Counted from the first letter of the stretch, positions 1 through 64,000 are shown. The stretch is DNA of 64,000 nt from Myxococcota bacterium (GCA_965223705.1 OZ245015.1:2400001-2464000), one strand, 5' to 3'. A program made the numbers and translations. Notes: generated from the sequence alone by a model not told the origin.

Positions 1-2
1 CG

Positions 3-1091
3 GTCACCCACACGCAGGCCGCTCGGCAAGATTTCGTCGATCGGTGTCTTGCTGATGTCGACGAGTGTGACGTTGTCCCGGTTGAACGTTTCGTAGTAGC
101 CCGTGTCGGCGCAGACCCGCTTGCAGCCAAACACGGTGTCGGGGCACAAGAGCTCCGCGACTTCCGGGTCGTCGACCTTTTCGCGGATCTTGTCGCGGAC
201 GAACTCCGAGACGATGTCGTTCGCTTCCTGGTTGATCAGCATGTCCGAGAACGTTCCGTAGAAATAGAGCCCCCCGATTTGCCAGCGGCGCTCGCACTCG
301 GCGCGGATCTCCTCCTCGGTCATCTCGGCGGCCGTCTTCTCGTTCATGAGAACGTCCCAGGCGATCAACTGGTCGCGCTTCTCGACGCGATATTCCGGGT
401 ATCGGGCCTTGATGTCAGAGACGTATTTCTCTCCGAGGTACTCGTTCTGTGCTGGGACGGAATAGTTGGGCGTCCGCTGGAAGACGTAGAGGTGCTCGGC
501 CTGTTCCGCGATGATGGGAATCGCCTGAATCGCCGAGGATCCCGTTCCGATGATGGCCGCCCGCTTCCCCGTGAAATCGACGCCTTCATGGGGCCAACGT
601 CCTGTGTGGTACCAGTCGCCTTCGAAGGACTCGCGTCCCGGGAACTTCGGATCGTTCGCGGTCGAGAGACAGCCCGTCGCCATGATGCAGTACTCGGCGA
701 CGAAGGTTTCCCCCGCCTCGCTGGTCACCGTCCAAGCATTGTTCGCTTCATCGAAGTGGGCGGATGCGACGCGGGTGTTGAACTGGATATGCGGGCCGAG
801 ATTGAAGCGCTCTACCACGTGCTTCGCGTAGTCCATGATGTCGGCCTGGGGCGAGTAGCGCTCCTTCCAGTCCCACTCCTTCTGGAGATCGTCGGAAAAC
901 GCGTAGGAGTACTCCATGCTCGGGACGTCACAACGGGCGCCGGGGTAGCGGTTCCAATACCAGGTCCCGCCGACGCCGCCCCCGGCTTCGAGGATCCGAG
1001 CGCTGAAGCCCTCGCTCCGCAGCTTGTGCAGCATGTACAAGCCCGCGAAGCCAGCTCCCACGATCACCGCGTCCAACGATTTCTTCGACAA
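3..1091 (-). CDS. Type I Baeyer-Villiger monooxygenase (cyclohexanone monooxygenase family), 3' end runs off the window
   Basis: Absent from the ORF track because no stop lies in the window. Manual translation from TTG 1091 gives MSKKSLDAVIVGAGFAGLYMLHKLR (GxGxxG) and the BVMO fingerprint FEGDWYHTGRWP. AGGAGG SD upstream. Confidence 0.93.
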   Translation of the reverse strand, partial: MSKKSLDAVIVGAGFAGLYMLHKLRSEGFSARILEAGGGVGGTWYWNRYPGARCDVPSMEYSYAFSDDLQKEWDWKERYSPQADIMDYAKHVVERFNLGPHIQFNTRVASAHFDEANNAWTVTSEAGETFVAEYCIMATGCLSTANDPKFPGRESFEGDWYHTGRWPHEGVDFTGKRAAIIGTGSSAIQAIPIIAEQAEHLYVFQRTPNYSVPAQNEYLGEKYVSDIKARYPEYRVEKRDQLIAWDVLMNEKTAAEMTEEEIRAECERRWQIGGLYFYGTFSDMLINQEANDIVSEFVRDKIREKVDDPEVAELLCPDTVFGCKRVCADTGYYETFNRDNVTLVDISKTPIDEILPSGLRVGD

Positions 1092-1230
1092 ATCCCGTCC
1101 TCCTGGTAGGCGGTGGAAGTATTGCCCGGTTGAACGGATTCTTCCGCCCTCGAGTGAAGCGTTTCCCCGTGGGGTCTCCCGGTTCGGTCCAGTCTGGGCA
1201 TAATGCTGTCCGAAAAACGAGGAGATCCGT

Positions 1231-2172
1231 GTGACTGGAGTGGAGTTCGGGATTTCGCTGAGACGCTACGACGATATCGCGTCCGAGGCGCGGGAAGCCG
1301 AGGCGCAGGGCTACGCGTTCCTGACGTCTGGCGAGCACGTCTTTTTCTACACGCCGACCACGAACGGCCTCGTCGCCCTGGCTGTCGCCGCCGGCGCCAC
1401 AGAGCGCATCAAGCTCATGACGAGCATCACGCTCATCCCCCTCTACCCGGCCGCGTTGCTGGCAAAGCAAGTCGCGAGCCTCGATTTCGCGTCGGGCGGG
1501 CGCTTTGCGTTGGGCGTCGGCGTCGGAGGCGAATTCGCGAAGGAGTTCGAGGCGTGCGGGGTCCCGCGGGAGGAACGCGGCGCGCGAACCGACGAAGCGC
1601 TCGATCTGATGCGGCGGCTCTGGACCGAAGACGACGTGACGTTCAAGGGACGTTTCACCACGACGAACGGGGTGACGCTGCAGCCGAAACCGGCGCAGAA
1701 GCCCCATCCGCCGATCTGGGTCTCCGGCCGAAGCGATGCGGCGATGCGCCGGACCGCGCAGTACGGGACCGGCTGGCTCCCCTACATGTATACCCCGGAG
1801 ATGCTGACCGAGAGCCTCGCGAAGATCGGTGCCTACGACTACCCCCGAGAATCGCCGGTCGCTCCGGGTCTCTTCATCTTCTTCGCGGTGCACGAAGACC
1901 GCGATCGAGCCCGAAAGATGGCCATCGACCGGCTCTCGTTGCAGTACAACCAAGATTTCTCGAGGCTGGTCGACCGGTACGCGCTCGCGGGGAACCCGGA
2001 TGACTGCAAGGCGCGATTGCGCGAGTACGTCGACGCGGGGGCCGAGACGGTCATTCTCGCTTCGGTCTGCCCCAACGACTACATGCAGGAGAACCAGCGC
2101 GTTCTCGCCGAGCAGGTTCTCCCCGCGTTCCGGGACGCCGTCGACGTATCCGATCCACGGGAACTTCGCTAG
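1231..2172 (+). CDS. LLM class flavin/F420-dependent oxidoreductase
   Basis: GEH, LAKQVASLDFASGGRFALGVGVG and PKPAQKPHPPIWVSG motifs; GAGGAG SD. Confidence 0.9.
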   Translation: MTGVEFGISLRRYDDIASEAREAEAQGYAFLTSGEHVFFYTPTTNGLVALAVAAGATERIKLMTSITLIPLYPAALLAKQVASLDFASGGRFALGVGVGGEFAKEFEACGVPREERGARTDEALDLMRRLWTEDDVTFKGRFTTTNGVTLQPKPAQKPHPPIWVSGRSDAAMRRTAQYGTGWLPYMYTPEMLTESLAKIGAYDYPRESPVAPGLFIFFAVHEDRDRARKMAIDRLSLQYNQDFSRLVDRYALAGNPDDCKARLREYVDAGAETVILASVCPNDYMQENQRVLAEQVLPAFRDAVDVSDPRELR

Positions 2173-2370
2173 CCTAGAGGCGAGAGGTGATTGGCGATCG
2201 GCCTCGATGCCGCCTCGCGGCGCACTCGTTCCTATCGACTGTCCTTCCGAATGTTTCGGCGGCGATGCCGTCGAACCTCACGTGAGCATTCGTTTCCGGA
2301 TGTACTTGGATCGGATGTGCGCATTGGCCGGCGAGAAACCCGAAGGGACAGCCGGCATGGATCATGAGCT

Positions 2371-2649
2371 TTGAGCAAGAAACTGTATGTAGGCAATATC
2401 CCCTTTACGACGACCGAAGATGAGCTGCGCGACGTCTTCGCACAGCACGGTACCGTCGACAGCGTCGCCGTCATCACCGATCGCGAGACGGGCCGTCCTC
2501 GCGGCTTCGCCTTCGTCGAGATGGCGGACGATGACGCTGCGGGAAGCGCGATGCGATCGCTCGACGGCAGCGACCTCGGCGGTCGGAGTCTGCGTGTAAA
2601 CGAGGCCCAAGAACGTCGAGGCGGTGGCGGTGGTCGCGGCCGCTACTAG
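2371..2649 (+). CDS. RRM-domain RNA-binding protein with Gly/Arg tail
   Basis: RNP2 LYVGNI, RNP1 RGFAFVEM, LRVNEAQER, C-terminal RRGGGGGRGRY. Confidence 0.95.
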   Translation: MSKKLYVGNIPFTTTEDELRDVFAQHGTVDSVAVITDRETGRPRGFAFVEMADDDAAGSAMRSLDGSDLGGRSLRVNEAQERRGGGGGRGRY

Positions 2650-2658
2650 TTGAGTTTC

Positions 2659-2703
2659 GAGGTGGCGTCGGAGCCCCCCGGCGCCGCCTCCGAGTCCCTT
2701 TTT
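2659..2703 (+). terminator. GC-rich hairpin after the RRM gene (possible terminator or stability element)
   Basis: GAGGTGGCGTCGG (2659-2671) pairs with CCGGCGCCGCCTC (2678-2690) using two G-U pairs. The T-run begins 8 nt downstream, so it is not a canonical terminator. Confidence 0.45.
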
Positions 2704-2733
2704 CGTCCCCTTGAATCCCGTCCCCCTCAATCC
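2704..2733 (+). repeat. 15-bp tandem direct repeat (13/15 identical)
   Basis: CGTCCCCTTGAATCC followed by CGTCCCCCTCAATCC, just before the SD of the 65-aa gene. Confidence 0.6.
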
Positions 2734-2750
2734 CTATTTGGAGGTCGCCG

Positions 2751-2948
2751 GTGGCAGGTAGAAGCAAAGCGACGTTCGCGAAGCGTCAGCGTGAGAAGAA
2801 GAAGGCCGAGCGCGCGAGCGAAAAGCGCGAGAAGCGCGCCGAGCGGGACGGCCCGCGCGAGAGCTACAGCGTCGCGGACGCCGACGACCTCGCCGCCTTC
2901 GGGATCGAGGTCGAGGGCGAAGCCGAGGGCGACCCAGCCGCGGACTAG
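2751..2948 (+). CDS. Small protein with basic N-terminus and acidic C-terminus
   Basis: GGAGG SD then GTG; MAGRSKATFAKRQREKKKAERASEKREKRAER followed by a D/E-rich tail. Confidence 0.75.
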   Translation: MAGRSKATFAKRQREKKKAERASEKREKRAERDGPRESYSVADADDLAAFGIEVEGEAEGDPAAD

Positions 2949-2973
2949 TCAACGCCGTTCACGGCCTGGCGCG

Positions 2974-3627
2974 CTAGGAGGCAACCTCCGGCAGGAATTT
3001 CGCGAGCGCGCGCTGCATCGGATCGTCGACTTCGCGAACACTCGGGCGGTCGGCGAGCTGTTTCAGATAATCCGCCAATCGGGGAAGCTCCTCGGTGATG
3101 TCCCACTGATACACCCGTGTCGTGTGAAGATTCACGAACTGCAGATGGAAATAGGCCGCAATGTCGGCAAAGGTGAAGCTTTCTCCCGCGATGTAGGGCG
3201 AAAAGCGTGCCAGCTGTTCGAGACTCTTCAATCCGAGCTCGAGCGCCGGCCGCACTTCTTTTTCGGCGACGGGGTCCACCGGTCGCCCGAAGTAGACCGC
3301 GGGAAGGAGCCGGCGCGCCGGGGCATCGAGATAGAGTTCGATCGAACGAATCAGCTCCTTCGTCTTCGCTCGTTCCCAGGGATCGCTCGGGTAGAGAGGC
3401 GGCTCGGGCCTGAGATCCTCCAAGTAGTCGAAGATCGCGTGGACCTCGGATAACCAGAGACCGTCGCGCTCGATAAAGGGGACCTTCCCCATCGGGCTCC
3501 CGCGAAGAACGGCGGGATCGCGACTCGGCATCACGGAAACTTCCTCGAACGGCACGCCCTTTTCGACGAGCGCGAGCTTCGCGCAGTTGTGGAAATTGCT
3601 GATGAGGGTTCCGTGGAGCTTGATCAT
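2974..3627 (-). CDS. Glutathione S-transferase family protein
   Basis: SPMGKVPFIE, LSE and FTFADIAAY GST motifs. Confidence 0.92.
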   Translation of the reverse strand: MIKLHGTLISNFHNCAKLALVEKGVPFEEVSVMPSRDPAVLRGSPMGKVPFIERDGLWLSEVHAIFDYLEDLRPEPPLYPSDPWERAKTKELIRSIELYLDAPARRLLPAVYFGRPVDPVAEKEVRPALELGLKSLEQLARFSPYIAGESFTFADIAAYFHLQFVNLHTTRVYQWDITEELPRLADYLKQLADRPSVREVDDPMQRALAKFLPEVAS

Positions 3628-3636
3628 CGCTCCACG

Positions 3637-4437
3637 TTATCCGGTCCGGACGCCCGGCGCCGGGGGATCGGAGGCCGCTCCGGCGAAGCACTGAGCGATC
3701 GCCATCCACCTCGCAGCAATCGGCCCGGTCACTTCGAGGCCGGTGTCCACGACGTTTCGGCCCTGGGTGACCACGTGACAAAAGTCGACCGCCGAGCCTT
3801 CGACGCGCTCATCACCGCGTTCCGGATTGTAGGACCACACCGCGCCCGACGGGGCGGTGAGCACGACGTGAGGGATCTCGTCGGGGACCGGCAAGCCGCG
3901 ATTGACGAAAGTCCAACCGAACGTCTTGACGCCGATCACGACGATGTTTTCGATGCGATCGTGCGCGTCGCGCGGGCGCTCGAGGAGATCGTAGATGTCT
4001 TGCCCGTGTGCCCAGGTTTCCATCTGGCGCGCGGTGGTGAACATCCGCGCACCCATGGAAGGCCCGTACCACGGAATGCGCGCCTTCGGCTCGACGGTGT
4101 CGATCTGCGCGCAGAGCTCCTGACCGACTTCGCGCCAGCGCGCCTCGAGCGTTCTAGGCGCGAAATCGGCGAGCTGTTGCCGCGTGTAGTCGATCAGCGA
4201 CGCGCCTTGGGAGGCGGCTTTCCGCATGGCTTCGGTTGCCGCCGCGAAGGCGTTGGGATCACTGAGTGCGAGCGACGCTTGCCGGTCCGTCCAGTGAAGG
4301 TGCGCGACGACGTCCCACACCGTCCAGCGTTTGAACGGTGTCTCCCGCCGCCAATCTTCGACGGAGAGCGTCTGTAGCAAGTCAGCGAGCTCGTCGATTT
4401 CATCGCGAAAGGCTTGTATTTCGGGACGCACGGCCAA
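3637..4437 (-). CDS. Maleylpyruvate isomerase (MDMPI)/DinB-like metal-binding protein, TIGR03084-like
   Basis: WTVWDVVAHL, RQMETWAHGQD and C-terminal AQCFAG. Confidence 0.85.
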   Translation of the reverse strand: MAVRPEIQAFRDEIDELADLLQTLSVEDWRRETPFKRWTVWDVVAHLHWTDRQASLALSDPNAFAAATEAMRKAASQGASLIDYTRQQLADFAPRTLEARWREVGQELCAQIDTVEPKARIPWYGPSMGARMFTTARQMETWAHGQDIYDLLERPRDAHDRIENIVVIGVKTFGWTFVNRGLPVPDEIPHVVLTAPSGAVWSYNPERGDERVEGSAVDFCHVVTQGRNVVDTGLEVTGPIAARWMAIAQCFAGAASDPPAPGVRTG

Positions 4438-4440
4438 AAC

Positions 4441-5271
4441 CTACCTGGGAACCTGTTCCTGGATCTCACGGAGCTTGTCGAGATGCGCCTTGGGCTCGAG
4501 TCCGCCGCCGAGTGTCCGCAAACAGAGGTGTGTCAGACCCATGTCGCGCCAGCCGCGCACGCGATCCCGCCACTCCGCTTCGCGCGGGCCCACGACGGCG
4601 ACGCCCGCCTCGGTGCCGATGGCGTCGGCCGGTCGACCGACCTGGGCCGCACGCTCCTCGATGTCGGCCCGGATCGCGGGAAATTCCTCGGGTGACGCGA
4701 GCACGAACCAACCGTCCGCGCGGCAGGCGATCCGTTCTCGTACTGGCTGGCTCGGCGCCGCTTTCGCCCCAATCCAGACCGGTATCGGGCGCTGGATGGG
4801 CAGCGGGTCGAGGCCGGCGTCGTCGATCTGATCGAAGCGCCCCTTGAAGGAGACTGTCTCCTCCGTCCAGAGGCGATGTAGCAACGCGAGCTGCTCGTCA
4901 CACCGCGCCCCCCGCGTCCGGAAATCGACGCCTAGCGCGCCGTACTCATCTTGACTGGCGCCGACACCCACGCCCATGCGCACGCGACCCCCGGAGAGCC
5001 GGTCGAGCTCCGCCATCTGCTTGGCGATCAGAGCGGTCGGGCGCAGCGGGAGAATGATCACCGAAGGCACGAGCTCGATCCGCTGGGTCACCGCGGCGAT
5101 GTAAGAGAGCAGGAGCAACGGCTCGTGGAGATGGCCGCTCTCGGGGCGGAGAATCTGGTCGGGTACACGCAGATGCGTGTACCCGAGCTCTTCCGCGAGC
5201 ACGGCAAACTCCCGGATTGCGCCGAGGTCGTCCCGCATCTCGCGCACCGGGAGGGAGACGCCGATTTTCAT
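4441..5271 (-). CDS. LLM class (probably F420-dependent) oxidoreductase
   Basis: AEELGY, IAKQMAELDRLSGGRVRMGVGVG, PLPIQRPIPVWIG. Confidence 0.9.
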   Translation of the reverse strand: MKIGVSLPVREMRDDLGAIREFAVLAEELGYTHLRVPDQILRPESGHLHEPLLLLSYIAAVTQRIELVPSVIILPLRPTALIAKQMAELDRLSGGRVRMGVGVGASQDEYGALGVDFRTRGARCDEQLALLHRLWTEETVSFKGRFDQIDDAGLDPLPIQRPIPVWIGAKAAPSQPVRERIACRADGWFVLASPEEFPAIRADIEERAAQVGRPADAIGTEAGVAVVGPREAEWRDRVRGWRDMGLTHLCLRTLGGGLEPKAHLDKLREIQEQVPR

Positions 5272-5279
5272 CGGACGCG

Positions 5280-6248
5280 CTACCGAATGGCGACGGGGTT
5301 GATCACCATCTGCACGGCGCCCTTGAACCGCGCCTGGCCGAGGACGAACAGGAACTCCCAGGCTTCATCGGCGACGAGCTCCGTGGTGACCATGTTCTCG
5401 AGGATGTAGATCCCGCGCTTGGCGATGAGCTCCTGGTGCACCGGCACGAACTCGCCTTCCTTTTCCGCGGGGTAGGCTTCGGTTCCGATCGTGTCGCCGC
5501 CCACAGCGACCGGATTGTAGGTCGCCAGGTAACGCGCTCCTTCGACCCCGATCCCGGGCCAAGTTTTCACGCTCTCCGCGGGATCGAGCTCTTGCATCTT
5601 CATGTAGCCCGTATGGATCAAGATCACGTCCCCGGATTGGAATGTGATGCCTTGGCGAGCGGCCGCGCCGTCGAGCTCGGCTTTGTTGACGGCCGTTCCG
5701 CCCTTCAGCATCTCGACGCCTCCGCGGGTAACCACCGCGCTCGATCCCTGCGATTTCAGGTAACCGACCATGTCGAGCACGACGCCTCGGGCGACCATCG
5801 GGGGAATGCCCTCGATCCCGAATTTCGTCAGGCCCTGTGCGTGGTAGAAATCCTTCGACGTGAGGCCGTTGTAGAAGTGGTCCCCGATCGCGGCGTGACC
5901 CAGCCCATCGATCTGCGACCCGACGCCCATATGCGTCAGCATCCAGTCATCGAAATAGCGAAAATTGTTGGTGCCGAGTGGCGCGCCGAGCCCGTCCGCC
6001 CCGTCGCTGAAGACGAAGAGTTCGTGGGTACGAGAGCCGGCCGCGGGTGTCTCCCGGCTCGTGACTTGACCGAGGGCGTACCGCTTGCCTTTCGTCACGA
6101 GCTTGACGGCGGAGAGAATGCTCTCCGAGGTGATCTCGTTGACCGATCCCAACGTGTCATCGGCGCCCCACTTCGACGGGAACCAATCTTCGGCAAGAGA
6201 TCCGGACGGGAACAGAACGAGGGCAGCGAGTAAGACAAAGCGGTCCAT
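5280..6248 (-). CDS. Cyclase (kynurenine formamidase-like) family protein with signal peptide
   Basis: WGADDTLGSVN, GSQIDGLGH, GDVILIHTG and GIYILEN. Start set at ATG 6248 after AAGGAAG; hydrophobic leader ends in SLA. Confidence 0.88.
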   Translation of the reverse strand: MDRFVLLAALVLFPSGSLAEDWFPSKWGADDTLGSVNEITSESILSAVKLVTKGKRYALGQVTSRETPAAGSRTHELFVFSDGADGLGAPLGTNNFRYFDDWMLTHMGVGSQIDGLGHAAIGDHFYNGLTSKDFYHAQGLTKFGIEGIPPMVARGVVLDMVGYLKSQGSSAVVTRGGVEMLKGGTAVNKAELDGAAARQGITFQSGDVILIHTGYMKMQELDPAESVKTWPGIGVEGARYLATYNPVAVGGDTIGTEAYPAEKEGEFVPVHQELIAKRGIYILENMVTTELVADEAWEFLFVLGQARFKGAVQMVINPVAIR

Positions 6249-6437
6249 GGTGGCTTCCTTCCGAGGGTGCGTTGCGTGCCGCATTCTACGGCGGCTCGGG
6301 TCTTCCCGTCTATCCGCTGCTGAGACGGGCTGGCTCGGCGATCGGCAACTTGCTGGCAACTTCTCTCGGTACACGTTCCGGTGACAACTTGGCTAAAGTG
6401 TCGGGGTCAATTCCCCGCTCCCCAAGGAGATTCGAGC

Positions 6438-7526
6438 GTGAGACTTACTCCCCGCCGCGCGTCGCTCGTCGCCGCCCTGTTCCTCTCCGTGCTGTTCCTG
6501 TCCCCGGTCGCTCTGGCCGCCGATCATCGCGATTCTCCGACGATCGCGGGCGATCCCGAAGCCGATATCGCGGACTTCTTCGCTTTCAAGGACCCGAACA
6601 ACCCCGACGACCTCGTCATGATCATGACGGTGAGCCCGTTCTCACAGTCATCCGTCGCGACGTCCTACGCGTTCGACCGTGCTGTCCTCTACCGGTTCAA
6701 CATCGACAACGACGGAGACGCGATCGCCGACGCGGTCGTGGACGTCACGGTCCGTCCGGCACCGGGCCCCGGACAAATCGTGCGCGGCGTCTTTCCGGGA
6801 AGCGTCGTCGTGGAAGGCCCGGTCACGGCGCCGACGATCGGCATCGTCGCGAACCCGCCGGTCGTGACGTCTGACGCCGGGATGCGCATTTTCGCGGGGC
6901 CTCGAGACGATCCGTTCTACTTTGATGCCGCGGGTTTTGAACGCGTCGTAGCCGGGACCGGGAACTTCCTCGCCGGCCGCGACGGGCACGCGGGAATGAA
7001 CGTTCTGGCGATCGCGGTCGCTTTGCCGCTCGACGCCGTCACCAACGGAGCCACGGAACTGCAGCTGTGGGCAGAAACGCATCGTACGTTCGCCACGGTG
7101 CGCCAGCTCGGCTTCCGGGGGAGCATCGAACAACAATTCGGCGCCTTCCAGCGGGTCGATCGCGCCGGCAACCCGGCTCTCGTCCAGTCGTTGCTCTCCG
7201 ATGTCGAACGCGATCTCTACAACATCGGTGATCCCGCCGATGACGCCGCCAATTTCGCTGCACCGATCGAGAGCGCACTGGTAGCGATCGGCACCGAGCA
7301 GGCCGATATCGACTCCCTGCTCGGCATCCTCGTCCCGGATACGCTGAAGCTCGATCTCACGCAAGCGGCGCTGTACCCCAATGGGCGAACTCCCGAAGAC
7401 GATGTCGTCGATACGTTGTTGTCGTTGCTGTTCGACGCGCCGGGGCCGACCTCGGATCTGGTCAATTTCAACGATGCCCCTCCCGAAGGAAGCTTCCCCT
7501 TCCTCGCCGTCCCGCATCAGCCGTAG
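6438..7526 (+). CDS. Exported DUF4331 family protein
   Basis: Signal peptide followed by ADHRDSP..DPEADIADFFAF, FAGPRDDPFYFD, YPNGR..DDVVD and FPFLA. AAGGAG SD before GTG 6438. Confidence 0.85.
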   Translation: MRLTPRRASLVAALFLSVLFLSPVALAADHRDSPTIAGDPEADIADFFAFKDPNNPDDLVMIMTVSPFSQSSVATSYAFDRAVLYRFNIDNDGDAIADAVVDVTVRPAPGPGQIVRGVFPGSVVVEGPVTAPTIGIVANPPVVTSDAGMRIFAGPRDDPFYFDAAGFERVVAGTGNFLAGRDGHAGMNVLAIAVALPLDAVTNGATELQLWAETHRTFATVRQLGFRGSIEQQFGAFQRVDRAGNPALVQSLLSDVERDLYNIGDPADDAANFAAPIESALVAIGTEQADIDSLLGILVPDTLKLDLTQAALYPNGRTPEDDVVDTLLSLLFDAPGPTSDLVNFNDAPPEGSFPFLAVPHQP

Positions 7527-7549
7527 TACTCGCTGACTGGAGAGCCCCG

Positions 7550-8425
7550 ATGCGCACGCTGCTGGTGAGCGGCGGAAACAGCGGCCTAGGCAAGGACCTC
7601 GCATTGCGCTTCGCGCGCGGTGGCTACCGCGTCTTCGCGGGCGCGCGAGATCTGGCAGGCGCGGAAGAGCTCGTTTCCGAATCGCGACGCGAAAACCTCG
7701 CCGTGGAAGTCGTGCAGCTCGACGTGGACGATCCGGATTCCGTCGAGCGGACGGCCAAAACGGTTCTCGGCGCGACCGACCGGCTCGACGTCCTCGTGAA
7801 CAACGCCGGGATCGGTGTCTTCGGGGTCGCGGAAGAGGTGCGCTTCGAGGAAATCGCCCGAGTGATGGAGACGAACTTCTTCGGAGCCGTGCGTCTGACC
7901 CAGGCCTTTTTGCCGCATTTCCGGGAGGCCGAGAACGGCGTCATCGCGTTCATGTCGTCGTGGATGGGCCGCGTGCCGCTGCCCGGAATGCTCACCTACG
8001 CCTGTTCCAAGGCCGCCCTCGAGACCTTTGCCGAAACACTGGCGCAAGAAGTCCTCCGATTCGGCGTGCGCGTCTATATCCTCGAGCCGGGCTACGCGCG
8101 GACGCCGATGCACCGCAAGGCCCCCCGCTACGAGCTTCCGGAAAACTCCCCCTACGCCGATCTCTACCGGAACTGGCGAGCGCACTGGCGAACCGGGCGA
8201 GACCAGCCCACCGAGCCGGCTGAGGTTTCCGAAGCGTTGTTCGATGCCGTCGAAACCGGGTCGCCGGCCTTGCGTCTGGTCGTGGGGGAGGACTCCGCAC
8301 AGTGGATCGAGGCGCGGAAGCGTCATTCCGACGAAGTATGGCGTGAGGCGGGGCGTCCCCGTGAGCTCGACGCGTTCTTGGCCTGGGCGGAGGAGACTTA
8401 CGGTCCGGGCTTGTTTCGAGGCTAG
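7550..8425 (+). CDS. Short-chain dehydrogenase/reductase
   Basis: SGGNSGLG, NNAG and catalytic YACSK. Confidence 0.93.
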   Translation: MRTLLVSGGNSGLGKDLALRFARGGYRVFAGARDLAGAEELVSESRRENLAVEVVQLDVDDPDSVERTAKTVLGATDRLDVLVNNAGIGVFGVAEEVRFEEIARVMETNFFGAVRLTQAFLPHFREAENGVIAFMSSWMGRVPLPGMLTYACSKAALETFAETLAQEVLRFGVRVYILEPGYARTPMHRKAPRYELPENSPYADLYRNWRAHWRTGRDQPTEPAEVSEALFDAVETGSPALRLVVGEDSAQWIEARKRHSDEVWREAGRPRELDAFLAWAEETYGPGLFRG

Positions 8426-8434
8426 ACTCTGGGC

Positions 8435-9790
8435 GTGCAACTCGGTTATTTCACAGAGCGCCCCTACCGGCATCTCGACGAAGACGTGATCCTGCGCAAC
8501 CGCGCATTCTTCGGCATCTCGAACGCGCAGTTCGATCGCGAAGCCGCCGCCGACGACTACAACTACTACCTCGACGAATACTGCTTTGCGGAGGAGCTGG
8601 GCTTCGACGTGCTCGCGCTGAACGAGCATCACGGCAATCCCATTTGCATGGGCAACGTCATGAACGTCGAGGCGTCGATACTCGCGCGGATCACGTCCCG
8701 CGCTCGGATTGCGCTGATCGGGAACCCGTTGCCCGTGATCAAGCACCCGCTGCGAATGGCGGAAGAGCTGGCCACGATCGACCTGATCTCCCGCGGGCGG
8801 TTGATCGCCGGCTGGGTTCGAGGCGCGGGAGCCGAGCAGTTCTTCAACAACGCGAACCCCGCCTACAACCGCGAGATGTTCAACGAAGCGCACGATTTCA
8901 TCGTGCGCGCTTGGACGGAGCCCGGCCCGTGGCGTTACGAGGGCACGCATTTTCACTACCGCCACGTCAATCCGTGGGCGCTTCCCTATCAGAAGCCCCA
9001 CCCGCCCATGTGGATTCCCGGCGTCCTCAGTCCGGAGACGATTCGCTGGGCGGCCGAGCACCGCTACCCCTACATCGGGCTGGGGACGCACCTCCTCGCC
9101 ACGTGCGACATGTGGGACCTCTACGCGGACGTCGCTGCCGAGAACGGCTGGCAGGCCGGCTCAGAGAACTTCGGGTATCTGATGCCGGTGTTCGTGGCGG
9201 ACACCGAAGAGAAAGCACAGGACGTGGGACGCGGCTTCGTTTACGGAGGCGGCCAGAACGCGTTTTCGGCTCCGCAATTCATGATGCCGCCGGGCTACAA
9301 CTCGAAGAACGCCATTCGGCAGCTCGCGAAATCGTCCGCCGCGGGCGGCAGCTGGGTCGGCCTCAGTCGCGACAAACTCGTGGCCCAGGCCGAAGGAGAA
9401 AAGACCCAGAGCACGGATCTCGACGTCGTTCGCGGCAAGCTGCAAGCGGCGTTCGAGCGGGCCCAGCGCCAGTATCAGATCGTGGTCGGGACTCCCGAGT
9501 CCGTCACCGAGCGGCTGCGGCATATCCTCTCCGTGATTCGACCCGGCGCGTTCATCGTCCTGCACATCCAAGGGGCGGCCTCGAACGCGGATCGGATGCG
9601 AAGCGTTCAGCTGCTGGGAGAAGAAGTGATGCCCGCGTTGCGGAGGCACGCGGAGAAGATCGGCCTGATCGACCAATTCGAGCGCGAGCCGGGGTCGGTT
9701 CCCCTGCGGCCCAGTGCCACCCGAGCGCCGGTCATCGACCGGGCGCCCCTTGCCGACATGGGCTTGGCCTCTGGTACCCTAGCGTCATGA
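8435..9790 (+). CDS. LLM class flavin-dependent monooxygenase (long type)
   Basis: AEELGFD..LNEHH, AEELATIDLISRGRL, PYQKPHPPMWIPG. Confidence 0.9.
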   Translation: MQLGYFTERPYRHLDEDVILRNRAFFGISNAQFDREAAADDYNYYLDEYCFAEELGFDVLALNEHHGNPICMGNVMNVEASILARITSRARIALIGNPLPVIKHPLRMAEELATIDLISRGRLIAGWVRGAGAEQFFNNANPAYNREMFNEAHDFIVRAWTEPGPWRYEGTHFHYRHVNPWALPYQKPHPPMWIPGVLSPETIRWAAEHRYPYIGLGTHLLATCDMWDLYADVAAENGWQAGSENFGYLMPVFVADTEEKAQDVGRGFVYGGGQNAFSAPQFMMPPGYNSKNAIRQLAKSSAAGGSWVGLSRDKLVAQAEGEKTQSTDLDVVRGKLQAAFERAQRQYQIVVGTPESVTERLRHILSVIRPGAFIVLHIQGAASNADRMRSVQLLGEEVMPALRRHAEKIGLIDQFEREPGSVPLRPSATRAPVIDRAPLADMGLASGTLAS

Positions 9791-9912
9791 AAACTCGCTG
9801 CTGCAAGAGCTTCAAGCGCAAGGGGAAGCCCTGCAAGAAGTGCCCGAAGTTCGCGAACGCGACTTCGAAGGACGCGAAGAAGCGGCGGAAATCCAAGAAA
9901 CAAGCGAGCTAG
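9787..9912 (+). CDS. 41-aa Cys/Lys-rich microprotein (CC-x9-CxxC)
   Basis: MKTRCCKSFKRKGKPCKKCPKFANATSKDAKKRRKSKKQAS*. ATGA overlap with the LLM stop, GC3-rich codons, and it fills the intergenic gap. Confidence 0.7.
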   Translation: MKTRCCKSFKRKGKPCKKCPKFANATSKDAKKRRKSKKQAS

Positions 9913-9920
9913 GGGGCGCT

Positions 9921-10781
9921 GTGACGGCGATCGGAGTCATCGGATTCCCGACGGACCAAACCATCGACCCCGCCGCCTTGGGTCCGGAGCTCGAAGCGCG
10001 CGGCTTCGAGTCGATCTTCTACGCGGAACATACGCACATCCCGACGAGCCGACGCTCCCCGTTTCCGGTCGGCGGCGAGCTGCCCGAGATGTATTGGCGA
10101 TCCCACGACCAATTCGTGGCGCTCTCCATGGTTGCGGCGGTCACGAAGACGCTCAAGCTCGGCACCGGCATCACACTCGTGCCAGAACACGATCCGATCA
10201 ACCTCGCGAAGCGCGTCGCGTCGCTCGATCGGTTGTCCGGCGGGCGTGTTCTCTTCGGAATCGGCGCGGGCTGGAATGCCGAAGAAATGGAAGATCACGG
10301 CGTCGCCTTCCAAGACCGCTGGAAAGTGACGCGGGAGCGGGTTCTCGCCATGCGCGCGATCTGGACCGAAGACGAGCCCTCGTTCCACGGCGAGTTCGTG
10401 GATCTGCCCCCGATGTGGTGCTGGCCGAAACCGGTTCAGCCGGGCGGCCCGCCGGTCATTCTCGGCGCTTGGTCGAAGTGGACGCCCGCGCGAATCGCCG
10501 AGTATTGCGACGGCTGGATGCCCATCGAGGGCCAGGGCGACATCGAGAGTTCACTGCGGGCGATTCGCGCCGCCTACAAAGACGCCGGTCGCCCCGCCGA
10601 CGGACTCGATGTCACGATGCTCGCGGCCTCGAGCCCCGACCGCGGACCGGATCTACGCCGTCTTGCCCAGTGCGCCGAACAGGGAGTCGGTCGGGTTCTC
10701 CTGCCCATTCCGAACGAGCCGCGCGACGCGGTCCTCAAGGTCCTCGACAGTTATTCGGAAATTCTCGAGCGCTTCCACTAA
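9921..10781 (+). CDS. LLM class F420-dependent oxidoreductase (Rv2161c-like)
   Basis: AEHTHIPTSRRSP, HDPINLAKRVASLDRLSGGR, WPKPVQPGGPP; GTG start at 9921. Confidence 0.92.
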   Translation: MTAIGVIGFPTDQTIDPAALGPELEARGFESIFYAEHTHIPTSRRSPFPVGGELPEMYWRSHDQFVALSMVAAVTKTLKLGTGITLVPEHDPINLAKRVASLDRLSGGRVLFGIGAGWNAEEMEDHGVAFQDRWKVTRERVLAMRAIWTEDEPSFHGEFVDLPPMWCWPKPVQPGGPPVILGAWSKWTPARIAEYCDGWMPIEGQGDIESSLRAIRAAYKDAGRPADGLDVTMLAASSPDRGPDLRRLAQCAEQGVGRVLLPIPNEPRDAVLKVLDSYSEILERFH

Positions 10782-12007
10782 GCGCGCTGCCGCTTCTCGA
10801 AATCCTCGACCCATTTGACCACCGAGTAATGCTGGTAGCGCAGGGCCAACTCGTGGTCGTGGAACGTGAACGTCTCGCACAGGCCTTCGGAGATCGCGGT
10901 CTGTATGCGCTCTAGCGTGTTGCAATCTTCGCGTACGGCATCGCGGAGCTCGACGATCGCGTTCTCCTGGCCGAAGCGTTGGGCGGCATTGCTCGCCGGC
11001 TGCAGGTAGCCGTGCATCTGCCACTGCACTTCGCCCGGCCCGAGCGGCCACATCGTGTGGGTGAAGAACATTCCCGGTCCGATGATCAGCACGACGTTTG
11101 GAAAGAAGACGTGGAGATCGAGGGTCCACGCGGGGTGACGCGCCGGATTCACTCCGACGGGAAGGCTCTCGATCTGCGACGCGTCGCTTCCCCCGCTCGT
11201 GACCGGTGGTCCGGCGGCGAACTGCCAGGCCAGACCTTGCACGGGAAAGGGTTTGTAGTCGGGGTTTCCGGCCAGCGTTGCCGTGCGGTGCGGATACTTC
11301 GGGTAGAAGTCGATCAGCCGCCCCGTCGGGTTGTCCGGACCGCAGATCGATTCCGCCACCGACCGTTTGTGCAGGAACGGCACGTGGTAGATCTCCGTAA
11401 AGGAGTCGATCATCAGCTTCCAGTTGGTCTTGATGCGCGCCTGGAACTCGAACTCCGCGTTCCGTTGGCCGAACTGCCAGAAGCCGGCGAGCTCTCGGCC
11501 CTGGGCCCCTAAGTAGTCGGCCAAGGACTGCTCGGGCGCAGGGTTCAGATTGATAAAGATGAACCCCTCCCAGACGTCGGTCGCCACCGGAGGTAGACCG
11601 CGCTTCTCCCGGTCGAGGTCGTAGAAAGCCTTCTGATCCGGAACACCTTGGAGCTCCCCTTCGAGGTTGTACGCCCAGCCGTGGAACGGGCACTGGAACA
11701 GGTTGCAGTTCCCCTTCTCGCGAAGCTCGACGATCGTGCCGCGATGCTGGCAGACATTGTGGAACCCGCGAACCACGCCGTCTTTTCCCCGAGCCAGGAT
11801 GATCGAGAGTGCAAACGTCGGGAGCTCTTGGGTCACGAAGTCGCCGGCTTCGGGAATCCGATCTTCGCGACCCACGCAGAGCCAGGCCTGCCGAAAGATC
11901 GCGGCGAGCTCGCGCTGGTAGAACTCTTCTCTCCAGTACACGTCCGTCGAAACCGGGCCGGTGCCGACTTCGGGATGGCGCTGGGTGAGGCCTGTCGGGC
12001 TCGTCAT
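10778..12007 (-). CDS. Rieske non-heme iron oxygenase alpha subunit (copy 1)
   Basis: Rieske CQH...CPFH; mononuclear Fe site EIYHVPFLH...RED. ATG 12007 overlaps the upstream stop. Confidence 0.93.
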   Translation of the reverse strand: MTSPTGLTQRHPEVGTGPVSTDVYWREEFYQRELAAIFRQAWLCVGREDRIPEAGDFVTQELPTFALSIILARGKDGVVRGFHNVCQHRGTIVELREKGNCNLFQCPFHGWAYNLEGELQGVPDQKAFYDLDREKRGLPPVATDVWEGFIFINLNPAPEQSLADYLGAQGRELAGFWQFGQRNAEFEFQARIKTNWKLMIDSFTEIYHVPFLHKRSVAESICGPDNPTGRLIDFYPKYPHRTATLAGNPDYKPFPVQGLAWQFAAGPPVTSGGSDASQIESLPVGVNPARHPAWTLDLHVFFPNVVLIIGPGMFFTHTMWPLGPGEVQWQMHGYLQPASNAAQRFGQENAIVELRDAVREDCNTLERIQTAISEGLCETFTFHDHELALRYQHYSVVKWVEDFEKRQRA

Positions 12008-12366
12008 GACGGCTCCTGAGCTTCTAGATCCGCGAGCGGGACGGTCATTGGAAAGCGCTCGTGAGGCAATCCATCCACCACATTGGGCTGGTCGTACCAC
12101 TCGACGGCGGGACCGACCTCGGCCAAGGACAGGAGTAGCTTGAGCAGGCACTCCCAGGGCGGCGTGAGCTCGCCGAGTTTTCGTTGCGATAGATCCTCGA
12201 GTGCCTTGGGAGCGATGTCGATCATCGCCTCGTAGAAAGCGCGGATCTCTTGGATGGAGCGCGTGTGGCGCGCTGCGGTCCGCTCGCCGCTGCCGCCGAG
12301 TGCCCACACCGCGGCAAACGGCTCGAGGGTTTCGTAACCGGCGGGAAGCTCGAAACCCGCCGTCAC
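12004..12366 (-). CDS. Rieske-associated small protein (paralog 1), function unknown
   Basis: 120 aa, aligns by eye with 13595-13960 and 14351-14701; 4-nt overlaps at both ends. Confidence 0.85.
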   Translation of the reverse strand: MTAGFELPAGYETLEPFAAVWALGGSGERTAARHTRSIQEIRAFYEAMIDIAPKALEDLSQRKLGELTPPWECLLKLLLSLAEVGPAVEWYDQPNVVDGLPHERFPMTVPLADLEAQEPS

Positions 12367-13598
12367 GAGCCGGCGCTCGCTAATCCCTCATCGATCAGAC
12401 GCTTGACGACCGCGTACTGGTGGCGACAGGGAACTTCCATATCGGCGAAATGAATCTCCTTGAGGGATCCCGACATGATTCCGGCTTGGGAGCCTTCACT
12501 CGTCGCGATGTCTTCGCGAAACGCGTCGCGCAGGAGCGCAATCGATTGCTCCTGTGCGATCCGTTGTGACGGCGTCTCCGGCGGCACGAAATAGAGCGAC
12601 GCCTCCCAGCGCGTGGTCGCCGCATCGATCGGCCAGAACTCGTGGATGAAGAAGAAGCCCGCCGACGTGTCGAGTAGCCAGTTCGGGAAGATCGCGTTGA
12701 TGTCGAAGGAGTAGTAGGGATCGTCATCGGGGTTCGTGCCGGGGAGCTTCTTCGCGAGTGCGGCCTCACCTTGACTGAGGGACTCGCCGATCTGCACGGC
12801 GAAACGCTCGGAGGGATGAGGCTCGAAGTCGGGGTTGAACGAAAACGACATCGCGCGGTTCCGCTCGTACAGCTCGAGGTGATACGGGCGGCATCCCGGG
12901 TTGCGCCCGCCCGTGAAGTATTCGCCGATCGTGCCGGCGTGCACGGTCGCAACGTGGTAGCCCTCTTGGAAGGCGTCGAGAAATAGCTTCCAGTTCGCCT
13001 TCAAGGTGGCGCCCCAACGGCCGGCCACAGACATCGACTCGAAGGGGAAGCCTGTGAGCTTCTCGCCGATCTCCGCGAGTTGCTCTTCGAGCGTTTCGCG
13101 GGGTGTCTCGTCGAAGTTCACGAAGATGAAGTCTTTCCACGTCTCGCAGTGGACCGCATCGAGATTCAAGCGGCTCTTGTCGAGCTCGTAGAACTGAGAC
13201 TCCTCGGGGACGTCGCGGATATTTCCCTCGGTGTCGTAGACCCAACCGTGAAAGCGACAGGTGAAGTACTTACAGTTCCCCGCCCCTTCCGCGACGTTCG
13301 TGCCGCGATGCCGGCACACATTGTGGAACGCTCGAATCTCGCCATCTTTGCCGCGCACGACGATGATGCTCTTGCCGAGAATCTCGACCTTCTTGACGAA
13401 GTAGTCGCCCTTGCCCGGGACCTGGTCTGCCCGGCCCACCATGAGCCACAGACGCGAAAAAATGTGGTCGCGCTCGAGCGCGAGATGCTCCGGCGAGACA
13501 AAAGGCGCCACCGATACGGGCCCGGTCCCCAACTCGGGGTAGCGCTCGGCGTTGCGGTGGTCTTTCGACGTGAGATCGAGGGTCTGTGCGGCGCTCAT
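12363..13598 (-). CDS. Rieske non-heme iron oxygenase alpha subunit (copy 2)
   Basis: CRH...CRFH; DAFQEGYHVATVH...DAFRED. Confidence 0.93.
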   Translation of the reverse strand: MSAAQTLDLTSKDHRNAERYPELGTGPVSVAPFVSPEHLALERDHIFSRLWLMVGRADQVPGKGDYFVKKVEILGKSIIVVRGKDGEIRAFHNVCRHRGTNVAEGAGNCKYFTCRFHGWVYDTEGNIRDVPEESQFYELDKSRLNLDAVHCETWKDFIFVNFDETPRETLEEQLAEIGEKLTGFPFESMSVAGRWGATLKANWKLFLDAFQEGYHVATVHAGTIGEYFTGGRNPGCRPYHLELYERNRAMSFSFNPDFEPHPSERFAVQIGESLSQGEAALAKKLPGTNPDDDPYYSFDINAIFPNWLLDTSAGFFFIHEFWPIDAATTRWEASLYFVPPETPSQRIAQEQSIALLRDAFREDIATSEGSQAGIMSGSLKEIHFADMEVPCRHQYAVVKRLIDEGLASAGS

Positions 13599-13960
13599 GA
13601 CGGCATTCCTCCATCGACGACGCGGTAGCGCCTCGGCGCGGGAAGGATCTCAAATTTCTCGTAGGCAACCGAGTGCGGGACGTCGGGGGCCTGGTAGTAC
13701 TCGATCGCGGGAGCGATCTCCATCGTCATGAGCGCGAGCTCGAGGAGATTCGCCGCGTCTCGGGGCAGCGCGTCGAGTGTGTGCCGATCGAGTGCCCGGG
13801 CGATCTCCCTCATGCGCGGCATGGTGGCGTCGTAGAAGTCTCGGAGTTTTTCGATGGGTTGACCGACCCGGAAAGCATTGCGCTCCCGCTCGGTGCCGTG
13901 AACCCATTCTGGCACGAACCGTGCCAGCGACTCGAACCCTTCGGGAAGAACCTGACTCAT
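13595..13960 (-). CDS. Rieske-associated small protein (paralog 2), function unknown
   Basis: LPEGFESLARFVPEW...FYD...EIAPAIEYY..PDVP. Start is 13960 (ATG) or 13966 (GTG). Confidence 0.85.
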   Translation of the reverse strand: MSQVLPEGFESLARFVPEWVHGTERERNAFRVGQPIEKLRDFYDATMPRMREIARALDRHTLDALPRDAANLLELALMTMEIAPAIEYYQAPDVPHSVAYEKFEILPAPRRYRVVDGGMPS

Positions 13961-13982
13961 CCCCACAATTTACCACCCGGGC

Positions 13983-14303
13983 TTACAGTTCCGGCATCTC
14001 GACATAGAGGTAGCCGTCTTCTCCGACCGTCACCGGGTAGCTCGCCACCGGGGTCACGCAGGGCGCGCCGGTGACCGCGCCCGTCCGGATGTCGAATGTT
14101 CCGTCGTGAAACGGACAGACGATGTCGTTGCCCTCGATGTCGCCTTCGGACAGGAATGCTGCCCCGTGGGTACACACGTCGTCGGTCGCGTAGAACGCCC
14201 CCCCGACCTTGTAGACCGCGACGGGTTCTCGGCCGTCGATCTCGACTTGTTTGACAGAATCGTCCGACAGTTCGCCCGCGGGAATTGTTCGCAGTAGAGC
14301 CAT
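13983..14303 (-). CDS. Rieske-type [2Fe-2S] ferredoxin of a multicomponent oxygenase
   Basis: YATDDVCTHG...IVCPFHDGTFDIRTG; about 106 aa. Confidence 0.93.
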   Translation of the reverse strand: MALLRTIPAGELSDDSVKQVEIDGREPVAVYKVGGAFYATDDVCTHGAAFLSEGDIEGNDIVCPFHDGTFDIRTGAVTGAPCVTPVASYPVTVGEDGYLYVEMPEL

Positions 14304-14350
14304 ACCCGCAACGTATCGTAGAATCACACGAAATCATGCCGAGGAGCCCT
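14304..14350. promoter_or_regulatory. Back-to-back divergent promoter region of the Rieske cluster
   Basis: Minus-strand -10-like TACGTT (14310-14315) lies 6 nt from the ferredoxin ATG. Plus-strand TAGAAT at 14319-14324; GAGGAG SD at 14341-14346. Confidence 0.55.
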
Positions 14351-14701
14351 ATGCCGCGTTCTCTGCCCGAAAAGTTTGCCGAACTCGAGCGCTTCGTCCC
14401 CGAATGGGTGATCGATTCCGAAGCGGATCGATACACCTTCCGCGTGAATCGCACGATCGAGGAGCTCGACGCGTTCTACGGGGCCGTCTTCCCTCGCATC
14501 GACGACCTCGCAAACCACATCGATCAGTATCCGCTCGACGGTATGCCCAGGGACGCCGTCAATCTGCTCCGCCTGGGTCAGATGCTGATGGAGGTCTCTC
14601 CGGCGGTCGGCGTCTACCGACAGCCCGATGTTCCGAACTCGACTCCGTTTGAACGCTTCACGGTGATTTCCCCGCAGGAACCGATCCGCGTCCTCGATTG
14701 A
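14351..14701 (+). CDS. Rieske-associated small protein (paralog 3), function unknown
   Basis: LPEKFAELERFVPEW...FYG...EVSPAVGVYRQPDVP; GAGGAG SD. Confidence 0.87.
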   Translation: MPRSLPEKFAELERFVPEWVIDSEADRYTFRVNRTIEELDAFYGAVFPRIDDLANHIDQYPLDGMPRDAVNLLRLGQMLMEVSPAVGVYRQPDVPNSTPFERFTVISPQEPIRVLD

Positions 14702-14712
14702 TTGGAGAACGA

Positions 14713-15990
14713 ATGAGCACCCAAATCGAAAACCGACCCGAAGCCCGTCTGCCCGACTGGGACAACACCAACCCCGTCAAGGAGCGCTATCCGGAAATCG
14801 ATACACCTCCGATTCCCATCGAAGCCTATGTCTCCGAAGACTTCTTCGAAGCGGAGCGCGAGAAGATCTTCAAGAAGAAATGGCTCTACGCCGGTCGCAT
14901 GGAACGGCTGCAGAAGCCCGGCGACTACTTCGTCAACACCATGGAGGTGCTCCGCACGAAGAAGGACGGGACCTACCCGTCGTTCGTGATCACCCGTGAC
15001 GATCACGGCGAAGTCCGGGCGTTCTACAACGCGTGCAAGCACCGCGGCACCAAGGTTTGCTGGGACGACTCCGAGACCTGGGAGAGCAGCAACCGCAAGT
15101 ACTTCACCTGTCGTTTCCACGGCTGGGTGTACGGAAACGACGGCAGCCTCAAACACGTTCCCGACGAGAATCAGTTCTTCGATCTCAACAAGGCGGAACG
15201 CGGCCTCACGCCGGTGCACTGCGCGGTATGGAAGGACTTCATCTTCATCAATGTCGACCCCGCTCCGAGCCAAACGCTCGAAGAGCAGCTCGGCCCGCAC
15301 GCGACGAACTTGAAGGATTTCCCGTTCGAGCGACTCCGCAAGACCGGCATCTGGACCGCGGTGATGGACTGCAACTGGAAAGTCGCGATCGACGCGTTCC
15401 AAGAGGGCTACCACGTCGCGACCGTGCACGCGGGAACCATGCCCAACGCGTTCAACGGCTCGCTGAACCCCTACTGCCGGCCCACTTCGGTGCGCGTCTA
15501 TCCCGGCGGCAACCGCTCGATCACGTTTATGGTGTCGCCCGAGTACAAACCGGACGAGCTCGAAATGTGGGTGCGCCAGCGCGGAGCGAACTGGTACGCC
15601 GCTGCCGAAGACGGTTCCACGAACGACTTCGTCGGCGTGAACCCCGAGAACGATCCCTTCTTCGCGTTCGACTGCCACGGGATCTTCCCGAATTTGCTGG
15701 TCGATCCGTTCATCGGTGGGTTCTACGGTCATGAGTTCTGGCCGATCACGGTCAACAAAACGCGCTGGATCGGAAGCATCAACTTCCTCGCCCCGCAGAA
15801 ACCGAGCGACATTCTGTCGAACGAGCACGGGAAGATCTTGCTGCGTGATGCGTTCCGCGAGGACACCGTCACCCTCGACGCGTCTCAGGAAGGGATCGAG
15901 TCCGGAGGCCTCACCGACGTCATCATGTGCGACCACGAGATGGCGCCCCGCCACCTGTACAACGCGGTGGTCGAGATGGTGAACTCGTGA
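14713..15990 (+). CDS. Rieske non-heme iron oxygenase alpha subunit (copy 3)
   Basis: CKH...CRFH; DAFQEGYHVATVH...DAFRED; GGAG SD. Confidence 0.93.
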   Translation: MSTQIENRPEARLPDWDNTNPVKERYPEIDTPPIPIEAYVSEDFFEAEREKIFKKKWLYAGRMERLQKPGDYFVNTMEVLRTKKDGTYPSFVITRDDHGEVRAFYNACKHRGTKVCWDDSETWESSNRKYFTCRFHGWVYGNDGSLKHVPDENQFFDLNKAERGLTPVHCAVWKDFIFINVDPAPSQTLEEQLGPHATNLKDFPFERLRKTGIWTAVMDCNWKVAIDAFQEGYHVATVHAGTMPNAFNGSLNPYCRPTSVRVYPGGNRSITFMVSPEYKPDELEMWVRQRGANWYAAAEDGSTNDFVGVNPENDPFFAFDCHGIFPNLLVDPFIGGFYGHEFWPITVNKTRWIGSINFLAPQKPSDILSNEHGKILLRDAFREDTVTLDASQEGIESGGLTDVIMCDHEMAPRHLYNAVVEMVNS

Positions 15991-17753
15991 GACGAGCCTC
16001 GAGGTTTCTTTTCGCGTGCGCGCTGCTCGCGGCGGCGAACCTCGCCGAGGCGGGTCAGGTCAGCGGCAGCGTTGTCGACGAGCAAGGCCAGCCGATCCCC
16101 TTCGTGCGCATCCTCGTTGCGATTCCCGGAGGATCGCCCGCAACCGTCTCGGTGTGGAGCGCTGCCGACGGGAGTTTCGCCTCGCCGCCGCTGTCGGTGT
16201 CCGGCGACGCGATCCAGGCCTCCTCGTTCCGGATCGGCTGGGAGGAGACCTCGCGAGATCGCACGACGACCGGGGACGACGTGACGCTCAAGATCGCGAT
16301 GAAGCGGATCGGCAACGTCGCGCACCAGGTCCCCGCATCGGCGTGGATACCGGGCGAACCCGGCGAACGGGCCTACCACACCCTGGTCCACGAGTGCTCG
16401 AACTGTCACCAGATGAGCGCCGACCGCGTTCGCCGCTTCGCGTCGACCCTGGCGGAGGCCGACGAGCAGGCTCGCACCCTCGCTTGGGAGGGTATCGTCC
16501 AGATGATGCGCGGTGTGGCCTTCACCATGGGCCCCTCTGGCCAGGCCCAGCTCCGCTGGGGCCTCACGCCGGAGTCACCGGACTACCAAGCCGCGCTCGC
16601 GCCCGAGACGAGCTTCTTCCTGCCGAAGGATATGGATCTCGTGGTGCCGCTCTTGGCAAAATCCTTCCCTTCGAGTTTCGACGAGCTGACGGGGTACGAC
16701 GACGTCAACGAACTCGGCGACTACGGCGTCACGAAAAACACCGTCGTCGAAGAATTCGTCTTGCCGAGCTTTGGCTGGACGCGGGAGGTGGCCATCGCTC
16801 CTGGATCGCCTCTCGTCTGGTTCGTCGAGCTCGACGGCGACCGGTTGGGAAGCCTCGATCCGAAGACGGGCGAGGTCAATTGGTACGACGTGCCGGGTGA
16901 AGGGCCGCAGGGACCGCACACGATCAACGCCGACGCCGAGGGCGGCCTGTGGATCGCGCTCGAAGAGAGCTACGGGATTGCGCGTTTCGACACGAAGACC
17001 ACGCAATGGAAGGTCTACCCGCCGCCTCCGGACGTCAAGTTCGCCATCACCCACGACACGGCGTTCAACGAGTTGCGCCAGATCGAGATCGATTCCGAGC
17101 GGAAGATCTGGCTCACCCTGATCGGGATCAATGAGCTTTGGAGCGTTCACGTCGACAGCGGAAAGATCGAGCGGTATCCCATGCCGCTTCCCGAAGACGA
17201 GGAGCTCTTTCATGTGTTCCTCTACGGAGCGGTGATGGAGCCGGGCGGGAAGCGGGTCTGGTGGTCTCAACTCCACGGCAGTGTCGGCGCCTTCAACACC
17301 GAAACGAAAGAGGTCGACCGGCTGATCCCGCTCCCCCAGGGTGCCGCACCCCGGCGTATGGCGATTCAAGCGGACGGCATGCTCTGGGTGCCGCTCTTCG
17401 GCGAAGGCCAGCTTCTCAAGCTCGACACCAACACGGGCGAGGAAGTCGCCCGCTATGACCTGCCCGATCGCGCCGCGGCGTCGTATTCCGTGACGATCGA
17501 TCCCAAGCGGAAGGCGATCTGGGTGGGGACGACGAACTCCGATCGGATCTACCGCTTCGACATCGCCGACGCGCGCTGGCGACAATACCCGCTCCCGCGC
17601 AAAGAGGCGTATCTCCGATCGATCGAGCTCGATCACGAGACCGGCGACCTATGGACGAGTTACGCGAACCTGCCGGTCGGAAAACGCGATCCCGAAGTGT
17701 TTGGCTCCGAGAGCGCAAACAACATGATCGTACGACTGCGGCCGGGTGACTAG
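15987..17753 (+). CDS. Exported protein: carboxypeptidase-regulatory-like Ig domain, c-type heme (CxxCH) and Vgb-like beta-propeller
   Basis: Signal peptide ending AEA; VSGSVVDEQGQPI; CSNCH at 16395-16409; propeller repeats (LGSLDPKTGEV, GPHTINADAEGGLW, PRRMAIQADGMLW). GTGA overlap with the Rieske stop. Confidence 0.8.
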   Translation: MRRASRFLFACALLAAANLAEAGQVSGSVVDEQGQPIPFVRILVAIPGGSPATVSVWSAADGSFASPPLSVSGDAIQASSFRIGWEETSRDRTTTGDDVTLKIAMKRIGNVAHQVPASAWIPGEPGERAYHTLVHECSNCHQMSADRVRRFASTLAEADEQARTLAWEGIVQMMRGVAFTMGPSGQAQLRWGLTPESPDYQAALAPETSFFLPKDMDLVVPLLAKSFPSSFDELTGYDDVNELGDYGVTKNTVVEEFVLPSFGWTREVAIAPGSPLVWFVELDGDRLGSLDPKTGEVNWYDVPGEGPQGPHTINADAEGGLWIALEESYGIARFDTKTTQWKVYPPPPDVKFAITHDTAFNELRQIEIDSERKIWLTLIGINELWSVHVDSGKIERYPMPLPEDEELFHVFLYGAVMEPGGKRVWWSQLHGSVGAFNTETKEVDRLIPLPQGAAPRRMAIQADGMLWVPLFGEGQLLKLDTNTGEEVARYDLPDRAAASYSVTIDPKRKAIWVGTTNSDRIYRFDIADARWRQYPLPRKEAYLRSIELDHETGDLWTSYANLPVGKRDPEVFGSESANNMIVRLRPGD

Positions 17754-18306
17754 AGCGCACCGGTTCGCGTGGGCGTCTTTCGCCCTACTCCTCACGTTCT
17801 CGGCGCTTTCGGCGCGGGGCGAAGGAGAAGCTTCTGAAATCATCGAGCTCGGCAACCTGCGCCTCGAGGACGTGTGGATCAGGTCCGCGATCGGAAGCCG
17901 TCACGCGAAACTCTTCTTTACGTTTCGCAACCTCGGCCCCGACGACCGCTTGATCGTCGTCCGGTCGCAGCACGCATCGGGCCCCACGTTCTTCCGCACC
18001 GTCCGTCGCGGCCCATCGGGTCGCGAAGTCCGCACCGCGGAAGCAATCCCGATTCCGAGCACCCACCGTCCCTACGAGCTGAGCGAAGTCGGCCATTACG
18101 TGGAACTCACGGACCTCGAAAGGCCGCTCGTCATGGGCAGCCAACTGCCGGTGAGGCTCGAATTCGAGGGTGCTGGAAGCGTGACTCTCGACGTGACGAA
18201 CCGCTTCCACTCGCCGAGGCTCGCACGGCGGATTCGCGAGGCCATTCGCGCGAACGATGTCGAGAAATTGCGCGCGCTTCAGGAAGGCGAGAGGCCAGCG
18301 CGCTGA
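17746..18306 (+). CDS. PCu(A)C copper-chaperone-like exported protein with degenerate metal motif
   Basis: Signal peptide; LEDVWIR, FTFRNLGPDDRLIVVRS and PLVMGSQLPVRLEFEGAGSVTL scaffold. The canonical H/M ligands are largely missing. Confidence 0.65.
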   Translation: MTRAHRFAWASFALLLTFSALSARGEGEASEIIELGNLRLEDVWIRSAIGSRHAKLFFTFRNLGPDDRLIVVRSQHASGPTFFRTVRRGPSGREVRTAEAIPIPSTHRPYELSEVGHYVELTDLERPLVMGSQLPVRLEFEGAGSVTLDVTNRFHSPRLARRIREAIRANDVEKLRALQEGERPAR

Positions 18307-18827
18307 TCGCTCTCTGGGCCGAGAGCTCCCTCGTGGCGCAAGAGCCAACGTTTGCGCTCGATTCCGCCGCCGTAGCCCGTGAGATCGCCGCGCGCCCCGA
18401 CGACCCGATGGCAAGGCACAACGATGGCGACGGGGTTCGCACCGTTGGCGGCCCCCACGGCCCGTACCGCTTTTCTGTGCCCGATACGGGCGGCCAGGGC
18501 GCTGTAACTGACGGAGGAGCCGACCGGAATCTCGCGCAGGGCGTCCCAGACGCGCTGTTGAAAGGGTGTGCCGACCGCTGCGACCTCGACCCGGGCGAGC
18601 GCCGCGAAGTCTCCTTCGAAGTACGCCTCGATGGCCTCTCGCGCGCTCGAGGGCGTCGCCACGGGGGCGGGTTCCTCCAGCCCCCAACGCCTCATCCATT
18701 TGTTCAAGCGATTGTTGAAGTCTTCGAATTCGAGCGCCAACAACCGCTCCTCGTCATTGTGAACCGCGACCACCCGGCCGATCGGAGTCTCGATCTTCTC
18801 GATCCAACAGACCTCAGGCTGCCGCAC
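18279..18827 (-). CDS. ogt: Methylated-DNA--protein-cysteine S-methyltransferase
   Basis: GTPFQQRVWDALREIP, RAVGAANGANP and active-site PCHRV. Confidence 0.93.
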   Translation of the reverse strand: MRQPEVCWIEKIETPIGRVVAVHNDEERLLALEFEDFNNRLNKWMRRWGLEEPAPVATPSSAREAIEAYFEGDFAALARVEVAAVGTPFQQRVWDALREIPVGSSVSYSALAARIGHRKAVRAVGAANGANPVAIVVPCHRVVGARGDLTGYGGGIERKRWLLRHEGALGPESDQRAGLSPS

Positions 18828-20292
18828 GTCCCCCCCCTTTGCGCTCGCCGAGATGGGACCAGAGGTGTAGCGCCGCGTAGGCGCGCCAGGGACGCCAGGC
18901 CTCTGCACGCGTTCGCAGCGCCGCCGTTTTCGGCCGCGGGGCCTCGCCGACGCGTAGCGCTTCCTGAAGGCCGATGTCTCCCGCCGGGAAGGCGTCGCGA
19001 TCTCGGAGCGCTCGCATGGCGATGTACTGGGCGGTCCAGTCGCCAACGCCGGGAATTTCGCGAAGCCGTGGGATGACCCGATCAGGGTTTTCTGTTCCCG
19101 AGAGGAGGCCTGGGGCATCGAGGGCTGCCTGGGCTAGGCCAGCGAGTGCCTGGGCGCGCGCCCGCGGAATTCCGATGACCCGAAGATCCACGCCGGTGAG
19201 ACGCTCCGGAGAGGGAAAACGATGCGTCAGCCCCCCTCCTGCGTCCCGCTGCCGCGTGCCAAAGCGCGCCACAAGTCGACCCGATAGCGTCGTCGCGCCG
19301 GCGACGGTGACTTGCTGGCCCAGCAACGCACGAACGGCGAGCTCGAACCCCTCCCACGCGCCGGGGACCCGCAGTCCCGGACGCCGCTCGACGAGCGGAG
19401 CCAGTGCCGGATCTCGAGCGAGGTCACGGGAGATAGCCTCGGGATCGGCCCGGAGATCGAAGAGATCGCGAACACGCTCGACGATCTCATGGAGTGCGGC
19501 CACCTCCGGGAAGTGCACGTCGAGGAGAAGACCCTGACGGTTCTCGGCGTGACGTACGCAGATTTCTCCGACCGAACGATCGAGCGCGATGGTTCGGCGA
19601 TACGACTCGCTCGCTTCAACGCACTCGACACCGGGAATGGCGCGCTTGGCCAGGAACTCGAGCACGCCGTACCAATCGTAAGGTGGGACATAGGGGAGAA
19701 AAATCGACACGCCGAGCGCCGCTTTCGCGCGGCCCGCCATTCCTCGGCGAAGCTCTCGCGGGGTGCGGCCATAGAGATCACGCATCGCCGAGTTGAACCG
19801 GCGCACGCTCCCATAGCCCGCCGCGGATGCGACTTCGACCAGGGGCAACGCGGTCTCGGTGACCAACTGCTTGGCGAAGAGCGCCCGGCGAGTCGCAGCG
19901 ACCGTGTGCGGCGATGCCCCGAGGTGCTTCCGAAACAAGCGGCGCAGTTGCCGCTCGCCGACGCCGACCCGTTCGGACAACGCCGGCACATCCCCGTGAT
20001 CGAGCGCTCCGATCGCGATGAGCTTGAGCGCCCGGGAAACGGTTCGCGCCGTGCCCACCCAACCTGCGAGCTCTGGTGAGCGCTCGGGGCGGCAGCGAAG
20101 ACAGGGGCGGAAACCCGCGCCCTGCGCGGCCGCCGCACTCGGGACGAACACCACGTGTTCTGCCTTCGGCGTGCGGGCCGGGCAGATTGGACGGCAGTAG
20201 ATTCCGGTTGTTGTAACGCAGGCGAAGAAACGACCGTCAAAGCGCGGATCCCGGCTTTGCAGCACGCGGTAGCAAGCGGCGGCGTCGAGCAT
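18814..20292 (-). CDS. alkA: AdaA-AlkA fusion: Zn-binding methylphosphotriester domain, AraC HTH and DNA-3-methyladenine glycosylase II
   Basis: RDPRFDGRFF..TTGIYCRPIC, FRPCLRCRP, RALLGQQVTV, HhH IPGVGDWTA, WRPWRAYA. Confidence 0.93.
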   Translation of the reverse strand: MLDAAACYRVLQSRDPRFDGRFFACVTTTGIYCRPICPARTPKAEHVVFVPSAAAAQGAGFRPCLRCRPERSPELAGWVGTARTVSRALKLIAIGALDHGDVPALSERVGVGERQLRRLFRKHLGASPHTVAATRRALFAKQLVTETALPLVEVASAAGYGSVRRFNSAMRDLYGRTPRELRRGMAGRAKAALGVSIFLPYVPPYDWYGVLEFLAKRAIPGVECVEASESYRRTIALDRSVGEICVRHAENRQGLLLDVHFPEVAALHEIVERVRDLFDLRADPEAISRDLARDPALAPLVERRPGLRVPGAWEGFELAVRALLGQQVTVAGATTLSGRLVARFGTRQRDAGGGLTHRFPSPERLTGVDLRVIGIPRARAQALAGLAQAALDAPGLLSGTENPDRVIPRLREIPGVGDWTAQYIAMRALRDRDAFPAGDIGLQEALRVGEAPRPKTAALRTRAEAWRPWRAYAALHLWSHLGERKGGGRAAA

Positions 20293-20402
20293 CAACCGAA
20301 ATATGTCAGATAGCGGCAATCCCGTCTGGCCGTTTTCGGACCCCGTGAACGGAGCGTCTCGGGCAGTGGTACGCTTTCGGGAACCTCCCGAGGAGAGTTC
20401 TA

Positions 20403-20852
20403 ATGAATGATGAGACGCGACGCCTCGTTGACGAAGCCGCCATCCGAGGCGTGATCGATCGCTACTGCCACGCGGTAGATCGCGGGACCGCAGAAGAGGT
20501 CGCCACCCTCTTCCATCCGGAAGGCACGCTCGTCGCGACCTGGGAGGACGATGGCCTCTACAAGGGACGGGCCGCCGTCCACGGCTGGTACGACAACTAC
20601 ATGAAGAATTTTCGCTCCCAGCTCTCTCATCTCCGACACAAGATTTCAAACGTCCTGATCGACCTCGAAGGCGATGAGGCACGCGCCGTGTCGTACCTCG
20701 ACGCCGACGCCATTGTTGCGGGCGAGACCGAGCCCGAGACGTGCATCGGGCGCTACGACGACCGATTCATTCGCGACGGCGGTACGTGGACGTTCAAAGA
20801 GCGTGCAATCGTGATCTACCACGCCACGCCCGGAATCAGCGACCGGCTGTAG
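20403..20852 (+). CDS. SnoaL/NTF2-like fold protein
   Basis: DEAAIRGVIDRYCHAVD, RHKISNVLI, GRYDDRFIRDGGTWTF; GAGGAG SD. Confidence 0.88.
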   Translation: MNDETRRLVDEAAIRGVIDRYCHAVDRGTAEEVATLFHPEGTLVATWEDDGLYKGRAAVHGWYDNYMKNFRSQLSHLRHKISNVLIDLEGDEARAVSYLDADAIVAGETEPETCIGRYDDRFIRDGGTWTFKERAIVIYHATPGISDRL

Positions 20853-21318
20853 GCTCCTCGCGTCGAACGCCGGTCTCGGTTCGGATGAGGCCCGGGTCGC
20901 GGCGAACCAATGCGTCGAAGAACGCCGGCTTGTCGTGCACGGCGATGAAGATCCGTCCGTCGGGTCCGTAGTCGATGCGCAGGCGGTCGAACGAAGCGGC
21001 GTGAGACGAACGCGGATCGCGACTCGGCTCGACGGAGCGAATCGCCGCGATGGACGTGATCCTGCCGGCGAAGGGCCATCCTCCCTGCGCATCGAGGTAG
21101 CCGTCGCCGGTCAAGACGTACCGGACCGATGAAACATGCGAAGGAACGGCCACGAAGAGCACACCCAGAAAGCCGAGGAGGATCGCGCCGAGGGGGCCCC
21201 GCTTGAGGACGCTGCCCGTGGTCCGCTTCCAGGCGAAGGGCGCCCCGAAAAGCATGGCGAGCCCTGCCCCGTAGAAGACGAGCGAAAACCACAAGTCGAC
21301 TTTCGCGGGGAAGACCAT
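20836..21318 (-). CDS. Membrane protein with bacterial PH-like domain
   Basis: MVFPAKVDLW start, two TM segments, SSHAASFDRLRIDYG. Confidence 0.7.
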   Translation of the reverse strand: MVFPAKVDLWFSLVFYGAGLAMLFGAPFAWKRTTGSVLKRGPLGAILLGFLGVLFVAVPSHVSSVRYVLTGDGYLDAQGGWPFAGRITSIAAIRSVEPSRDPRSSHAASFDRLRIDYGPDGRIFIAVHDKPAFFDALVRRDPGLIRTETGVRREEPTAGR

Positions 21319-21343
21319 CCGGGCCGACTTCTTGTGCCGTCAG

Positions 21344-22147
21344 CTACGCGAGAAAGTCGAGTACTGCGGGCGTTGCCGTCTCGGGGGCTTCCAGTGTCGG
21401 GCAGTGGCCGGTGTCGGGGATCATGAGCACCTGGCTCTCGGGCAAGTACTTCGCGAACTCCTTCGCGTAGACCGACGAGATCAGGCTGTCCTTCTCGCCC
21501 CACACGACGAGTGATGGCGCCGTGACCCGGTGGATTCTCTTCGCGAGTCCCTTGTCGGGAATCGGCCAGATGACCTTGCTCGTGCAGGCCAGCGTCCAGA
21601 CCAGGGAGATCTCGGCATCCGCTTTCCCCGCCGGATCGTCGGGCATCGCGAGGTATTTCACGACTTCGGGGGCGTCGAGCTTGTGGAAGAGCACTTTCGG
21701 GAGATCTTCCGCCGGGACCGCCGTGTACGTGGCGCAGGAATAAGGCGCCTCCTCGAGCCACAGGCCGATCGGCGTGATGACGACCAGCTTCTTGACCGCC
21801 TCACGACGCTGCGCGGCCAGCTCGCACGCGAGCATGCCACCGAACGAATGGCCCACCAGGTGGATCGGGCCCAGGTCGAGCTCGTTCAATAAATCGTCGT
21901 AGGCGAGCACGGCGTCCCAGAGGTCGTCGATGCGTTCGATCGCCTGGGGGTCCGACGCATGGGTTCCGGGAAAATACGGCGCGTAGACCGTGTAGTTCTC
22001 GGCGAGCGATCCCATGAAGGAATCCCATTTGAGGCCTCCCGCGCTGTGCAGGTAGAGGAGCGGCGGGCCGCTGCCCGCGACCTCGACCCGGATCGTGAGG
22101 TCGCCTCCGAGAACGTCGACGTTGCGCGTTGTGGGGGTGGTCATCAT
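21344..22147 (-). CDS. Alpha/beta fold hydrolase
   Basis: GPPLLYLH, nucleophile GHSFGG, WGEKD and GH. ATGA overlap with the upstream LLM stop. Confidence 0.92.
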   Translation of the reverse strand: MMTTPTTRNVDVLGGDLTIRVEVAGSGPPLLYLHSAGGLKWDSFMGSLAENYTVYAPYFPGTHASDPQAIERIDDLWDAVLAYDDLLNELDLGPIHLVGHSFGGMLACELAAQRREAVKKLVVITPIGLWLEEAPYSCATYTAVPAEDLPKVLFHKLDAPEVVKYLAMPDDPAGKADAEISLVWTLACTSKVIWPIPDKGLAKRIHRVTAPSLVVWGEKDSLISSVYAKEFAKYLPESQVLMIPDTGHCPTLEAPETATPAVLDFLA

Positions 22148-23373
22148 TCGTCCCCCTCGCTCGGCCGCACGGCGCCCGACGGCCACCAGCGGTTTTCCCA
22201 GCCCTCATCGCGCCACATCGGCCGCAATTTCGGCATCACCTTCTCCCCGAAGAGCCGGATATTTTCTTTCGTCACTTCGTGGTTCATCGAGCCGAACTGC
22301 AGAAGCACCATGAGGTTTCCGATGCGCAGTCGCTGCGAGATTTCGCTCAATTGCTCGAGCACGCTGTCGGGGCTGCCGGTCACGAGGAAGCCCTGATCCT
22401 TGAAGTAGCCGTAGTCGTGCTCGGCGAAGCTCAGGTAGGAGGGAATCGGGCGCTTCTTGATGAACGTGCGGAGGCTCTCGTAGGTCATGTGACCCGGAGG
22501 GGCCGCCATCTCGTCCGGGAGCCGGAGCATCTTCTGATAGAAGTACTCCGCGGCCGGTCCGTAGATTCGGTCGGCCTCCTCGTCAGTTGCGGCCACGCCC
22601 ACAGGCAGCATGAAGCCCAATCGGTACGGGTTCTGGTCCCTGCCCTTCTTCGCGACCGTGTCCCAATAGCCTTCGACGTAGTGCTCGGCGCCGGCGGCCC
22701 CGAAGTAGGTCAGGGCCGCGTAGAGGTAGTCGTTCTCGGCGGTGAAGTCCCAGGTCGACGGACTGGCGACACCGGGAATCCAGATCGGCGGGTGCGGCTG
22801 CTGGACCGGGCGCGGCCACATGTTCACCATGGGTAGCTGATAGTACTTGCCGTTCCAGGCGAAGATCTCTTCTTCGGTCCACGCCTTCTTCATCAGATCG
22901 TGGGCCTCGCGGTAGCGCCCGCGCTGTTCCACCGGCGTTTTTCCGTAGCTGAAAGCGAAGTCGCCGCCGAGGCCGACCGGGAGCCCTGCAACAACGCGGC
23001 CGTTGCTGATGCAGTCGAGCATCGCGTATTCCTCGGCGGCCCGGATCGGCGGATCCATGAAGGGCTGCGTGACCCCGAGTTGCACCAACGCGGTCCCCAA
23101 CTTCTCGGTCATCTTGGCGAGGGCGGTGCCCATCATGTTCGGGTTCACCATGAAGCCGTAGCAGTTCTGGTGGTGCTCGTTGACGCAGACACCGTCGAAA
23201 CCGACCTCTGCGGCGTAGGCGAGCTCGTCGAGGGTCCAGTTGTAGTACTGCACCACCTTCTGCGGATCGGCGAAGTCGGCCCACTTGATGTCGAACCACG
23301 CGGAGCGGTAGCGCTTCTCGAAATCGTCGGGCACGTCGCGGTAGGGCATGAGGTGAAACATCGAGATCTTCAT
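22144..23373 (-). CDS. LLM class flavin-dependent monooxygenase (long type)
   Basis: GFDGVCVNEHHQ, AEEYAMLDCISNGR, PRPVQQPHPPIWIPG; AGGAGG SD. Confidence 0.92.
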   Translation of the reverse strand: MKISMFHLMPYRDVPDDFEKRYRSAWFDIKWADFADPQKVVQYYNWTLDELAYAAEVGFDGVCVNEHHQNCYGFMVNPNMMGTALAKMTEKLGTALVQLGVTQPFMDPPIRAAEEYAMLDCISNGRVVAGLPVGLGGDFAFSYGKTPVEQRGRYREAHDLMKKAWTEEEIFAWNGKYYQLPMVNMWPRPVQQPHPPIWIPGVASPSTWDFTAENDYLYAALTYFGAAGAEHYVEGYWDTVAKKGRDQNPYRLGFMLPVGVAATDEEADRIYGPAAEYFYQKMLRLPDEMAAPPGHMTYESLRTFIKKRPIPSYLSFAEHDYGYFKDQGFLVTGSPDSVLEQLSEISQRLRIGNLMVLLQFGSMNHEVTKENIRLFGEKVMPKLRPMWRDEGWENRWWPSGAVRPSEGDE

Positions 23374-23473
23374 GAGTCGTTCCTCCTAGACCGGCTGGCG
23401 CGTGAATATAGACGATCGGGAGAGCCCGGTCCCCGAGCGGAGCGTCCGATAGACTCAGGGGATCGGAGGTCCC

Positions 23474-24352
23474 ATGCAGTCGCTGCCCCTCGGCGTCATC
23501 ACCTTTACCGACACCATGACCCGCCAGGCGATGTCCTCGTTCGCTTTGGAACTCGAGGATCTGGGCTACGAGTCACTCTGGATCCCGGAGCTCTTCGGCC
23601 GTGAGCCGATTGCCACCTGCGGCTACCTGCTCGCGCAAACGAGTCGCTTGAAGATCGCGACGGGCATCGCCGTACTCTACGCGCGCGGTGCCTACACCGC
23701 GGGGCAGGCGCGCCACACGCTCGGCGAACTCGGCGGGGGCCGGTTCCTGATGGGCCTCGGCGTGTCGCACCCCGATCTCGTCGCGCCGCGCGACGTCGCG
23801 TGGGAGCCGCCGGTCGAGAAAGCCATCGCATATCTCCAGGCGATGGAGAAAGTCGAACCCCAGAGCCCGGCCCCGGCGGAGCGTGTTCCCACGCTGCTCG
23901 CCGCGCACGGCCCCAAGTTGCTGCGTGTCGCCGCGGAGTACGCCGACGGCGCGCACATGTACCTGGTCACCCCGGAACGGGTACGCCTCGGTCGGGAGAT
24001 CCTCGGCCCCGAGAAGCAGCTGCGGGCCTGCGTGCTCTCCTGTATGTGTGATGACCTCGAACGCGCCCGGGCGACAGCGCGCAAGATGCTCGCCTTTTAC
24101 ATCCGGTTTCCCGCGTACCACCGCCAGTGGCGACAATCGGGATTCGACGAGAGCGACTGGCAGGGCGCCGGAAGTGACCGGCTCGTCGATCACATCTTCG
24201 CGCTCGGATCCCGCGACGCGCTGCTCGAACGCTACGCCGAATACATCGAAGCCGGCGCCAACCAAGTGCTCGTCTCCACGGTCTCACCACGCGAGGACGT
24301 GACGGGGCCCGACCTCGAGGCGCTGCGCGCCTTGGCACCCGGGAAGGCGTAG
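23474..24352 (+). CDS. LLM class F420-dependent oxidoreductase (MSMEG_4141-like)
   Basis: LWIPELFGREP, GRFLMGLGVSH, LAAHGPKLL..ADGAH. Confidence 0.88.
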   Translation: MQSLPLGVITFTDTMTRQAMSSFALELEDLGYESLWIPELFGREPIATCGYLLAQTSRLKIATGIAVLYARGAYTAGQARHTLGELGGGRFLMGLGVSHPDLVAPRDVAWEPPVEKAIAYLQAMEKVEPQSPAPAERVPTLLAAHGPKLLRVAAEYADGAHMYLVTPERVRLGREILGPEKQLRACVLSCMCDDLERARATARKMLAFYIRFPAYHRQWRQSGFDESDWQGAGSDRLVDHIFALGSRDALLERYAEYIEAGANQVLVSTVSPREDVTGPDLEALRALAPGKA

Positions 24353-24362
24353 ACCGACCGCG

Positions 24363-25247
24363 ATGAAATACGGAATCCATCTCGCCGGGGGAGCGGCCAT
24401 CTGCGATCGGCAGGTCTTGCGGGACGTCGCGCAGTGCGCCGAGGACGAAGGTTTCGATGTCATCATGGCGGGCGATCACGCCGTCCTCCCGATGCACATC
24501 GAGTCGCCGTGGCCCTACGAGGAGTGGAACGGCGGAAAACCGTTCTACGACGTGTACACGCAGATTCCCTGGGCGGACATGTTCACGGTGCTGTCTTTCG
24601 CGGCCGCCTACACAGAGACGGTCCGGATCGCCACCGGGGTGATGATCGTCCCCTACCGCAATCCCTTCGACGTCGCGCGCCGCCTGGCCACCTTGGACGT
24701 CTTGTCGGGCGGGAGGCTCGTCGTCGGGTGCGGGGCCGGGTGGATGAAAGAGGAATTCGATCTGCTGGGCGTACCGTTCGAGCGCCGGGGCCGGCGAACC
24801 GACGAGTACGTGGAAGCGATGAAGGCGATGTGGACCCAGGCCGATCCCCGCTACAGCGGGGAGTTCGTGAAGCTCGATGTCCCGACCAATCCACATCCAC
24901 AGCCGCTGCAGAAGCCCCACCCACCGATCTGGATCGGCGGGGAGTCGAAGGCCGCGATGCGTCGCGTCGCGAGGGTCGGCGACGGATGGCACGTGGCGCT
25001 TCTCACCGAGCGCCAGTTCCGGGAGCTCTACGGGGAGCTCGAGCGCCAGATGGAAGCCGCGGGGCGCGATCTCTCGGAGCTAGAGCTCACAACGATGGTG
25101 GAGCCCACGCGCATGGAGCCCTCCACCTTGAAGTTCGCCGCCGACCACGGAGTCAGCACGCTGATCTTGACACCGCTCGCACCCGATCCCGCGGGTTTCG
25201 TACGCGAGATGCGGGAATTCGCCAAGTGGGTGCGTGACGGCGCCTGA
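24363..25247 (+). CDS. LLM class F420-dependent oxidoreductase
   Basis: GDHAVLP, PYRNPFDVARRLATLDVLSGGRL, PLQKPHPPIWIGG. Confidence 0.92.
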   Translation: MKYGIHLAGGAAICDRQVLRDVAQCAEDEGFDVIMAGDHAVLPMHIESPWPYEEWNGGKPFYDVYTQIPWADMFTVLSFAAAYTETVRIATGVMIVPYRNPFDVARRLATLDVLSGGRLVVGCGAGWMKEEFDLLGVPFERRGRRTDEYVEAMKAMWTQADPRYSGEFVKLDVPTNPHPQPLQKPHPPIWIGGESKAAMRRVARVGDGWHVALLTERQFRELYGELERQMEAAGRDLSELELTTMVEPTRMEPSTLKFAADHGVSTLILTPLAPDPAGFVREMREFAKWVRDGA

Positions 25248-25977
25248 CCCGATCCGGCGCGCCGGGCTCCTCGGAGACATCCACGCGGAGGACGAGCTCC
25301 TGGCGCGCGCCCTCGATTGGTTCGACCGCCAGCGTGTCGACGCAATCTTGTGTACAGGAGACATCGCGGATGGCGGGGGCGACCTCGGTCGAGCGTGCGC
25401 TCTCCTGCAACAAGCCGACGTGCGCACCGTCCGCGGCAACCACGACCGCTGGCTCTTGGAAGGCCGCTTGCGAGGCGTCCCGGACGCCCACCACCGTTCC
25501 GACCAGGACGCGGAGACGCTGGCCTTCCTCGGGGCGTTGCCCGCCACGATTGAGATCGAGACCGCGCGCGGGCACCTCATGTTGTGCCACGGCGTCGCTC
25601 GGAACGATATGCGCAAAGTGTGGCCCGGAACGGAGCGACTCGAAGCGAAGCGCAGCCCTGAACTCGATGCGCTGCTCCACGAAGGCCACTACCGGTTCCT
25701 CATCCAGGGCCACTCGCACTACCGTGTCCTCGTCGATTTCCCGCAGTTCCTCGTCATCAACGCCGGGACGCTCGTGCCGAGACACCGGCCGGGCGTTTCG
25801 ATCGTCGACTTCGAAGCGGGGTCTATCGCCTGCTACGAGTTCCAGGACGGTCATCTCGGGCCGCTGGCCATCGAAGAACCCCTCGACCCGGGGCCCAGCC
25901 GACGCGTATGGGCCAACACCGAGGCCTTCGACGGCAACTGGACGGCGGTCGCTCTGTACGGCGAGCCGCTGCCCTAG
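25234..25977 (+). CDS. Metallophosphoesterase (calcineurin-like)
   Basis: GDIH, GD, RGNHD, HG, GHSH and NAG motifs. Confidence 0.9.
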   Translation: MTAPDPIRRAGLLGDIHAEDELLARALDWFDRQRVDAILCTGDIADGGGDLGRACALLQQADVRTVRGNHDRWLLEGRLRGVPDAHHRSDQDAETLAFLGALPATIEIETARGHLMLCHGVARNDMRKVWPGTERLEAKRSPELDALLHEGHYRFLIQGHSHYRVLVDFPQFLVINAGTLVPRHRPGVSIVDFEAGSIACYEFQDGHLGPLAIEEPLDPGPSRRVWANTEAFDGNWTAVALYGEPLP

Positions 25978-26834
25978 CGGAACGGCGCGATCGCGGCGAC
26001 GTACTCGTCGAGGATCGAAAGCGTCTCGTCCCGGGGAAAATCCGCCATCGGCAACAGCACCCGATTGGCCCCCGAACCGAGCATGCTCTCGAGGCGCTTC
26101 GGGTCGACGCCCCGGCGCCGACTCACTTCCGGCAACACCGTGATGTCGAGCTCGTCCATCTTGCGGCCGCGCGCCTCCATCGCGTCGCGAATGGCTGCGA
26201 GATCAGCCTGCATGTCGCCCGCGCCGTCGATCGGCATCCAGCCGTCGCAGTACTCTGCGATCCGCGCCGGCGTCCACTTCGAATAAGCGCCCATCAACAC
26301 CGGCGGGCCGCCCGCCTGAACGGGCTTCGGCCAGCACCAGATGGGATCGAAGTCGACAAAGTCGCCGTGAAATTCCGCTTCGTCTTCGGTCCAGATGGCG
26401 CGCATCGCCAGCACGCGCTCGCGCGTGATCTTCCAGCGGTCCTTGAACACGGTTCCGTGGTTCTCCATCTCTTCGGCGTTCCAACCCGCGCCGATGCCGA
26501 AGAGGACCCGGCCGCCGGACAGACGATCGAGCGATGCGACCCGCTTCGCGGTGCTGATCGGATCGTGTTCCGTGACCAGCGTGATGCCGGTCCCGAGCTT
26601 CAGCCGCTCCGTAACCGCCGCCGCCATCGCCAGCGCCACGAATTGATCGTGGCAGCGCCAATACATGTCGGGCAGCTCACTACCGGCGATGAAGGGCGTC
26701 TTGCGACTGGTAGGAATGTGCGTGTGCTCCGCGACGAAGAGCGACTCGAACCCCCGTTCCTCGAGGGCCCGCGCGAGCTCGTCCGGCGCGATGCCGGTGT
26801 CGGTCGGAAACGTGATCAGTCCAAAATCGAGCAT
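25974..26834 (-). CDS. LLM class F420-dependent oxidoreductase (close paralog of 9921-10781)
   Basis: AEHTHIPTSRKTP, AKRVASLDRLSGGRVLFGIGAGWNAEEM. Confidence 0.92.
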   Translation of the reverse strand: MLDFGLITFPTDTGIAPDELARALEERGFESLFVAEHTHIPTSRKTPFIAGSELPDMYWRCHDQFVALAMAAAVTERLKLGTGITLVTEHDPISTAKRVASLDRLSGGRVLFGIGAGWNAEEMENHGTVFKDRWKITRERVLAMRAIWTEDEAEFHGDFVDFDPIWCWPKPVQAGGPPVLMGAYSKWTPARIAEYCDGWMPIDGAGDMQADLAAIRDAMEARGRKMDELDITVLPEVSRRRGVDPKRLESMLGSGANRVLLPMADFPRDETLSILDEYVAAIAPFR

Positions 26835-26837
26835 GAC

Positions 26838-27356
26838 TTACCTCGGCGCCTGGGCGTTCATGATCCAGTGGATGACATCGCTCGAGTCGCGGGCGCCCCA
26901 AACGGCCCCTTCGCCGCGACCTCGCGCGCCCGTAACGGGATCGACGCGCCGCCACTCGGTCGATACGACTCGGTGGCCGATCTTCCACACGCCGTCGCGT
27001 TTCTCGAAACGGTCGACGTAGCGGATGCCCATCACGTCGTCCTTGCCATTGCCCGCTTCGTCTTCTCTGCGGTGGTACGCGACAGCGTAGGTCTCGGCGC
27101 GCGCGCGATCGCCGTCGACCTCGATCAACATGTTGCCCATGAAATGCTGCGTGGCCGTCCAACGCGGCAGCCAACCCTCGGCCGCGGTGATGAACGCATC
27201 GACGTCGCCCTTGAACGCGCCGTGGTCGTCGTACGCATCCGGGTGGTAGCAGGAACGCACGAGGTCGAAGTCGAGACGGTCGATGCCTCGCGCGTATCGA
27301 AAGATGACGTCCGCGATCTCCTGCCGCGCGAGAAGGTCTTCGACAGACAAGCTCAT
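26838..27356 (-). CDS. SnoaL/NTF2-like fold protein
   Basis: RYARGIDRLD, YHPDAYDDHG, GIRYVDRFEKRDGVWKI. Confidence 0.9.
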   Translation of the reverse strand: MSLSVEDLLARQEIADVIFRYARGIDRLDFDLVRSCYHPDAYDDHGAFKGDVDAFITAAEGWLPRWTATQHFMGNMLIEVDGDRARAETYAVAYHRREDEAGNGKDDVMGIRYVDRFEKRDGVWKIGHRVVSTEWRRVDPVTGARGRGEGAVWGARDSSDVIHWIMNAQAPR

Positions 27357-27366
27357 GATGTACGCC

Positions 27367-27741
27367 TCAAATGCTGAGCCCCGTGCCTTCGCGGAACTGG
27401 TTCATGCAGAAATAGTCCCTCCACTCGGTGATCTTGCCGTCTTTCACGACGAAGGCACCGGCGACGGGAAGACCGAACTTCTTTCCCTCCGGCGGGTCGA
27501 AGGTGTCGATCCGTTCGTTCATGACGAAATCGCCCGAAGCGGTCTGCTTGAGCGTCTCGATGTGCACGGGACCCGTCGTTTGGAAGAAACCGTTCAGTAC
27601 TTCCTTCACAGCGGCCGGGCCCGTGACGGGTGGGAACGGCATGTTTTGGTAAACGCAATCGTCCGCGAGGTATTGCAGCGACTCATCGATACTCTTGTTG
27701 AGCGATTCACAGAACGCAGTGACGATTTCGTCGGGGGACAT
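27367..27741 (-). CDS. Limonene-1,2-epoxide hydrolase family protein
   Basis: YQNMP, NERID and WRDYF carry the LEH Tyr/Asn and Arg-Asp-Asp residues. Confidence 0.9.
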   Translation of the reverse strand: MSPDEIVTAFCESLNKSIDESLQYLADDCVYQNMPFPPVTGPAAVKEVLNGFFQTTGPVHIETLKQTASGDFVMNERIDTFDPPEGKKFGLPVAGAFVVKDGKITEWRDYFCMNQFREGTGLSI

Positions 27742-27836
27742 CGGTTGCCTCCATCCTGATGGATTTCAGTGGGGCCCTATTGTACGTTGCGGATGCCCCG
27801 GAGGAAAAGAACGGAACACTCAACGAGGAGACCGCC

Positions 27837-28688
27837 ATGGATATCGGCGTGATGATCTTCCCCACCGACAAGTCGATGCAACCCATCCCCCTGGCCAAGG
27901 CCTGCGAGGAGCGCGGCTTCGAATCCCTTTGGTTCCCTGAGCACAGCCACATTCCGACGAGTCGCGAGACGCCTTGGGGTGGCCGCGAGGGTGCACCTCC
28001 GCTGCCCGAGGAGTACTGGCGGACCCACGATCAGTTCGTCGCGCTGGCTGCGTGCGCCGCGGTGACGGAGAAGCTGAAGCTCGGCACCGGGATCACCCTC
28101 GTTTCGCAGCGCGATCCGATCTGGCTCGCCAAGGAAGTGGCGAGCCTCGACATGATCTCGAACGGCCGCTTCCAGTTCGGCATCGGCTACGGCTGGTGCA
28201 AAGAAGAGATGCGCAACCACGGGCTCGATTACGGCAAGCGGCGCGACATCCTCCGCGAGAACATCCTGCTCTGCAAAGAGCTTTGGACGAAGGACCAGGC
28301 GGCGTACAGCGGCTCGCACACGAAGTTCGAAGAGAGCTGGGCATGGCCCAAGCCCGCGCAGAAGCCCCACCCGCCCGTCATCATGGGCGGCGCCATCGGG
28401 CCGAAGACGTGCCAACACGTGGTCGAATTCTGCGACGGGTGGATGCCCATCGGCGGCGCGCACAACATCCCCAAGGGTTGGAAGATGCTCGAGCAGGCTT
28501 GCAAAGAGGCCGGCCGAGACATCAGCACCCTCGAGCTCGGGGTGTTCTACGGCGCCCCCGTCCCCGTGAGCGAGGACGACCTCAAGGGCTTCGCCGATCT
28601 CGGCGCGAAGCGCGTCGTGCTAGGCCTACCCTCGGCGCCGGAATCGAAGGTCATGCCCAAGCTCGACGAGTACGCAAAGCACCTCTAG
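27837..28688 (+). CDS. LLM class F420-dependent oxidoreductase
   Basis: PEHSHIPTSRETP, RDPIWLAKEVASLD, WPKPAQKPHPP; GAGGAG SD. Confidence 0.92.
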   Translation: MDIGVMIFPTDKSMQPIPLAKACEERGFESLWFPEHSHIPTSRETPWGGREGAPPLPEEYWRTHDQFVALAACAAVTEKLKLGTGITLVSQRDPIWLAKEVASLDMISNGRFQFGIGYGWCKEEMRNHGLDYGKRRDILRENILLCKELWTKDQAAYSGSHTKFEESWAWPKPAQKPHPPVIMGGAIGPKTCQHVVEFCDGWMPIGGAHNIPKGWKMLEQACKEAGRDISTLELGVFYGAPVPVSEDDLKGFADLGAKRVVLGLPSAPESKVMPKLDEYAKHL

Positions 28689-29593
28689 GGAGCGGCGATC
28701 GCGGACTCGAGCGAGGCGTGGACGCGTCTGTGCCACGCGAAGTCTGGCTCCCCGAGACAGACCAGGTCGTGGCCCGCCCGAAGAGCAGCGGCCGCCGCGT
28801 CGTCATCTCCGGCGAGAGCGCCCATCTCGAGGGCGTCGGTGATGACCCGGCCTCGGAAGCCGAGTCCGCCTCGCAACAGATGTCGGACGATCCGGTCGGA
28901 GAACGTCGCCGGGCGCTCGTCGGTATCCGCGACGACGAGGTGCGTCGTCATGACGAGAGGCGCGCCAGCCGCAATCCCCACGCGAAACGGGACCAACGAC
29001 TCGGGTCGAATCGGTCCGTCGATCCGTGCCAGCGCCTCGTGAGGATCGTTCGCCGCGCCCCCTAGGCCCGGGAAGTGCTTCAGCGTGGGCCACACGCCAC
29101 CGCGCAGATAGCCGGCGACGCTCGCCCCGACGAGTGCGGCCACAATCGATGGCTCGGTCCCGAAGCAGCGCTCGCGAAGCGCCGGGTTTTGCGGGTCCGC
29201 ACCGAGATCCGCGACCGGCGCGAAGTTCACGTCGACGCCGAGCGCGCGGAGCTCTCGACCAGCCGCCTCGCAGCGTCGCTCGACGTCGCGAAGCGACGCC
29301 TCGAGATCGACGCAGGCGCGCTCGCCGAGCTCCGCGGCCGACGGCATCTCACTCACCCCGCAGCCGAAGCGTTGAATGCGGCCGCCCTCTTGGTCGACGG
29401 CTATGTGCAGCTCGCCACGAGACAGGCGTCGAAGTTCCGCACAGAGATCAACGACTTGTGAACGATTTACGATATTTCGCTCGAAGAGAATGATGCCACC
29501 TGGCTCGACCGTCTCCAGATGCCGACGGGTGGCCTCGTCGACGCGCGGCCCGGGAATCCCGATCCACAGACGTTCTCCGACTCGTTCCCTCAT
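28685..29593 (-). CDS. nagZ: Beta-N-acetylhexosaminidase (GH3)
   Basis: GGIILFERN, AVDQEGGRIQR, KHFPGLG....DPH, ITDALEM. Confidence 0.85.
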   Translation of the reverse strand: MRERVGERLWIGIPGPRVDEATRRHLETVEPGGIILFERNIVNRSQVVDLCAELRRLSRGELHIAVDQEGGRIQRFGCGVSEMPSAAELGERACVDLEASLRDVERRCEAAGRELRALGVDVNFAPVADLGADPQNPALRERCFGTEPSIVAALVGASVAGYLRGGVWPTLKHFPGLGGAANDPHEALARIDGPIRPESLVPFRVGIAAGAPLVMTTHLVVADTDERPATFSDRIVRHLLRGGLGFRGRVITDALEMGALAGDDDAAAAALRAGHDLVCLGEPDFAWHRRVHASLESAIAAP

Positions 29594-31083
29594 GCCCCTT
29601 CCCCACGAGTTGCGGCCGCCACGACGAAGGCGATGGTCGCCGCAATCGGAATCCACCAAGGCCACGCCACAACCGTCGTTTCGGCCCAACCGAGCGCACG
29701 GAACAGCGGGACTTGGAGGAACAACAGCGCGCCGACGAAAGCGCCGCTGGCCAAGCCGGCGAGCGCGCTCGCTTCACCTCCCCTCGTGCGCGTCGAAATG
29801 CCGAGCGCAAAAACGCCGAGGAGCCCGCCGTACACAATCGTCATGGCAGAGAGCGCCAGCTCGACGAGGTTGATAGCCCCGCCGAGCCCGTGTTCCGCGT
29901 ACGCGGCCATTCCGAGCGCCGTCGCTACGAGACCGCTCGTCACCCACACCGAGGCTGTCCGCGTGCGGCGCCGCGAATGTTCTTTCGCCGGCGCGAGATC
30001 TCGCAGCATGCTCGCGACGATCGCGCAGATTGCCGAGTCGAGACTCGACATCGCCGCGGCGAAAACGCCCGCGAAGACCAGGCCGCGTGCACCGACGGCC
30101 AATTCGTGGCGCGCGAAGAATGCCAGTACGCTGCGACCGTCACCCAGCGGTGTCGCAGCGACCTCGGCATTCGCATAGAACCACGCGAGGCCCGTCCCGA
30201 TCGATAGGAAGAGAAGCGTCAAGGGGAGGTTCAGCACCGCGGACGCCAGGAGAGCACGTCCCCCCCGCCTGCCGTCCGGCGCCGCGAGAAGGCGCTGCAC
30301 CATGTCGTGATCCGTCGCGTGGGTGGCCAGAGTGAGAAAACAGCCGCCGATGAGCGCGGCCCAGAGACTCCGACCATCGCTCAAAAAGTCGGCGAGCCCG
30401 TCGAACCCGGGGAGTGAGAAGACCCTCGTTCGGTCGCCCGTAGCGGCCCATTCCCAGGCAGCCGGCAGGCCCCCCTCGCCGCCTGAGCCGATTGCGATGA
30501 GGACGCCGCATGCCGCCGTAAGGAACACCGCGGCCTGCGCGGCGTCGGTCCACACCACGGCGCGTAGACCGCCGAGTCGCGTGTAGGTCCCGGCCAAGAG
30601 AGCGCAAGCGACGATCGTCGCAGGCAAACCGACTCCTGTGAGCACCGCAAGCGCTAGCGCTGCGATATAGAGACGGACGCCCGAGGCGAGCAGGCGGCCG
30701 CAGACGAACAAGCCGGCAGAGGCTCGCTGCACGCGAGGCCCGAAGCGCAGTCCCGCGAAGCCGTAGACGGTTTCGACACCGAGCTCGTGGTAATGCGGGA
30801 TGAACGTGCGGGAGACGATCCACTTGCCGAGCAGGGCCCCGAAAGCGAATTGGAGGTACGTCCAATCTCCGCTGTAGGCGGCATGCGGAACCCCGATGAA
30901 GGTCGCCGCCGAGAGTTCCGTCGCGACCATCGAGGCGAGTACAGCGCCCGTCGAAAGACTGCGGCCGGCGAGCATCCACTCGCTGTCCCCCTCTACGCCG
31001 TCGGTGCGGCGGGAGGCCTTCGCACCGATCCAGAGGACCAACAGCGCGTAAGCGGCCACCACCAGCCAGTCGATGGTTGTAAC
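29590..31083 (-). CDS. Sodium:solute symporter family protein (start uncertain)
   Basis: DWLVVAAY, SMVATELSAATFIG, GGLRAVVWTD, DHDMVQRLL, FAAAMSSLDS; many TM helices. Confidence 0.88.
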   Translation of the reverse strand, partial: VTTIDWLVVAAYALLVLWIGAKASRRTDGVEGDSEWMLAGRSLSTGAVLASMVATELSAATFIGVPHAAYSGDWTYLQFAFGALLGKWIVSRTFIPHYHELGVETVYGFAGLRFGPRVQRASAGLFVCGRLLASGVRLYIAALALAVLTGVGLPATIVACALLAGTYTRLGGLRAVVWTDAAQAAVFLTAACGVLIAIGSGGEGGLPAAWEWAATGDRTRVFSLPGFDGLADFLSDGRSLWAALIGGCFLTLATHATDHDMVQRLLAAPDGRRGGRALLASAVLNLPLTLLFLSIGTGLAWFYANAEVAATPLGDGRSVLAFFARHELAVGARGLVFAGVFAAAMSSLDSAICAIVASMLRDLAPAKEHSRRRTRTASVWVTSGLVATALGMAAYAEHGLGGAINLVELALSAMTIVYGGLLGVFALGISTRTRGGEASALAGLASGAFVGALLFLQVPLFRALGWAETTVVAWPWWIPIAATIAFVVAAATRGEGA

Positions 31084-31115
31084 GGTCCCCTCCTCTCTGT
31101 GCGATGCTCGCGGGC

Positions 31116-31805
31116 ATGTCGGAAGCATTCAAGGGTTTCAAGCCGAGCCTGCTCCAGTTTCTGGCGGAGCTCGAATCGAACAATGACCGCGAGTGGTTTC
31201 AGGAAAACCGCGAGCGGTACGAGAGTGACGTGCGGGAGCCGGCGCGCGCGTTTATCCGCCATATGAGCGAGCCGTTGGCGAAGATCTCGAAGCGCGTTAC
31301 CGCGAGCGACAAGAAAGTCGGCGGTTCACTGATGCGCGTTCATCGCGACTTGCGCTTCGCGAAGGACCAGCAGCCGTACAAGACCAACGTCGGCATTCAG
31401 TTTCGGCATACCGCCGGGAAAGATGTCCACGCCCCGGGCCTCTACGTCCATATCGCGCTCGATTCGTGCTTTCTCGGAGCGGGTCTGTGGCGCCCGGAGC
31501 GCGAAGCGTTGGCCGGCATTCGCAACGGCATCGCGGACCGGCCCGCCGCCTGGACGAAGCTCTGGAAAGGCAAGTCCGTCGCTGGCTGGCGCCTGGGCGG
31601 CGACACACTGAAGCGACCGCCGCGGGGCTTCGATCCCGAACATCCGCTGATCGAAGAGCTCAAGCGCAAGGACTTCATCGCGGTCTACGACCTCGATCAC
31701 GATCGGGTGCTCTCGCGCACGTTCCCGCGTTTCGTCGCCGACCGCTTCCGGAGCATGACGCCGCTCATGCGGTTCCTGTCGAAATCGATTGGACTCGACT
31801 ACTAG
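31116..31805 (+). CDS. DUF2461 / TIGR02453 family protein
   Basis: NNDREWFQENR, RVHRDLRFAKDQQPYKT, LKRPPRGF, LKRKDF. Confidence 0.9.
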   Translation: MSEAFKGFKPSLLQFLAELESNNDREWFQENRERYESDVREPARAFIRHMSEPLAKISKRVTASDKKVGGSLMRVHRDLRFAKDQQPYKTNVGIQFRHTAGKDVHAPGLYVHIALDSCFLGAGLWRPEREALAGIRNGIADRPAAWTKLWKGKSVAGWRLGGDTLKRPPRGFDPEHPLIEELKRKDFIAVYDLDHDRVLSRTFPRFVADRFRSMTPLMRFLSKSIGLDY

Positions 31806-33133
31806 CCGGCCGAAGCCCTCCGCTGTGGCCTCGGGAGCCCGAGATTTTCTCGGAGGGTCTTGCCTTCGTAGCGCGTGCGAAACAGTCCGCGTCGTTGCAG
31901 TTCGGGCACGACGCGCTCGACAAAGTCATCGAGCCCGCCGGGTAGGTACGGGAACATGATGTTGAAGCCGTCGCAGGCCTCGCCGTCGAGCCAGATCTCC
32001 ATCTCGTCCGCGATGGACTGCGGCGTTCCGACCATTTCGAGGGTTCCGAAGCTCCCTCCGACGCGCTGCGCGAGCTCGCGGACCGTCTTGCCGTGCCGCT
32101 CGCTCAGCTCGACCAGCTTGGCCCGGGAGGAGCGGCTCGCATTCGATTCCGGGATCTCCGGCAACGGCGCATCGAGATCGAACCCCGAGGCGTCGTGTCC
32201 GAGGAGCACGGAGAGCGTCGCGATGCCGCTATCCGGGTGCACGAGTCGATCGAGTTGCTCTTTCTTCGCCTGCGCTTCCGAAACCGAATCGCCGACAACG
32301 ACGAAGCATCCGGGCAAGATCTTCAAGTGGTCGCGCTCTCTTCCCACGGCCTCGAGGCGCGCCTTCACGTCCGCGTAGTAGGCCTTCCCCGCCTCGAGCT
32401 GGCTGCTCGAACCGAACACCACCTCCGCCGTCTCAGCGGCCAGCTGACGGCCGGCTTCGGATGCGCCCGCCTGGACGATGACGGGCCACCCCTGGATCGG
32501 ACGAGCGACGTTGAGTGCACCGTGCACAGAAAAATGAGCACCCTCGTGATCCAACGGATGAAGCTTTTCCGGATCGAAGAAGATTCCGGAGTCTTGGTTT
32601 CGAAGAAACGCGTCGTCCGCCCAGCTGTCCCAGAGGCCCGTGACAACGTCGAAGAACTCGCGCCCCCGCCGGTAGCGCTCGTCGTGTTCCAAATGTTCTT
32701 TTCGGCCGAAGTTTCGCGCTTCATCGGGGTTCGCCGATGTGACGAGGTTCCACCCCGCGCGGCCACCGCTCAAGTGATCGAGCGACGCGAACTTGCGGGC
32801 GATGTGATACGGATCGTTATACGTCGTCGATGCGGTCGCCAAGAGACCGATGTGCTCGGTCAGAGCGGCGAGCGCGGGTAGCAAGGTGAGCGGATCGAAG
32901 GACGTCACCGTGGCACTGCGCTTGAGTGCCGCCATCGGCATGTTCATCAGCGCGAGGTGGTCCGCCAGAAAGATCGCATCGAAACACCCGCGCTCGAGGG
33001 TTTCCGCGAAACGCCGCTGATGGGCGAAGTTGAAATTCGCGTCGCTGAACGCGCCGGGGAAGCGCCAGCCGGCGGTGTGAATACTGGCGGGGCGGAGAAA
33101 TGCCCCGAGCTTGAGCTGTCGCCTCTCGCTCAT
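31802..33133 (-). CDS. NtaA/DszA family FMNH2-dependent monooxygenase (LLM)
   Basis: FDAIFLAD, TASTTYNDPYHIARKFASLDHLSGGRAGWNLVTS, QAGASEAG, VPELQRRG..TLRENLGL. Confidence 0.93.
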   Translation of the reverse strand: MSERRQLKLGAFLRPASIHTAGWRFPGAFSDANFNFAHQRRFAETLERGCFDAIFLADHLALMNMPMAALKRSATVTSFDPLTLLPALAALTEHIGLLATASTTYNDPYHIARKFASLDHLSGGRAGWNLVTSANPDEARNFGRKEHLEHDERYRRGREFFDVVTGLWDSWADDAFLRNQDSGIFFDPEKLHPLDHEGAHFSVHGALNVARPIQGWPVIVQAGASEAGRQLAAETAEVVFGSSSQLEAGKAYYADVKARLEAVGRERDHLKILPGCFVVVGDSVSEAQAKKEQLDRLVHPDSGIATLSVLLGHDASGFDLDAPLPEIPESNASRSSRAKLVELSERHGKTVRELAQRVGGSFGTLEMVGTPQSIADEMEIWLDGEACDGFNIMFPYLPGGLDDFVERVVPELQRRGLFRTRYEGKTLRENLGLPRPQRRASAG

Positions 33134-33175
33134 GGAAGCCAAGATAGGCGGATGCGCATGAAGTAGCATGCGCGG
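33134..33175. promoter_or_regulatory. Divergent leaderless promoters with inverted repeat
   Basis: Minus TATCTT is 7 nt from ATG 33133; plus TAGCAT is 6 nt from GTG 33176. Inverted repeat GCGCATG-N6-CATGCGC at 33154-33173. Confidence 0.5.
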
Positions 33176-33649
33176 GTGAGCACCGAAGCTGGCGTCGGCG
33201 TTTTCCCCGTGGGTCACTGGCACGACGGCCCGGATGTCGTACCGATGGACTGGGATCGGCTCGAGCCGGGCGAGGTGTTGCCCACCGTGCCCTGGCGATT
33301 CGAGCCGTTTGAAAACGCGATCTTGTCCTTTTTCTCGGAGCTGCGGCATCCGCGCTACCTGACGGATCAGCCGGCGACGGCTCTTCCCGTCGTGGCGCTG
33401 TGGGCTTCGTTCAGCCATCTCGCCAGCCGCTATCGGTTGGGCCCGATCATCGACGTCGAGCACGCCTTCCGGTTTCACCGCCGTTTGATCCCCGGAGAGT
33501 CCACCGAGCTCTCCGGCGCGATCACGGACAAGTACGAACGGAAAGGCCGCTACTACATCGCCTGGCACACGCACTGCACCGGCGACCGCGACGATACGAT
33601 TTTCGATTTCGATCACACGGTGATCGATCTGCGCGAGCCGAGCTCATGA
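33176..33649 (+). CDS. MaoC-like hotdog-fold protein
   Basis: EHAFRFHRRLIPGE..LSGAITDKYERKGRYYI hotdog strands. Confidence 0.7.
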   Translation: MSTEAGVGVFPVGHWHDGPDVVPMDWDRLEPGEVLPTVPWRFEPFENAILSFFSELRHPRYLTDQPATALPVVALWASFSHLASRYRLGPIIDVEHAFRFHRRLIPGESTELSGAITDKYERKGRYYIAWHTHCTGDRDDTIFDFDHTVIDLREPSS

Positions 33650-34029
33650 GTGACGGACGAGAATTGGTCACGCGCGAAATCGAATGCTTTCTCGGCTGGT
33701 CGCGGAGAAACGTCTATCCGCCGCACCCCAACATTCACACCGATCACGATTTCGCCCGGGCTCGCGGTTTCCCGGGCGCGATCATGTCTGCGTCCCAGGT
33801 GGTGCCGCACCTTCACGAAGCCCTGATCGACGCCGTGGGCGAGGCCGCCTTCTTCGGCGGCGGCACGCACCTTCGCTACAAGATGATCCGGCCGGTGGCC
33901 TCCGAGGGCCGGGCGACGGTGCGCGTCCTTGCCGGCGACGCGCCCGGCACCCTGGAGCTCCGCGTCGAAGACGAGAATGGCCAGATCTGTATCGTCGGCG
34001 AGGCGATCGTCGAGAACGAACCGGTCTAG
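33646..34029 (+). CDS. MaoC family dehydratase
   Basis: NIHTDHDFARARGFPGAIM, YKMIRPV; ATGA coupled to the previous gene. Confidence 0.8.
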   Translation: MSDGRELVTREIECFLGWSRRNVYPPHPNIHTDHDFARARGFPGAIMSASQVVPHLHEALIDAVGEAAFFGGGTHLRYKMIRPVASEGRATVRVLAGDAPGTLELRVEDENGQICIVGEAIVENEPV

Positions 34030-34814
34030 CGACCTGTCCACGAGGGCTTGCGCTTCTCGACGAACGCCGCGATTCCCTCGCGCCCGTCCGCCGTACCCAT
34101 CGCCCGGGTGATGACGACACCTTCGAGCTCCCCCGCTTGCTCGAGCGGCGCGTCGTAGCCGGCGTAGATCAGGTTCTTCGCGTTCCCCAGCGCCCACGCC
34201 GGGCCGTCGGCGAGCTGTTGTGCGAGCGCCGCGGCAGCGCCATCGACCTCGGCGTCCGGTACCACGCGGTTCACGAGCCCCCAGGCTTCGGCCTCTTGCG
34301 CGGACAGCACCCGGTTGGTCAGGGTGAGGTCGAGCATGCGCCGAAGGCCGATGTGTCGCGCCAAGAAGTAGGTCGAGGTTCCGTCGGGCGTCACGCCAGC
34401 GCGGGTGTAGGCCATCGTGTATTTCGCGCTCTCGCCACTGACGACGAGATCAAACGAGCTCACGAGGGAGAGGCCCGCTCCGCCGGCGGCGCCGTTGACG
34501 CCCGCCACGAAGGGCTTGGGCATGCGGTTCATCTTGTAGATGGCGCCGTGGAAGTCCGTGAGCATATCGCTCGCCAACCGCGGCAGACCGTCGCCGGCGG
34601 CGTAGAATTCCTTGAGATCGCCTCCCGCCGAGAACACCTTCCCCTCGGCGGTCACGGAAGCAGCCCGCACATCGTCGTCCCATTCGATCTCGAGCATCAC
34701 CTGGCGGAGGTCGCGCGAAAACGCGGGGCTCACGGCGTTGGCGCCTTCCGGGCGGGCGAAGCGAACGTGTGCCACGCCGTCGCGAACTTCGTAGTGAATC
34801 GTGTCGAGCTCCAT
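34026..34814 (-). CDS. Enoyl-CoA hydratase/isomerase
   Basis: FSAGGDL, VNGAAGGAG, EAEAWGLVNRVV, EGIAAFVEKRKP. Confidence 0.93.
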   Translation of the reverse strand: MELDTIHYEVRDGVAHVRFARPEGANAVSPAFSRDLRQVMLEIEWDDDVRAASVTAEGKVFSAGGDLKEFYAAGDGLPRLASDMLTDFHGAIYKMNRMPKPFVAGVNGAAGGAGLSLVSSFDLVVSGESAKYTMAYTRAGVTPDGTSTYFLARHIGLRRMLDLTLTNRVLSAQEAEAWGLVNRVVPDAEVDGAAAALAQQLADGPAWALGNAKNLIYAGYDAPLEQAGELEGVVITRAMGTADGREGIAAFVEKRKPSWTGR

Positions 34815-34897
34815 AGCGGCTCCCTCGTTTGGTGTTCGGGTCGGGATTGAAGCACATTCCCGGAACGGCGGGCTCGCCGAGTTTCCGAGGAGATGTG

Positions 34898-35692
34898 ATG
34901 GACCCGATTGCCAAGATGAAAGAAGCCGCACGCGCGGGCTGGTCGAGCTTCGGCCCCTTCGAGATGACCACCGGCCTCGTCGCACCGAAACTCGTCACTT
35001 TCGCCGGGGTTCGGAGCGGCACGGACGTGCTCGACGCGGGCTGCGGCACGGGTGTCGTCGCCGTGACGGCTGCGCGCGTCGGGGCTCGGGTCAAGGGACT
35101 CGACCTCACTCCGCCCCTCATCAAACGCGCGCGGGAAAACGCCGAGATCGCGGAGCTCGAGATCGAGTTCACCGAAGGCGACGTCGAAGCGCTGCCCTAC
35201 CCCGACGCTTCCTTCGACATGGTCCTGAGCCAATTCGGCCACATGTTCGGCCCGCGCCCGGACGTGACGACGGCAGAACTCCTCCGCGTGCTCCGGCCCG
35301 GCGGCACCATCGCCTTCTCCACCTGGCCGCCTGACGTCTTTACCGGGCGGATGTTCGCGCTCCTCGGCCGCTACGGCCCACCGCCGCCCGAGGGCGCGAG
35401 CCCGCCGGTCCAGTGGGGCGATCCGAACATCGTCGCCGAGCGGTTGGGCGATCGCGTGCGCGATCTCGTGTTCGATCGCGCGCGATTGCGGCTACCTGGC
35501 CTCTCGCCACGGCACGTACGTGCGTTCTTCGAGCAGAACATCGGTCCGATCGAGATCCTGATGGCACAACTCGAAGCCACCCCCGAAAAGCTCGACGCGT
35601 TTCGTGCGGAGCTGTTGGCGCTGATCGAGCTCTATTTCGAAGACAACCGCGTTCGACAGGATTTCTTGATGACCCGCGCCGTGAAGCGCTGA
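34898..35692 (+). CDS. Class I SAM-dependent methyltransferase
   Basis: VLDAGCGTG, GDVEALPYPDASFD, LRVLRPGG; GAGGAG SD. Confidence 0.92.
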   Translation: MDPIAKMKEAARAGWSSFGPFEMTTGLVAPKLVTFAGVRSGTDVLDAGCGTGVVAVTAARVGARVKGLDLTPPLIKRARENAEIAELEIEFTEGDVEALPYPDASFDMVLSQFGHMFGPRPDVTTAELLRVLRPGGTIAFSTWPPDVFTGRMFALLGRYGPPPPEGASPPVQWGDPNIVAERLGDRVRDLVFDRARLRLPGLSPRHVRAFFEQNIGPIEILMAQLEATPEKLDAFRAELLALIELYFEDNRVRQDFLMTRAVKR

Positions 35693-35711
35693 TCCGCCCG
35701 CCGCGCGGGTG

Positions 35712-36524
35712 CTAGTCCGCGAAGGCGTTCGGGTAGAAGAGTTGCTCCCCGCCGACGCGAAACGCGGCGATGGCCGCCTGCCCGTCGGGACCGACCAGCC
35801 AGTCGATGAGCTGCTGGCCTTCGCTGGCCTTGACCCAGACGTGCCGCTCGGGATTCACCAGAATCACGCCGTAGGGGTTGAAGAGCTCCGGATCCCCCTC
35901 GAAGAGGATTTCGAAGTCCTGCTTGTTCTTGAAGCTCAGCCACGTACCGCGGTCGGTCAGCGCGTAGGCCTGCATGCCGATCGCCACATTGAGGGTGGCC
36001 CCCATCCCCGAGCCCGTCTCGCGGTACCAGGCACCGCTCGACGCTTCGGGATCGATGCCAGCCGCGGCCCAGAGCGCTTGTTCCTTGCGGTGGGTTCCGC
36101 TGTCGTCCCCGCGCGATGCGAACAGCGCTCGTGTCTCGGCAATTCGCCCGAGTGCCCGCTTCGCCGTGCTCGCTTCGCGAAGGCCCGCCGGGTCGCCCAC
36201 GGGACCGACGATGATGAAGTCGTTGTACATCACCGGGAAACGCTCCACACCGTGGCCCGCGGCGACGAACGCCTCCTCTGCGGAAAGCGCATGGACCAAC
36301 AGCACGTCGCCGTCGCCGCGCTCGCCGGCGCGAAGCGCTTCTCCCGTGCCCCGCGCGACGACACGGACTTCGATACCCGTCTTCTCGGTGAAGCGCGGCA
36401 ACAAGTCCGCGAGGAGGCCGGAGTTCTCGGTGGACGTGGTGCTGAGGAGGAGCAGCGGTTTCTCGGCGCCCCAACCGACTTGTGCGCAACATACGATTAG
36501 AACGGCCCACAGGATCGCTCTCAA
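35712..36524 (-). CDS. tupA: Tungstate ABC transporter substrate-binding protein
   Basis: STTSTENSGLL, GTGEAL, MYNDFIIVGP, SRGDDSGTH, GMGATL, LTDRGTW; signal peptide. Confidence 0.88.
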   Translation of the reverse strand: MRAILWAVLIVCCAQVGWGAEKPLLLLSTTSTENSGLLADLLPRFTEKTGIEVRVVARGTGEALRAGERGDGDVLLVHALSAEEAFVAAGHGVERFPVMYNDFIIVGPVGDPAGLREASTAKRALGRIAETRALFASRGDDSGTHRKEQALWAAAGIDPEASSGAWYRETGSGMGATLNVAIGMQAYALTDRGTWLSFKNKQDFEILFEGDPELFNPYGVILVNPERHVWVKASEGQQLIDWLVGPDGQAAIAAFRVGGEQLFYPNAFAD

Positions 36525-37819
36525 AACGTCACCTCGATATCCGTTCGCAAGCGCACGCGGTCCGAGCGACTGGCGGCACCCGCCGGAAGGCCTGAGAAAA
36601 AAATCGGATCCGATTCGAGTTCGTCGGCGACGAAGAGTTCGAACTTCAGGTCGGTGTTGGGCAAGACGCGCTTCTTGCCGTAGAGGGCAACGCCATCCCG
36701 ATTTGTGAAGCCATCGAAAAGAACGCTGTCGCTGAAATTCGCCGGGAAGGCATTCGCTTCGAACTTCCAGTACGCGAGACCCAGCGACGCGATCTCGCTG
36801 GCGCGGCCGACCTCGATTCCCATTCCCAAGGCCTGGTCCTCCTCGCCCGCCCCGGCCACGCGGCGGGCGTCCAGGTTCCGTACGTACGTTCCGTAGAGCA
36901 CGAGAGGCCAGCGATCGATTCCGGTGTACCGACCGTAGAGTGAAGTCTCGAGCACTGTGATTTTGCTGCCGAGGCCGCCCACGAGGTTGCCATCGGACGT
37001 GTTCGCCGCAAAGAAACCGTCCTGCAACGACCGGAAGTTGTAGAACGTCCCGCGGCCTCCCCAGGCAAAGGTGTCGGTCAGCGCCGTTTCACCGCCCAAC
37101 TGGATGCCGAACATGTGAGGATCCCGGCCTCCCCCTTCTTCATCGATGATGAAGTAGCCGCCATTGGCGAAGAGGCTGGTGCGATCGTTCCGTTCCGTGA
37201 GGAAGCGAACGGCGACGCCCTCGGGTGCGATATCGGCATCCCAAAGGAAGTCCTTGCCGACGCTCCACCGAAACGGATTCGGGACTTTCCCGAAGAGTAC
37301 TCGGCTCTCGAGGTCACCGTTCTCGTGGCGGGCTTCGAGGAAGGCCTGACGCAAGAAGATGCCGTGGGCATCGAACTCTTGAGACCCGCCGCGTCCGCTG
37401 TCGCCCAAGGTCTGCGTCGCGCTGTTGTGATTCTCTCCGCTCGTCAGCAGGAAGCCGGCGGAGAGCCAATCGTTGACCTGGGCGCGTCCCTTGAGCCGGA
37501 GCCGATAGCGGAGGCGGTAGCGATCCCGCGCCGTTTCCCCGTCAGCGCCCCGGTCGTACCAAAAGGATTCGTGCCGGGCGCGGAAATCACCGGAGAACGA
37601 AAAGCGATCCCAGGGCGCCTGCTCGTCGGCTTCGTAGGCGGCGTTCTTCGCGCGCAGGGTCGCGTAGGCTTGATCGTCGATCAGACCTCGACTGCGGAGG
37701 ATTCCGAGCACGTCCTCGATGACCGGAGTATCCGAAGCCCTACCGGCGGCGGGCAGTGCCAGGCAGCCAAGGAGCAACCCCTGGACCACATAACGTCGCG
37801 AGCGCATAGGTTCCCCCAT
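36521..37819 (-). CDS. Outer-membrane porin (putative porin / OprP-like beta-barrel)
   Basis: Signal peptide, FSGDFRARHE, RDRYRLRYRLRL, alternating beta-strands, C-terminal Phe (DIEVTF). Start is 37819 or 37807. Confidence 0.8.
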   Translation of the reverse strand: MGEPMRSRRYVVQGLLLGCLALPAAGRASDTPVIEDVLGILRSRGLIDDQAYATLRAKNAAYEADEQAPWDRFSFSGDFRARHESFWYDRGADGETARDRYRLRYRLRLKGRAQVNDWLSAGFLLTSGENHNSATQTLGDSGRGGSQEFDAHGIFLRQAFLEARHENGDLESRVLFGKVPNPFRWSVGKDFLWDADIAPEGVAVRFLTERNDRTSLFANGGYFIIDEEGGGRDPHMFGIQLGGETALTDTFAWGGRGTFYNFRSLQDGFFAANTSDGNLVGGLGSKITVLETSLYGRYTGIDRWPLVLYGTYVRNLDARRVAGAGEEDQALGMGIEVGRASEIASLGLAYWKFEANAFPANFSDSVLFDGFTNRDGVALYGKKRVLPNTDLKFELFVADELESDPIFFSGLPAGAASRSDRVRLRTDIEVTF

Positions 37820-37825
37820 TCCATT

Positions 37826-37849
37826 CGTTATTCCCGTCGGGATATAACC
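37826..37849. promoter_or_regulatory. ModE-type operator
   Basis: CGTTAT-N12-ATAACC, close to the ModE consensus CGTTAT-N12-ATAACG, between modE and the porin start. Confidence 0.75.
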
Positions 37850-37873
37850 GGAGCAGAGGAAATACGTCAATTG

Positions 37874-38236
37874 CTACGGGGCACCCCGATTGCGCAAGAA
37901 CGCGAGATTTTTTGAGGTCGCCGCTCTGGCCTCTTCTTCGATCGCATGGAAACGCGCGATGAGTTCCCGTCCGAAGTCGGTCAGCAGGGCACCGCCACCG
38001 GAGCGTCCCCCCGTCGCAGCGGAGGTGACTGGCTCACGGAAGCAGCGGTTCAGGTCGTCGACCAGTTCCCAAGCGTGCCGATACGCCATCTGGAGTTCTC
38101 GGGCAGCTGCGGAAATCGAGCCGGTCTCCTCGATGGCTTCGAGGAGCTCGATCTTCCCCGGCCCGATCTTGTGACCGTCGACGTAGACCGTGACGCGAAG
38201 CCCCGTGTGCCCGCGTTTTGCGGAGCGGCGCGACAG
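37874..38236 (-). CDS. modE: Short ModE-type winged-HTH regulator without TOBE domains; probable CTG start
   Basis: The frame upstream of the track's ATG 38089 reads (L)SRRSAKRGHTGLRVTVYVDGHKIGPGKIELLEAIEETGSISAAARELQMAYRHAW..GGRSGGGALLT. No ATG/GTG/TTG lies between it and the in-frame TAG at 38240-38242. Confidence 0.85.
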   Translation of the reverse strand: MSRRSAKRGHTGLRVTVYVDGHKIGPGKIELLEAIEETGSISAAARELQMAYRHAWELVDDLNRCFREPVTSAATGGRSGGGALLTDFGRELIARFHAIEEEARAATSKNLAFLRNRGAP

Positions 38237-38239
38237 CGG

Positions 38240-38881
38240 CTAGCCGCTGAGCGCCTTGAGCGCCTCGGCTTGATCGGCGTCGACGCGTTTCGTGGACTCT
38301 CGAGCGTTCGTCGCCGCCAGGCTCTCCGCCAATCCCGGGACCTCAGCCACGAGATCCCAGCCGTAGATCGCTTGCCCAACCATGCCGGCGTAACCGAAGG
38401 TATTGTGCGCGACGATGTCCGCGTAGGTGAACTCACTACCGCAGAGGTACGGCCCGAACGTCGCGAGCTGCGCGACGGCGCCGAGCGCGTTTTCGATGAC
38501 AGGTCGCGCTTCTTCCACCGCAGCGTCGGACTTGGGACCTTTGAAAAACACGTGCCCGAAATGCCGACGAGCGCTCAGCTCGATGTAGAGCTCGAGCACT
38601 CGCGAGATCTCCCGGACCTTCGCTCGCGCGTATGGATCGCTCGGGAGCAAGGCAGGTTTCGGCAGGATCTCCTCGACGTACTCGAGGATCGCGCTCGTCT
38701 CGGAAAGCGGACCGTGTTCCGTCATCAGGAAAGGCACCTTCCCCATGGGTCCCTTCGCCTTGAACCCCGGCTCTTGACTCGGAGGGTTGGCGACCTCCTT
38801 GAAGTCGGCCCCTTTCTCGAGGAGCGCGTGCTTGACCATGTTGTAGTAGTTGCTGACCGGAATACCGTGTAGCTCGAGCAT
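38240..38881 (-). CDS. Glutathione S-transferase family protein
   Basis: SNYYNMVK, PMGKVPFL, LSETSAI, FTYADI; paralog of 2974-3627. Confidence 0.92.
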   Translation of the reverse strand: MLELHGIPVSNYYNMVKHALLEKGADFKEVANPPSQEPGFKAKGPMGKVPFLMTEHGPLSETSAILEYVEEILPKPALLPSDPYARAKVREISRVLELYIELSARRHFGHVFFKGPKSDAAVEEARPVIENALGAVAQLATFGPYLCGSEFTYADIVAHNTFGYAGMVGQAIYGWDLVAEVPGLAESLAATNARESTKRVDADQAEALKALSG

Positions 38882-38991
38882 CGGGAGCCTCCTTCAGGGG
38901 AAGCCTACACCAACGGAGCGGTGCTCGGCTGGCCGCCGGTCGCACCTCCGGGTTACGGTGGTGGAGCACACGGCTTCCCGGGAGGACCTTC

Positions 38992-41088
38992 ATGCACTCT
39001 CTTTTCACTTGCTTCGCGCTGCTCATCGCCGCGACGCCCGGGTTTGCGGCGACCGTTGTCGACGACGCGGCGCTCGCCGACGATTCAGACGGCAAGCACT
39101 GGCTCAGCTACGGGCGCACCTACAGCGAGACCCGCTACAGCCCGCTTGACGCGATCAACACGGAAACGGTGCCTCGCCTCGGCATTTCCTGGTACCTCGA
39201 TCTGCCGAACGACCGCACGCTGACCTCGACACCGCTCGCCGTCGACGGCGTCCTCTACTTCACGGGGAGCTACAGCGTGACGCGCGCCGTCGATGCGCGG
39301 ACCGGGAAGATCCTCTGGGAATACGATCCGGAATCCATCGCACACGGCGGCGACAAACTGCGCATCATGTGGGACACGAGTCGTGGGCTCGCCTATTGGA
39401 AGGGCCACGTCATCATCGCCACGATCGACGGGCGGTTGGTCTCTCTCAACGCGAAGACCGGCGAGCGCGTCTGGGAGACCGTCACCGTCCCCGAGGACAA
39501 GGCGTACTACATCACGGGCGCACCCAAGGTGTTCCGCGACAAGGTGATCATCGGCAACGGCGGAACCGAGCAAGAGGCTGCGCGCGGTTACGTGGTCGCG
39601 TACGACGTGGCGACGGGCGAGGAAGCTTGGCGCTTCTACGTCGTGCCGGGGAACCCAGCCGACGGGTTCGAGAATGAAGCCATGGAGATGGCGGCGAAGA
39701 CCTGGACCGGGAGTTGGTGGGAGTTCGGCGGAGGCGGAAACGTCTGGAACGGAATCACTTACGATCCAGAGTTCAACCAAATCATCATGGGCACGGGCAA
39801 CGGATCGCCGTGGAACCGAAAGATCCGCAGCCCGGGCGGAGGCGACAACCTCTTCCTCTGCTCGCTCGTCGCCGTCGACGCGGACACGGGCGCGTACAAG
39901 TGGCACTACCAGACCGTTCCGGGAGAAACCTGGGACTACAACTCGAACATGGACATTTCGCTGACCGAGATCACCATCGGCGGCGAAGCGAAGAAGGTCC
40001 TCCTTCACGCGCCCAAGAACGGCTTCTTCTACGTCATCGATCGGCAAAACGGTTCGCTTCTTTCGGCGGAGAAAATCGGCAAGGCCACCTGGGCGAGCCA
40101 CATCGACATGGAGACCGGACGTCCGGTCGAAGTCGAAGGCTCCCGCTACGAGGACGGGGAAGAACTCGTCTGGCCGAGTCCTTTTGGCGTTCACAGCTGG
40201 CACGCGATGTCCTACAGCCCGAAGACCGGCCTGGCCTACATCCCGACCATCGAGATGCCGGCGGTCTTCACGGACAAGGGCATCGACCTCAAGGCCTGGC
40301 GCTCACCGAAATACCGCCTCCGCGCGGGTGTCGCCTTCGGGACCGAGGATTCCGATCCGGAGACGGGGCTCGCGAAGCTCCTCGCCTGGGACCCCGTCAA
40401 GCAAGAACGTGCGTGGGAAGTCGCGCTCCCCAAGAACTGGAACCCGGGCACGATGGCGACGGCCGGAAACCTCGTGTTCCAAGGGCGCGCGTCCGGAGAC
40501 TTCGTCGCGTACGACGCGAGAAGTGGCGAGGAGCTGTGGTCCACCCACCTGGGCCTCGGCATCTCGGCTCCGCCGATCACCTACGAGGTCGACGGCGTCC
40601 AATACGTCTCGCTCCTCGTGGGTTGGGGTGGCGCCGGTCTCAACACGGGCTCCCTGGCCGCGCAGCACGGCTGGGCCTACAAGAAGCATCCGCGCAGGCT
40701 ATTCACGTTCTCGCTCGACGGCGACGTGTCGCCGCCGCCTTCACCGCCTCCCTACTTCCCGAAGCCCGTCGACGTCGAAGACCTCGTGATCGACACCGAG
40801 CTCGCGGCGGTGGGCCAGCAGGCGTATGCAGAAGCGTGCTTGTGGTGTCACGGCGGTGCGACGGTATCCGGGGGGAACGGCCCCGATCTTCGCGAAGCGC
40901 CGACGGCTCTTGCGCTCGATACCTTCCGCGAAGTCGTCCTCAAGGGGCGCATTCCGCTCGGGATGCCCGCATTCCACGACTACCAGGAGCGAGAGATCGC
41001 AGGCCTGTTCCACTACATCCGGCAGCAGGCGAGAAAGTCGGTGGCCGCCGGCGTGCACGCGGCAGCAGCGGAGCGAGCCGCGCCCTAG
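38992..41088 (+). CDS. PQQ-dependent quinohemoprotein dehydrogenase (type II ADH-like, C-terminal cytochrome c)
   Basis: Signal peptide, WLSYGRTYSETRYSPL, YITGAP, GGGGNVW, WHYQTVPGETWDYN, APKNGFFYVIDR, heme CLWCH. Confidence 0.92.
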   Translation: MHSLFTCFALLIAATPGFAATVVDDAALADDSDGKHWLSYGRTYSETRYSPLDAINTETVPRLGISWYLDLPNDRTLTSTPLAVDGVLYFTGSYSVTRAVDARTGKILWEYDPESIAHGGDKLRIMWDTSRGLAYWKGHVIIATIDGRLVSLNAKTGERVWETVTVPEDKAYYITGAPKVFRDKVIIGNGGTEQEAARGYVVAYDVATGEEAWRFYVVPGNPADGFENEAMEMAAKTWTGSWWEFGGGGNVWNGITYDPEFNQIIMGTGNGSPWNRKIRSPGGGDNLFLCSLVAVDADTGAYKWHYQTVPGETWDYNSNMDISLTEITIGGEAKKVLLHAPKNGFFYVIDRQNGSLLSAEKIGKATWASHIDMETGRPVEVEGSRYEDGEELVWPSPFGVHSWHAMSYSPKTGLAYIPTIEMPAVFTDKGIDLKAWRSPKYRLRAGVAFGTEDSDPETGLAKLLAWDPVKQERAWEVALPKNWNPGTMATAGNLVFQGRASGDFVAYDARSGEELWSTHLGLGISAPPITYEVDGVQYVSLLVGWGGAGLNTGSLAAQHGWAYKKHPRRLFTFSLDGDVSPPPSPPPYFPKPVDVEDLVIDTELAAVGQQAYAEACLWCHGGATVSGGNGPDLREAPTALALDTFREVVLKGRIPLGMPAFHDYQEREIAGLFHYIRQQARKSVAAGVHAAAAERAAP

Positions 41089-42297
41089 CTATTCGAAGGC
41101 CCCCGCCTCCCTCACTGCGGCAATTCGGCGCTCGTCGTAGCCGAGCTCGCGAAGGACTTCTTCGTTGTGTTCCCCGACCGTCGGAGCGCGGCGAGAGGGA
41201 ACCTTGGGCTCGTCTTTCAGCCAGATCGGGCTGTTGACCACGCGAACGTTGTCGATCGAGTCGTGGGCGACGTCGATGAACACATCGTTCGCTTGCATCT
41301 GAGGATCTTCGACGGATTCCTCGGTCTTGCCCACGCCGCCGAACGTGATCTTGGCCTCGTCGAGGACTTTCTGCCAGAACGCGAAATCCCGCTTCGTGAA
41401 CTCTTCCTCGAGAATCGACGCCAACGCCTGTGCGTTCTCGAGAAGCGACGCGCGATCCTTGAAGCGAGGGTCCTCGGTGAGTTCGGCGCGGTCGATCGCC
41501 GCGGCGAGCCGGGGCCAGTCGCGCTCGGGCTGCAGCATGACCAGCAGGAAGAAGCGCCCATCGCGGGTGCTGTACTGATTGATGAGGGCGTTCGGCGGAT
41601 TATCTCGCCGTACGCCCTGGATCGGCGGGCAACCGGCCAAGATCGAAGAGATCGCGCACGCGTTCGACCACGCTCCGTTCGCGAGGAGCGAGCTCGAGAC
41701 CTTCGTGCCCTTTCCCGTCCGCTCTCTTCGCAGCAATGCGAGAAGCACGCCGCTGAACAGTGACATCGCGCTCGGGTGGTCGCCCATCCCCGGTGCCGGT
41801 AGCGCCGGCTCTCCGTCGGGCGTGCGAATGGCGTCCATCAGGCCCGTACGGGCCCAGTACGCCGTTGCGTCGAAGCCGGGACGATCGATTTCCGGACCGA
41901 TCTCGCCGTAGCCCGTCACTTGGGCATAGATCAGGCGATCGTTTTCCGGTGAGAGATCTTCGTAGCGGACTCGGAGTTTCTCGAGGACGCGCGGCGGAAA
42001 GTTCGTGACGAACACGTCGGCGCGGCGCACGAGATCGAGGAGCACTTCGCGCGCTTCGGGAACGAACATGTTGAGCGCCACGCCGCGCTTGTTTCGGTTG
42101 TCGAGCTGAAACATGTAGTCGAGCTCGTTGGGCTCGAAAGGCGGAACCTTGTGCGCGTGCCGGTACGGGTCGCCCATACCCGGTGTCTCGACCTTGATCA
42201 CGTCCGCTCCGTAGTCCGACATGACGGTGGTGCTCGCCGGTCCGAAGATAAAGGTCGCCATATCGATCACGCGAAGGCCGCTCAGAACGTGTTCCAC
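41089..42297 (-). CDS. Family III CoA-transferase (CaiB/BaiF)
   Basis: LSGLRVID, GADVIKVE..GDP, NRNKRG, GYG..GP....GFD. Confidence 0.92.
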   Translation of the reverse strand: MEHVLSGLRVIDMATFIFGPASTTVMSDYGADVIKVETPGMGDPYRHAHKVPPFEPNELDYMFQLDNRNKRGVALNMFVPEAREVLLDLVRRADVFVTNFPPRVLEKLRVRYEDLSPENDRLIYAQVTGYGEIGPEIDRPGFDATAYWARTGLMDAIRTPDGEPALPAPGMGDHPSAMSLFSGVLLALLRRERTGKGTKVSSSLLANGAWSNACAISSILAGCPPIQGVRRDNPPNALINQYSTRDGRFFLLVMLQPERDWPRLAAAIDRAELTEDPRFKDRASLLENAQALASILEEEFTKRDFAFWQKVLDEAKITFGGVGKTEESVEDPQMQANDVFIDVAHDSIDNVRVVNSPIWLKDEPKVPSRRAPTVGEHNEEVLRELGYDERRIAAVREAGAFE

Positions 42298-42299
42298 AG

Positions 42300-43010
42300 T
42301 CACTTCTCCTTCGTCAAAGACGGGCCGCCCGCGCGGCATTGAGGACGCTTCTCTTCGAGTCGATCAAACAGATACGACGCCGAGACCGAGTGCGCGATCA
42401 CGTGCCCGACTCCCGGTAGCACCCGAAGCCATACCGTCGCACCGATTTCGCGCAGGCGCTCCTCGGTCTCCCGCATGCGCGTGGCCCAGCGTGCGTCTTC
42501 TTCGCCGACGATCATGTCCACGGGAAGACCCCGAAGGCGCGAGAGGCGGTCGAAGTCGGCGCGGTTTCCCGGGAGCCCCGGCAAGACCAAGATCGAGCAG
42601 AAGAGCTCCGGATCGTTCTCGGCGACGCGAAACGCGGCGATTCCCCCGTTGCTGATACCCGCCACATGGAAGCGACCTGCCTCGATGCGGTATCGCCCCT
42701 TGAGCTCCGCGAGTAGGCTCGGAATCAGCTTTTCCGATCCGTCGAAGAAGAGCTTGCCTCCAGGCGCGACGGGGCTCGCCACGATCCAGCCGCGGCCCCG
42801 ACCGTGCCGCCAATAGGTACGGTCGGCAATCTCCACCATGGCGACGTCCTGAGGGCCCGGTGGGAGGGCGAGGAGAGCGGGATAAGCCTTTTCCGGGTCG
42901 AACGGTTCCGGAAGCGTCAGCAAGTACTCGAGCTCCGCCGTCTCCGCCGTGGCCCCGAGCGGAGCCCCGCACGCCAGAGCGACGAGCAACAACCGAAGAG
43001 CGATTCGCAA
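42300..43010 (-). CDS. Exported esterase / alpha-beta hydrolase
   Basis: Signal peptide, GISNGG nucleophile, GEED, GVGH; GGAGG SD before TTG 43010. Confidence 0.75.
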   Translation of the reverse strand: MRIALRLLLVALACGAPLGATAETAELEYLLTLPEPFDPEKAYPALLALPPGPQDVAMVEIADRTYWRHGRGRGWIVASPVAPGGKLFFDGSEKLIPSLLAELKGRYRIEAGRFHVAGISNGGIAAFRVAENDPELFCSILVLPGLPGNRADFDRLSRLRGLPVDMIVGEEDARWATRMRETEERLREIGATVWLRVLPGVGHVIAHSVSASYLFDRLEEKRPQCRAGGPSLTKEK

Positions 43011-43050
43011 GCGGAGCCTCCAGCACAGCCCCGGAGGCTGTCGCGAGAGC

Positions 43051-45414
43051 CTAGGTTTGCGGGGTCGCGACGTCGACCGACGCTTTCTCCGGCAATGGAG
43101 CGAAGGCGCCCGCTCTCGTGCGGAACCGCGCCCCGACGAGGAGCAGGCTCGGGAGCAGCAGGAAGTCCGCAACGAGCGCTGCGCCGATGGTCATCGCCAT
43201 CAAGAGGCCGAAATGTGCGTTCGCTTGGAAGTCGGAACTCGCCAACACCGCGAAGCCCGCCAGGAGAATGAGTGACGATCGAGCGAGCGCGGGTCCGGCC
43301 TCGGTCAGGGCAAAGCGGATGGCGCGTTCCGGCGTCGCGCCGGCGCGGCGCTTGGAGACGTACCGAGACAGGAGGTGAACCGTGGCGTCGACGATCAGTC
43401 CCAGGCTCGCAGCGCTGACGACCGAAACCGCGAGGCCCACTTCCCGAAAGGTCAATCCCCAGACGCCGAAAGCAACCAACGAGGGCACGACGTTGGGAAC
43501 CAGACTGAGCACGCCGATCGATGCGTTGCGGAACGCCACGATCAATACGAGCGCAATTGCCACAAACGCGACGAGGGTGCCCACCGTCATCGCTTCGATG
43601 CTCCGCTTCGAGAGGTTCGCAAAGAGGAGCGCGATTCCGGTGCCTCGGACATGGGTCGCCGGCGGGCCGTTGGCCGCGAGCCACCCGGAAATTTCCGACT
43701 CGATGGCTCGCAGCTCCGTCGCCCGCGCACCGTTGACCGCGATCACGACCTGGGACGTGGAACGCTCCACGTCGAGCTGGTGATTGAGGTCCAGCCCGTA
43801 GGGCAGCGACATCTCGTAGAGCAGGAGATATTGCGCGATGAGCGCACGATCGTCGGGAATCGTTTCGAACGCGGTATCGCCGCCATGCAGGTCGCGGTGC
43901 AAGCGCTTGACGACGTCGGACCAGACGACGACGTGGGCGACGCCCTCGTGCCCGCGAAGCCACACCGCGAAGTGATCGAGAAAGCGCAGGTACTCGGGGT
44001 CGGCCACGGCTCCGCTCTGGCCGGCGGGAACGGCGTAGTGGATCGTGAAGAGCCCCGGCATCCGCTCGGCGGCGAAGTCGGTGTCGCGGCGAAACGGCGT
44101 CGATTCGTCGAACCACGTCGTGAACAGATCGTCGACGACGATCCGCGGGATCGCGAGCGCCGACACCGCGACGATCGCAACGCTGAGTCCCAAGGTGAGC
44201 GCCGGCCGCCCGATGAGACGGTTGATCGTCATTTCAAAGGTTGCGCTCCGCTCCCTTCTGCGGGTGTTTCCTTCGGGAACGGTCGCGAGCCACGCCGGCA
44301 GGAAAGACACCGACAGCAACCACGCCGCTCCGACGCCAAACGCCGTGATGAGGCCCAGGTCGATGTAAGGGGGCACACCGCTCGCCCGCAGCGCCACGAA
44401 CCCGATCAACGTCGTGAGACTCGTCAGGAAGAGCGGCCAACCGTTCGATCGGAGAGCCTCGGCGATCGAGGCCTCACGGCTCGCGCCGGCCCGTCGCCTC
44501 TTCCGGTACGCGACGACGAGATGGACACCATCTGCGACGGCGATGGTCAGAATCAATGTGGGGGCGTTCGCCGAAGGCGGAGTCATCGGGATGCCGAGCC
44601 AACCGGCGAGCCCGAGCGCGAACAGGCTGGCAGCCGCCGCAACGGTGAGGATCCCGACGGTCGCCCAGCCCGATCCCAAGCTCCACACCATCGCGAGGGC
44701 GAGCACGCCGAGCATCACCGGAAACAGGAACCCCAAATCGCGCTTCGCAGCGCGGTCCATGGCGTCGGCGAGCGGCGCGATCCCGGTCACACCCACCCGC
44801 AGGTCCGGCGATCGCGTCTCGAGCTCACGCGCCAGGCCCCGTGCAAACTCGGTCGTCGCGGTGGCTCCACTGCCGTCCTTGGGCAGACTCAAGGTCACGT
44901 GAACCGTCGCCGCTCGACCGTCCGCGGCGACGAGACGCCCCCGTACCTGAGGGTCGTTGAGGGCGATCGCGCGGATGCCCGGGATTTGGTCCGCGGCGAG
45001 CGAGCCCGACGGAACGAGGTCTTCGACAAACAAGTGGTCCCCGACCGCTCGTGTGTGCTGATAATTCGTCAGCGAATCGACACGCACCGCACCGGGGGTC
45101 TGCCAGCTCTCCTCAGTGAGCCATCGCAGCGCTTCGAGCTGTCCGGTTCTGAAGATCTCGCCCTGTGTCGGGGCAATGACGAACGCCAGGCTGTCGTTTG
45201 GCGTGAAGGTTCGCTCGAGTCGCAGGAACGCTTGCAGCTCGGAGCTCGCGGCGTCGAGGTGATACGTGTAGTCGGACGTAAACCGAAGCGAACCCAAGCC
45301 GGCGCTGCCCGCAGCCACCCAGAGGATCGTCAAGGCGAAGACGAGCCCGCGGTATCGAACGACGGCGTCGGCGAAAGCCACCCCGCGCAGCTTCTGAAAA
45401 GGGCCCTGTCGCAT
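43051..45414 (-). CDS. MMPL/RND family transporter
   Basis: Two repeats with IAVADGVH and GLIVDATVH, LTSLTTLIGF, large periplasmic loops; GGGGAG SD before ATG 45414. Confidence 0.9.
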   Translation of the reverse strand: MRQGPFQKLRGVAFADAVVRYRGLVFALTILWVAAGSAGLGSLRFTSDYTYHLDAASSELQAFLRLERTFTPNDSLAFVIAPTQGEIFRTGQLEALRWLTEESWQTPGAVRVDSLTNYQHTRAVGDHLFVEDLVPSGSLAADQIPGIRAIALNDPQVRGRLVAADGRAATVHVTLSLPKDGSGATATTEFARGLARELETRSPDLRVGVTGIAPLADAMDRAAKRDLGFLFPVMLGVLALAMVWSLGSGWATVGILTVAAAASLFALGLAGWLGIPMTPPSANAPTLILTIAVADGVHLVVAYRKRRRAGASREASIAEALRSNGWPLFLTSLTTLIGFVALRASGVPPYIDLGLITAFGVGAAWLLSVSFLPAWLATVPEGNTRRRERSATFEMTINRLIGRPALTLGLSVAIVAVSALAIPRIVVDDLFTTWFDESTPFRRDTDFAAERMPGLFTIHYAVPAGQSGAVADPEYLRFLDHFAVWLRGHEGVAHVVVWSDVVKRLHRDLHGGDTAFETIPDDRALIAQYLLLYEMSLPYGLDLNHQLDVERSTSQVVIAVNGARATELRAIESEISGWLAANGPPATHVRGTGIALLFANLSKRSIEAMTVGTLVAFVAIALVLIVAFRNASIGVLSLVPNVVPSLVAFGVWGLTFREVGLAVSVVSAASLGLIVDATVHLLSRYVSKRRAGATPERAIRFALTEAGPALARSSLILLAGFAVLASSDFQANAHFGLLMAMTIGAALVADFLLLPSLLLVGARFRTRAGAFAPLPEKASVDVATPQT

Positions 45415-45534
45415 CGACTCCCCCAAGTCGCTGCGAAGTCTCACCGCTACGTCCGAAACGGACATCGGTGAAACCCCTGAGTTCCGCGGGGGGTTCCCTA
45501 GAGGGGTTGTCGGCCGAAGCGTGGGGCAGCTTGA

Positions 45535-46614
45535 CTAGACGCCTTCGAGAACCTTGACCCAGTCCTGGAGGACGTCTTCCTCGCCGGGATGGACGAGAAA
45601 CACGATCTGGTCGTAACCCATCCGTTTGAGTTCCTGAAAACGCTCGCGAAGCTCCGGAACCGTGGCGGTCATGGTCGTGCTGCGGATGAGATCTGCGGTG
45701 AGGAGGTGCCGCTCGTCATCGCGTACGAAGACGGCATGTCCGCGATGCATGCTGAGATAGCGGGCGTCCTCCGGCTCGTAGCTCCGGTAGAGGGCGCGGT
45801 AACCGGCCAGGGACGGATCTTCGTCCTCATCGATTCCGGAGGGATTGAGGCCCTTTTCTCCGAGGGTCAGGAATTCCGATTCCACGATACTGTGCATGAA
45901 GCACGCGGCGAGCGGCCCCCCGCGCGCGAGAGCTTTCGGGCTATCGGCGGGCTCGCCTTCGTCGAGCGGTGTTCCCGCCACCCAGAGCGCGGACCGACGG
46001 CCGGCATCGCCCCCGTCGGCCGCCTGCCACGCCGCGCGCATGTTTCGGATGTCCTCCGCCGCTGTCTCCATCTGGGTGTAGATGGCCATCCAGTTCGCTC
46101 CGAGCTCCGCGGTGAGCTCCATCATCTTGGGCCCCTGAGCCGCGATATAGGTCTCGATCGGATCTGTGGTGTTCACGAGATCCTTGTCGGGGTGGACGAA
46201 GCGGATCTTTCGCCGCCGACCTTCGAACTCCCACTCGACGGTTTCCCGGCGCAGCAAGGCGGCGATCGTCTCCATGTAGTTCCTGAGATCCGCGCGACGG
46301 ACCGGCGGATGACCCATGGCACGACGGCCGGAGAACCCCGTGCCGACGCCCAGGATGATCCGGCCCGGTGCCAGCCCGTTGAGCGTCGCGAAGCTGTTTG
46401 CGGTCTGCGGCGCGATCCGATTCGACGGAATCAGGACCCCGGTCCCGAGCTTGATGCGCGTCGTATTCGCAGCGGCGAGCGCCATCATCGCGATGGGGTC
46501 GGCCGCCACCATCTGGCTGTCCTCGAACCATGCCGTGCTAAAGCCCAGCTGCTCCGCGCGTACGGCGGTCTTCCAGCCTTCTACACCTTCGGCGATCGAT
46601 ACGCCCAGCTCCAT
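45535..46614 (-). CDS. LLM class oxidoreductase (Mer-like)
   Basis: AEQLGFSTAWFEDSQM, IKLGTGVLIPSNR, APGRIILGVGTG, IAAQGPK. Confidence 0.9.
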   Translation of the reverse strand: MELGVSIAEGVEGWKTAVRAEQLGFSTAWFEDSQMVAADPIAMMALAAANTTRIKLGTGVLIPSNRIAPQTANSFATLNGLAPGRIILGVGTGFSGRRAMGHPPVRRADLRNYMETIAALLRRETVEWEFEGRRRKIRFVHPDKDLVNTTDPIETYIAAQGPKMMELTAELGANWMAIYTQMETAAEDIRNMRAAWQAADGGDAGRRSALWVAGTPLDEGEPADSPKALARGGPLAACFMHSIVESEFLTLGEKGLNPSGIDEDEDPSLAGYRALYRSYEPEDARYLSMHRGHAVFVRDDERHLLTADLIRSTTMTATVPELRERFQELKRMGYDQIVFLVHPGEEDVLQDWVKVLEGV

Positions 46615-46701
46615 GACGTTCCTCCAACTGTGTTCCGACTCATACTACGCCAGCACGCCCGAGCTATGCTGGAGTCTCCAACCCGCGGAAAGGGGGGAGC
46701 G

Positions 46702-47877
46702 ATGGAGCCCTCGATCAGCGACGTCAATCTCTGGCGAACCGAGTCTCCCGGGACCGACGGCTGGACGCGAACGGCGCGGCCCGACGATCCCAACAAGTAT
46801 TTTTTGGTCTCGGCGGACACCCACGCGAACGAACCGCCGGACCTCTGGCTCACGCGCATGGACGCGTCGTACCGAGAACGCCTTCCCCGCATCGTCGAAC
46901 GCCCGGACGGCTTGGCGCAAGTCACGGAAGGGTTTGCCGCATTGCGGCTTCGGGACGTTCCACTCGATGGGGAAGATCTCGAACGCGGCCGCGCCGGTCG
47001 CACGGCCGAGGAGCGCATCGCCGATCACGACCGAGACGGGATCGACGTCGAAATCCTGTTCCCCAACAAAGGGATCTCCATGTGGGCGACGCCGGATCCA
47101 CAGTTCTCGGCGGCGATGTGCCGAGTCTGGAACGACTGGGCGCACGAGACCTTCGGCGCCCACCGCTCACGCATTTTGGCGATGGCTTGCGTCGCGACCG
47201 GCGACCTCGACAGTGCCCTCGCCGAGATCCAACGCGTTGCGAAGCTCGGCTTCCGCGGACTGACGATCCCGTGCACGCCGTTCTTCGGTCCCGCCGACCC
47301 GGACCGCGCGAACTACAACCGGCCCGAGTTCGATCGCCTTTGGGCGGCGGTACAAGACGTGGATCTGCCCGTGACCTTTCACATCGGAACGGGCCGCGAT
47401 CCACGCGGCGCACGCGGACACGGCGGGGCCATCATCAACTACGCGGTGCACGCGATGGGACCGGCGATGGAGCCTCTCGCGAACCTCTGCGCATCCGGCG
47501 TCCTCGACCGCTTCCCGAAACTCCGCTTCGCCACGATCGAGGCGGGAATCGGATGGGTCCCTTGGGCACTCGAAGCGATGGACGAGGCTTATCGGAAGCA
47601 TCACATGTGGGTTCGCCCAAAACTATCGATGCTGCCTAGCGAATACTTCCGCGCGCATGGCTTTGCGAGCTTTCAAGAAGACCCGGCCGGGCTCGACCTC
47701 GCGCGCAGCCACGACCTCATCGACAACTTCTTGTGGGCGAACGACTACCCGCACCACGAAGGCACCTGGCCGCACTCGGCCGCCGCCATCGAACGGACCA
47801 TGGGCGACCTCACCGACGCAGAGCGCGCCAAGATCCTCGGCGAGAACGCGTGTCGGCTGTGGAAGATCGAGCGCTAG
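46702..47877 (+). CDS. Amidohydrolase_2 family metal-dependent hydrolase
   Basis: SADTHANEP, FHIGTG, RFPKLRFATIEAGIGW, WANDYPHHEG. Confidence 0.9.
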   Translation: MEPSISDVNLWRTESPGTDGWTRTARPDDPNKYFLVSADTHANEPPDLWLTRMDASYRERLPRIVERPDGLAQVTEGFAALRLRDVPLDGEDLERGRAGRTAEERIADHDRDGIDVEILFPNKGISMWATPDPQFSAAMCRVWNDWAHETFGAHRSRILAMACVATGDLDSALAEIQRVAKLGFRGLTIPCTPFFGPADPDRANYNRPEFDRLWAAVQDVDLPVTFHIGTGRDPRGARGHGGAIINYAVHAMGPAMEPLANLCASGVLDRFPKLRFATIEAGIGWVPWALEAMDEAYRKHHMWVRPKLSMLPSEYFRAHGFASFQEDPAGLDLARSHDLIDNFLWANDYPHHEGTWPHSAAAIERTMGDLTDAERAKILGENACRLWKIER

Positions 47878-47955
47878 GAGGTCTCTACTCGGGGACCGAG
47901 GCAGGGCCGCGGGAGATGGGGGCACCGTGCGGGGACATCCTCGCGCGAAGGCCCA

Positions 47956-49485
47956 CTAGGGGGCGTGGACGGCGCGCGCCCAATCGGGGACATCGCCCAG
48001 AGCGATTCCGAAGACCCACGGGACTACCGTGAACGCGATCAGCATCGTTAGGGCGATGCCCGCGAGGTTTGCCCCAATACCGGCGCGCATGAAGTCGCCA
48101 ATTCGCAGCTCGCCGCTTCCGAAAACGACGGCGTTGGGAGGTGTCGCGACGGGCATCATGAACGCGCAACTCGCCGCGAGCACGGTCGGGAAGACGAGCA
48201 GCAGGGGATTTTCGCCGAGGGCGTAACCGACCGCGCCGGCGATCGGCAGGAACGTCGCCGTCATCGCGGTGTTGCTCGTGACCTCGGTCAGAAAGACCAT
48301 CACCACGACCCCGGCGAGGATCACCGCCACGGTCGGCCACGCGGAGAGGAACGACGCCCCACTCCCGATCCACGCTGCGAGTCCGCTGCTCTTGATGCCC
48401 GACGCGAGAGACAATCCGCCACCGAAGAGCATCACAACCCCCCACGGAAGCTCCTTCGCCCAGTCGCCGTCGAGCGCGAAGATGCCCCGTCGCCAGTCGA
48501 CCGGAAGCACGAAGAGAAGCAGTGCTCCGAACAGCGCGACACTCGTGTCGTTGAGCGGCAACCCGGGAAACGCGGACTGGAGCAGCGGGCGGGTCACCCA
48601 CAAGAAAGCGGTGCAACCGACCACCGCCATCACCGTCCGCCCCCCCGCGCCCAGTGGGCCGAGGTCCCGGAGCTCACCCGCGATGGCGTCCGCCTGTCCC
48701 GCGAGCGGCTCGCGGGGAAGCGGATACGCCCAGTAGACCAGGATCGCCCAACAGGCGGGAAGCAAGAGCGCGATCGACGGGAGCCCGACCATCATCCAGT
48801 GGACGAAACCGATCTCGAAGCCGTAGGTCTCGCGCACAAAGCCGGCGAGCATCGCGTTGGGTGCGGTGCCGATCAGCGTTCCCATGCCGCCAATGGTCGC
48901 CGCGTACGCGATCCCGAGGAGCAGTGCGATCGTAAAGTTGCGCCCTTCCCGGCCCGGGTGTCCCGCGGCCCGAGCGCATCGCCGCACGAAATCGATCACC
49001 GACAGCGCGATCGGCAACATCATGACCGTCGTGGTCGTGTTGAACACCCACATGCTCGTGAGCGCCGTTGCCAGCATAAAACCCGCGACGATGTTCGCGG
49101 GTCGGGCCCCCATGCGCGCGACGATGTGGAGCGCGATGCGCTTGTGCAGGTTCCAGCGCTGCATACCGAGCGCGATGATGAACCCGCCTACCATCAACAG
49201 AATGACCGGGTTCGCGTAGGGCGTCGCAGTCTCGCGGATACTCATGACCCCGAGGACCGGGAACGCCACGAGCGGAACCAGGGCGGTCGCGGAGAGAGGA
49301 AGCGCTTCGCTGATCCACCACACGGCCATGAGAGCGACCACCGAAGCCGCATCCCACCCGGCCACGGACAAACCGTCCGGCGGGTCGATCGACTGACACA
49401 GGAGAAAGAGCGCCAGGCCCAGCGGGATCCCGACAAAACGTCGCACGGGTAGGACCGGCGTGGGCGAATCATCCAGGGTCGTCAT
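47956..49485 (-). CDS. SLC13/DASS family sodium-coupled anion symporter
   Basis: WWISEALP, NLHKRIAL, IGGMGTLIGTAPN, TEVTSNTA, FMMPVATPPNA. Confidence 0.93.
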   Translation of the reverse strand: MTTLDDSPTPVLPVRRFVGIPLGLALFLLCQSIDPPDGLSVAGWDAASVVALMAVWWISEALPLSATALVPLVAFPVLGVMSIRETATPYANPVILLMVGGFIIALGMQRWNLHKRIALHIVARMGARPANIVAGFMLATALTSMWVFNTTTTVMMLPIALSVIDFVRRCARAAGHPGREGRNFTIALLLGIAYAATIGGMGTLIGTAPNAMLAGFVRETYGFEIGFVHWMMVGLPSIALLLPACWAILVYWAYPLPREPLAGQADAIAGELRDLGPLGAGGRTVMAVVGCTAFLWVTRPLLQSAFPGLPLNDTSVALFGALLLFVLPVDWRRGIFALDGDWAKELPWGVVMLFGGGLSLASGIKSSGLAAWIGSGASFLSAWPTVAVILAGVVVMVFLTEVTSNTAMTATFLPIAGAVGYALGENPLLLVFPTVLAASCAFMMPVATPPNAVVFGSGELRIGDFMRAGIGANLAGIALTMLIAFTVVPWVFGIALGDVPDWARAVHAP

Positions 49486-49564
49486 TTCGAAAGCCTGAGC
49501 CTTGCTCTCCCGTCGCGCGAGGCGAGTCGGGAACGGTAACAAGGTATCCGCTACACACGTAGCG

Positions 49565-52500
49565 ATGGTCTCACCCGTCCCTGCAGACGCCGCGGATCAG
49601 CTCGCCGACGCCGCGGTCGAACGCGTCGTTCGGTGGCTCGAAGAAGGCGCATCCCAATCGCGCGCGGCGGACGGGCGGCGCAGCGCGCAACTCGCGAAGC
49701 TCGTGTCGGACCCCGAAGCGATGGCCTTTACGATGCGCTTTGTCGACCGGGTCGCGCGCCCGGAAAGCGACCGTGCAGCCGCGCATCAGCTCGAAGTCCT
49801 GACCCGCCGCCACGCGCCGCCCGCTTTCCTGGGAGCCCTCGATCGCGCGCTCTTGCGACTCGGCGGTTGGCTCGCCCCGTTCGTTCCGGACGTGGTTCTC
49901 CCAGCCGCCCGCCGGCGGATGCGATCGCTGGTGGGACACCTCGTCACGGACGCCGATCCCGAAGCCTTGGCACAGCATCTCCGGGCGCAACGAAACGCGG
50001 GCTTTGCCATCAACCTGAATCTCCTCGGTGAGGCAGTCCTCGGCGAGCGCGAAGCCGAACGGCGCTTCGGGCGGACTCTCGCGCTGATCCGAGATCCGTC
50101 CGTCGACTACGTCTCGGTCAAGATCTCAGCGATCACCGGGCGCATCAACCTGTGGGCCTACGACGACACGCTGGCGCGGGTCAGTGCGCGCCTTGCCGCG
50201 CTCTTCGATGCGGCGGGAGAATCTCCGGTGACGTTCGTCAATCTCGATATGGAGGAGTATCGGGACCTCGACCTCACCCTCGATGCCTTTACCCAGCTTC
50301 TCGACGAGCGTCCAAGGCTCTCTGCGGGCGTCGTGTTACAGGCGTACCTCCCCGACACCTTTCCGGCCCTGTGCCGCCTCGTCGCGTGGTCGACGAAACG
50401 AGCCGCGTCGGGTGGCGCCGACATCAAAGTGCGTCTGGTGAAAGGCGCCAACCTCGCGATGGAGCGCGTCGAAGCGGAGCTTCACGGTTGGGAGCAAGCG
50501 CCCTACGAAACCAAGCACGAGACCGACGCGAACTACAAGCGCTGCCTCGACTGGGTCTTGCAGCCCGAGCGACTTTCCGGGCTCTCGATCGGAATCGCGA
50601 GCCACAACTTGTTCGACGTCGCGTGGTCTCACGAGTTGGCCACCGCGCGCAAGGTCGCCGACCGGGTCGCCTTCGAGATGCTCCAGGGCATGGCACCCGC
50701 TGGAGCAGAAGCGGTTCGCCAGTCGACCGGGAGCATGCTGCTCTACACCCCGGTGGTCGCGCGCGACGATTTCGATGTGGCGATCAGCTACTTGTTCCGC
50801 CGCCTCGAAGAAAACGCTGCGGAACATCACTTTCTCCGGGCGGCGTTCTCACTCGAGCCCGGCACGCCAGCGTTTTGCGAAGAAGAGCGGCGTTTTCGAG
50901 CATCGCTCGCCGCTCGCAACGAGGTGGCCGACGAACCGCAGCGACGCGCTCGCCGCGAAGCGCCGGAACACGCGGGGTTCTACAACGCGCCCTCCGGCGA
51001 TTCCGCTCTCGCTGAGACGCGCGCTTGGGCGAAGAACGCGGTGGCGACCTTGCCCGTCTCGCTGACGGAACCCCTGATTCTCGAGGAATCCGAAGTGTCG
51101 CGCCGGCTCGAAAAAGCCCGCGAGGCAGGCCTCGCGTGGCGCGAGCGGACTCCCTCGCAGCGAGCGGACGTGCTCCGGGGAATCGCCTCGGGTTTCGAGG
51201 CAGCGCGCGGCGATCTGGCGTCGGTCTTGGTCCACGAAGCGGGCAAGACGATCGTCGAAGCGGATGCCGAGATCTGCGAGGCGATCGATTTCGCGCGTTA
51301 CTACGCGGAATCCGCGGAAGCGCTCGCGACGCGCGATCCGGCGCTCTCGTTTCGGCCGTTTGGGGTCGTCGCGGTCATTCCGCCGTGGAACTTTCCCGTC
51401 GCGATTCCCGCCGGCGGAGCCCTCGCCGCGTTGGCAGCGGGCAACGCGGTCGTTCTCAAACCCGCCCCCGAGACGCCCCGCTGTGCCCGACTCGTCGCGG
51501 AACTCTGTTGGAACAGCGGCGTGCCGGCGGATGCCCTCCAATACGTCCGCACCCCGGATGACGCTGTGGGTCGCTACCTGGTGACTCAGGTAGATGCCGT
51601 GATCCTGACGGGGAGCTTCGAGACAGCGGAGCTCTTTCGCTCCTGGAAGCCCGAGATGAGGCTTTTCGCGGAAACGAGTGGGAAGAACGCCATCGTGATC
51701 ACGCCGCACGCCGACCTCGATCAAGCGGTCGGCGACCTCGTGAGCAGCGCCTTCGGCCACGCGGGGCAGAAGTGCTCGGCTGCGAGCCTGGCCATCCTTG
51801 TCGGCGATGTCTTCACCTCAGAGCGGTTTCGGCGGCAGCTTCGCGATGCGACCGAAAGTCTTGTCGTCGGCCCCGCAGATCGCTTGGAGACCGATATGGG
51901 GGCGCTCTTACGCCCGCCGGAAGGGCCCCTGCGACGTGCCCTCACCGACCCCGAAGCGAATTGGTTCGTGCGACCCCGCGCGATCGGCGATGACGATCGC
52001 CTCTACACTCCCGGCGTTCTCGATTCCGTCGCGCCCGGTTCGTGGTTCCACTGCACCGAGTGCTTCGGGCCTGTGTTGGGCCTCATGGCCGCCCGAGACC
52101 TCGACCACGCCTTGGCGCTTCAGAACGCGACACCCTTCGGGTTGACGGGCGGCATCCAGAGTCTCGACCCGGACGAAGTCGACTACTGGCTCGACCGCGT
52201 CGAATGCGGCAACGCCTACGTCAATCGCGGGATCACCGGCGCCATCGTTCGGCGACAGCCCTTCGGTGGGTGGAAGCGTTCTTGTGTCGGCCCCGGTGCC
52301 AAAGCCGGTGGACCGAACTATGTGACGCAGCTCGGTGTCTCCGCCTCGACCGATGTGCCCGCGGGTCGCCGGCCTCCGTCCGACGAGATCGTGGATCTCG
52401 TCGAACTCCTCGGACGAGGCATGGACGAGACGGACGCGGCTTGGCTCCGCGAGGCGGCGGAACACGACGCGTATTGCCTCGCCGAGCATTACTCCCGCGA

Positions 52501-52945
52501 ACATGACCCCTCGGCACTCCGGGTCGAAGCGAACATCTTTCGCTACCGCCCTCACCCGGCCGTGGCCGTTCGCCTCGAAGCGAACGGCTCCCTTCGCGAT
52601 GCCGCACGCGTGCTGATCGCGGCTCACGCCTCGGGTGCAGGCCTCGATCTCAGCGCAGCGCCGGAATGCCTGCCGGCTTGGGGTGGCGCTCTCGGGTTCC
52701 AAGAAGAAGAGCTCGCCGAGCTTTTGGGACGCCTCGGGCCCGGCTCCCGACTTCGCGTCGTGGGAAGCATCGACAGCGCGGCGCGTGTGCGCGCACAGGC
52801 CGGGGAGATCGAAGTGCTCGACCGGGCGGTTACCGTCGCCGGCGAGCTCGAATTGCCGCTCTATCTACGCGAACAATCCGTGAGCCGCACGCTTCATCGG
52901 TACGGAAACCTTCTGAGCGAAGCGGCGGCGCGTCGCGAGCACTAA
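49565..52945 (+). CDS. putA: Bifunctional proline dehydrogenase / L-glutamate gamma-semialdehyde dehydrogenase
   Basis: NLNLLGEAVLG, NLDMEEY, VRLVKGA, YLFRRLEEN, PWNFP, AETSGKN, GQKCSA, QPFGGWK. Confidence 0.95.
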   Translation: MVSPVPADAADQLADAAVERVVRWLEEGASQSRAADGRRSAQLAKLVSDPEAMAFTMRFVDRVARPESDRAAAHQLEVLTRRHAPPAFLGALDRALLRLGGWLAPFVPDVVLPAARRRMRSLVGHLVTDADPEALAQHLRAQRNAGFAINLNLLGEAVLGEREAERRFGRTLALIRDPSVDYVSVKISAITGRINLWAYDDTLARVSARLAALFDAAGESPVTFVNLDMEEYRDLDLTLDAFTQLLDERPRLSAGVVLQAYLPDTFPALCRLVAWSTKRAASGGADIKVRLVKGANLAMERVEAELHGWEQAPYETKHETDANYKRCLDWVLQPERLSGLSIGIASHNLFDVAWSHELATARKVADRVAFEMLQGMAPAGAEAVRQSTGSMLLYTPVVARDDFDVAISYLFRRLEENAAEHHFLRAAFSLEPGTPAFCEEERRFRASLAARNEVADEPQRRARREAPEHAGFYNAPSGDSALAETRAWAKNAVATLPVSLTEPLILEESEVSRRLEKAREAGLAWRERTPSQRADVLRGIASGFEAARGDLASVLVHEAGKTIVEADAEICEAIDFARYYAESAEALATRDPALSFRPFGVVAVIPPWNFPVAIPAGGALAALAAGNAVVLKPAPETPRCARLVAELCWNSGVPADALQYVRTPDDAVGRYLVTQVDAVILTGSFETAELFRSWKPEMRLFAETSGKNAIVITPHADLDQAVGDLVSSAFGHAGQKCSAASLAILVGDVFTSERFRRQLRDATESLVVGPADRLETDMGALLRPPEGPLRRALTDPEANWFVRPRAIGDDDRLYTPGVLDSVAPGSWFHCTECFGPVLGLMAARDLDHALALQNATPFGLTGGIQSLDPDEVDYWLDRVECGNAYVNRGITGAIVRRQPFGGWKRSCVGPGAKAGGPNYVTQLGVSASTDVPAGRRPPSDEIVDLVELLGRGMDETDAAWLREAAEHDAYCLAEHYSREHDPSALRVEANIFRYRPHPAVAVRLEANGSLRDAARVLIAAHASGAGLDLSAAPECLPAWGGALGFQEEELAELLGRLGPGSRLRVVGSIDSAARVRAQAGEIEVLDRAVTVAGELELPLYLREQSVSRTLHRYGNLLSEAAARREH

Positions 52946-53859
52946 CTCGTCGCCTCTCCGGTGCGTCCTTCGAGTATTTCGGAGGCGCCGAGCGTGTGGA
53001 GCCGCTCGATGTCTTCCCGGTACTTGAGGAGACAACCGGCGGTGTCGAGCAGAACCTCGTCGCTCAGCTCATCGACCCCGAGCCCGAGGAGCGCACATCC
53101 CCAGTCGAGGGTCTCGGCGATGCCCGGACGCTTGTAGAAATCGACGCGACGCAACGTCTGCATCACTTCGGTGATTCGATCGGCCAAACGCGCCTCGAGG
53201 CCGGGGACGCGACGCAAAACGATTTCGCGTTCTTTTTCGCGCGACGGGTAGTCCATCCACAGGTAGAGGCAGCGCCGCTTCAGGGCGTCGTTCAATTCTC
53301 GCGTGCGATTCGACGTCAGAACCACGAACGGGCGCTTCTCCGCCCGAAACGTCCCGAGCTCGGGGACCGTAACTTGGAAATCCGACAGGACTTCGAGCAA
53401 GAAGGCTTCGAACTCTTCATCGGCGCGGTCGACTTCGTCAATGAGGAGGACCGCCGGTCGGGGGCCGTCGTGGCGTATCGCCTGAAGCAAGGGCCTGGCG
53501 AGGAGGAATTCGTCGCCGAACAGATCCCGTGACAGCGCTTCTCGCTGTTTCGGGTCGTCTTCCGCCAAGCGGATCGCCAGCATCTGCCGGGCGTAATTCC
53601 ACTCGTAGAGCGTCGAACTCGCGTCGAGCCCCTCGTAGCACTGAAGCCGGATGAGCGGCGAATCGAGGACCGCGGCCATCACCTTCGCGACCTCGGTCTT
53701 CCCGACTCCGGCCTCACCCTCGAGGAGGATCGGTTTCTCGAGATCGCGGGCGAGCTTGATCGTAAGCGCCAGTGAGCGCTCCGCGATATAGCGATGTTGC
53801 GCGAAAGCCGACTGCACCGAGTCGACAGAAGCGAACGCTTGTTGCCAGGGCTCATCCAC
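52942..53859 (-). CDS. MoxR family AAA+ ATPase (CoxD-like)
   Basis: Walker A GEAGVGKT, RLQCYEGLD, LLIDEVDRADEEFEAFLLE, ALKRRC. Confidence 0.92.
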   Translation of the reverse strand: MDEPWQQAFASVDSVQSAFAQHRYIAERSLALTIKLARDLEKPILLEGEAGVGKTEVAKVMAAVLDSPLIRLQCYEGLDASSTLYEWNYARQMLAIRLAEDDPKQREALSRDLFGDEFLLARPLLQAIRHDGPRPAVLLIDEVDRADEEFEAFLLEVLSDFQVTVPELGTFRAEKRPFVVLTSNRTRELNDALKRRCLYLWMDYPSREKEREIVLRRVPGLEARLADRITEVMQTLRRVDFYKRPGIAETLDWGCALLGLGVDELSDEVLLDTAGCLLKYREDIERLHTLGASEILEGRTGEATS

Positions 53860-53896
53860 CGGAGTTCTCTTTCCTCGCGAGATCAGGAGTCGTAGC

Positions 53897-55147
53897 TCAG
53901 CGTTCTCCCCGGTGCAGCACCCCGCGCGACTCCAACTGCTGAACCTCCGCCTGCGGCATATCGAGCAGCTCGCCGAGGACGGCGCCGTTGTGTTCGCCGA
54001 GTAGCGGCGCGATCAAGTCGGCTTCTTCCGGAAACGCGGAGAACTTGAAGGGCACGCCGGGAATCGTGACCTCGCCGAGCACGGGGTCGGGCACGTCGCG
54101 GACCATCCGGCGCGCCAGAAAATGCGGGTGCCGCATCGTCTCCTGGATGCTCAGTACAGGCCCAGCCGGTACCCGATGCGCGGCGAGCGCCTCGAGCGCG
54201 GCTTCGTCCGAGGGAAAGCTCTGGAGCCAGCGCTCGACCTCGGGAACAAGCTCTTCGCGGCGTGCGGCCCGGGCCTCGGCCTTGGCGTAGTCGGGGTGGG
54301 TGGCGAGCTCGGGCCGGCCCATGGCGCGCGCCATTCCGGGCCACTGGCGATCGAGCACCAGAATGACGATGTACCCGTCCGGGCCGCGAAAGACGCCTTG
54401 TGGGCATGAGTGCGGGTGGTGGATCCCGGACCGCATCGGTTCGTAGCTGCCGCCGCTCGTCGCGTACATCTGAACCTCGAGCGACTGCATGTGGTAGAGC
54501 GAATCGACCATCGAGATGTCGACGAACTGCCCCTGCCCGGTGCGCTCGCGGTGGAGCAGCGCGTACCCCAGGGCTCCGAAAGCGGTCACGCCCGCGATCC
54601 CGTCGGCAAGGGCCACCCCGACGTAGCGAGGAGGCCCGTCCGGGTCGCCCGTCATGTGCATCACCCCTGCGTACGCCTGGCCGATGTAGTCGTATCCGGT
54701 CAGATGTGAGAGCGGTCCTTCGCGGCCGAACACGGAGACCGAGCACGCGATGATTCCCGGGTGAAGCGCGCGGAGTCCGTCGTAGTCGAGCCCGCGCTTG
54801 CTGAGGACTCCGGGGCCGTAGTTCTCGATCACCACATCGACCTTCGGTACCAATGCGCGGATCAATTCGACGCCTTCGTCACTGCGAAAGTCGACGCAGA
54901 GACTCTTCTTACCCCGGTTCTGCTGGATGTAGTACGCGCTGCGACCGTCCTTCACGAACGGGAGCGCGCGCGCTGGGTCCCCGTCGGTCGCTTGCTCCAC
55001 CTTGATCACTTCGGCCCCCAATTCGGCGAGGAGCCTCGTTGCCGTAGGGCCCGCGAGGTATTGCGTGAAGTCCAGAATCCGGGTTCCGGCCAGGAGCCCC
55101 TGGCCTTCGATCGCGTTGCCGTCCACGGCACGGTACCTACCATGCAT
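53897..55147 (-). CDS. Family III CoA-transferase (CaiB/BaiF)
   Basis: LAGTRILDFTQYLAGP, NRGKKS, GYDYIGQA. The start may be GTG 55126. Confidence 0.92.
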   Translation of the reverse strand: MHGRYRAVDGNAIEGQGLLAGTRILDFTQYLAGPTATRLLAELGAEVIKVEQATDGDPARALPFVKDGRSAYYIQQNRGKKSLCVDFRSDEGVELIRALVPKVDVVIENYGPGVLSKRGLDYDGLRALHPGIIACSVSVFGREGPLSHLTGYDYIGQAYAGVMHMTGDPDGPPRYVGVALADGIAGVTAFGALGYALLHRERTGQGQFVDISMVDSLYHMQSLEVQMYATSGGSYEPMRSGIHHPHSCPQGVFRGPDGYIVILVLDRQWPGMARAMGRPELATHPDYAKAEARAARREELVPEVERWLQSFPSDEAALEALAAHRVPAGPVLSIQETMRHPHFLARRMVRDVPDPVLGEVTIPGVPFKFSAFPEEADLIAPLLGEHNGAVLGELLDMPQAEVQQLESRGVLHRGER

Positions 55148-55152
55148 GCGGG

Positions 55153-55980
55153 ATGGGGCTCAAGGCTTTCGATCGAAAGTTCGGAACAGAACTACTGCGC
55201 GAGCTACCCGCGGAGCCCGCGGTCTACTTGTTCAAAGATGAAGACGAGCGGGTTCTCTACGTCGGGCAGTCGAGCAACATCCGGCGGCGCTTGCGAGACT
55301 ACCGGAACGCGAGCCGGCGAAAAGCACACCGAAAGATGCGCGCCCTGGTCCGCGATGCGCACGCCATCGAGATCCGCTTGCAGCCGACCCAGCGCGACGC
55401 CCTCCTGCTCGAGAATGAGCTCATTCGCACGCTGCGCCCACCGCGGAACGTCGACGGAGCGTTCAGTTTCCTCTACCCGGCGCTCGGGACGGCTCGTTCG
55501 GAAGGTTGCGTGCTGATCTGCGTCACTCCAGAAATCGAACCCTTCGAGCGCTTCGACTTTCGTTGGTTCGGCAGCTTCCGCTCACGGGAGCGGACGCGAG
55601 CCGCGTTCTCGGCGCTCGTCCGGCTCGCCGAATGGCTCGGACACCCCGAGCCGCTCTCGCGTCTACCGGACCGGCCGCGCGTCCGCGGCTCGAGCCTTCG
55701 CGCGTTTCGTCGGCTCGAGACCTGGCGGGAGGACATGGACCACTTCCTCAGCGGCGAGGACAGCGGCCTCCCCCAGCGCATCGCCGAAGCCCTTCTCGCA
55801 AAACCCGATGCCCGTCTCGACGCGGCCAATGTCGGTGAGGATCTGCGCGAACTCGAATCTTTCTGGCATAGCGATATCGCACCGCTTCGCGGCGCGATGG
55901 TGACTACGGGACGGTCTCGCTCGTTTGTCCCGCAAGACGAACGGGACGCGCTGTTCATTTCGGCCCGAACCCGGACCTAG
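55153..55980 (+). CDS. GIY-YIG nuclease (UvrC N-terminal / Cho-like)
   Basis: LPAEPAVYLF....VLYVGQSSNIRRRL, ALLLENELIR..RPPRN. Confidence 0.85.
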   Translation: MGLKAFDRKFGTELLRELPAEPAVYLFKDEDERVLYVGQSSNIRRRLRDYRNASRRKAHRKMRALVRDAHAIEIRLQPTQRDALLLENELIRTLRPPRNVDGAFSFLYPALGTARSEGCVLICVTPEIEPFERFDFRWFGSFRSRERTRAAFSALVRLAEWLGHPEPLSRLPDRPRVRGSSLRAFRRLETWREDMDHFLSGEDSGLPQRIAEALLAKPDARLDAANVGEDLRELESFWHSDIAPLRGAMVTTGRSRSFVPQDERDALFISARTRT

Positions 55981-55989
55981 AGCCTGGGG

Positions 55990-56418
55990 CTATTCCGGAA
56001 GCTCCTCTCCCGAGCCCCCCATCTCCGCCGGCACATCCTTTTGTTTGACGATCCCATCGTGGATCCGCAGGACCGTCTCTTCGTAGAAGACGTGCACGCC
56101 GGGCTGAAACGGGTAGTCCGGGATCACGGCTGCGTACACGTCGGTAAGCCCCATTCCGGGATGCTCCGTGAACACGTGGCCGCCGCAAGTCTTGCACCAC
56201 TTGCGCGCGCTGTTTTCGGTCTTGTTGTAGGTACCGATGTTCTCCGCACCCTTCGTCACCTGAACCGCATCCGGCGGCCAGAGCGTAAACGCATTCACCG
56301 GCCCGGCCGACCAATGACGGCACGATTCGCAGTGGCAGTAGCCCATCGCTGCCGGATCTCCGCTAACCGTGAGTTGAACGGCGCCGCAAAAGCAGCTGCC
56401 CTGGGTGGTCTTTGACAT
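55990..56418 (-). CDS. GFA family Zn protein
   Basis: GSCFCG, YCHCESCR, WCKTCG. Confidence 0.92.
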   Translation of the reverse strand: MSKTTQGSCFCGAVQLTVSGDPAAMGYCHCESCRHWSAGPVNAFTLWPPDAVQVTKGAENIGTYNKTENSARKWCKTCGGHVFTEHPGMGLTDVYAAVIPDYPFQPGVHVFYEETVLRIHDGIVKQKDVPAEMGGSGEELPE

Positions 56419-56487
56419 GTGCCCTCCTCTGGGGCTTCCAGTGTACCTCCGACGCGCCCGCCTGCGGCGAGTTCCGTCGGAGGGCCC

Positions 56488-57282
56488 TCACTTGGCCTCG
56501 GCCAACCGCTCGCGCACGCGATCGGGGCTATCGACGGTTCGACTCTCGTACAACCGTCGACCGACGAGCCGCAGGGTTTTCGCGATGGTCGGAAGCACGT
56601 CCATCTTGCTGTGGCCCACGCGCCCCGCGTACTCGAGCTCGATGGGAACCTCGCTCGCATCGACGCCGACGGCGCGCAAGCGCAGCAGCAAATCCATGAC
56701 CGCCTCGAAGCCCCGCGCATCGGTGAGCTCGCGGCCGAACGCCCGCTGGGCGCGCCGGAGCGTCGCTGCGCGGTAAGCGCGAAAGCAGCAGGTGTAGTCG
56801 TGGACCCCGGGAACGGGGAGGAGTCGGCGAAGCAGGACACGGGCGCCGTGGGAGAGCCCGGTCCGGAAGGGCGGAACTCCGGAAACGCGGGCGCCCGGCT
56901 GATAGCGGGAGGCGATCACGAGTTCTTTCCCGTCCTCGATTTTGGCGACTAGTTGGGGCAGGAGCCGCGGGGGATGGGTTCCGTCGGCATCGAGTGTGAC
57001 GATGACGTCGTCATCGTCACTCCCGCCCAAGATGTGCGCAAAACCGGTACAGAGCGCCGCGCCCAAGCCGCGGTTACGCCGGTGCCGCTCGACCTCGAAG
57101 AGCGCGTCGGGATGACGAGCCGCCTCTTCTCGCGCCACCGCGACCGTTGCATCGGTACTCCCGTCGTCGACGAGGAGGACGGCCGCGGGGCCTCCCATTT
57201 GGCGGAGCACCGCGAAGAGGTCCCGGAGCAGCGGTCCGATCACCGGCGCTTCGTTGTACGCGCACAAGAGGACGCGAATCAT
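56488..57282 (-). CDS. GT2 glycosyltransferase (DPM1-like)
   Basis: AYNEA, VDDGSTD, NRGLG, DADG.H, ASRY. Confidence 0.9.
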   Translation of the reverse strand: MIRVLLCAYNEAPVIGPLLRDLFAVLRQMGGPAAVLLVDDGSTDATVAVAREEAARHPDALFEVERHRRNRGLGAALCTGFAHILGGSDDDDVIVTLDADGTHPPRLLPQLVAKIEDGKELVIASRYQPGARVSGVPPFRTGLSHGARVLLRRLLPVPGVHDYTCCFRAYRAATLRRAQRAFGRELTDARGFEAVMDLLLRLRAVGVDASEVPIELEYAGRVGHSKMDVLPTIAKTLRLVGRRLYESRTVDSPDRVRERLAEAK

Positions 57283-58628
57283 CCGGTGGCCTCGGCCGCG
57301 GCTGGAAGGCTCGCCACCCACTCCTCCACCAATTCGCAGCACGAGTTCCACGAATTGACGCGCGGGTAGAGTTGGGTCGTCGAGAGCGAATAGAGTCGCC
57401 CCGGGATGGCCTCAAAGGGCGGGCGGTTCGCCAGCGCCCCCCGTCGCCAGATCGGTTCGACGAACGGCGCGCGAAAAAGCCGCGCGGCCTTCACCTTGGG
57501 TTCGACGCGGGGATAGAGTCGCGAGAGATCCCGGCGGTAGGCGTCGAGCAGGGACGCGTCCGACCGCCTGTAGAACTCGCTATCGCGATGACAGTAGTTC
57601 ACGAAGTAGCTCACGTGGTTTCCGCGTGTGCGCTCGAGCGGGAGCAGGTTGGACATCTCCACGACCCCCTGAGCGGTCGCACCCGAGTCGACAAAGGGAG
57701 TCCAGTAGTTGTTCGACAGCGGGCGATCGAGGACCAGGACTCCGCAGATCACGCCCTGGTAGTCGAGATCCTGCCCGCGGAACGACGGTGCGATGGAAAG
57801 CCCGGCCGCGAGCTTTTGAAACAGCGGGAGCGGAGCCGTGCAGACCGCGAAATCGAAAGACGCCTCCGACCGATGATCGAACCGAATCGAGACGCTGTCG
57901 TCGCGCAGCGCAAAACCCTTCGCAGGGCTGCGGAACTCGATCGTTCCCCCGAGCTCCCGCAATCGCTTCTCGATCGCCTCGGTCAGGGAGCGGTATCCGC
58001 CGCGTAAGAAACCTTTTCGCTCGGGGCCCGTGTTCTTCTCGCGGTGGAGGCGACTCGTGACCCAGAGCGCGGGCACGGTGCGGGCAGCGTCGCCGAGCTT
58101 GGCGCGCAGGAGAGGCTCCCAGACGGTTCGGTAGGCCCGTTCACCGGCGAGACGACGAAGCCACGACTCTGCCGTGACGCCATCGAGGCTCGGGGACGTT
58201 CCCCGGAACCGCGCCCACAGCGCGAGCGCCGCCAGGCGCAACCGCTCGTCGAGCCGGAGCGGTGAAAAGCGCAGGAGGTCCCGCGGCGTGTTCAACGGAT
58301 AGAGCGCGCCCTCGACCATGAAACCCATGCGGGTCTCGCGCCAGGCCACGGAATTTTCGAGGCCGACGTCCGTGACGAGTTGTAGAAGCGCTGCATCGCT
58401 AGGGAGTAAACAGTGATAGAAGCGCTCGATTTCCAACGCTTTTTCTCTTGACCCACCCTCACCGTCCAGAGCGAGGGAGACCGCGTCCCCGAGGCCCCCC
58501 AGATGGTCAGAGGCTTCGAAGACGGTGACCTCGCAGCCCCGTTCGGCGAGTCGAAGCCCGGCCGCCAACCCGGTAATTCCAGCTCCGACGATGCCCGCAC
58601 GGGCAGGCCTATGGGCAGGGCGTTGCAA
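57279..58628 (-). CDS. FAD-dependent oxidoreductase (protoporphyrinogen/amine oxidase fold); start uncertain
   Basis: GAGITGL, FEASDHLGGL, ERFYH, GFLRGGY; ATGA overlap with the GT2 gene. Confidence 0.85.
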   Translation of the reverse strand: MQRPAHRPARAGIVGAGITGLAAGLRLAERGCEVTVFEASDHLGGLGDAVSLALDGEGGSREKALEIERFYHCLLPSDAALLQLVTDVGLENSVAWRETRMGFMVEGALYPLNTPRDLLRFSPLRLDERLRLAALALWARFRGTSPSLDGVTAESWLRRLAGERAYRTVWEPLLRAKLGDAARTVPALWVTSRLHREKNTGPERKGFLRGGYRSLTEAIEKRLRELGGTIEFRSPAKGFALRDDSVSIRFDHRSEASFDFAVCTAPLPLFQKLAAGLSIAPSFRGQDLDYQGVICGVLVLDRPLSNNYWTPFVDSGATAQGVVEMSNLLPLERTRGNHVSYFVNYCHRDSEFYRRSDASLLDAYRRDLSRLYPRVEPKVKAARLFRAPFVEPIWRRGALANRPPFEAIPGRLYSLSTTQLYPRVNSWNSCCELVEEWVASLPAAAEATG

Positions 58629-58652
58629 AATGGAACCGAGTTCTATCATTTG

Positions 58653-58668
58653 GGTGATTAATATCACA
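58653..58668. promoter_or_regulatory. CRP/FNR-family-like operator in an AT-rich divergent promoter
   Basis: GGTGA-TTAATA-TCACA, core GTGAT-N4-ATCAC. Confidence 0.55.
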
Positions 58669-58686
58669 TGTTAACTTGGGTCCGCC

Positions 58687-59601
58687 GTGAGCCCCGAGAT
58701 CCTCGAGAATCTGCCCATCGCCACCGTGAGCGTCGACGTGGACCCGCTCGATATCCATCTCCGCGGGTACGGGGTCGATGGTTTGAAACCAGACACGCTC
58801 GCCTACGACACCGCCGTCCCGCGTCTGCTCGGACACTTCGCGGGCGCCGACATACGGGCCACGTTCTTCTTTGTCGCCCGCGACGCCAAACGTACGCGGG
58901 CGACGATCCGCCGGGTCGCGGACGCCGGCCACGAAATTGCCAGCCACTCGATGACGCACCCCGAACACTTGTCGGAGGTCCGACCGAAGGTGTTGCGGCG
59001 CGAACTGCGTGCCTCGCGCAAGCGCCTCGAGGACGTGGCCGGCAGATCGGTCGCGGGATTCCGCGCGCCCAATTGGGATCTCACCCCCGCGATTGCCGAA
59101 GCGCTTTCCGAGGCCGGCTACCGCTACGACGCGTCGGGTTACCCCACCCCGCTTCTCGCGGCGGCGCGGCTTCTCGTCGCAGCGAAATCCCGCCGCGTCC
59201 CCCACCGTCGCTCACTTTTTCCCGCAAACTGGCAGCGGCGTCCCCACCACTGGGAAATCGGTGGTTCCTCGCTCCGGCAGTTTCCGGTCACGGTGACACC
59301 GTGGTTGCGTTGGCCGGTCTACCACACAGCCGCTCTCCTCTTCGGCGGCGCCCGAACAGCTCGCCAGCTCGAGCAGATCGCCGAGGCCGGCGACACACTC
59401 TCCTATCCGCTCCACGCCGTCGATGTCCTCGGCTTGCAAGAGGACGGGATCGACGCTCGGCTCGCGCGCCACCCGGGCATGCGACGGCCGTTGGCCGAGA
59501 AACGCGGGCTGTTGGCGCGCATTCTCGAGATGATCGGCGAACGGTTCGAAACCCGGACTTTCATCGAGCGGCTCGACGAGGCCACCAGCGCCGCCGCCTG
59601 A
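58687..59601 (+). CDS. Polysaccharide deacetylase (CE4/NodB)
   Basis: SVDVD, ATFFFV, HEIASHSMTH, GFRAP, YRYDAS. Confidence 0.9.
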   Translation: MSPEILENLPIATVSVDVDPLDIHLRGYGVDGLKPDTLAYDTAVPRLLGHFAGADIRATFFFVARDAKRTRATIRRVADAGHEIASHSMTHPEHLSEVRPKVLRRELRASRKRLEDVAGRSVAGFRAPNWDLTPAIAEALSEAGYRYDASGYPTPLLAAARLLVAAKSRRVPHRRSLFPANWQRRPHHWEIGGSSLRQFPVTVTPWLRWPVYHTAALLFGGARTARQLEQIAEAGDTLSYPLHAVDVLGLQEDGIDARLARHPGMRRPLAEKRGLLARILEMIGERFETRTFIERLDEATSAAA

Positions 59602-59636
59602 GCGGGTATGCTTCTTCTCGAACCGAAGGAGCACCT

Positions 59637-60623
59637 GTGGACCATTCAAAATTCGGCCTCTTCCTCGCCGGCGGCGACATCGAGCAAATCAAGCGCGACG
59701 CCCGGCTCGCAGAGACGTTGGGGTACTACTCGATCACCACCAACGATCACTTTTTCTCGCCGTTCGGCACAGCGGAGACGCCACAACTCGAGTGCTTCAC
59801 CTTGCTGACGGTGATCGCATCGGTGACCGAGCGTGTGCGCATCGGCCCCACGGTGGCGGCGGCTTCTTTCCGAACCCCGGCGATGCTGGCGAAGATCGCC
59901 AGCACTCTCGATGTCGCGAGCGGCGGACGTCTCGAGTTGGGACTCGGCTCGGGCTGGTTGCCCACCGAGTATCGCGCCCACGGCTACCCCTTCCCGAGCA
60001 CCCCCGAGCGCTTGGCCCAGCTCGCGGAAACCGTGCAGATCGTGAAGGCGATGTGGACGGAGGAAAAGCCTTCCTTCCGAGGCGAGTATTTCGAGATCGA
60101 TGGCGCGCTGAACCAGCCGCGCCCGCTGCAGCGCCCGCATCCACCGCTCATGCTCGGCGGGTCCGGAACCGGGCTCCTGCGTATCGCGGCGCAGCACGCG
60201 AATATCATCAATCTCATTCCGCCGACGGGCGACGGCAAGGACTTCCCGAACGACCCGCAAGCCACCCTTCGATTCGATACCGCGCGGATGAAGGAGCGCA
60301 TTGCGCGCCTGCGGGAGCTCACCGAGGAAGCGGGCCGCAAGCCCGACGAAATCGAACTCTCCGGGCTCGTCCTGTTGTGCGTCGGCAAGACCGAGGGGGA
60401 TGCGGCACCCAGAGAAGTGGCGACGAGTTTGGGATTCCCCGACTACGCCACGGCGCAACGGTCGCCGGTGGTCCTCCTCGGGACTCCCGCCGAGATCCGG
60501 GATCAGCTCGAGCAATACATCGGAGAGACCGGGGTCCGGTATACGATCGTGGCCGGCACGACGCCCGATTCCGCGCAGCGGTTCGGCGAAGAGGTACTGC
60601 CCGCGTTCTCCGGAGCGTCGTGA
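59637..60623 (+). CDS. LLM class F420-dependent oxidoreductase
   Basis: NDHFF, FRTPAMLAKIASTLDVASGGRLELGLGSGW, PLQRPHPPLMLGG; AAGGAG SD. Confidence 0.92.
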   Translation: MDHSKFGLFLAGGDIEQIKRDARLAETLGYYSITTNDHFFSPFGTAETPQLECFTLLTVIASVTERVRIGPTVAAASFRTPAMLAKIASTLDVASGGRLELGLGSGWLPTEYRAHGYPFPSTPERLAQLAETVQIVKAMWTEEKPSFRGEYFEIDGALNQPRPLQRPHPPLMLGGSGTGLLRIAAQHANIINLIPPTGDGKDFPNDPQATLRFDTARMKERIARLRELTEEAGRKPDEIELSGLVLLCVGKTEGDAAPREVATSLGFPDYATAQRSPVVLLGTPAEIRDQLEQYIGETGVRYTIVAGTTPDSAQRFGEEVLPAFSGAS

Positions 60624-61033
60624 ACGCAGTCGCGGTCGCGCTCCTTGTATCGCTCGTCGCGTGTAGCCCGGATACGCCACCGCCGGCGATCGACTGGAGC
60701 GCCCACCACGCGACCGAAGCGGGGTTCTACCACGTGGTTCTGCGGCCGGTGGACGGCGAGACGCCTGTCGGGAAGATCCACGAGTGGGAGGTCACCGTCT
60801 ACGATCCAGACGGTGGACCCGTCGAGCCGCATTCTCTCTCCGTCGACGGCGGAATGCCCCAACACGGCCACGGGCTGGTGACCGCGCCACGCGTCACCAA
60901 GAAACTCGGACCGGGGAAGTTCCTGATCGAAGGCGTGAAGTTCCACATGCCGGGGCGTTGGGTGTTCAACCTGGGGATCTCGGGTCCGCTCGGCCGCGAC
61001 CTCCTGCGACTCGAGCTGGACGTCGGGCCCTGA
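60620..61033 (+). CDS. YtkA/FixH-like Ig-fold lipoprotein
   Basis: Lipobox LVAC, DGGMPQHGHGL, KFHMPGRW; GTGA overlap with the LLM stop. Confidence 0.8.
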   Translation: MNAVAVALLVSLVACSPDTPPPAIDWSAHHATEAGFYHVVLRPVDGETPVGKIHEWEVTVYDPDGGPVEPHSLSVDGGMPQHGHGLVTAPRVTKKLGPGKFLIEGVKFHMPGRWVFNLGISGPLGRDLLRLELDVGP

Positions 61034-61084
61034 GGACGATCGATCGAGACCGCCGGCAAAACGGCAGGCCTCGCCCGAGACTTC

Positions 61085-62404
61085 TCAGGACTCGTCGTCT
61101 TCCGCGCCGCCCGCGAATACGAGCCTTCCGGCCGCGTCCTGGGCCTCGACGCGCGCTCGGACTTCCGGGCTGAGAGAAAGCGGGCGATCGTCGGGGAAAC
61201 GCCCTTCGAGCAGATCGGGGCGGAGGTGGAACTTCTCGGGATCCACCACGAGGGATTGACTGCGCGCGCCGTTTCGGAGCCAGCGGCGACGCATGAAGTC
61301 CGGATTGAAGAGTGTCTCGCGCTCAGCGTCCGTCCACGTTTGGAGCAGCATCGCATCGTGGCAGCTGTAGGTCACGAGATCGAGGCGTACGTCCCAGTAG
61401 ACACTGTGGGGGTTGGTGTATCCGAAGCCGTCGGGAAGGTCGAGGTTCTGACGCTCCCCCACGCGCACTTGGATCGTACGCAGAGCCCCGTCGGCATCGT
61501 ATTGTTCGATGCGCAGCGGGAAGAAGAAGTGCTGGTCGACCCAGTAGAGGATCCTGGCGATTTGGTACGTGGGCAGCCAATCTCCCCTCGGCACGGCTTC
61601 CACGACGAAGGTGTCGACCCCGCCGTCCGCGCGGTAGTGGGGATAGTCGTCACCCATCATTTGGATCTCGGCGGTGTTCTTCTCGAAGAAGCTCCCGTCG
61701 GCCCGCGAGAGTGTGATCGTCGGTCGCGTTTTTGGGAAACGCACCGTCCGGTCCAGGACATCCGTGCCGACGAGGCGCCATTCGAACTCCCAGGCTTCGA
61801 GGCCGACGATGTCGTCGAACGATTGAACGGAGTCGGGGAACTGCGAATCTCGGCGTGGCGGGGGCTGGCGGCGAACGCGACGAAGCGAGGGTGAGTAGAC
61901 GAAAAAGTCGAGCTTGGTCGGCTGCTCGGGGCCGGTCCGTTTGAGGTGCCAGACTTGTTGTACGCCTTCGTCCCGCGGCGGATACGTGTAGAAGTAGTTC
62001 CAGCGTTGGTAGGTGTCCCCGGGCTTGCTGTAGATGCGACCGGCCGCCCCACCCTCCCCGACGTCGTCGACCATACCGACCGTGATGCCCTCGGTCAGGT
62101 ATCCCTCTTTCGTGATCGAGCCGAACACGTCGGCGAGGGCGTGAGACCAGCTCGCGACGTGGTTGAAGTTCATCAGCCGGTAGCCCATCTCTTCCGCGTT
62201 GAACGGGGCCTGAAACGGGTACGCCTCCTCGGGGATGTACTCGATCTCGGCGTGCCGCGGACCCGGGCCCGAGAGGTCGGCACGTGCGAGCACGTCGGGG
62301 GGGAGGTCCTTCGCCAATCGCCACTCCGCGTCATCGCCCGTCGCCGCGGAAGAGAGCCCCAAGACGACGCCCACGAACACCAGCTGTCGCATACTAAAAC
62401 TCAT
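61085..62404 (-). CDS. DUF1329 family (LolA-like) periplasmic protein
   Basis: Signal peptide, YSPSLRRVRR motif, EWRLVG, YWVDQ. Confidence 0.75.
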   Translation of the reverse strand: MSFSMRQLVFVGVVLGLSSAATGDDAEWRLAKDLPPDVLARADLSGPGPRHAEIEYIPEEAYPFQAPFNAEEMGYRLMNFNHVASWSHALADVFGSITKEGYLTEGITVGMVDDVGEGGAAGRIYSKPGDTYQRWNYFYTYPPRDEGVQQVWHLKRTGPEQPTKLDFFVYSPSLRRVRRQPPPRRDSQFPDSVQSFDDIVGLEAWEFEWRLVGTDVLDRTVRFPKTRPTITLSRADGSFFEKNTAEIQMMGDDYPHYRADGGVDTFVVEAVPRGDWLPTYQIARILYWVDQHFFFPLRIEQYDADGALRTIQVRVGERQNLDLPDGFGYTNPHSVYWDVRLDLVTYSCHDAMLLQTWTDAERETLFNPDFMRRRWLRNGARSQSLVVDPEKFHLRPDLLEGRFPDDRPLSLSPEVRARVEAQDAAGRLVFAGGAEDDES

Positions 62405-63989
62405 AAGTCAGCTCGATCCCGATGTTGTCATACGTTCGGTACTGACCGAACAAGTCGTCGCTGTCACCGCCCGAATAGTCTGTGTAGATCAGTTTCCCCT
62501 CGATGTACTGGGAGAACTCGTACGCGACGATGTACTTCTGCTTGATACCTTGAAAATTCCGGCTCGGTTGACTGATGTAAGGCGTAATCGTGGCGCTCAC
62601 GCTCAGACGATCGCGCGTGAACCGAAAGGGACGCTCTAGAAACACCACCGGTGCCAAGGCCCACGCATCGCCGACCGCACCTCCGAAGCCGCCACCGAGA
62701 CTCGCCCGCCAGTCTTTCGTGTAGTAGAAGGAAGGTTGAAAAATCAGCGTGGTGTTGTGGGGAAACGCGAACTCGAACGCCACGGCGGCGCGGATCGTGT
62801 CGGTCTCTTTTAATCCGTCGACCGACGTTCCCGCCAGCGCGACGGTGCGTTCCTCGAAATCCGTGAACGGCACGTCTTTGCTGAGCAACGCCTCGACGCG
62901 AAGAACGACCGGCAGGGTCCCGATCGCGGGCACTCCGCTGAGTGTGCCCGAATAGTCCGACGTGAAGCCGAACTGGTGGATGCGACGGTGGCGGCGCTCG
63001 AGCAGCAGATGCGTGCCAGACGCGTCGGTGAAACGTCCCGTGATCGATTCCGACGGATTCTTGTCCCAGGCGTAGAAATAGATCAGCCCAAACGTCCAGG
63101 CGCCTACCGGCCAGTCGATGCGGAACGCGAGCTGGTGGTCGCCGAGGTCGTTCCAGTCCGGTCGGCTTCGGTTGTCGATCCGGTCGCCGCCGGCGTTCAC
63201 AAGGCCCGACAAGAGCGGATCGTCGTGCCGCGCCAGGTCATCCGCCGGAGGAATCAACGGTGAGAACCAGGGCGATCCGTAGGCCGGGTTCTCGTCTCGC
63301 TCGAACTCGGGGATCCACAGGAAGTTGAGCGACACCGGTCCGGCGTAGTAGGTGACGTTCGCCATCCACACCGGGATCCGACGCCGTTCATAGTCCGACG
63401 ACTCGAGTTGAACGGACTCGCGGTTGTCGATCGGGTTGATCACGTCGATGAACTGGCCGTCCATCTTTCCCCACGCGATCTGTTGCTTGCCGAGTACGAC
63501 GTCGAGCTTCAGCGTCCGGTAGGCGATGAACAGTTCCCGGACGATGTCCTTCGAGTCCTCGTATCCGCGGAATCGCTCGTCGACTTTCGGCGCGTAGAGG
63601 CCGTCGGCATCTTCGATGCTGTAGACAGGATCGTAGAGCCCATGAAAAATCCCGCTCAGTTGAAGGCTCTTCGAAACCTGATAACCGACTTCGAGCTCGA
63701 ACAGGTTCTGGAATTGAAGCAAGCGATAATCGCGCTCGCGAAAGCCGACATCGTCGCTCCCGTGGAGCAAAACGTCGGTGCCGAGCGTGTACGTACCGTT
63801 CAGCGATAGTCGCGGCACGCGGCGCTCGATCGGCCGGGTGAGGTAGCGACCACCGGGGTCGAAGACCGCGAGCTCGCGCTCGAACTGGGCCCATCGCTCC
63901 CCAAGACCCGCCGAGGCCATTTGCGGTCCGCTGACGACACTCCCGCAGATGGCCGTGAGCGTCACGAGCAATCGACACCGAACCTTCAT
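62394..63989 (-). CDS. DUF1302-like outer-membrane beta-barrel
   Basis: Signal peptide, VRELFI, LGKQQIAWGKMDG, DVINP, C-terminal FGQYRTYDNIGIELTYEF. Confidence 0.75.
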   Translation of the reverse strand: MKVRCRLLVTLTAICGSVVSGPQMASAGLGERWAQFERELAVFDPGGRYLTRPIERRVPRLSLNGTYTLGTDVLLHGSDDVGFRERDYRLLQFQNLFELEVGYQVSKSLQLSGIFHGLYDPVYSIEDADGLYAPKVDERFRGYEDSKDIVRELFIAYRTLKLDVVLGKQQIAWGKMDGQFIDVINPIDNRESVQLESSDYERRRIPVWMANVTYYAGPVSLNFLWIPEFERDENPAYGSPWFSPLIPPADDLARHDDPLLSGLVNAGGDRIDNRSRPDWNDLGDHQLAFRIDWPVGAWTFGLIYFYAWDKNPSESITGRFTDASGTHLLLERRHRRIHQFGFTSDYSGTLSGVPAIGTLPVVLRVEALLSKDVPFTDFEERTVALAGTSVDGLKETDTIRAAVAFEFAFPHNTTLIFQPSFYYTKDWRASLGGGFGGAVGDAWALAPVVFLERPFRFTRDRLSVSATITPYISQPSRNFQGIKQKYIVAYEFSQYIEGKLIYTDYSGGDSDDLFGQYRTYDNIGIELTYEF

Positions 63990-64000
63990 CCGCCCTCCGC

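Follow-up and report, generated by a model that had tools for sequence, protein, structure and literature searches.

Within the window analysed here (the whole 64,000-nucleotide stretch of Myxococcota DNA), three genes for Rieske oxygenase alpha subunits are each paired with a copy of a gene for a small protein, P, and the question raised by the locus is what P does for these enzymes. The earlier note had proposed P as a candidate new small subunit or maturation factor.

The locus and its three oxygenases

10778..12007, minus strand: alpha1, Rieske oxygenase catalytic subunit (409 aa; PF00848 E 1.1e-25, PF00355 E 1.6e-14)
12004..12366, minus strand: P1, small helical partner (120 aa, pI 4.5, GTG start)
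12363..13598, minus strand: alpha2, Rieske oxygenase catalytic subunit (411 aa; PF00848 E 2.9e-30, PF00355 E 2.2e-22)
13595..13960, minus strand: P2, small helical partner (121 aa, pI 5.4)
13983..14303, minus strand: Rieske-type ferredoxin (106 aa; PF00355 E 9.4e-20)
14351..14701, plus strand: P3, small helical partner (116 aa, pI 4.6; GAGGAG ahead of ATG)
14713..15990, plus strand: alpha3, Rieske oxygenase catalytic subunit (425 aa; PF00848 E 2.6e-22, PF00355 E 1.7e-13)
15987..17753, plus strand: gene coupled to alpha3, encoding a hydrophobic N-terminus, a CxxCH motif and a Vgb-like beta-propeller (PF24684 E 2e-20)
17746..18306, plus strand: PCuAC-type copper chaperone gene (PF04314 E 3.4e-10)

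The layout described in the earlier note, alpha1-P1-alpha2-P2-ferredoxin on the minus strand and P3-alpha3 on the plus strand, agrees with the gene coordinates. Its 4-nt overlaps are present (ATGA at 12004-12007, GTGA at 12363-12366 and ATGA at 13595-13598), with the GTG start of P1 overlapping the alpha2 stop and the P1 stop overlapping the alpha1 ATG, as is the 11-nt gap between P3, whose stop ends at 14701, and alpha3, whose ATG starts at 14713. The ferredoxin gene has an alternative GTG start at 14327; the best NCBIfam matches of its product, AndAb and HcaC, are both below cut-off. A single contig of a public run covers 9500-18500 with zero differences and, being possibly the source of the window DNA, serves as a check on the assembly only. 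A promoter scan of the window returned nothing above chance. The propeller gene and the PCuAC-type chaperone gene are linked to the alpha2/alpha3 module: the former occurs with alpha2/alpha3-type pairs in loci L024, L028, L029 and L088 (the window copy is 64% identical to that of L088), and in each of these a PCuAC-related gene cluster adjoins it.

Judged by sequence, alpha1-3 have the domain content of Rieske oxygenase alpha subunits, with PF00355 and PF00848 above cut-off and the Rieske and mononuclear-iron ligands intact in all three. Invariant across the three are, in alpha1 numbering, C86, H88, C106, H109, E205, H208, H213 and D361. The alpha2 Rieske ligands C95, H97, C114 and H117 (Cys-x-His...Cys-x2-His), bridging acid E212 and iron ligands H215, H220 and D363 are invariant in 93 alphas of the clade delineated below. 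The AlphaFold2 model of alpha2 has a pLDDT of 91, with low confidence in loop 261-280.

Pairwise identities are 38.9% (alpha1/alpha2), 35.9% (alpha1/alpha3) and 44.1% (alpha2/alpha3) for the alphas, and 30.5% (P1/P2), 33.9% (P1/P3) and 46.6% (P2/P3) for the P proteins, the closer kinship noted for alpha2/alpha3 and P2/P3 being the highest value in each set. Of the co-duplication suggested earlier, what stands is that P divergence tracks that of alpha and that two of the three pairs are closer; the pairs are, however, old paralogues brought together, not the products of a recent triplication. P1 was matched with alpha1 on the evidence of locus L013, where the alpha closest to alpha1 (55%) is accompanied by the P closest to P1 (48%).

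The P family and its linkage to one alpha clade

The P family comprises 1,199 clusters at 50% identity, with lengths of about 110-125 aa; the window members are 116-121 aa and acidic (pI 4.5-5.4). Their shared motif is as first described, with 26 invariant columns across the three copies, and across the family the most conserved residues are P6, F9, L12, W19, R27 and R31, with R27 and R31 conserved at 99%. The description of P as uncharacterised holds: none of the three window proteins matches Pfam or NCBIfam at E<0.05, a sequence search of the PDB gave no match below E 0.049, matches in the ESM Atlas are to unnamed clusters only, with nothing usable in named ones, and there is no match to phage sequences. 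A search of mostly open-access literature found no description of the family, nor any support for a link to xiamycin clusters. Scoring of 8000 candidates turned up neither a longer nor a fused form of P, a result of little weight. Some UniRef entries label P members Xaa-Pro dipeptidase; the labelled members are 107 and 118 aa and no peptidase family was found among 150 members scanned, and so the label looks carried over in error.

The helical look noted for P is borne out by the AlphaFold2 model of P2 (pLDDT 94), which has four helices (residues 10-15, 24-32, 36-57 and 67-89) and no strand longer than two residues. Fold searches gave weak results that are no proof of a new fold (Foldseek, best PDB match E 2.9; comparison with 48,161 chains, best Z 4.4, r.m.s.d. 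4.5 over 76 aligned residues). That P differs from the NTF2 beta subunits, as had been judged by eye, agrees both with this model and with profile scans, in which 0 of 150 members match PF00866 or SnoaL (E<=0.01), nor do the three window proteins. In the 150 sequences Cys and His stay below 50% in every column (Cys makes up 0.7% and His 1.8% of residues), so nothing marks P plainly as a carrier of iron or Fe-S clusters, although carboxylates alone could bind iron.

In the window's own genome there are six P genes and six clade alphas, every pair adjacent; none of the nine other alphas has P, and four of these have a PF00866 beta gene instead. Among loci selected by P, 82 of 88 P genes directly adjoin a full or contig-cut alpha. 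When metagenome loci were chosen by alpha alone, an adjacent P accompanied 37 of the 39 full clade alphas and 0 of 12 others. Five whole genomes hold 24 P genes, all adjoining a clade alpha and none beside the 60 other alpha matches, and of 201 phylum genomes scanned, the three that have P are also the three that have clade alphas. All 65 P-adjacent alphas fall, in a quick tree, inside a single 77-row clade (SH-aLRT 99), which spans Pseudomonadota, Actinomycetota, Acidobacteriota, Binatota and Myxococcota and includes mycobacteria, sphingomonads and Paraburkholderia. P keeps its alpha while all other neighbours vary between loci, and none of the clade alphas was seen to adjoin a canonical beta gene. 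The co-occurrence analysis that had been proposed therefore links P and the clade alphas in both directions (37/39; 24/24), and the mirror-tree analysis gives correlated identity matrices (r=0.61 for 32 dereplicated pairs; 0/5000 permutations as high). For adjacent genes, linkage by itself is enough to predict such co-divergence.

P had been described as a dedicated cognate partner encoded directly upstream of alpha. The dedication stands as a two-way tie to one clade, but pairing is not strictly 1:1: P to clade-alpha counts in the own genome and five others are 6:6, 6:6, 9:12, 5:6, 3:3 and 1:1, at L021 and L022 one P lies ahead of two alphas, and an adjacent P is missing for 4 of 28 clade alphas in the five whole genomes and for 2 of 39 in the metagenomes, such orphans being found in genomes that hold other P genes. 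The upstream position is true of the window, but P is downstream in two of the six pairs of its own genome, and as a rule it fails, with 42 cases upstream and 42 downstream among 84 that are adjacent. Seven lin-plasmid records also match P, and both of those inspected are without an intact adjacent alpha; here P is next to linC and abuts IS6100, and one plasmid also has, nearby, a truncated piece of a clade-related alpha. The abutting IS6100 and the cut fragment fit passive capture.

SnoaL genes lie near about one-third of the loci. As hidden beta subunits they were rejected, since 35 of 37 scanned match SnoaL families only and the remaining two match PF00866 but follow non-clade alphas; a SnoaL protein may be an extra subunit in some loci. 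Judging by the genes around them, several clade members putatively act on nitrogen-containing rings or amides. In RNA-seq of Acinetobacter piscicola p38, gene1684 (an alpha) and the adjacent hypothetical gene1685 were co-induced by skatole (PMC11434297). The published gene1684 primers match both ends of the alpha at L217 exactly, and the gene is 1203 bp in both (PMC11434297). On the clade profile the L217 alpha reaches 485 bits, and on the P profile the gene after it reaches 119 bits; this alpha is 57% identical to the own-genome alpha at L003. On gene order alone, gene1685 is a candidate P; the assays in that paper concern flavin monooxygenases only, and gene1685 is absent from its main text (PMC11434297). 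The Rhodococcus ska/skt cluster was rejected as a described example, its oxygenase being annotated as alpha plus beta and shown to be an aniline dioxygenase.

The predicted alpha-P complex and the role of P

Modelled by ESMFold2 as two alpha2 copies and one P2 copy, the complex scored 0.90, 0.89 and 0.90, against 0.39 for the best of three controls. In the calibration, 116 of 157 solved complexes attain the score mark, as do 2 of 215 mismatches; it holds only roughly for own alignments and two alpha copies. The runs have at least 94% of contacts in common, partner pLDDT is at least 88 and the predicted interface is large (120-124 contacts). This controlled prediction, smaller than the alpha3P3 one proposed in the earlier note, supports binding for alpha2 and P2.

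P helices 3-4 (residues 47-89) are predicted to pack on the long C-terminal helix of the catalytic domain in one alpha copy (339-365), which carries the iron ligand D363, and the P tail (102-112) would run along alpha strand 190-199; a further predicted contact is with alpha 261-270, near the low-confidence loop. Modelled P touches one alpha copy only and makes no contact with the Rieske domain, and so only part of the beta-like footprint is reproduced. The six most conserved P residues are outside the listed alpha interface in the model. Four of 15 clade-specific alpha residues are within the 37-residue interface (p=0.04), and solved alpha-beta complexes may bias where the model places a partner. 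Inter-protein covariation does not rise above shuffling, the top z of 4.68 lying within the range of eight shuffled pairings (3.93-4.68). Over the 25 best predicted contacts the mean z is 0.42, a value equalled or exceeded in 192 of 10,000 random sets and in none of 20 shuffled pairings. The signal is weak, and neither the model nor relatedness can be separated from it.

An unnamed family that is tied to one alpha clade and predicted on its iron-bearing helix is therefore probably an unrecognised kind of subunit. We favour, with fair though not strong confidence, the reading that P is a dedicated, cofactor-free, non-NTF2 small subunit of one deep Rieske oxygenase clade. That it builds a further architecture, alpha3P3, with an unrelated all-helical protein having come independently to the beta site, alpha-specific and obligatory for activity, has a little short of an even chance; such an architecture would explain why no solved clade member was among the PDB sequences searched. 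P would stay bound to alpha, most simply as alpha3P3, and, much like the NTF2 beta subunit of other oxygenases, would brace the mononuclear iron site, being needed for a stable, active enzyme. The overlapping stop and start codons would match the amounts of alpha and P, and electrons would come from the Rieske ferredoxin (13983-14303), which the three window enzymes may share, and a reductase encoded elsewhere.

The main rival, a transient factor for assembly or metallation which binds the iron helix of nascent alpha, aids folding or iron loading and leaves a mature alpha3, would show identical linkage and an identical predicted site by D363; one P ahead of two alphas, orphan alphas in genomes with other P genes and nearest solved alphas that are alpha3 would all suit it. 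We nevertheless regard it as unlikely, given the large predicted interface, the lack of a conserved Cys or His across the 150 P sequences and the presence of nearly one P per alpha in each genome, beyond the need of a shared chaperone. Less likely still is a bound adaptor or regulator that docks the ferredoxin or gates the substrate entrance and does not stabilize the fold. R27 and R31 are nearly invariant yet outside the predicted alpha interface, the ferredoxin encoded in the window has a strongly acidic pI of 4.05, P is predicted to contact alpha beside loop 261-280 and, in cumene dioxygenase, a beta arginine is critical for Rieske-ferredoxin binding (PMC9361823); P itself, however, is acidic overall, and the two arginines may be buried in salt bridges.

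Very unlikely is a separate pathway enzyme or product-binding protein, merely co-transcribed with alpha. Conserved W19, R27, R31, Y43, E81 and E87 could form a site, P is kept on lin plasmids by linC without an intact alpha and some entries bear the dipeptidase label, but that label looks erroneous, the lin copies fit passive capture, P stays with alpha while all other neighbours change, and the alpha2-P2 model passes its controls. Adjacency to alpha and a predicted site on the beta-contacted helix might also be expected of a highly eroded canonical beta subunit, which is scarcely credible for a confident four-helix model that is unlike the NTF2 sheet and for a family without a single PF00866 or SnoaL match in 150 members.

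Were P the small subunit that we favour, a second, unrelated protein on the same helix would represent convergent evolution at a metal site and would give a direct test of what beta subunits are for. Clade alphas expressed without P may be inactive protein, and co-expression with the adjacent 'hypothetical' gene could make a large number of so far untapped oxygenases accessible, the skatole-induced member among them.

Comparison with known oxygenase systems

The available text of two reviews lists only alpha3, alpha3beta3, alpha3alpha3 and alpha3alpha'3 assemblies (PMC12445004, PMC9939785). Like the PF00866 beta subunits (NDO, BPDO, CumDO, TPADO), P is small, cofactor-free and encoded beside alpha. 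The helix on which P is predicted is also the one that a beta loop of BPDO B356 bonds to, at the residues immediately ahead of the iron ligand, a likeness drawn from the text of the paper and not from superposition (PMC3536784). The beta subunit has the NTF2 fold, whereas P is all-helical, about 110-125 aa, encoded on either side of alpha and, in a model with one P copy, without contact to the Rieske domain.

Of the solved alphas, those closest to the clade are carnitine monooxygenase CntA (PDB 6Y8J, 6Y9C, 6ZGP) and stachydrine demethylase Stc2 (3VCA, 4QUP), the best matches both by sequence profile (170 bits compared with about 300 or more for clade members) and by fold (TM 0.71-0.74 on the query, about 21% identity). 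The bridging Glu is common to both groups, alpha2 E212 aligning with the CntA-motif Glu. In quaternary-amine oxygenases an active-site Tyr that serves cation-pi binding is described as a hallmark (PMC9939785); the residue that appears to align with it is Phe210, in a column that is Phe, an aromatic residue other than Tyr, in 76% of 76 clade rows. CntA and Stc2 are listed as alpha3, with no small subunit given in the available text (PMC12445004), whereas P adjoins 37 of 39 clade alphas. Going by that listing, the scaffold needs no brace in general, which speaks against the reading that we favour.

There is a precedent for a Rieske oxygenase that depends on a non-catalytic protein without the NTF2 fold: the caffeine N7-demethylase NdmCDE, in which NdmE is a structural subunit. 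NdmE is glutathione S-transferase-like and about twice the length of P, whereas P has no GST match and its alphas keep their own Rieske domain.

The oxygenase cluster and the P family

In the cluster, three Rieske oxygenase catalytic subunits (alpha1–3) are encoded together with three small helical partner proteins (P1–P3) and a ferredoxin. Re-reading of the gene coordinates bore out the layout described in the earlier note, with its three 4-nt overlaps and the 11-nt gap between P3 and alpha3.

10778–12007 (−), alpha1
12004–12366 (−), P1
12363–13598 (−), alpha2
13595–13960 (−), P2
13983–14303 (−), ferredoxin
14351–14701 (+), P3
14713–15990 (+), alpha3
15987–18306 (+) region, gene overlapping the alpha3 stop: hydrophobic N-terminus, CxxCH motif, Vgb-like beta-propeller
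within 15987–18306 (+), directly after the propeller gene, PCuAC copper chaperone gene

The oxygenase identity proposed by eye holds, with PF00355 and PF00848 above cut-off in all three alphas and the Rieske ligands, two His, Asp and bridging Glu kept in the alignment; the ferredoxin is likewise of the Rieske type (Pfam, NCBIfam). The motif read in P1–P3 corresponds to 26 invariant columns across the three copies, which are 31–47% identical pairwise and acidic (pI 4.5–5.4), and pairwise identities agree that P2 is closer to P3, and alpha2 to alpha3, than either is to its counterpart in the first pair. Between the divergent start codons of ferredoxin and P3 are 47 bp (14304–14350) containing TAGAAT (+) and TACGAT (−), possible overlapping −10 elements; a promoter scan reported no site in this stretch. 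Flanking the cluster (4441–10781) are three luciferase-like monooxygenase genes, an SDR, a cyclase-family gene and a DUF4331 gene, one luciferase-like gene being convergent with alpha1, with ends overlapping at 10778–10781.

P1–P3 have no Pfam or NCBIfam match at E < 0.05, and 150 family members gave only five single weak matches, to four unrelated families (E ≤ 0.01). At E ≤ 0.001 a profile from 22 P sequences recovers 1,199 clusters (50% identity); lengths among the best 150 listed run from 73 to 182 aa. Source databases label members hypothetical; two mycobacterial UniRef entries among the matches listed (A0ABT3SEU7, A0A1A2Z0H0) carry the name Xaa-Pro dipeptidase, at odds with their size and their lack of a peptidase domain. 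The AlphaFold2 model of P2 (pLDDT 94) comprises four helices without sheet, and fold searches yielded no clear match (Foldseek E 2.9 and Z 4.4 at best). The family conserves residues L5, P6, F9, L12, W19, R27, R31, Y43, L72, E81 and E87, with Cys or His conserved at no position of the family alignment. No description was found in the open-access papers searched, and the family is apparently undescribed.

Linkage of P to one oxygenase clade

P is a real, widespread partner of one Rieske oxygenase clade. This genome's six P genes adjoin six related alphas, one each; its nine other alphas lack an adjacent P, and four of the nine adjoin a gene of the canonical NTF2 beta subunit family (PF00866). 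A GTDB scan confirmed 151 stretches, the best 80 of which (79 loci) were kept: 84 of 88 P genes have an alpha match on the same strand less than 200 nt away. In two of these (L044, L048) P borders only a C-terminal alpha fragment, the full alpha being two genes off, so that 82/88 border a full or contig-cut alpha. The four P genes beyond those 84 comprise two with an intervening amidohydrolase gene, one with a 490-nt gap and one at a contig end. The two fragments (L044:5655–5900, L048:5652–5940), lying just before P and holding only the C-terminal 80–95 alpha residues, match the intact alpha, which lies two genes upstream, at 39–42% identity and include the predicted P-binding helix; they may be remnants or mini-partners. 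That P lies directly upstream of alpha, as first noted, is true of four of this genome's six pairs, the other two being downstream; the 84 adjacent cases divide into 42 upstream and 42 downstream.

From the alpha side, 80 metagenome loci (best of at least 605) were selected on alpha only, yielding 51 full-length alphas with >400 nt either side. P is adjacent in 37 of 39 scoring at least 290 bits, a threshold fixed post hoc from a visible score gap, and in 0/12 below. Counted from listed places in five whole genomes selected for holding a P, 24/24 P genes adjoin a clade alpha and 24/28 clade alphas have an adjacent P, as against 0/60 other alpha matches. Among 201 genomes of the phylum, with at most 9 alpha and 23 P candidates scored per genome, the three that hold P are also the three that hold clade alphas. 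In a quick tree built from 100 dereplicated alphas, all 65 P-adjacent rows fall inside one 77-row clade (SH-aLRT 99); none of the 23 rows outside is P-adjacent. P and clade alphas go together in both search directions, in keeping with the dedicated pairing of the earlier note. Beta-like genes in the fetched loci come after non-clade alphas or stand apart from a clade alpha.

Because P1 lies between alpha2 and alpha1, its partner is ambiguous by position; relatives keep their partner types (alpha2-like genes, 64–72%, with P2-like, alpha3-like with P3-like, alpha1-like with P1-like), and P1 is therefore assigned to alpha1. Identity matrices of alpha and P correlate (r = 0.61, 32 dereplicated pairs), as linkage alone could make them do. 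In the quick tree alpha2 and alpha3 fall in sister groups and alpha1 groups with the alpha of another locus in this genome, L001. Recurring in four other loci (L024, L028, L029, L088) are alpha2/alpha3-type pairs with propeller and copper-chaperone genes, three with the ferredoxin and none, within the fetched stretches, with an alpha1-type pair. By grouping and recurrence the cluster is an assembly of old paralogues, and the recurring propeller and chaperone genes suggest a pathway-linked, exported haem/copper enzyme. Nothing else in the genome closely resembles the window ferredoxin (next-best match 47 bits), so it may serve all six alpha–P pairs. The PF14759 reductase domain, the reductase type sought, is present once, ~186 kb away (contig C1:2228180).

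Neighbouring genes and substrates

Genes near the pairs at other loci encode, among others, amidohydrolases, amidases, formamidases, SnoaL proteins, P450s, a 2,5-dihydroxypyridine dioxygenase and an indole monooxygenase. This setting suggests that several members act on compounds containing nitrogen. On an Acinetobacter plasmid (L217) the order is formamidase-alpha-P-NTF2-indole monooxygenase-flavin reductase-SDR-ferredoxin-reductase, and both primers published for gene1684 of A. piscicola p38 (PMC11434297) match this alpha, which is also of the same length as that gene. Supplementary data of that paper give, with skatole, a 5.1-fold rise of gene1684 (adjusted p 4e-7) and a change from 0 to 2.8 of hypothetical gene1685 (adjusted p 1e-4), at low levels and in three replicates. 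This genome's L003 pair is related to the plasmid pair (57% alpha, 49% P), unlike alpha1–3.

Paraburkholderia, Caballeronia, Sphingobium and Paroceanicella share a conserved operon (L070:4345–12035, L231:730–9678, ~17 similar loci) made up of alpha, P, two cupins, reductase, SnoaL, a dihydroorotate dehydrogenase-like pair, ferredoxin and an asparaginase-like gene; it looks like an undescribed N-heterocycle pathway, and a literature search found no description. In Variovorax sp. WDL1 (L219:6706–11791), alpha–P precedes 2,5-dihydroxypyridine 5,6-dioxygenase and isochorismatase-family genes, suggesting a pyridine-type substrate. In six Acidobacteriota loci (L036, L037, L038, L051, L064, L079) the pair comes after glycine/sarcosine/betaine reductase-like genes (PF07355, PF09338), an unusual combination of reductive and oxygen-dependent amine genes. 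Seven lin plasmid records match P. In the two inspected (L215:7511–9333, L216:5937–9333; lindane degradation), P comes after linC and an EthD gene and lies against flanking IS6100, with no intact alpha beside it; one of the two has, nearby, a truncated alpha sharing 45% identity with a clade member. An alpha–P cluster may have been the source of linC.

The predicted complex and the role of P

Modelling two alpha2 copies (residues 8–406) with one P2, each with its alignment, gave complex scores of 0.90, 0.89 and 0.90 (best of three controls, 0.39), past a mark reached by 116/157 solved complexes and 2/215 mismatched pairs, counts that are only rough for this job. At least 94% of contacts agree between runs and the partner has a pLDDT of 88 or more, supporting P2 binding to alpha2. 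Modelled P2 contacts one alpha copy at 190–199, 222–223, 261–270, 332 and 339–365, the last on the long helix (343–375) bearing D363. A beta loop of BPDO B356 bonds to the two residues preceding iron ligand D386 (text of PMC3536784), so the P and beta sites would, by text rather than superposition, coincide at least partly. Of the 15 clade-specific alpha residues, four (P262, E350, R357, D358) fall in the interface (p = 0.04). No single covarying alpha–P pair beats shuffles, and the 25 best predicted contacts are only slightly enriched.

P is probably a small subunit. Counted against a simple form of this reading are orphan clade alphas, and those inspected have no beta gene standing in for P; such alphas may rely on a P gene located elsewhere, or may no longer need one. 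Clade alphas with neither adjacent P nor beta are found in one whole genome (G222:C1:1555108–1556274, G222:C1:2000150–2001298) and at L208:3173–4414, L127:2014–3213 and L176:921–2120. Also counted against it are two loci (L021, L022) with one P for two alphas and the lin plasmids, where P has no intact alpha in the two inspected. The predicted alpha interface leaves out the most conserved P residues, so P may have a further role. Of the other readings, an assembly factor seems rather unlikely and an adaptor more doubtful again.

The subunit reading also has to be set against CntA and Stc2, the closest solved structures to the alphas, listed as alpha3 (PMC12445004) and likewise counted against a simple subunit. 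In the portions of two reviews consulted (PMC12445004, PMC9939785), the Rieske oxygenase assemblies named are only alpha3, alpha3beta3, alpha3alpha3 and alpha3alpha'3. P is beta-subunit-like in its predicted role, yet stands outside the beta-subunit family.
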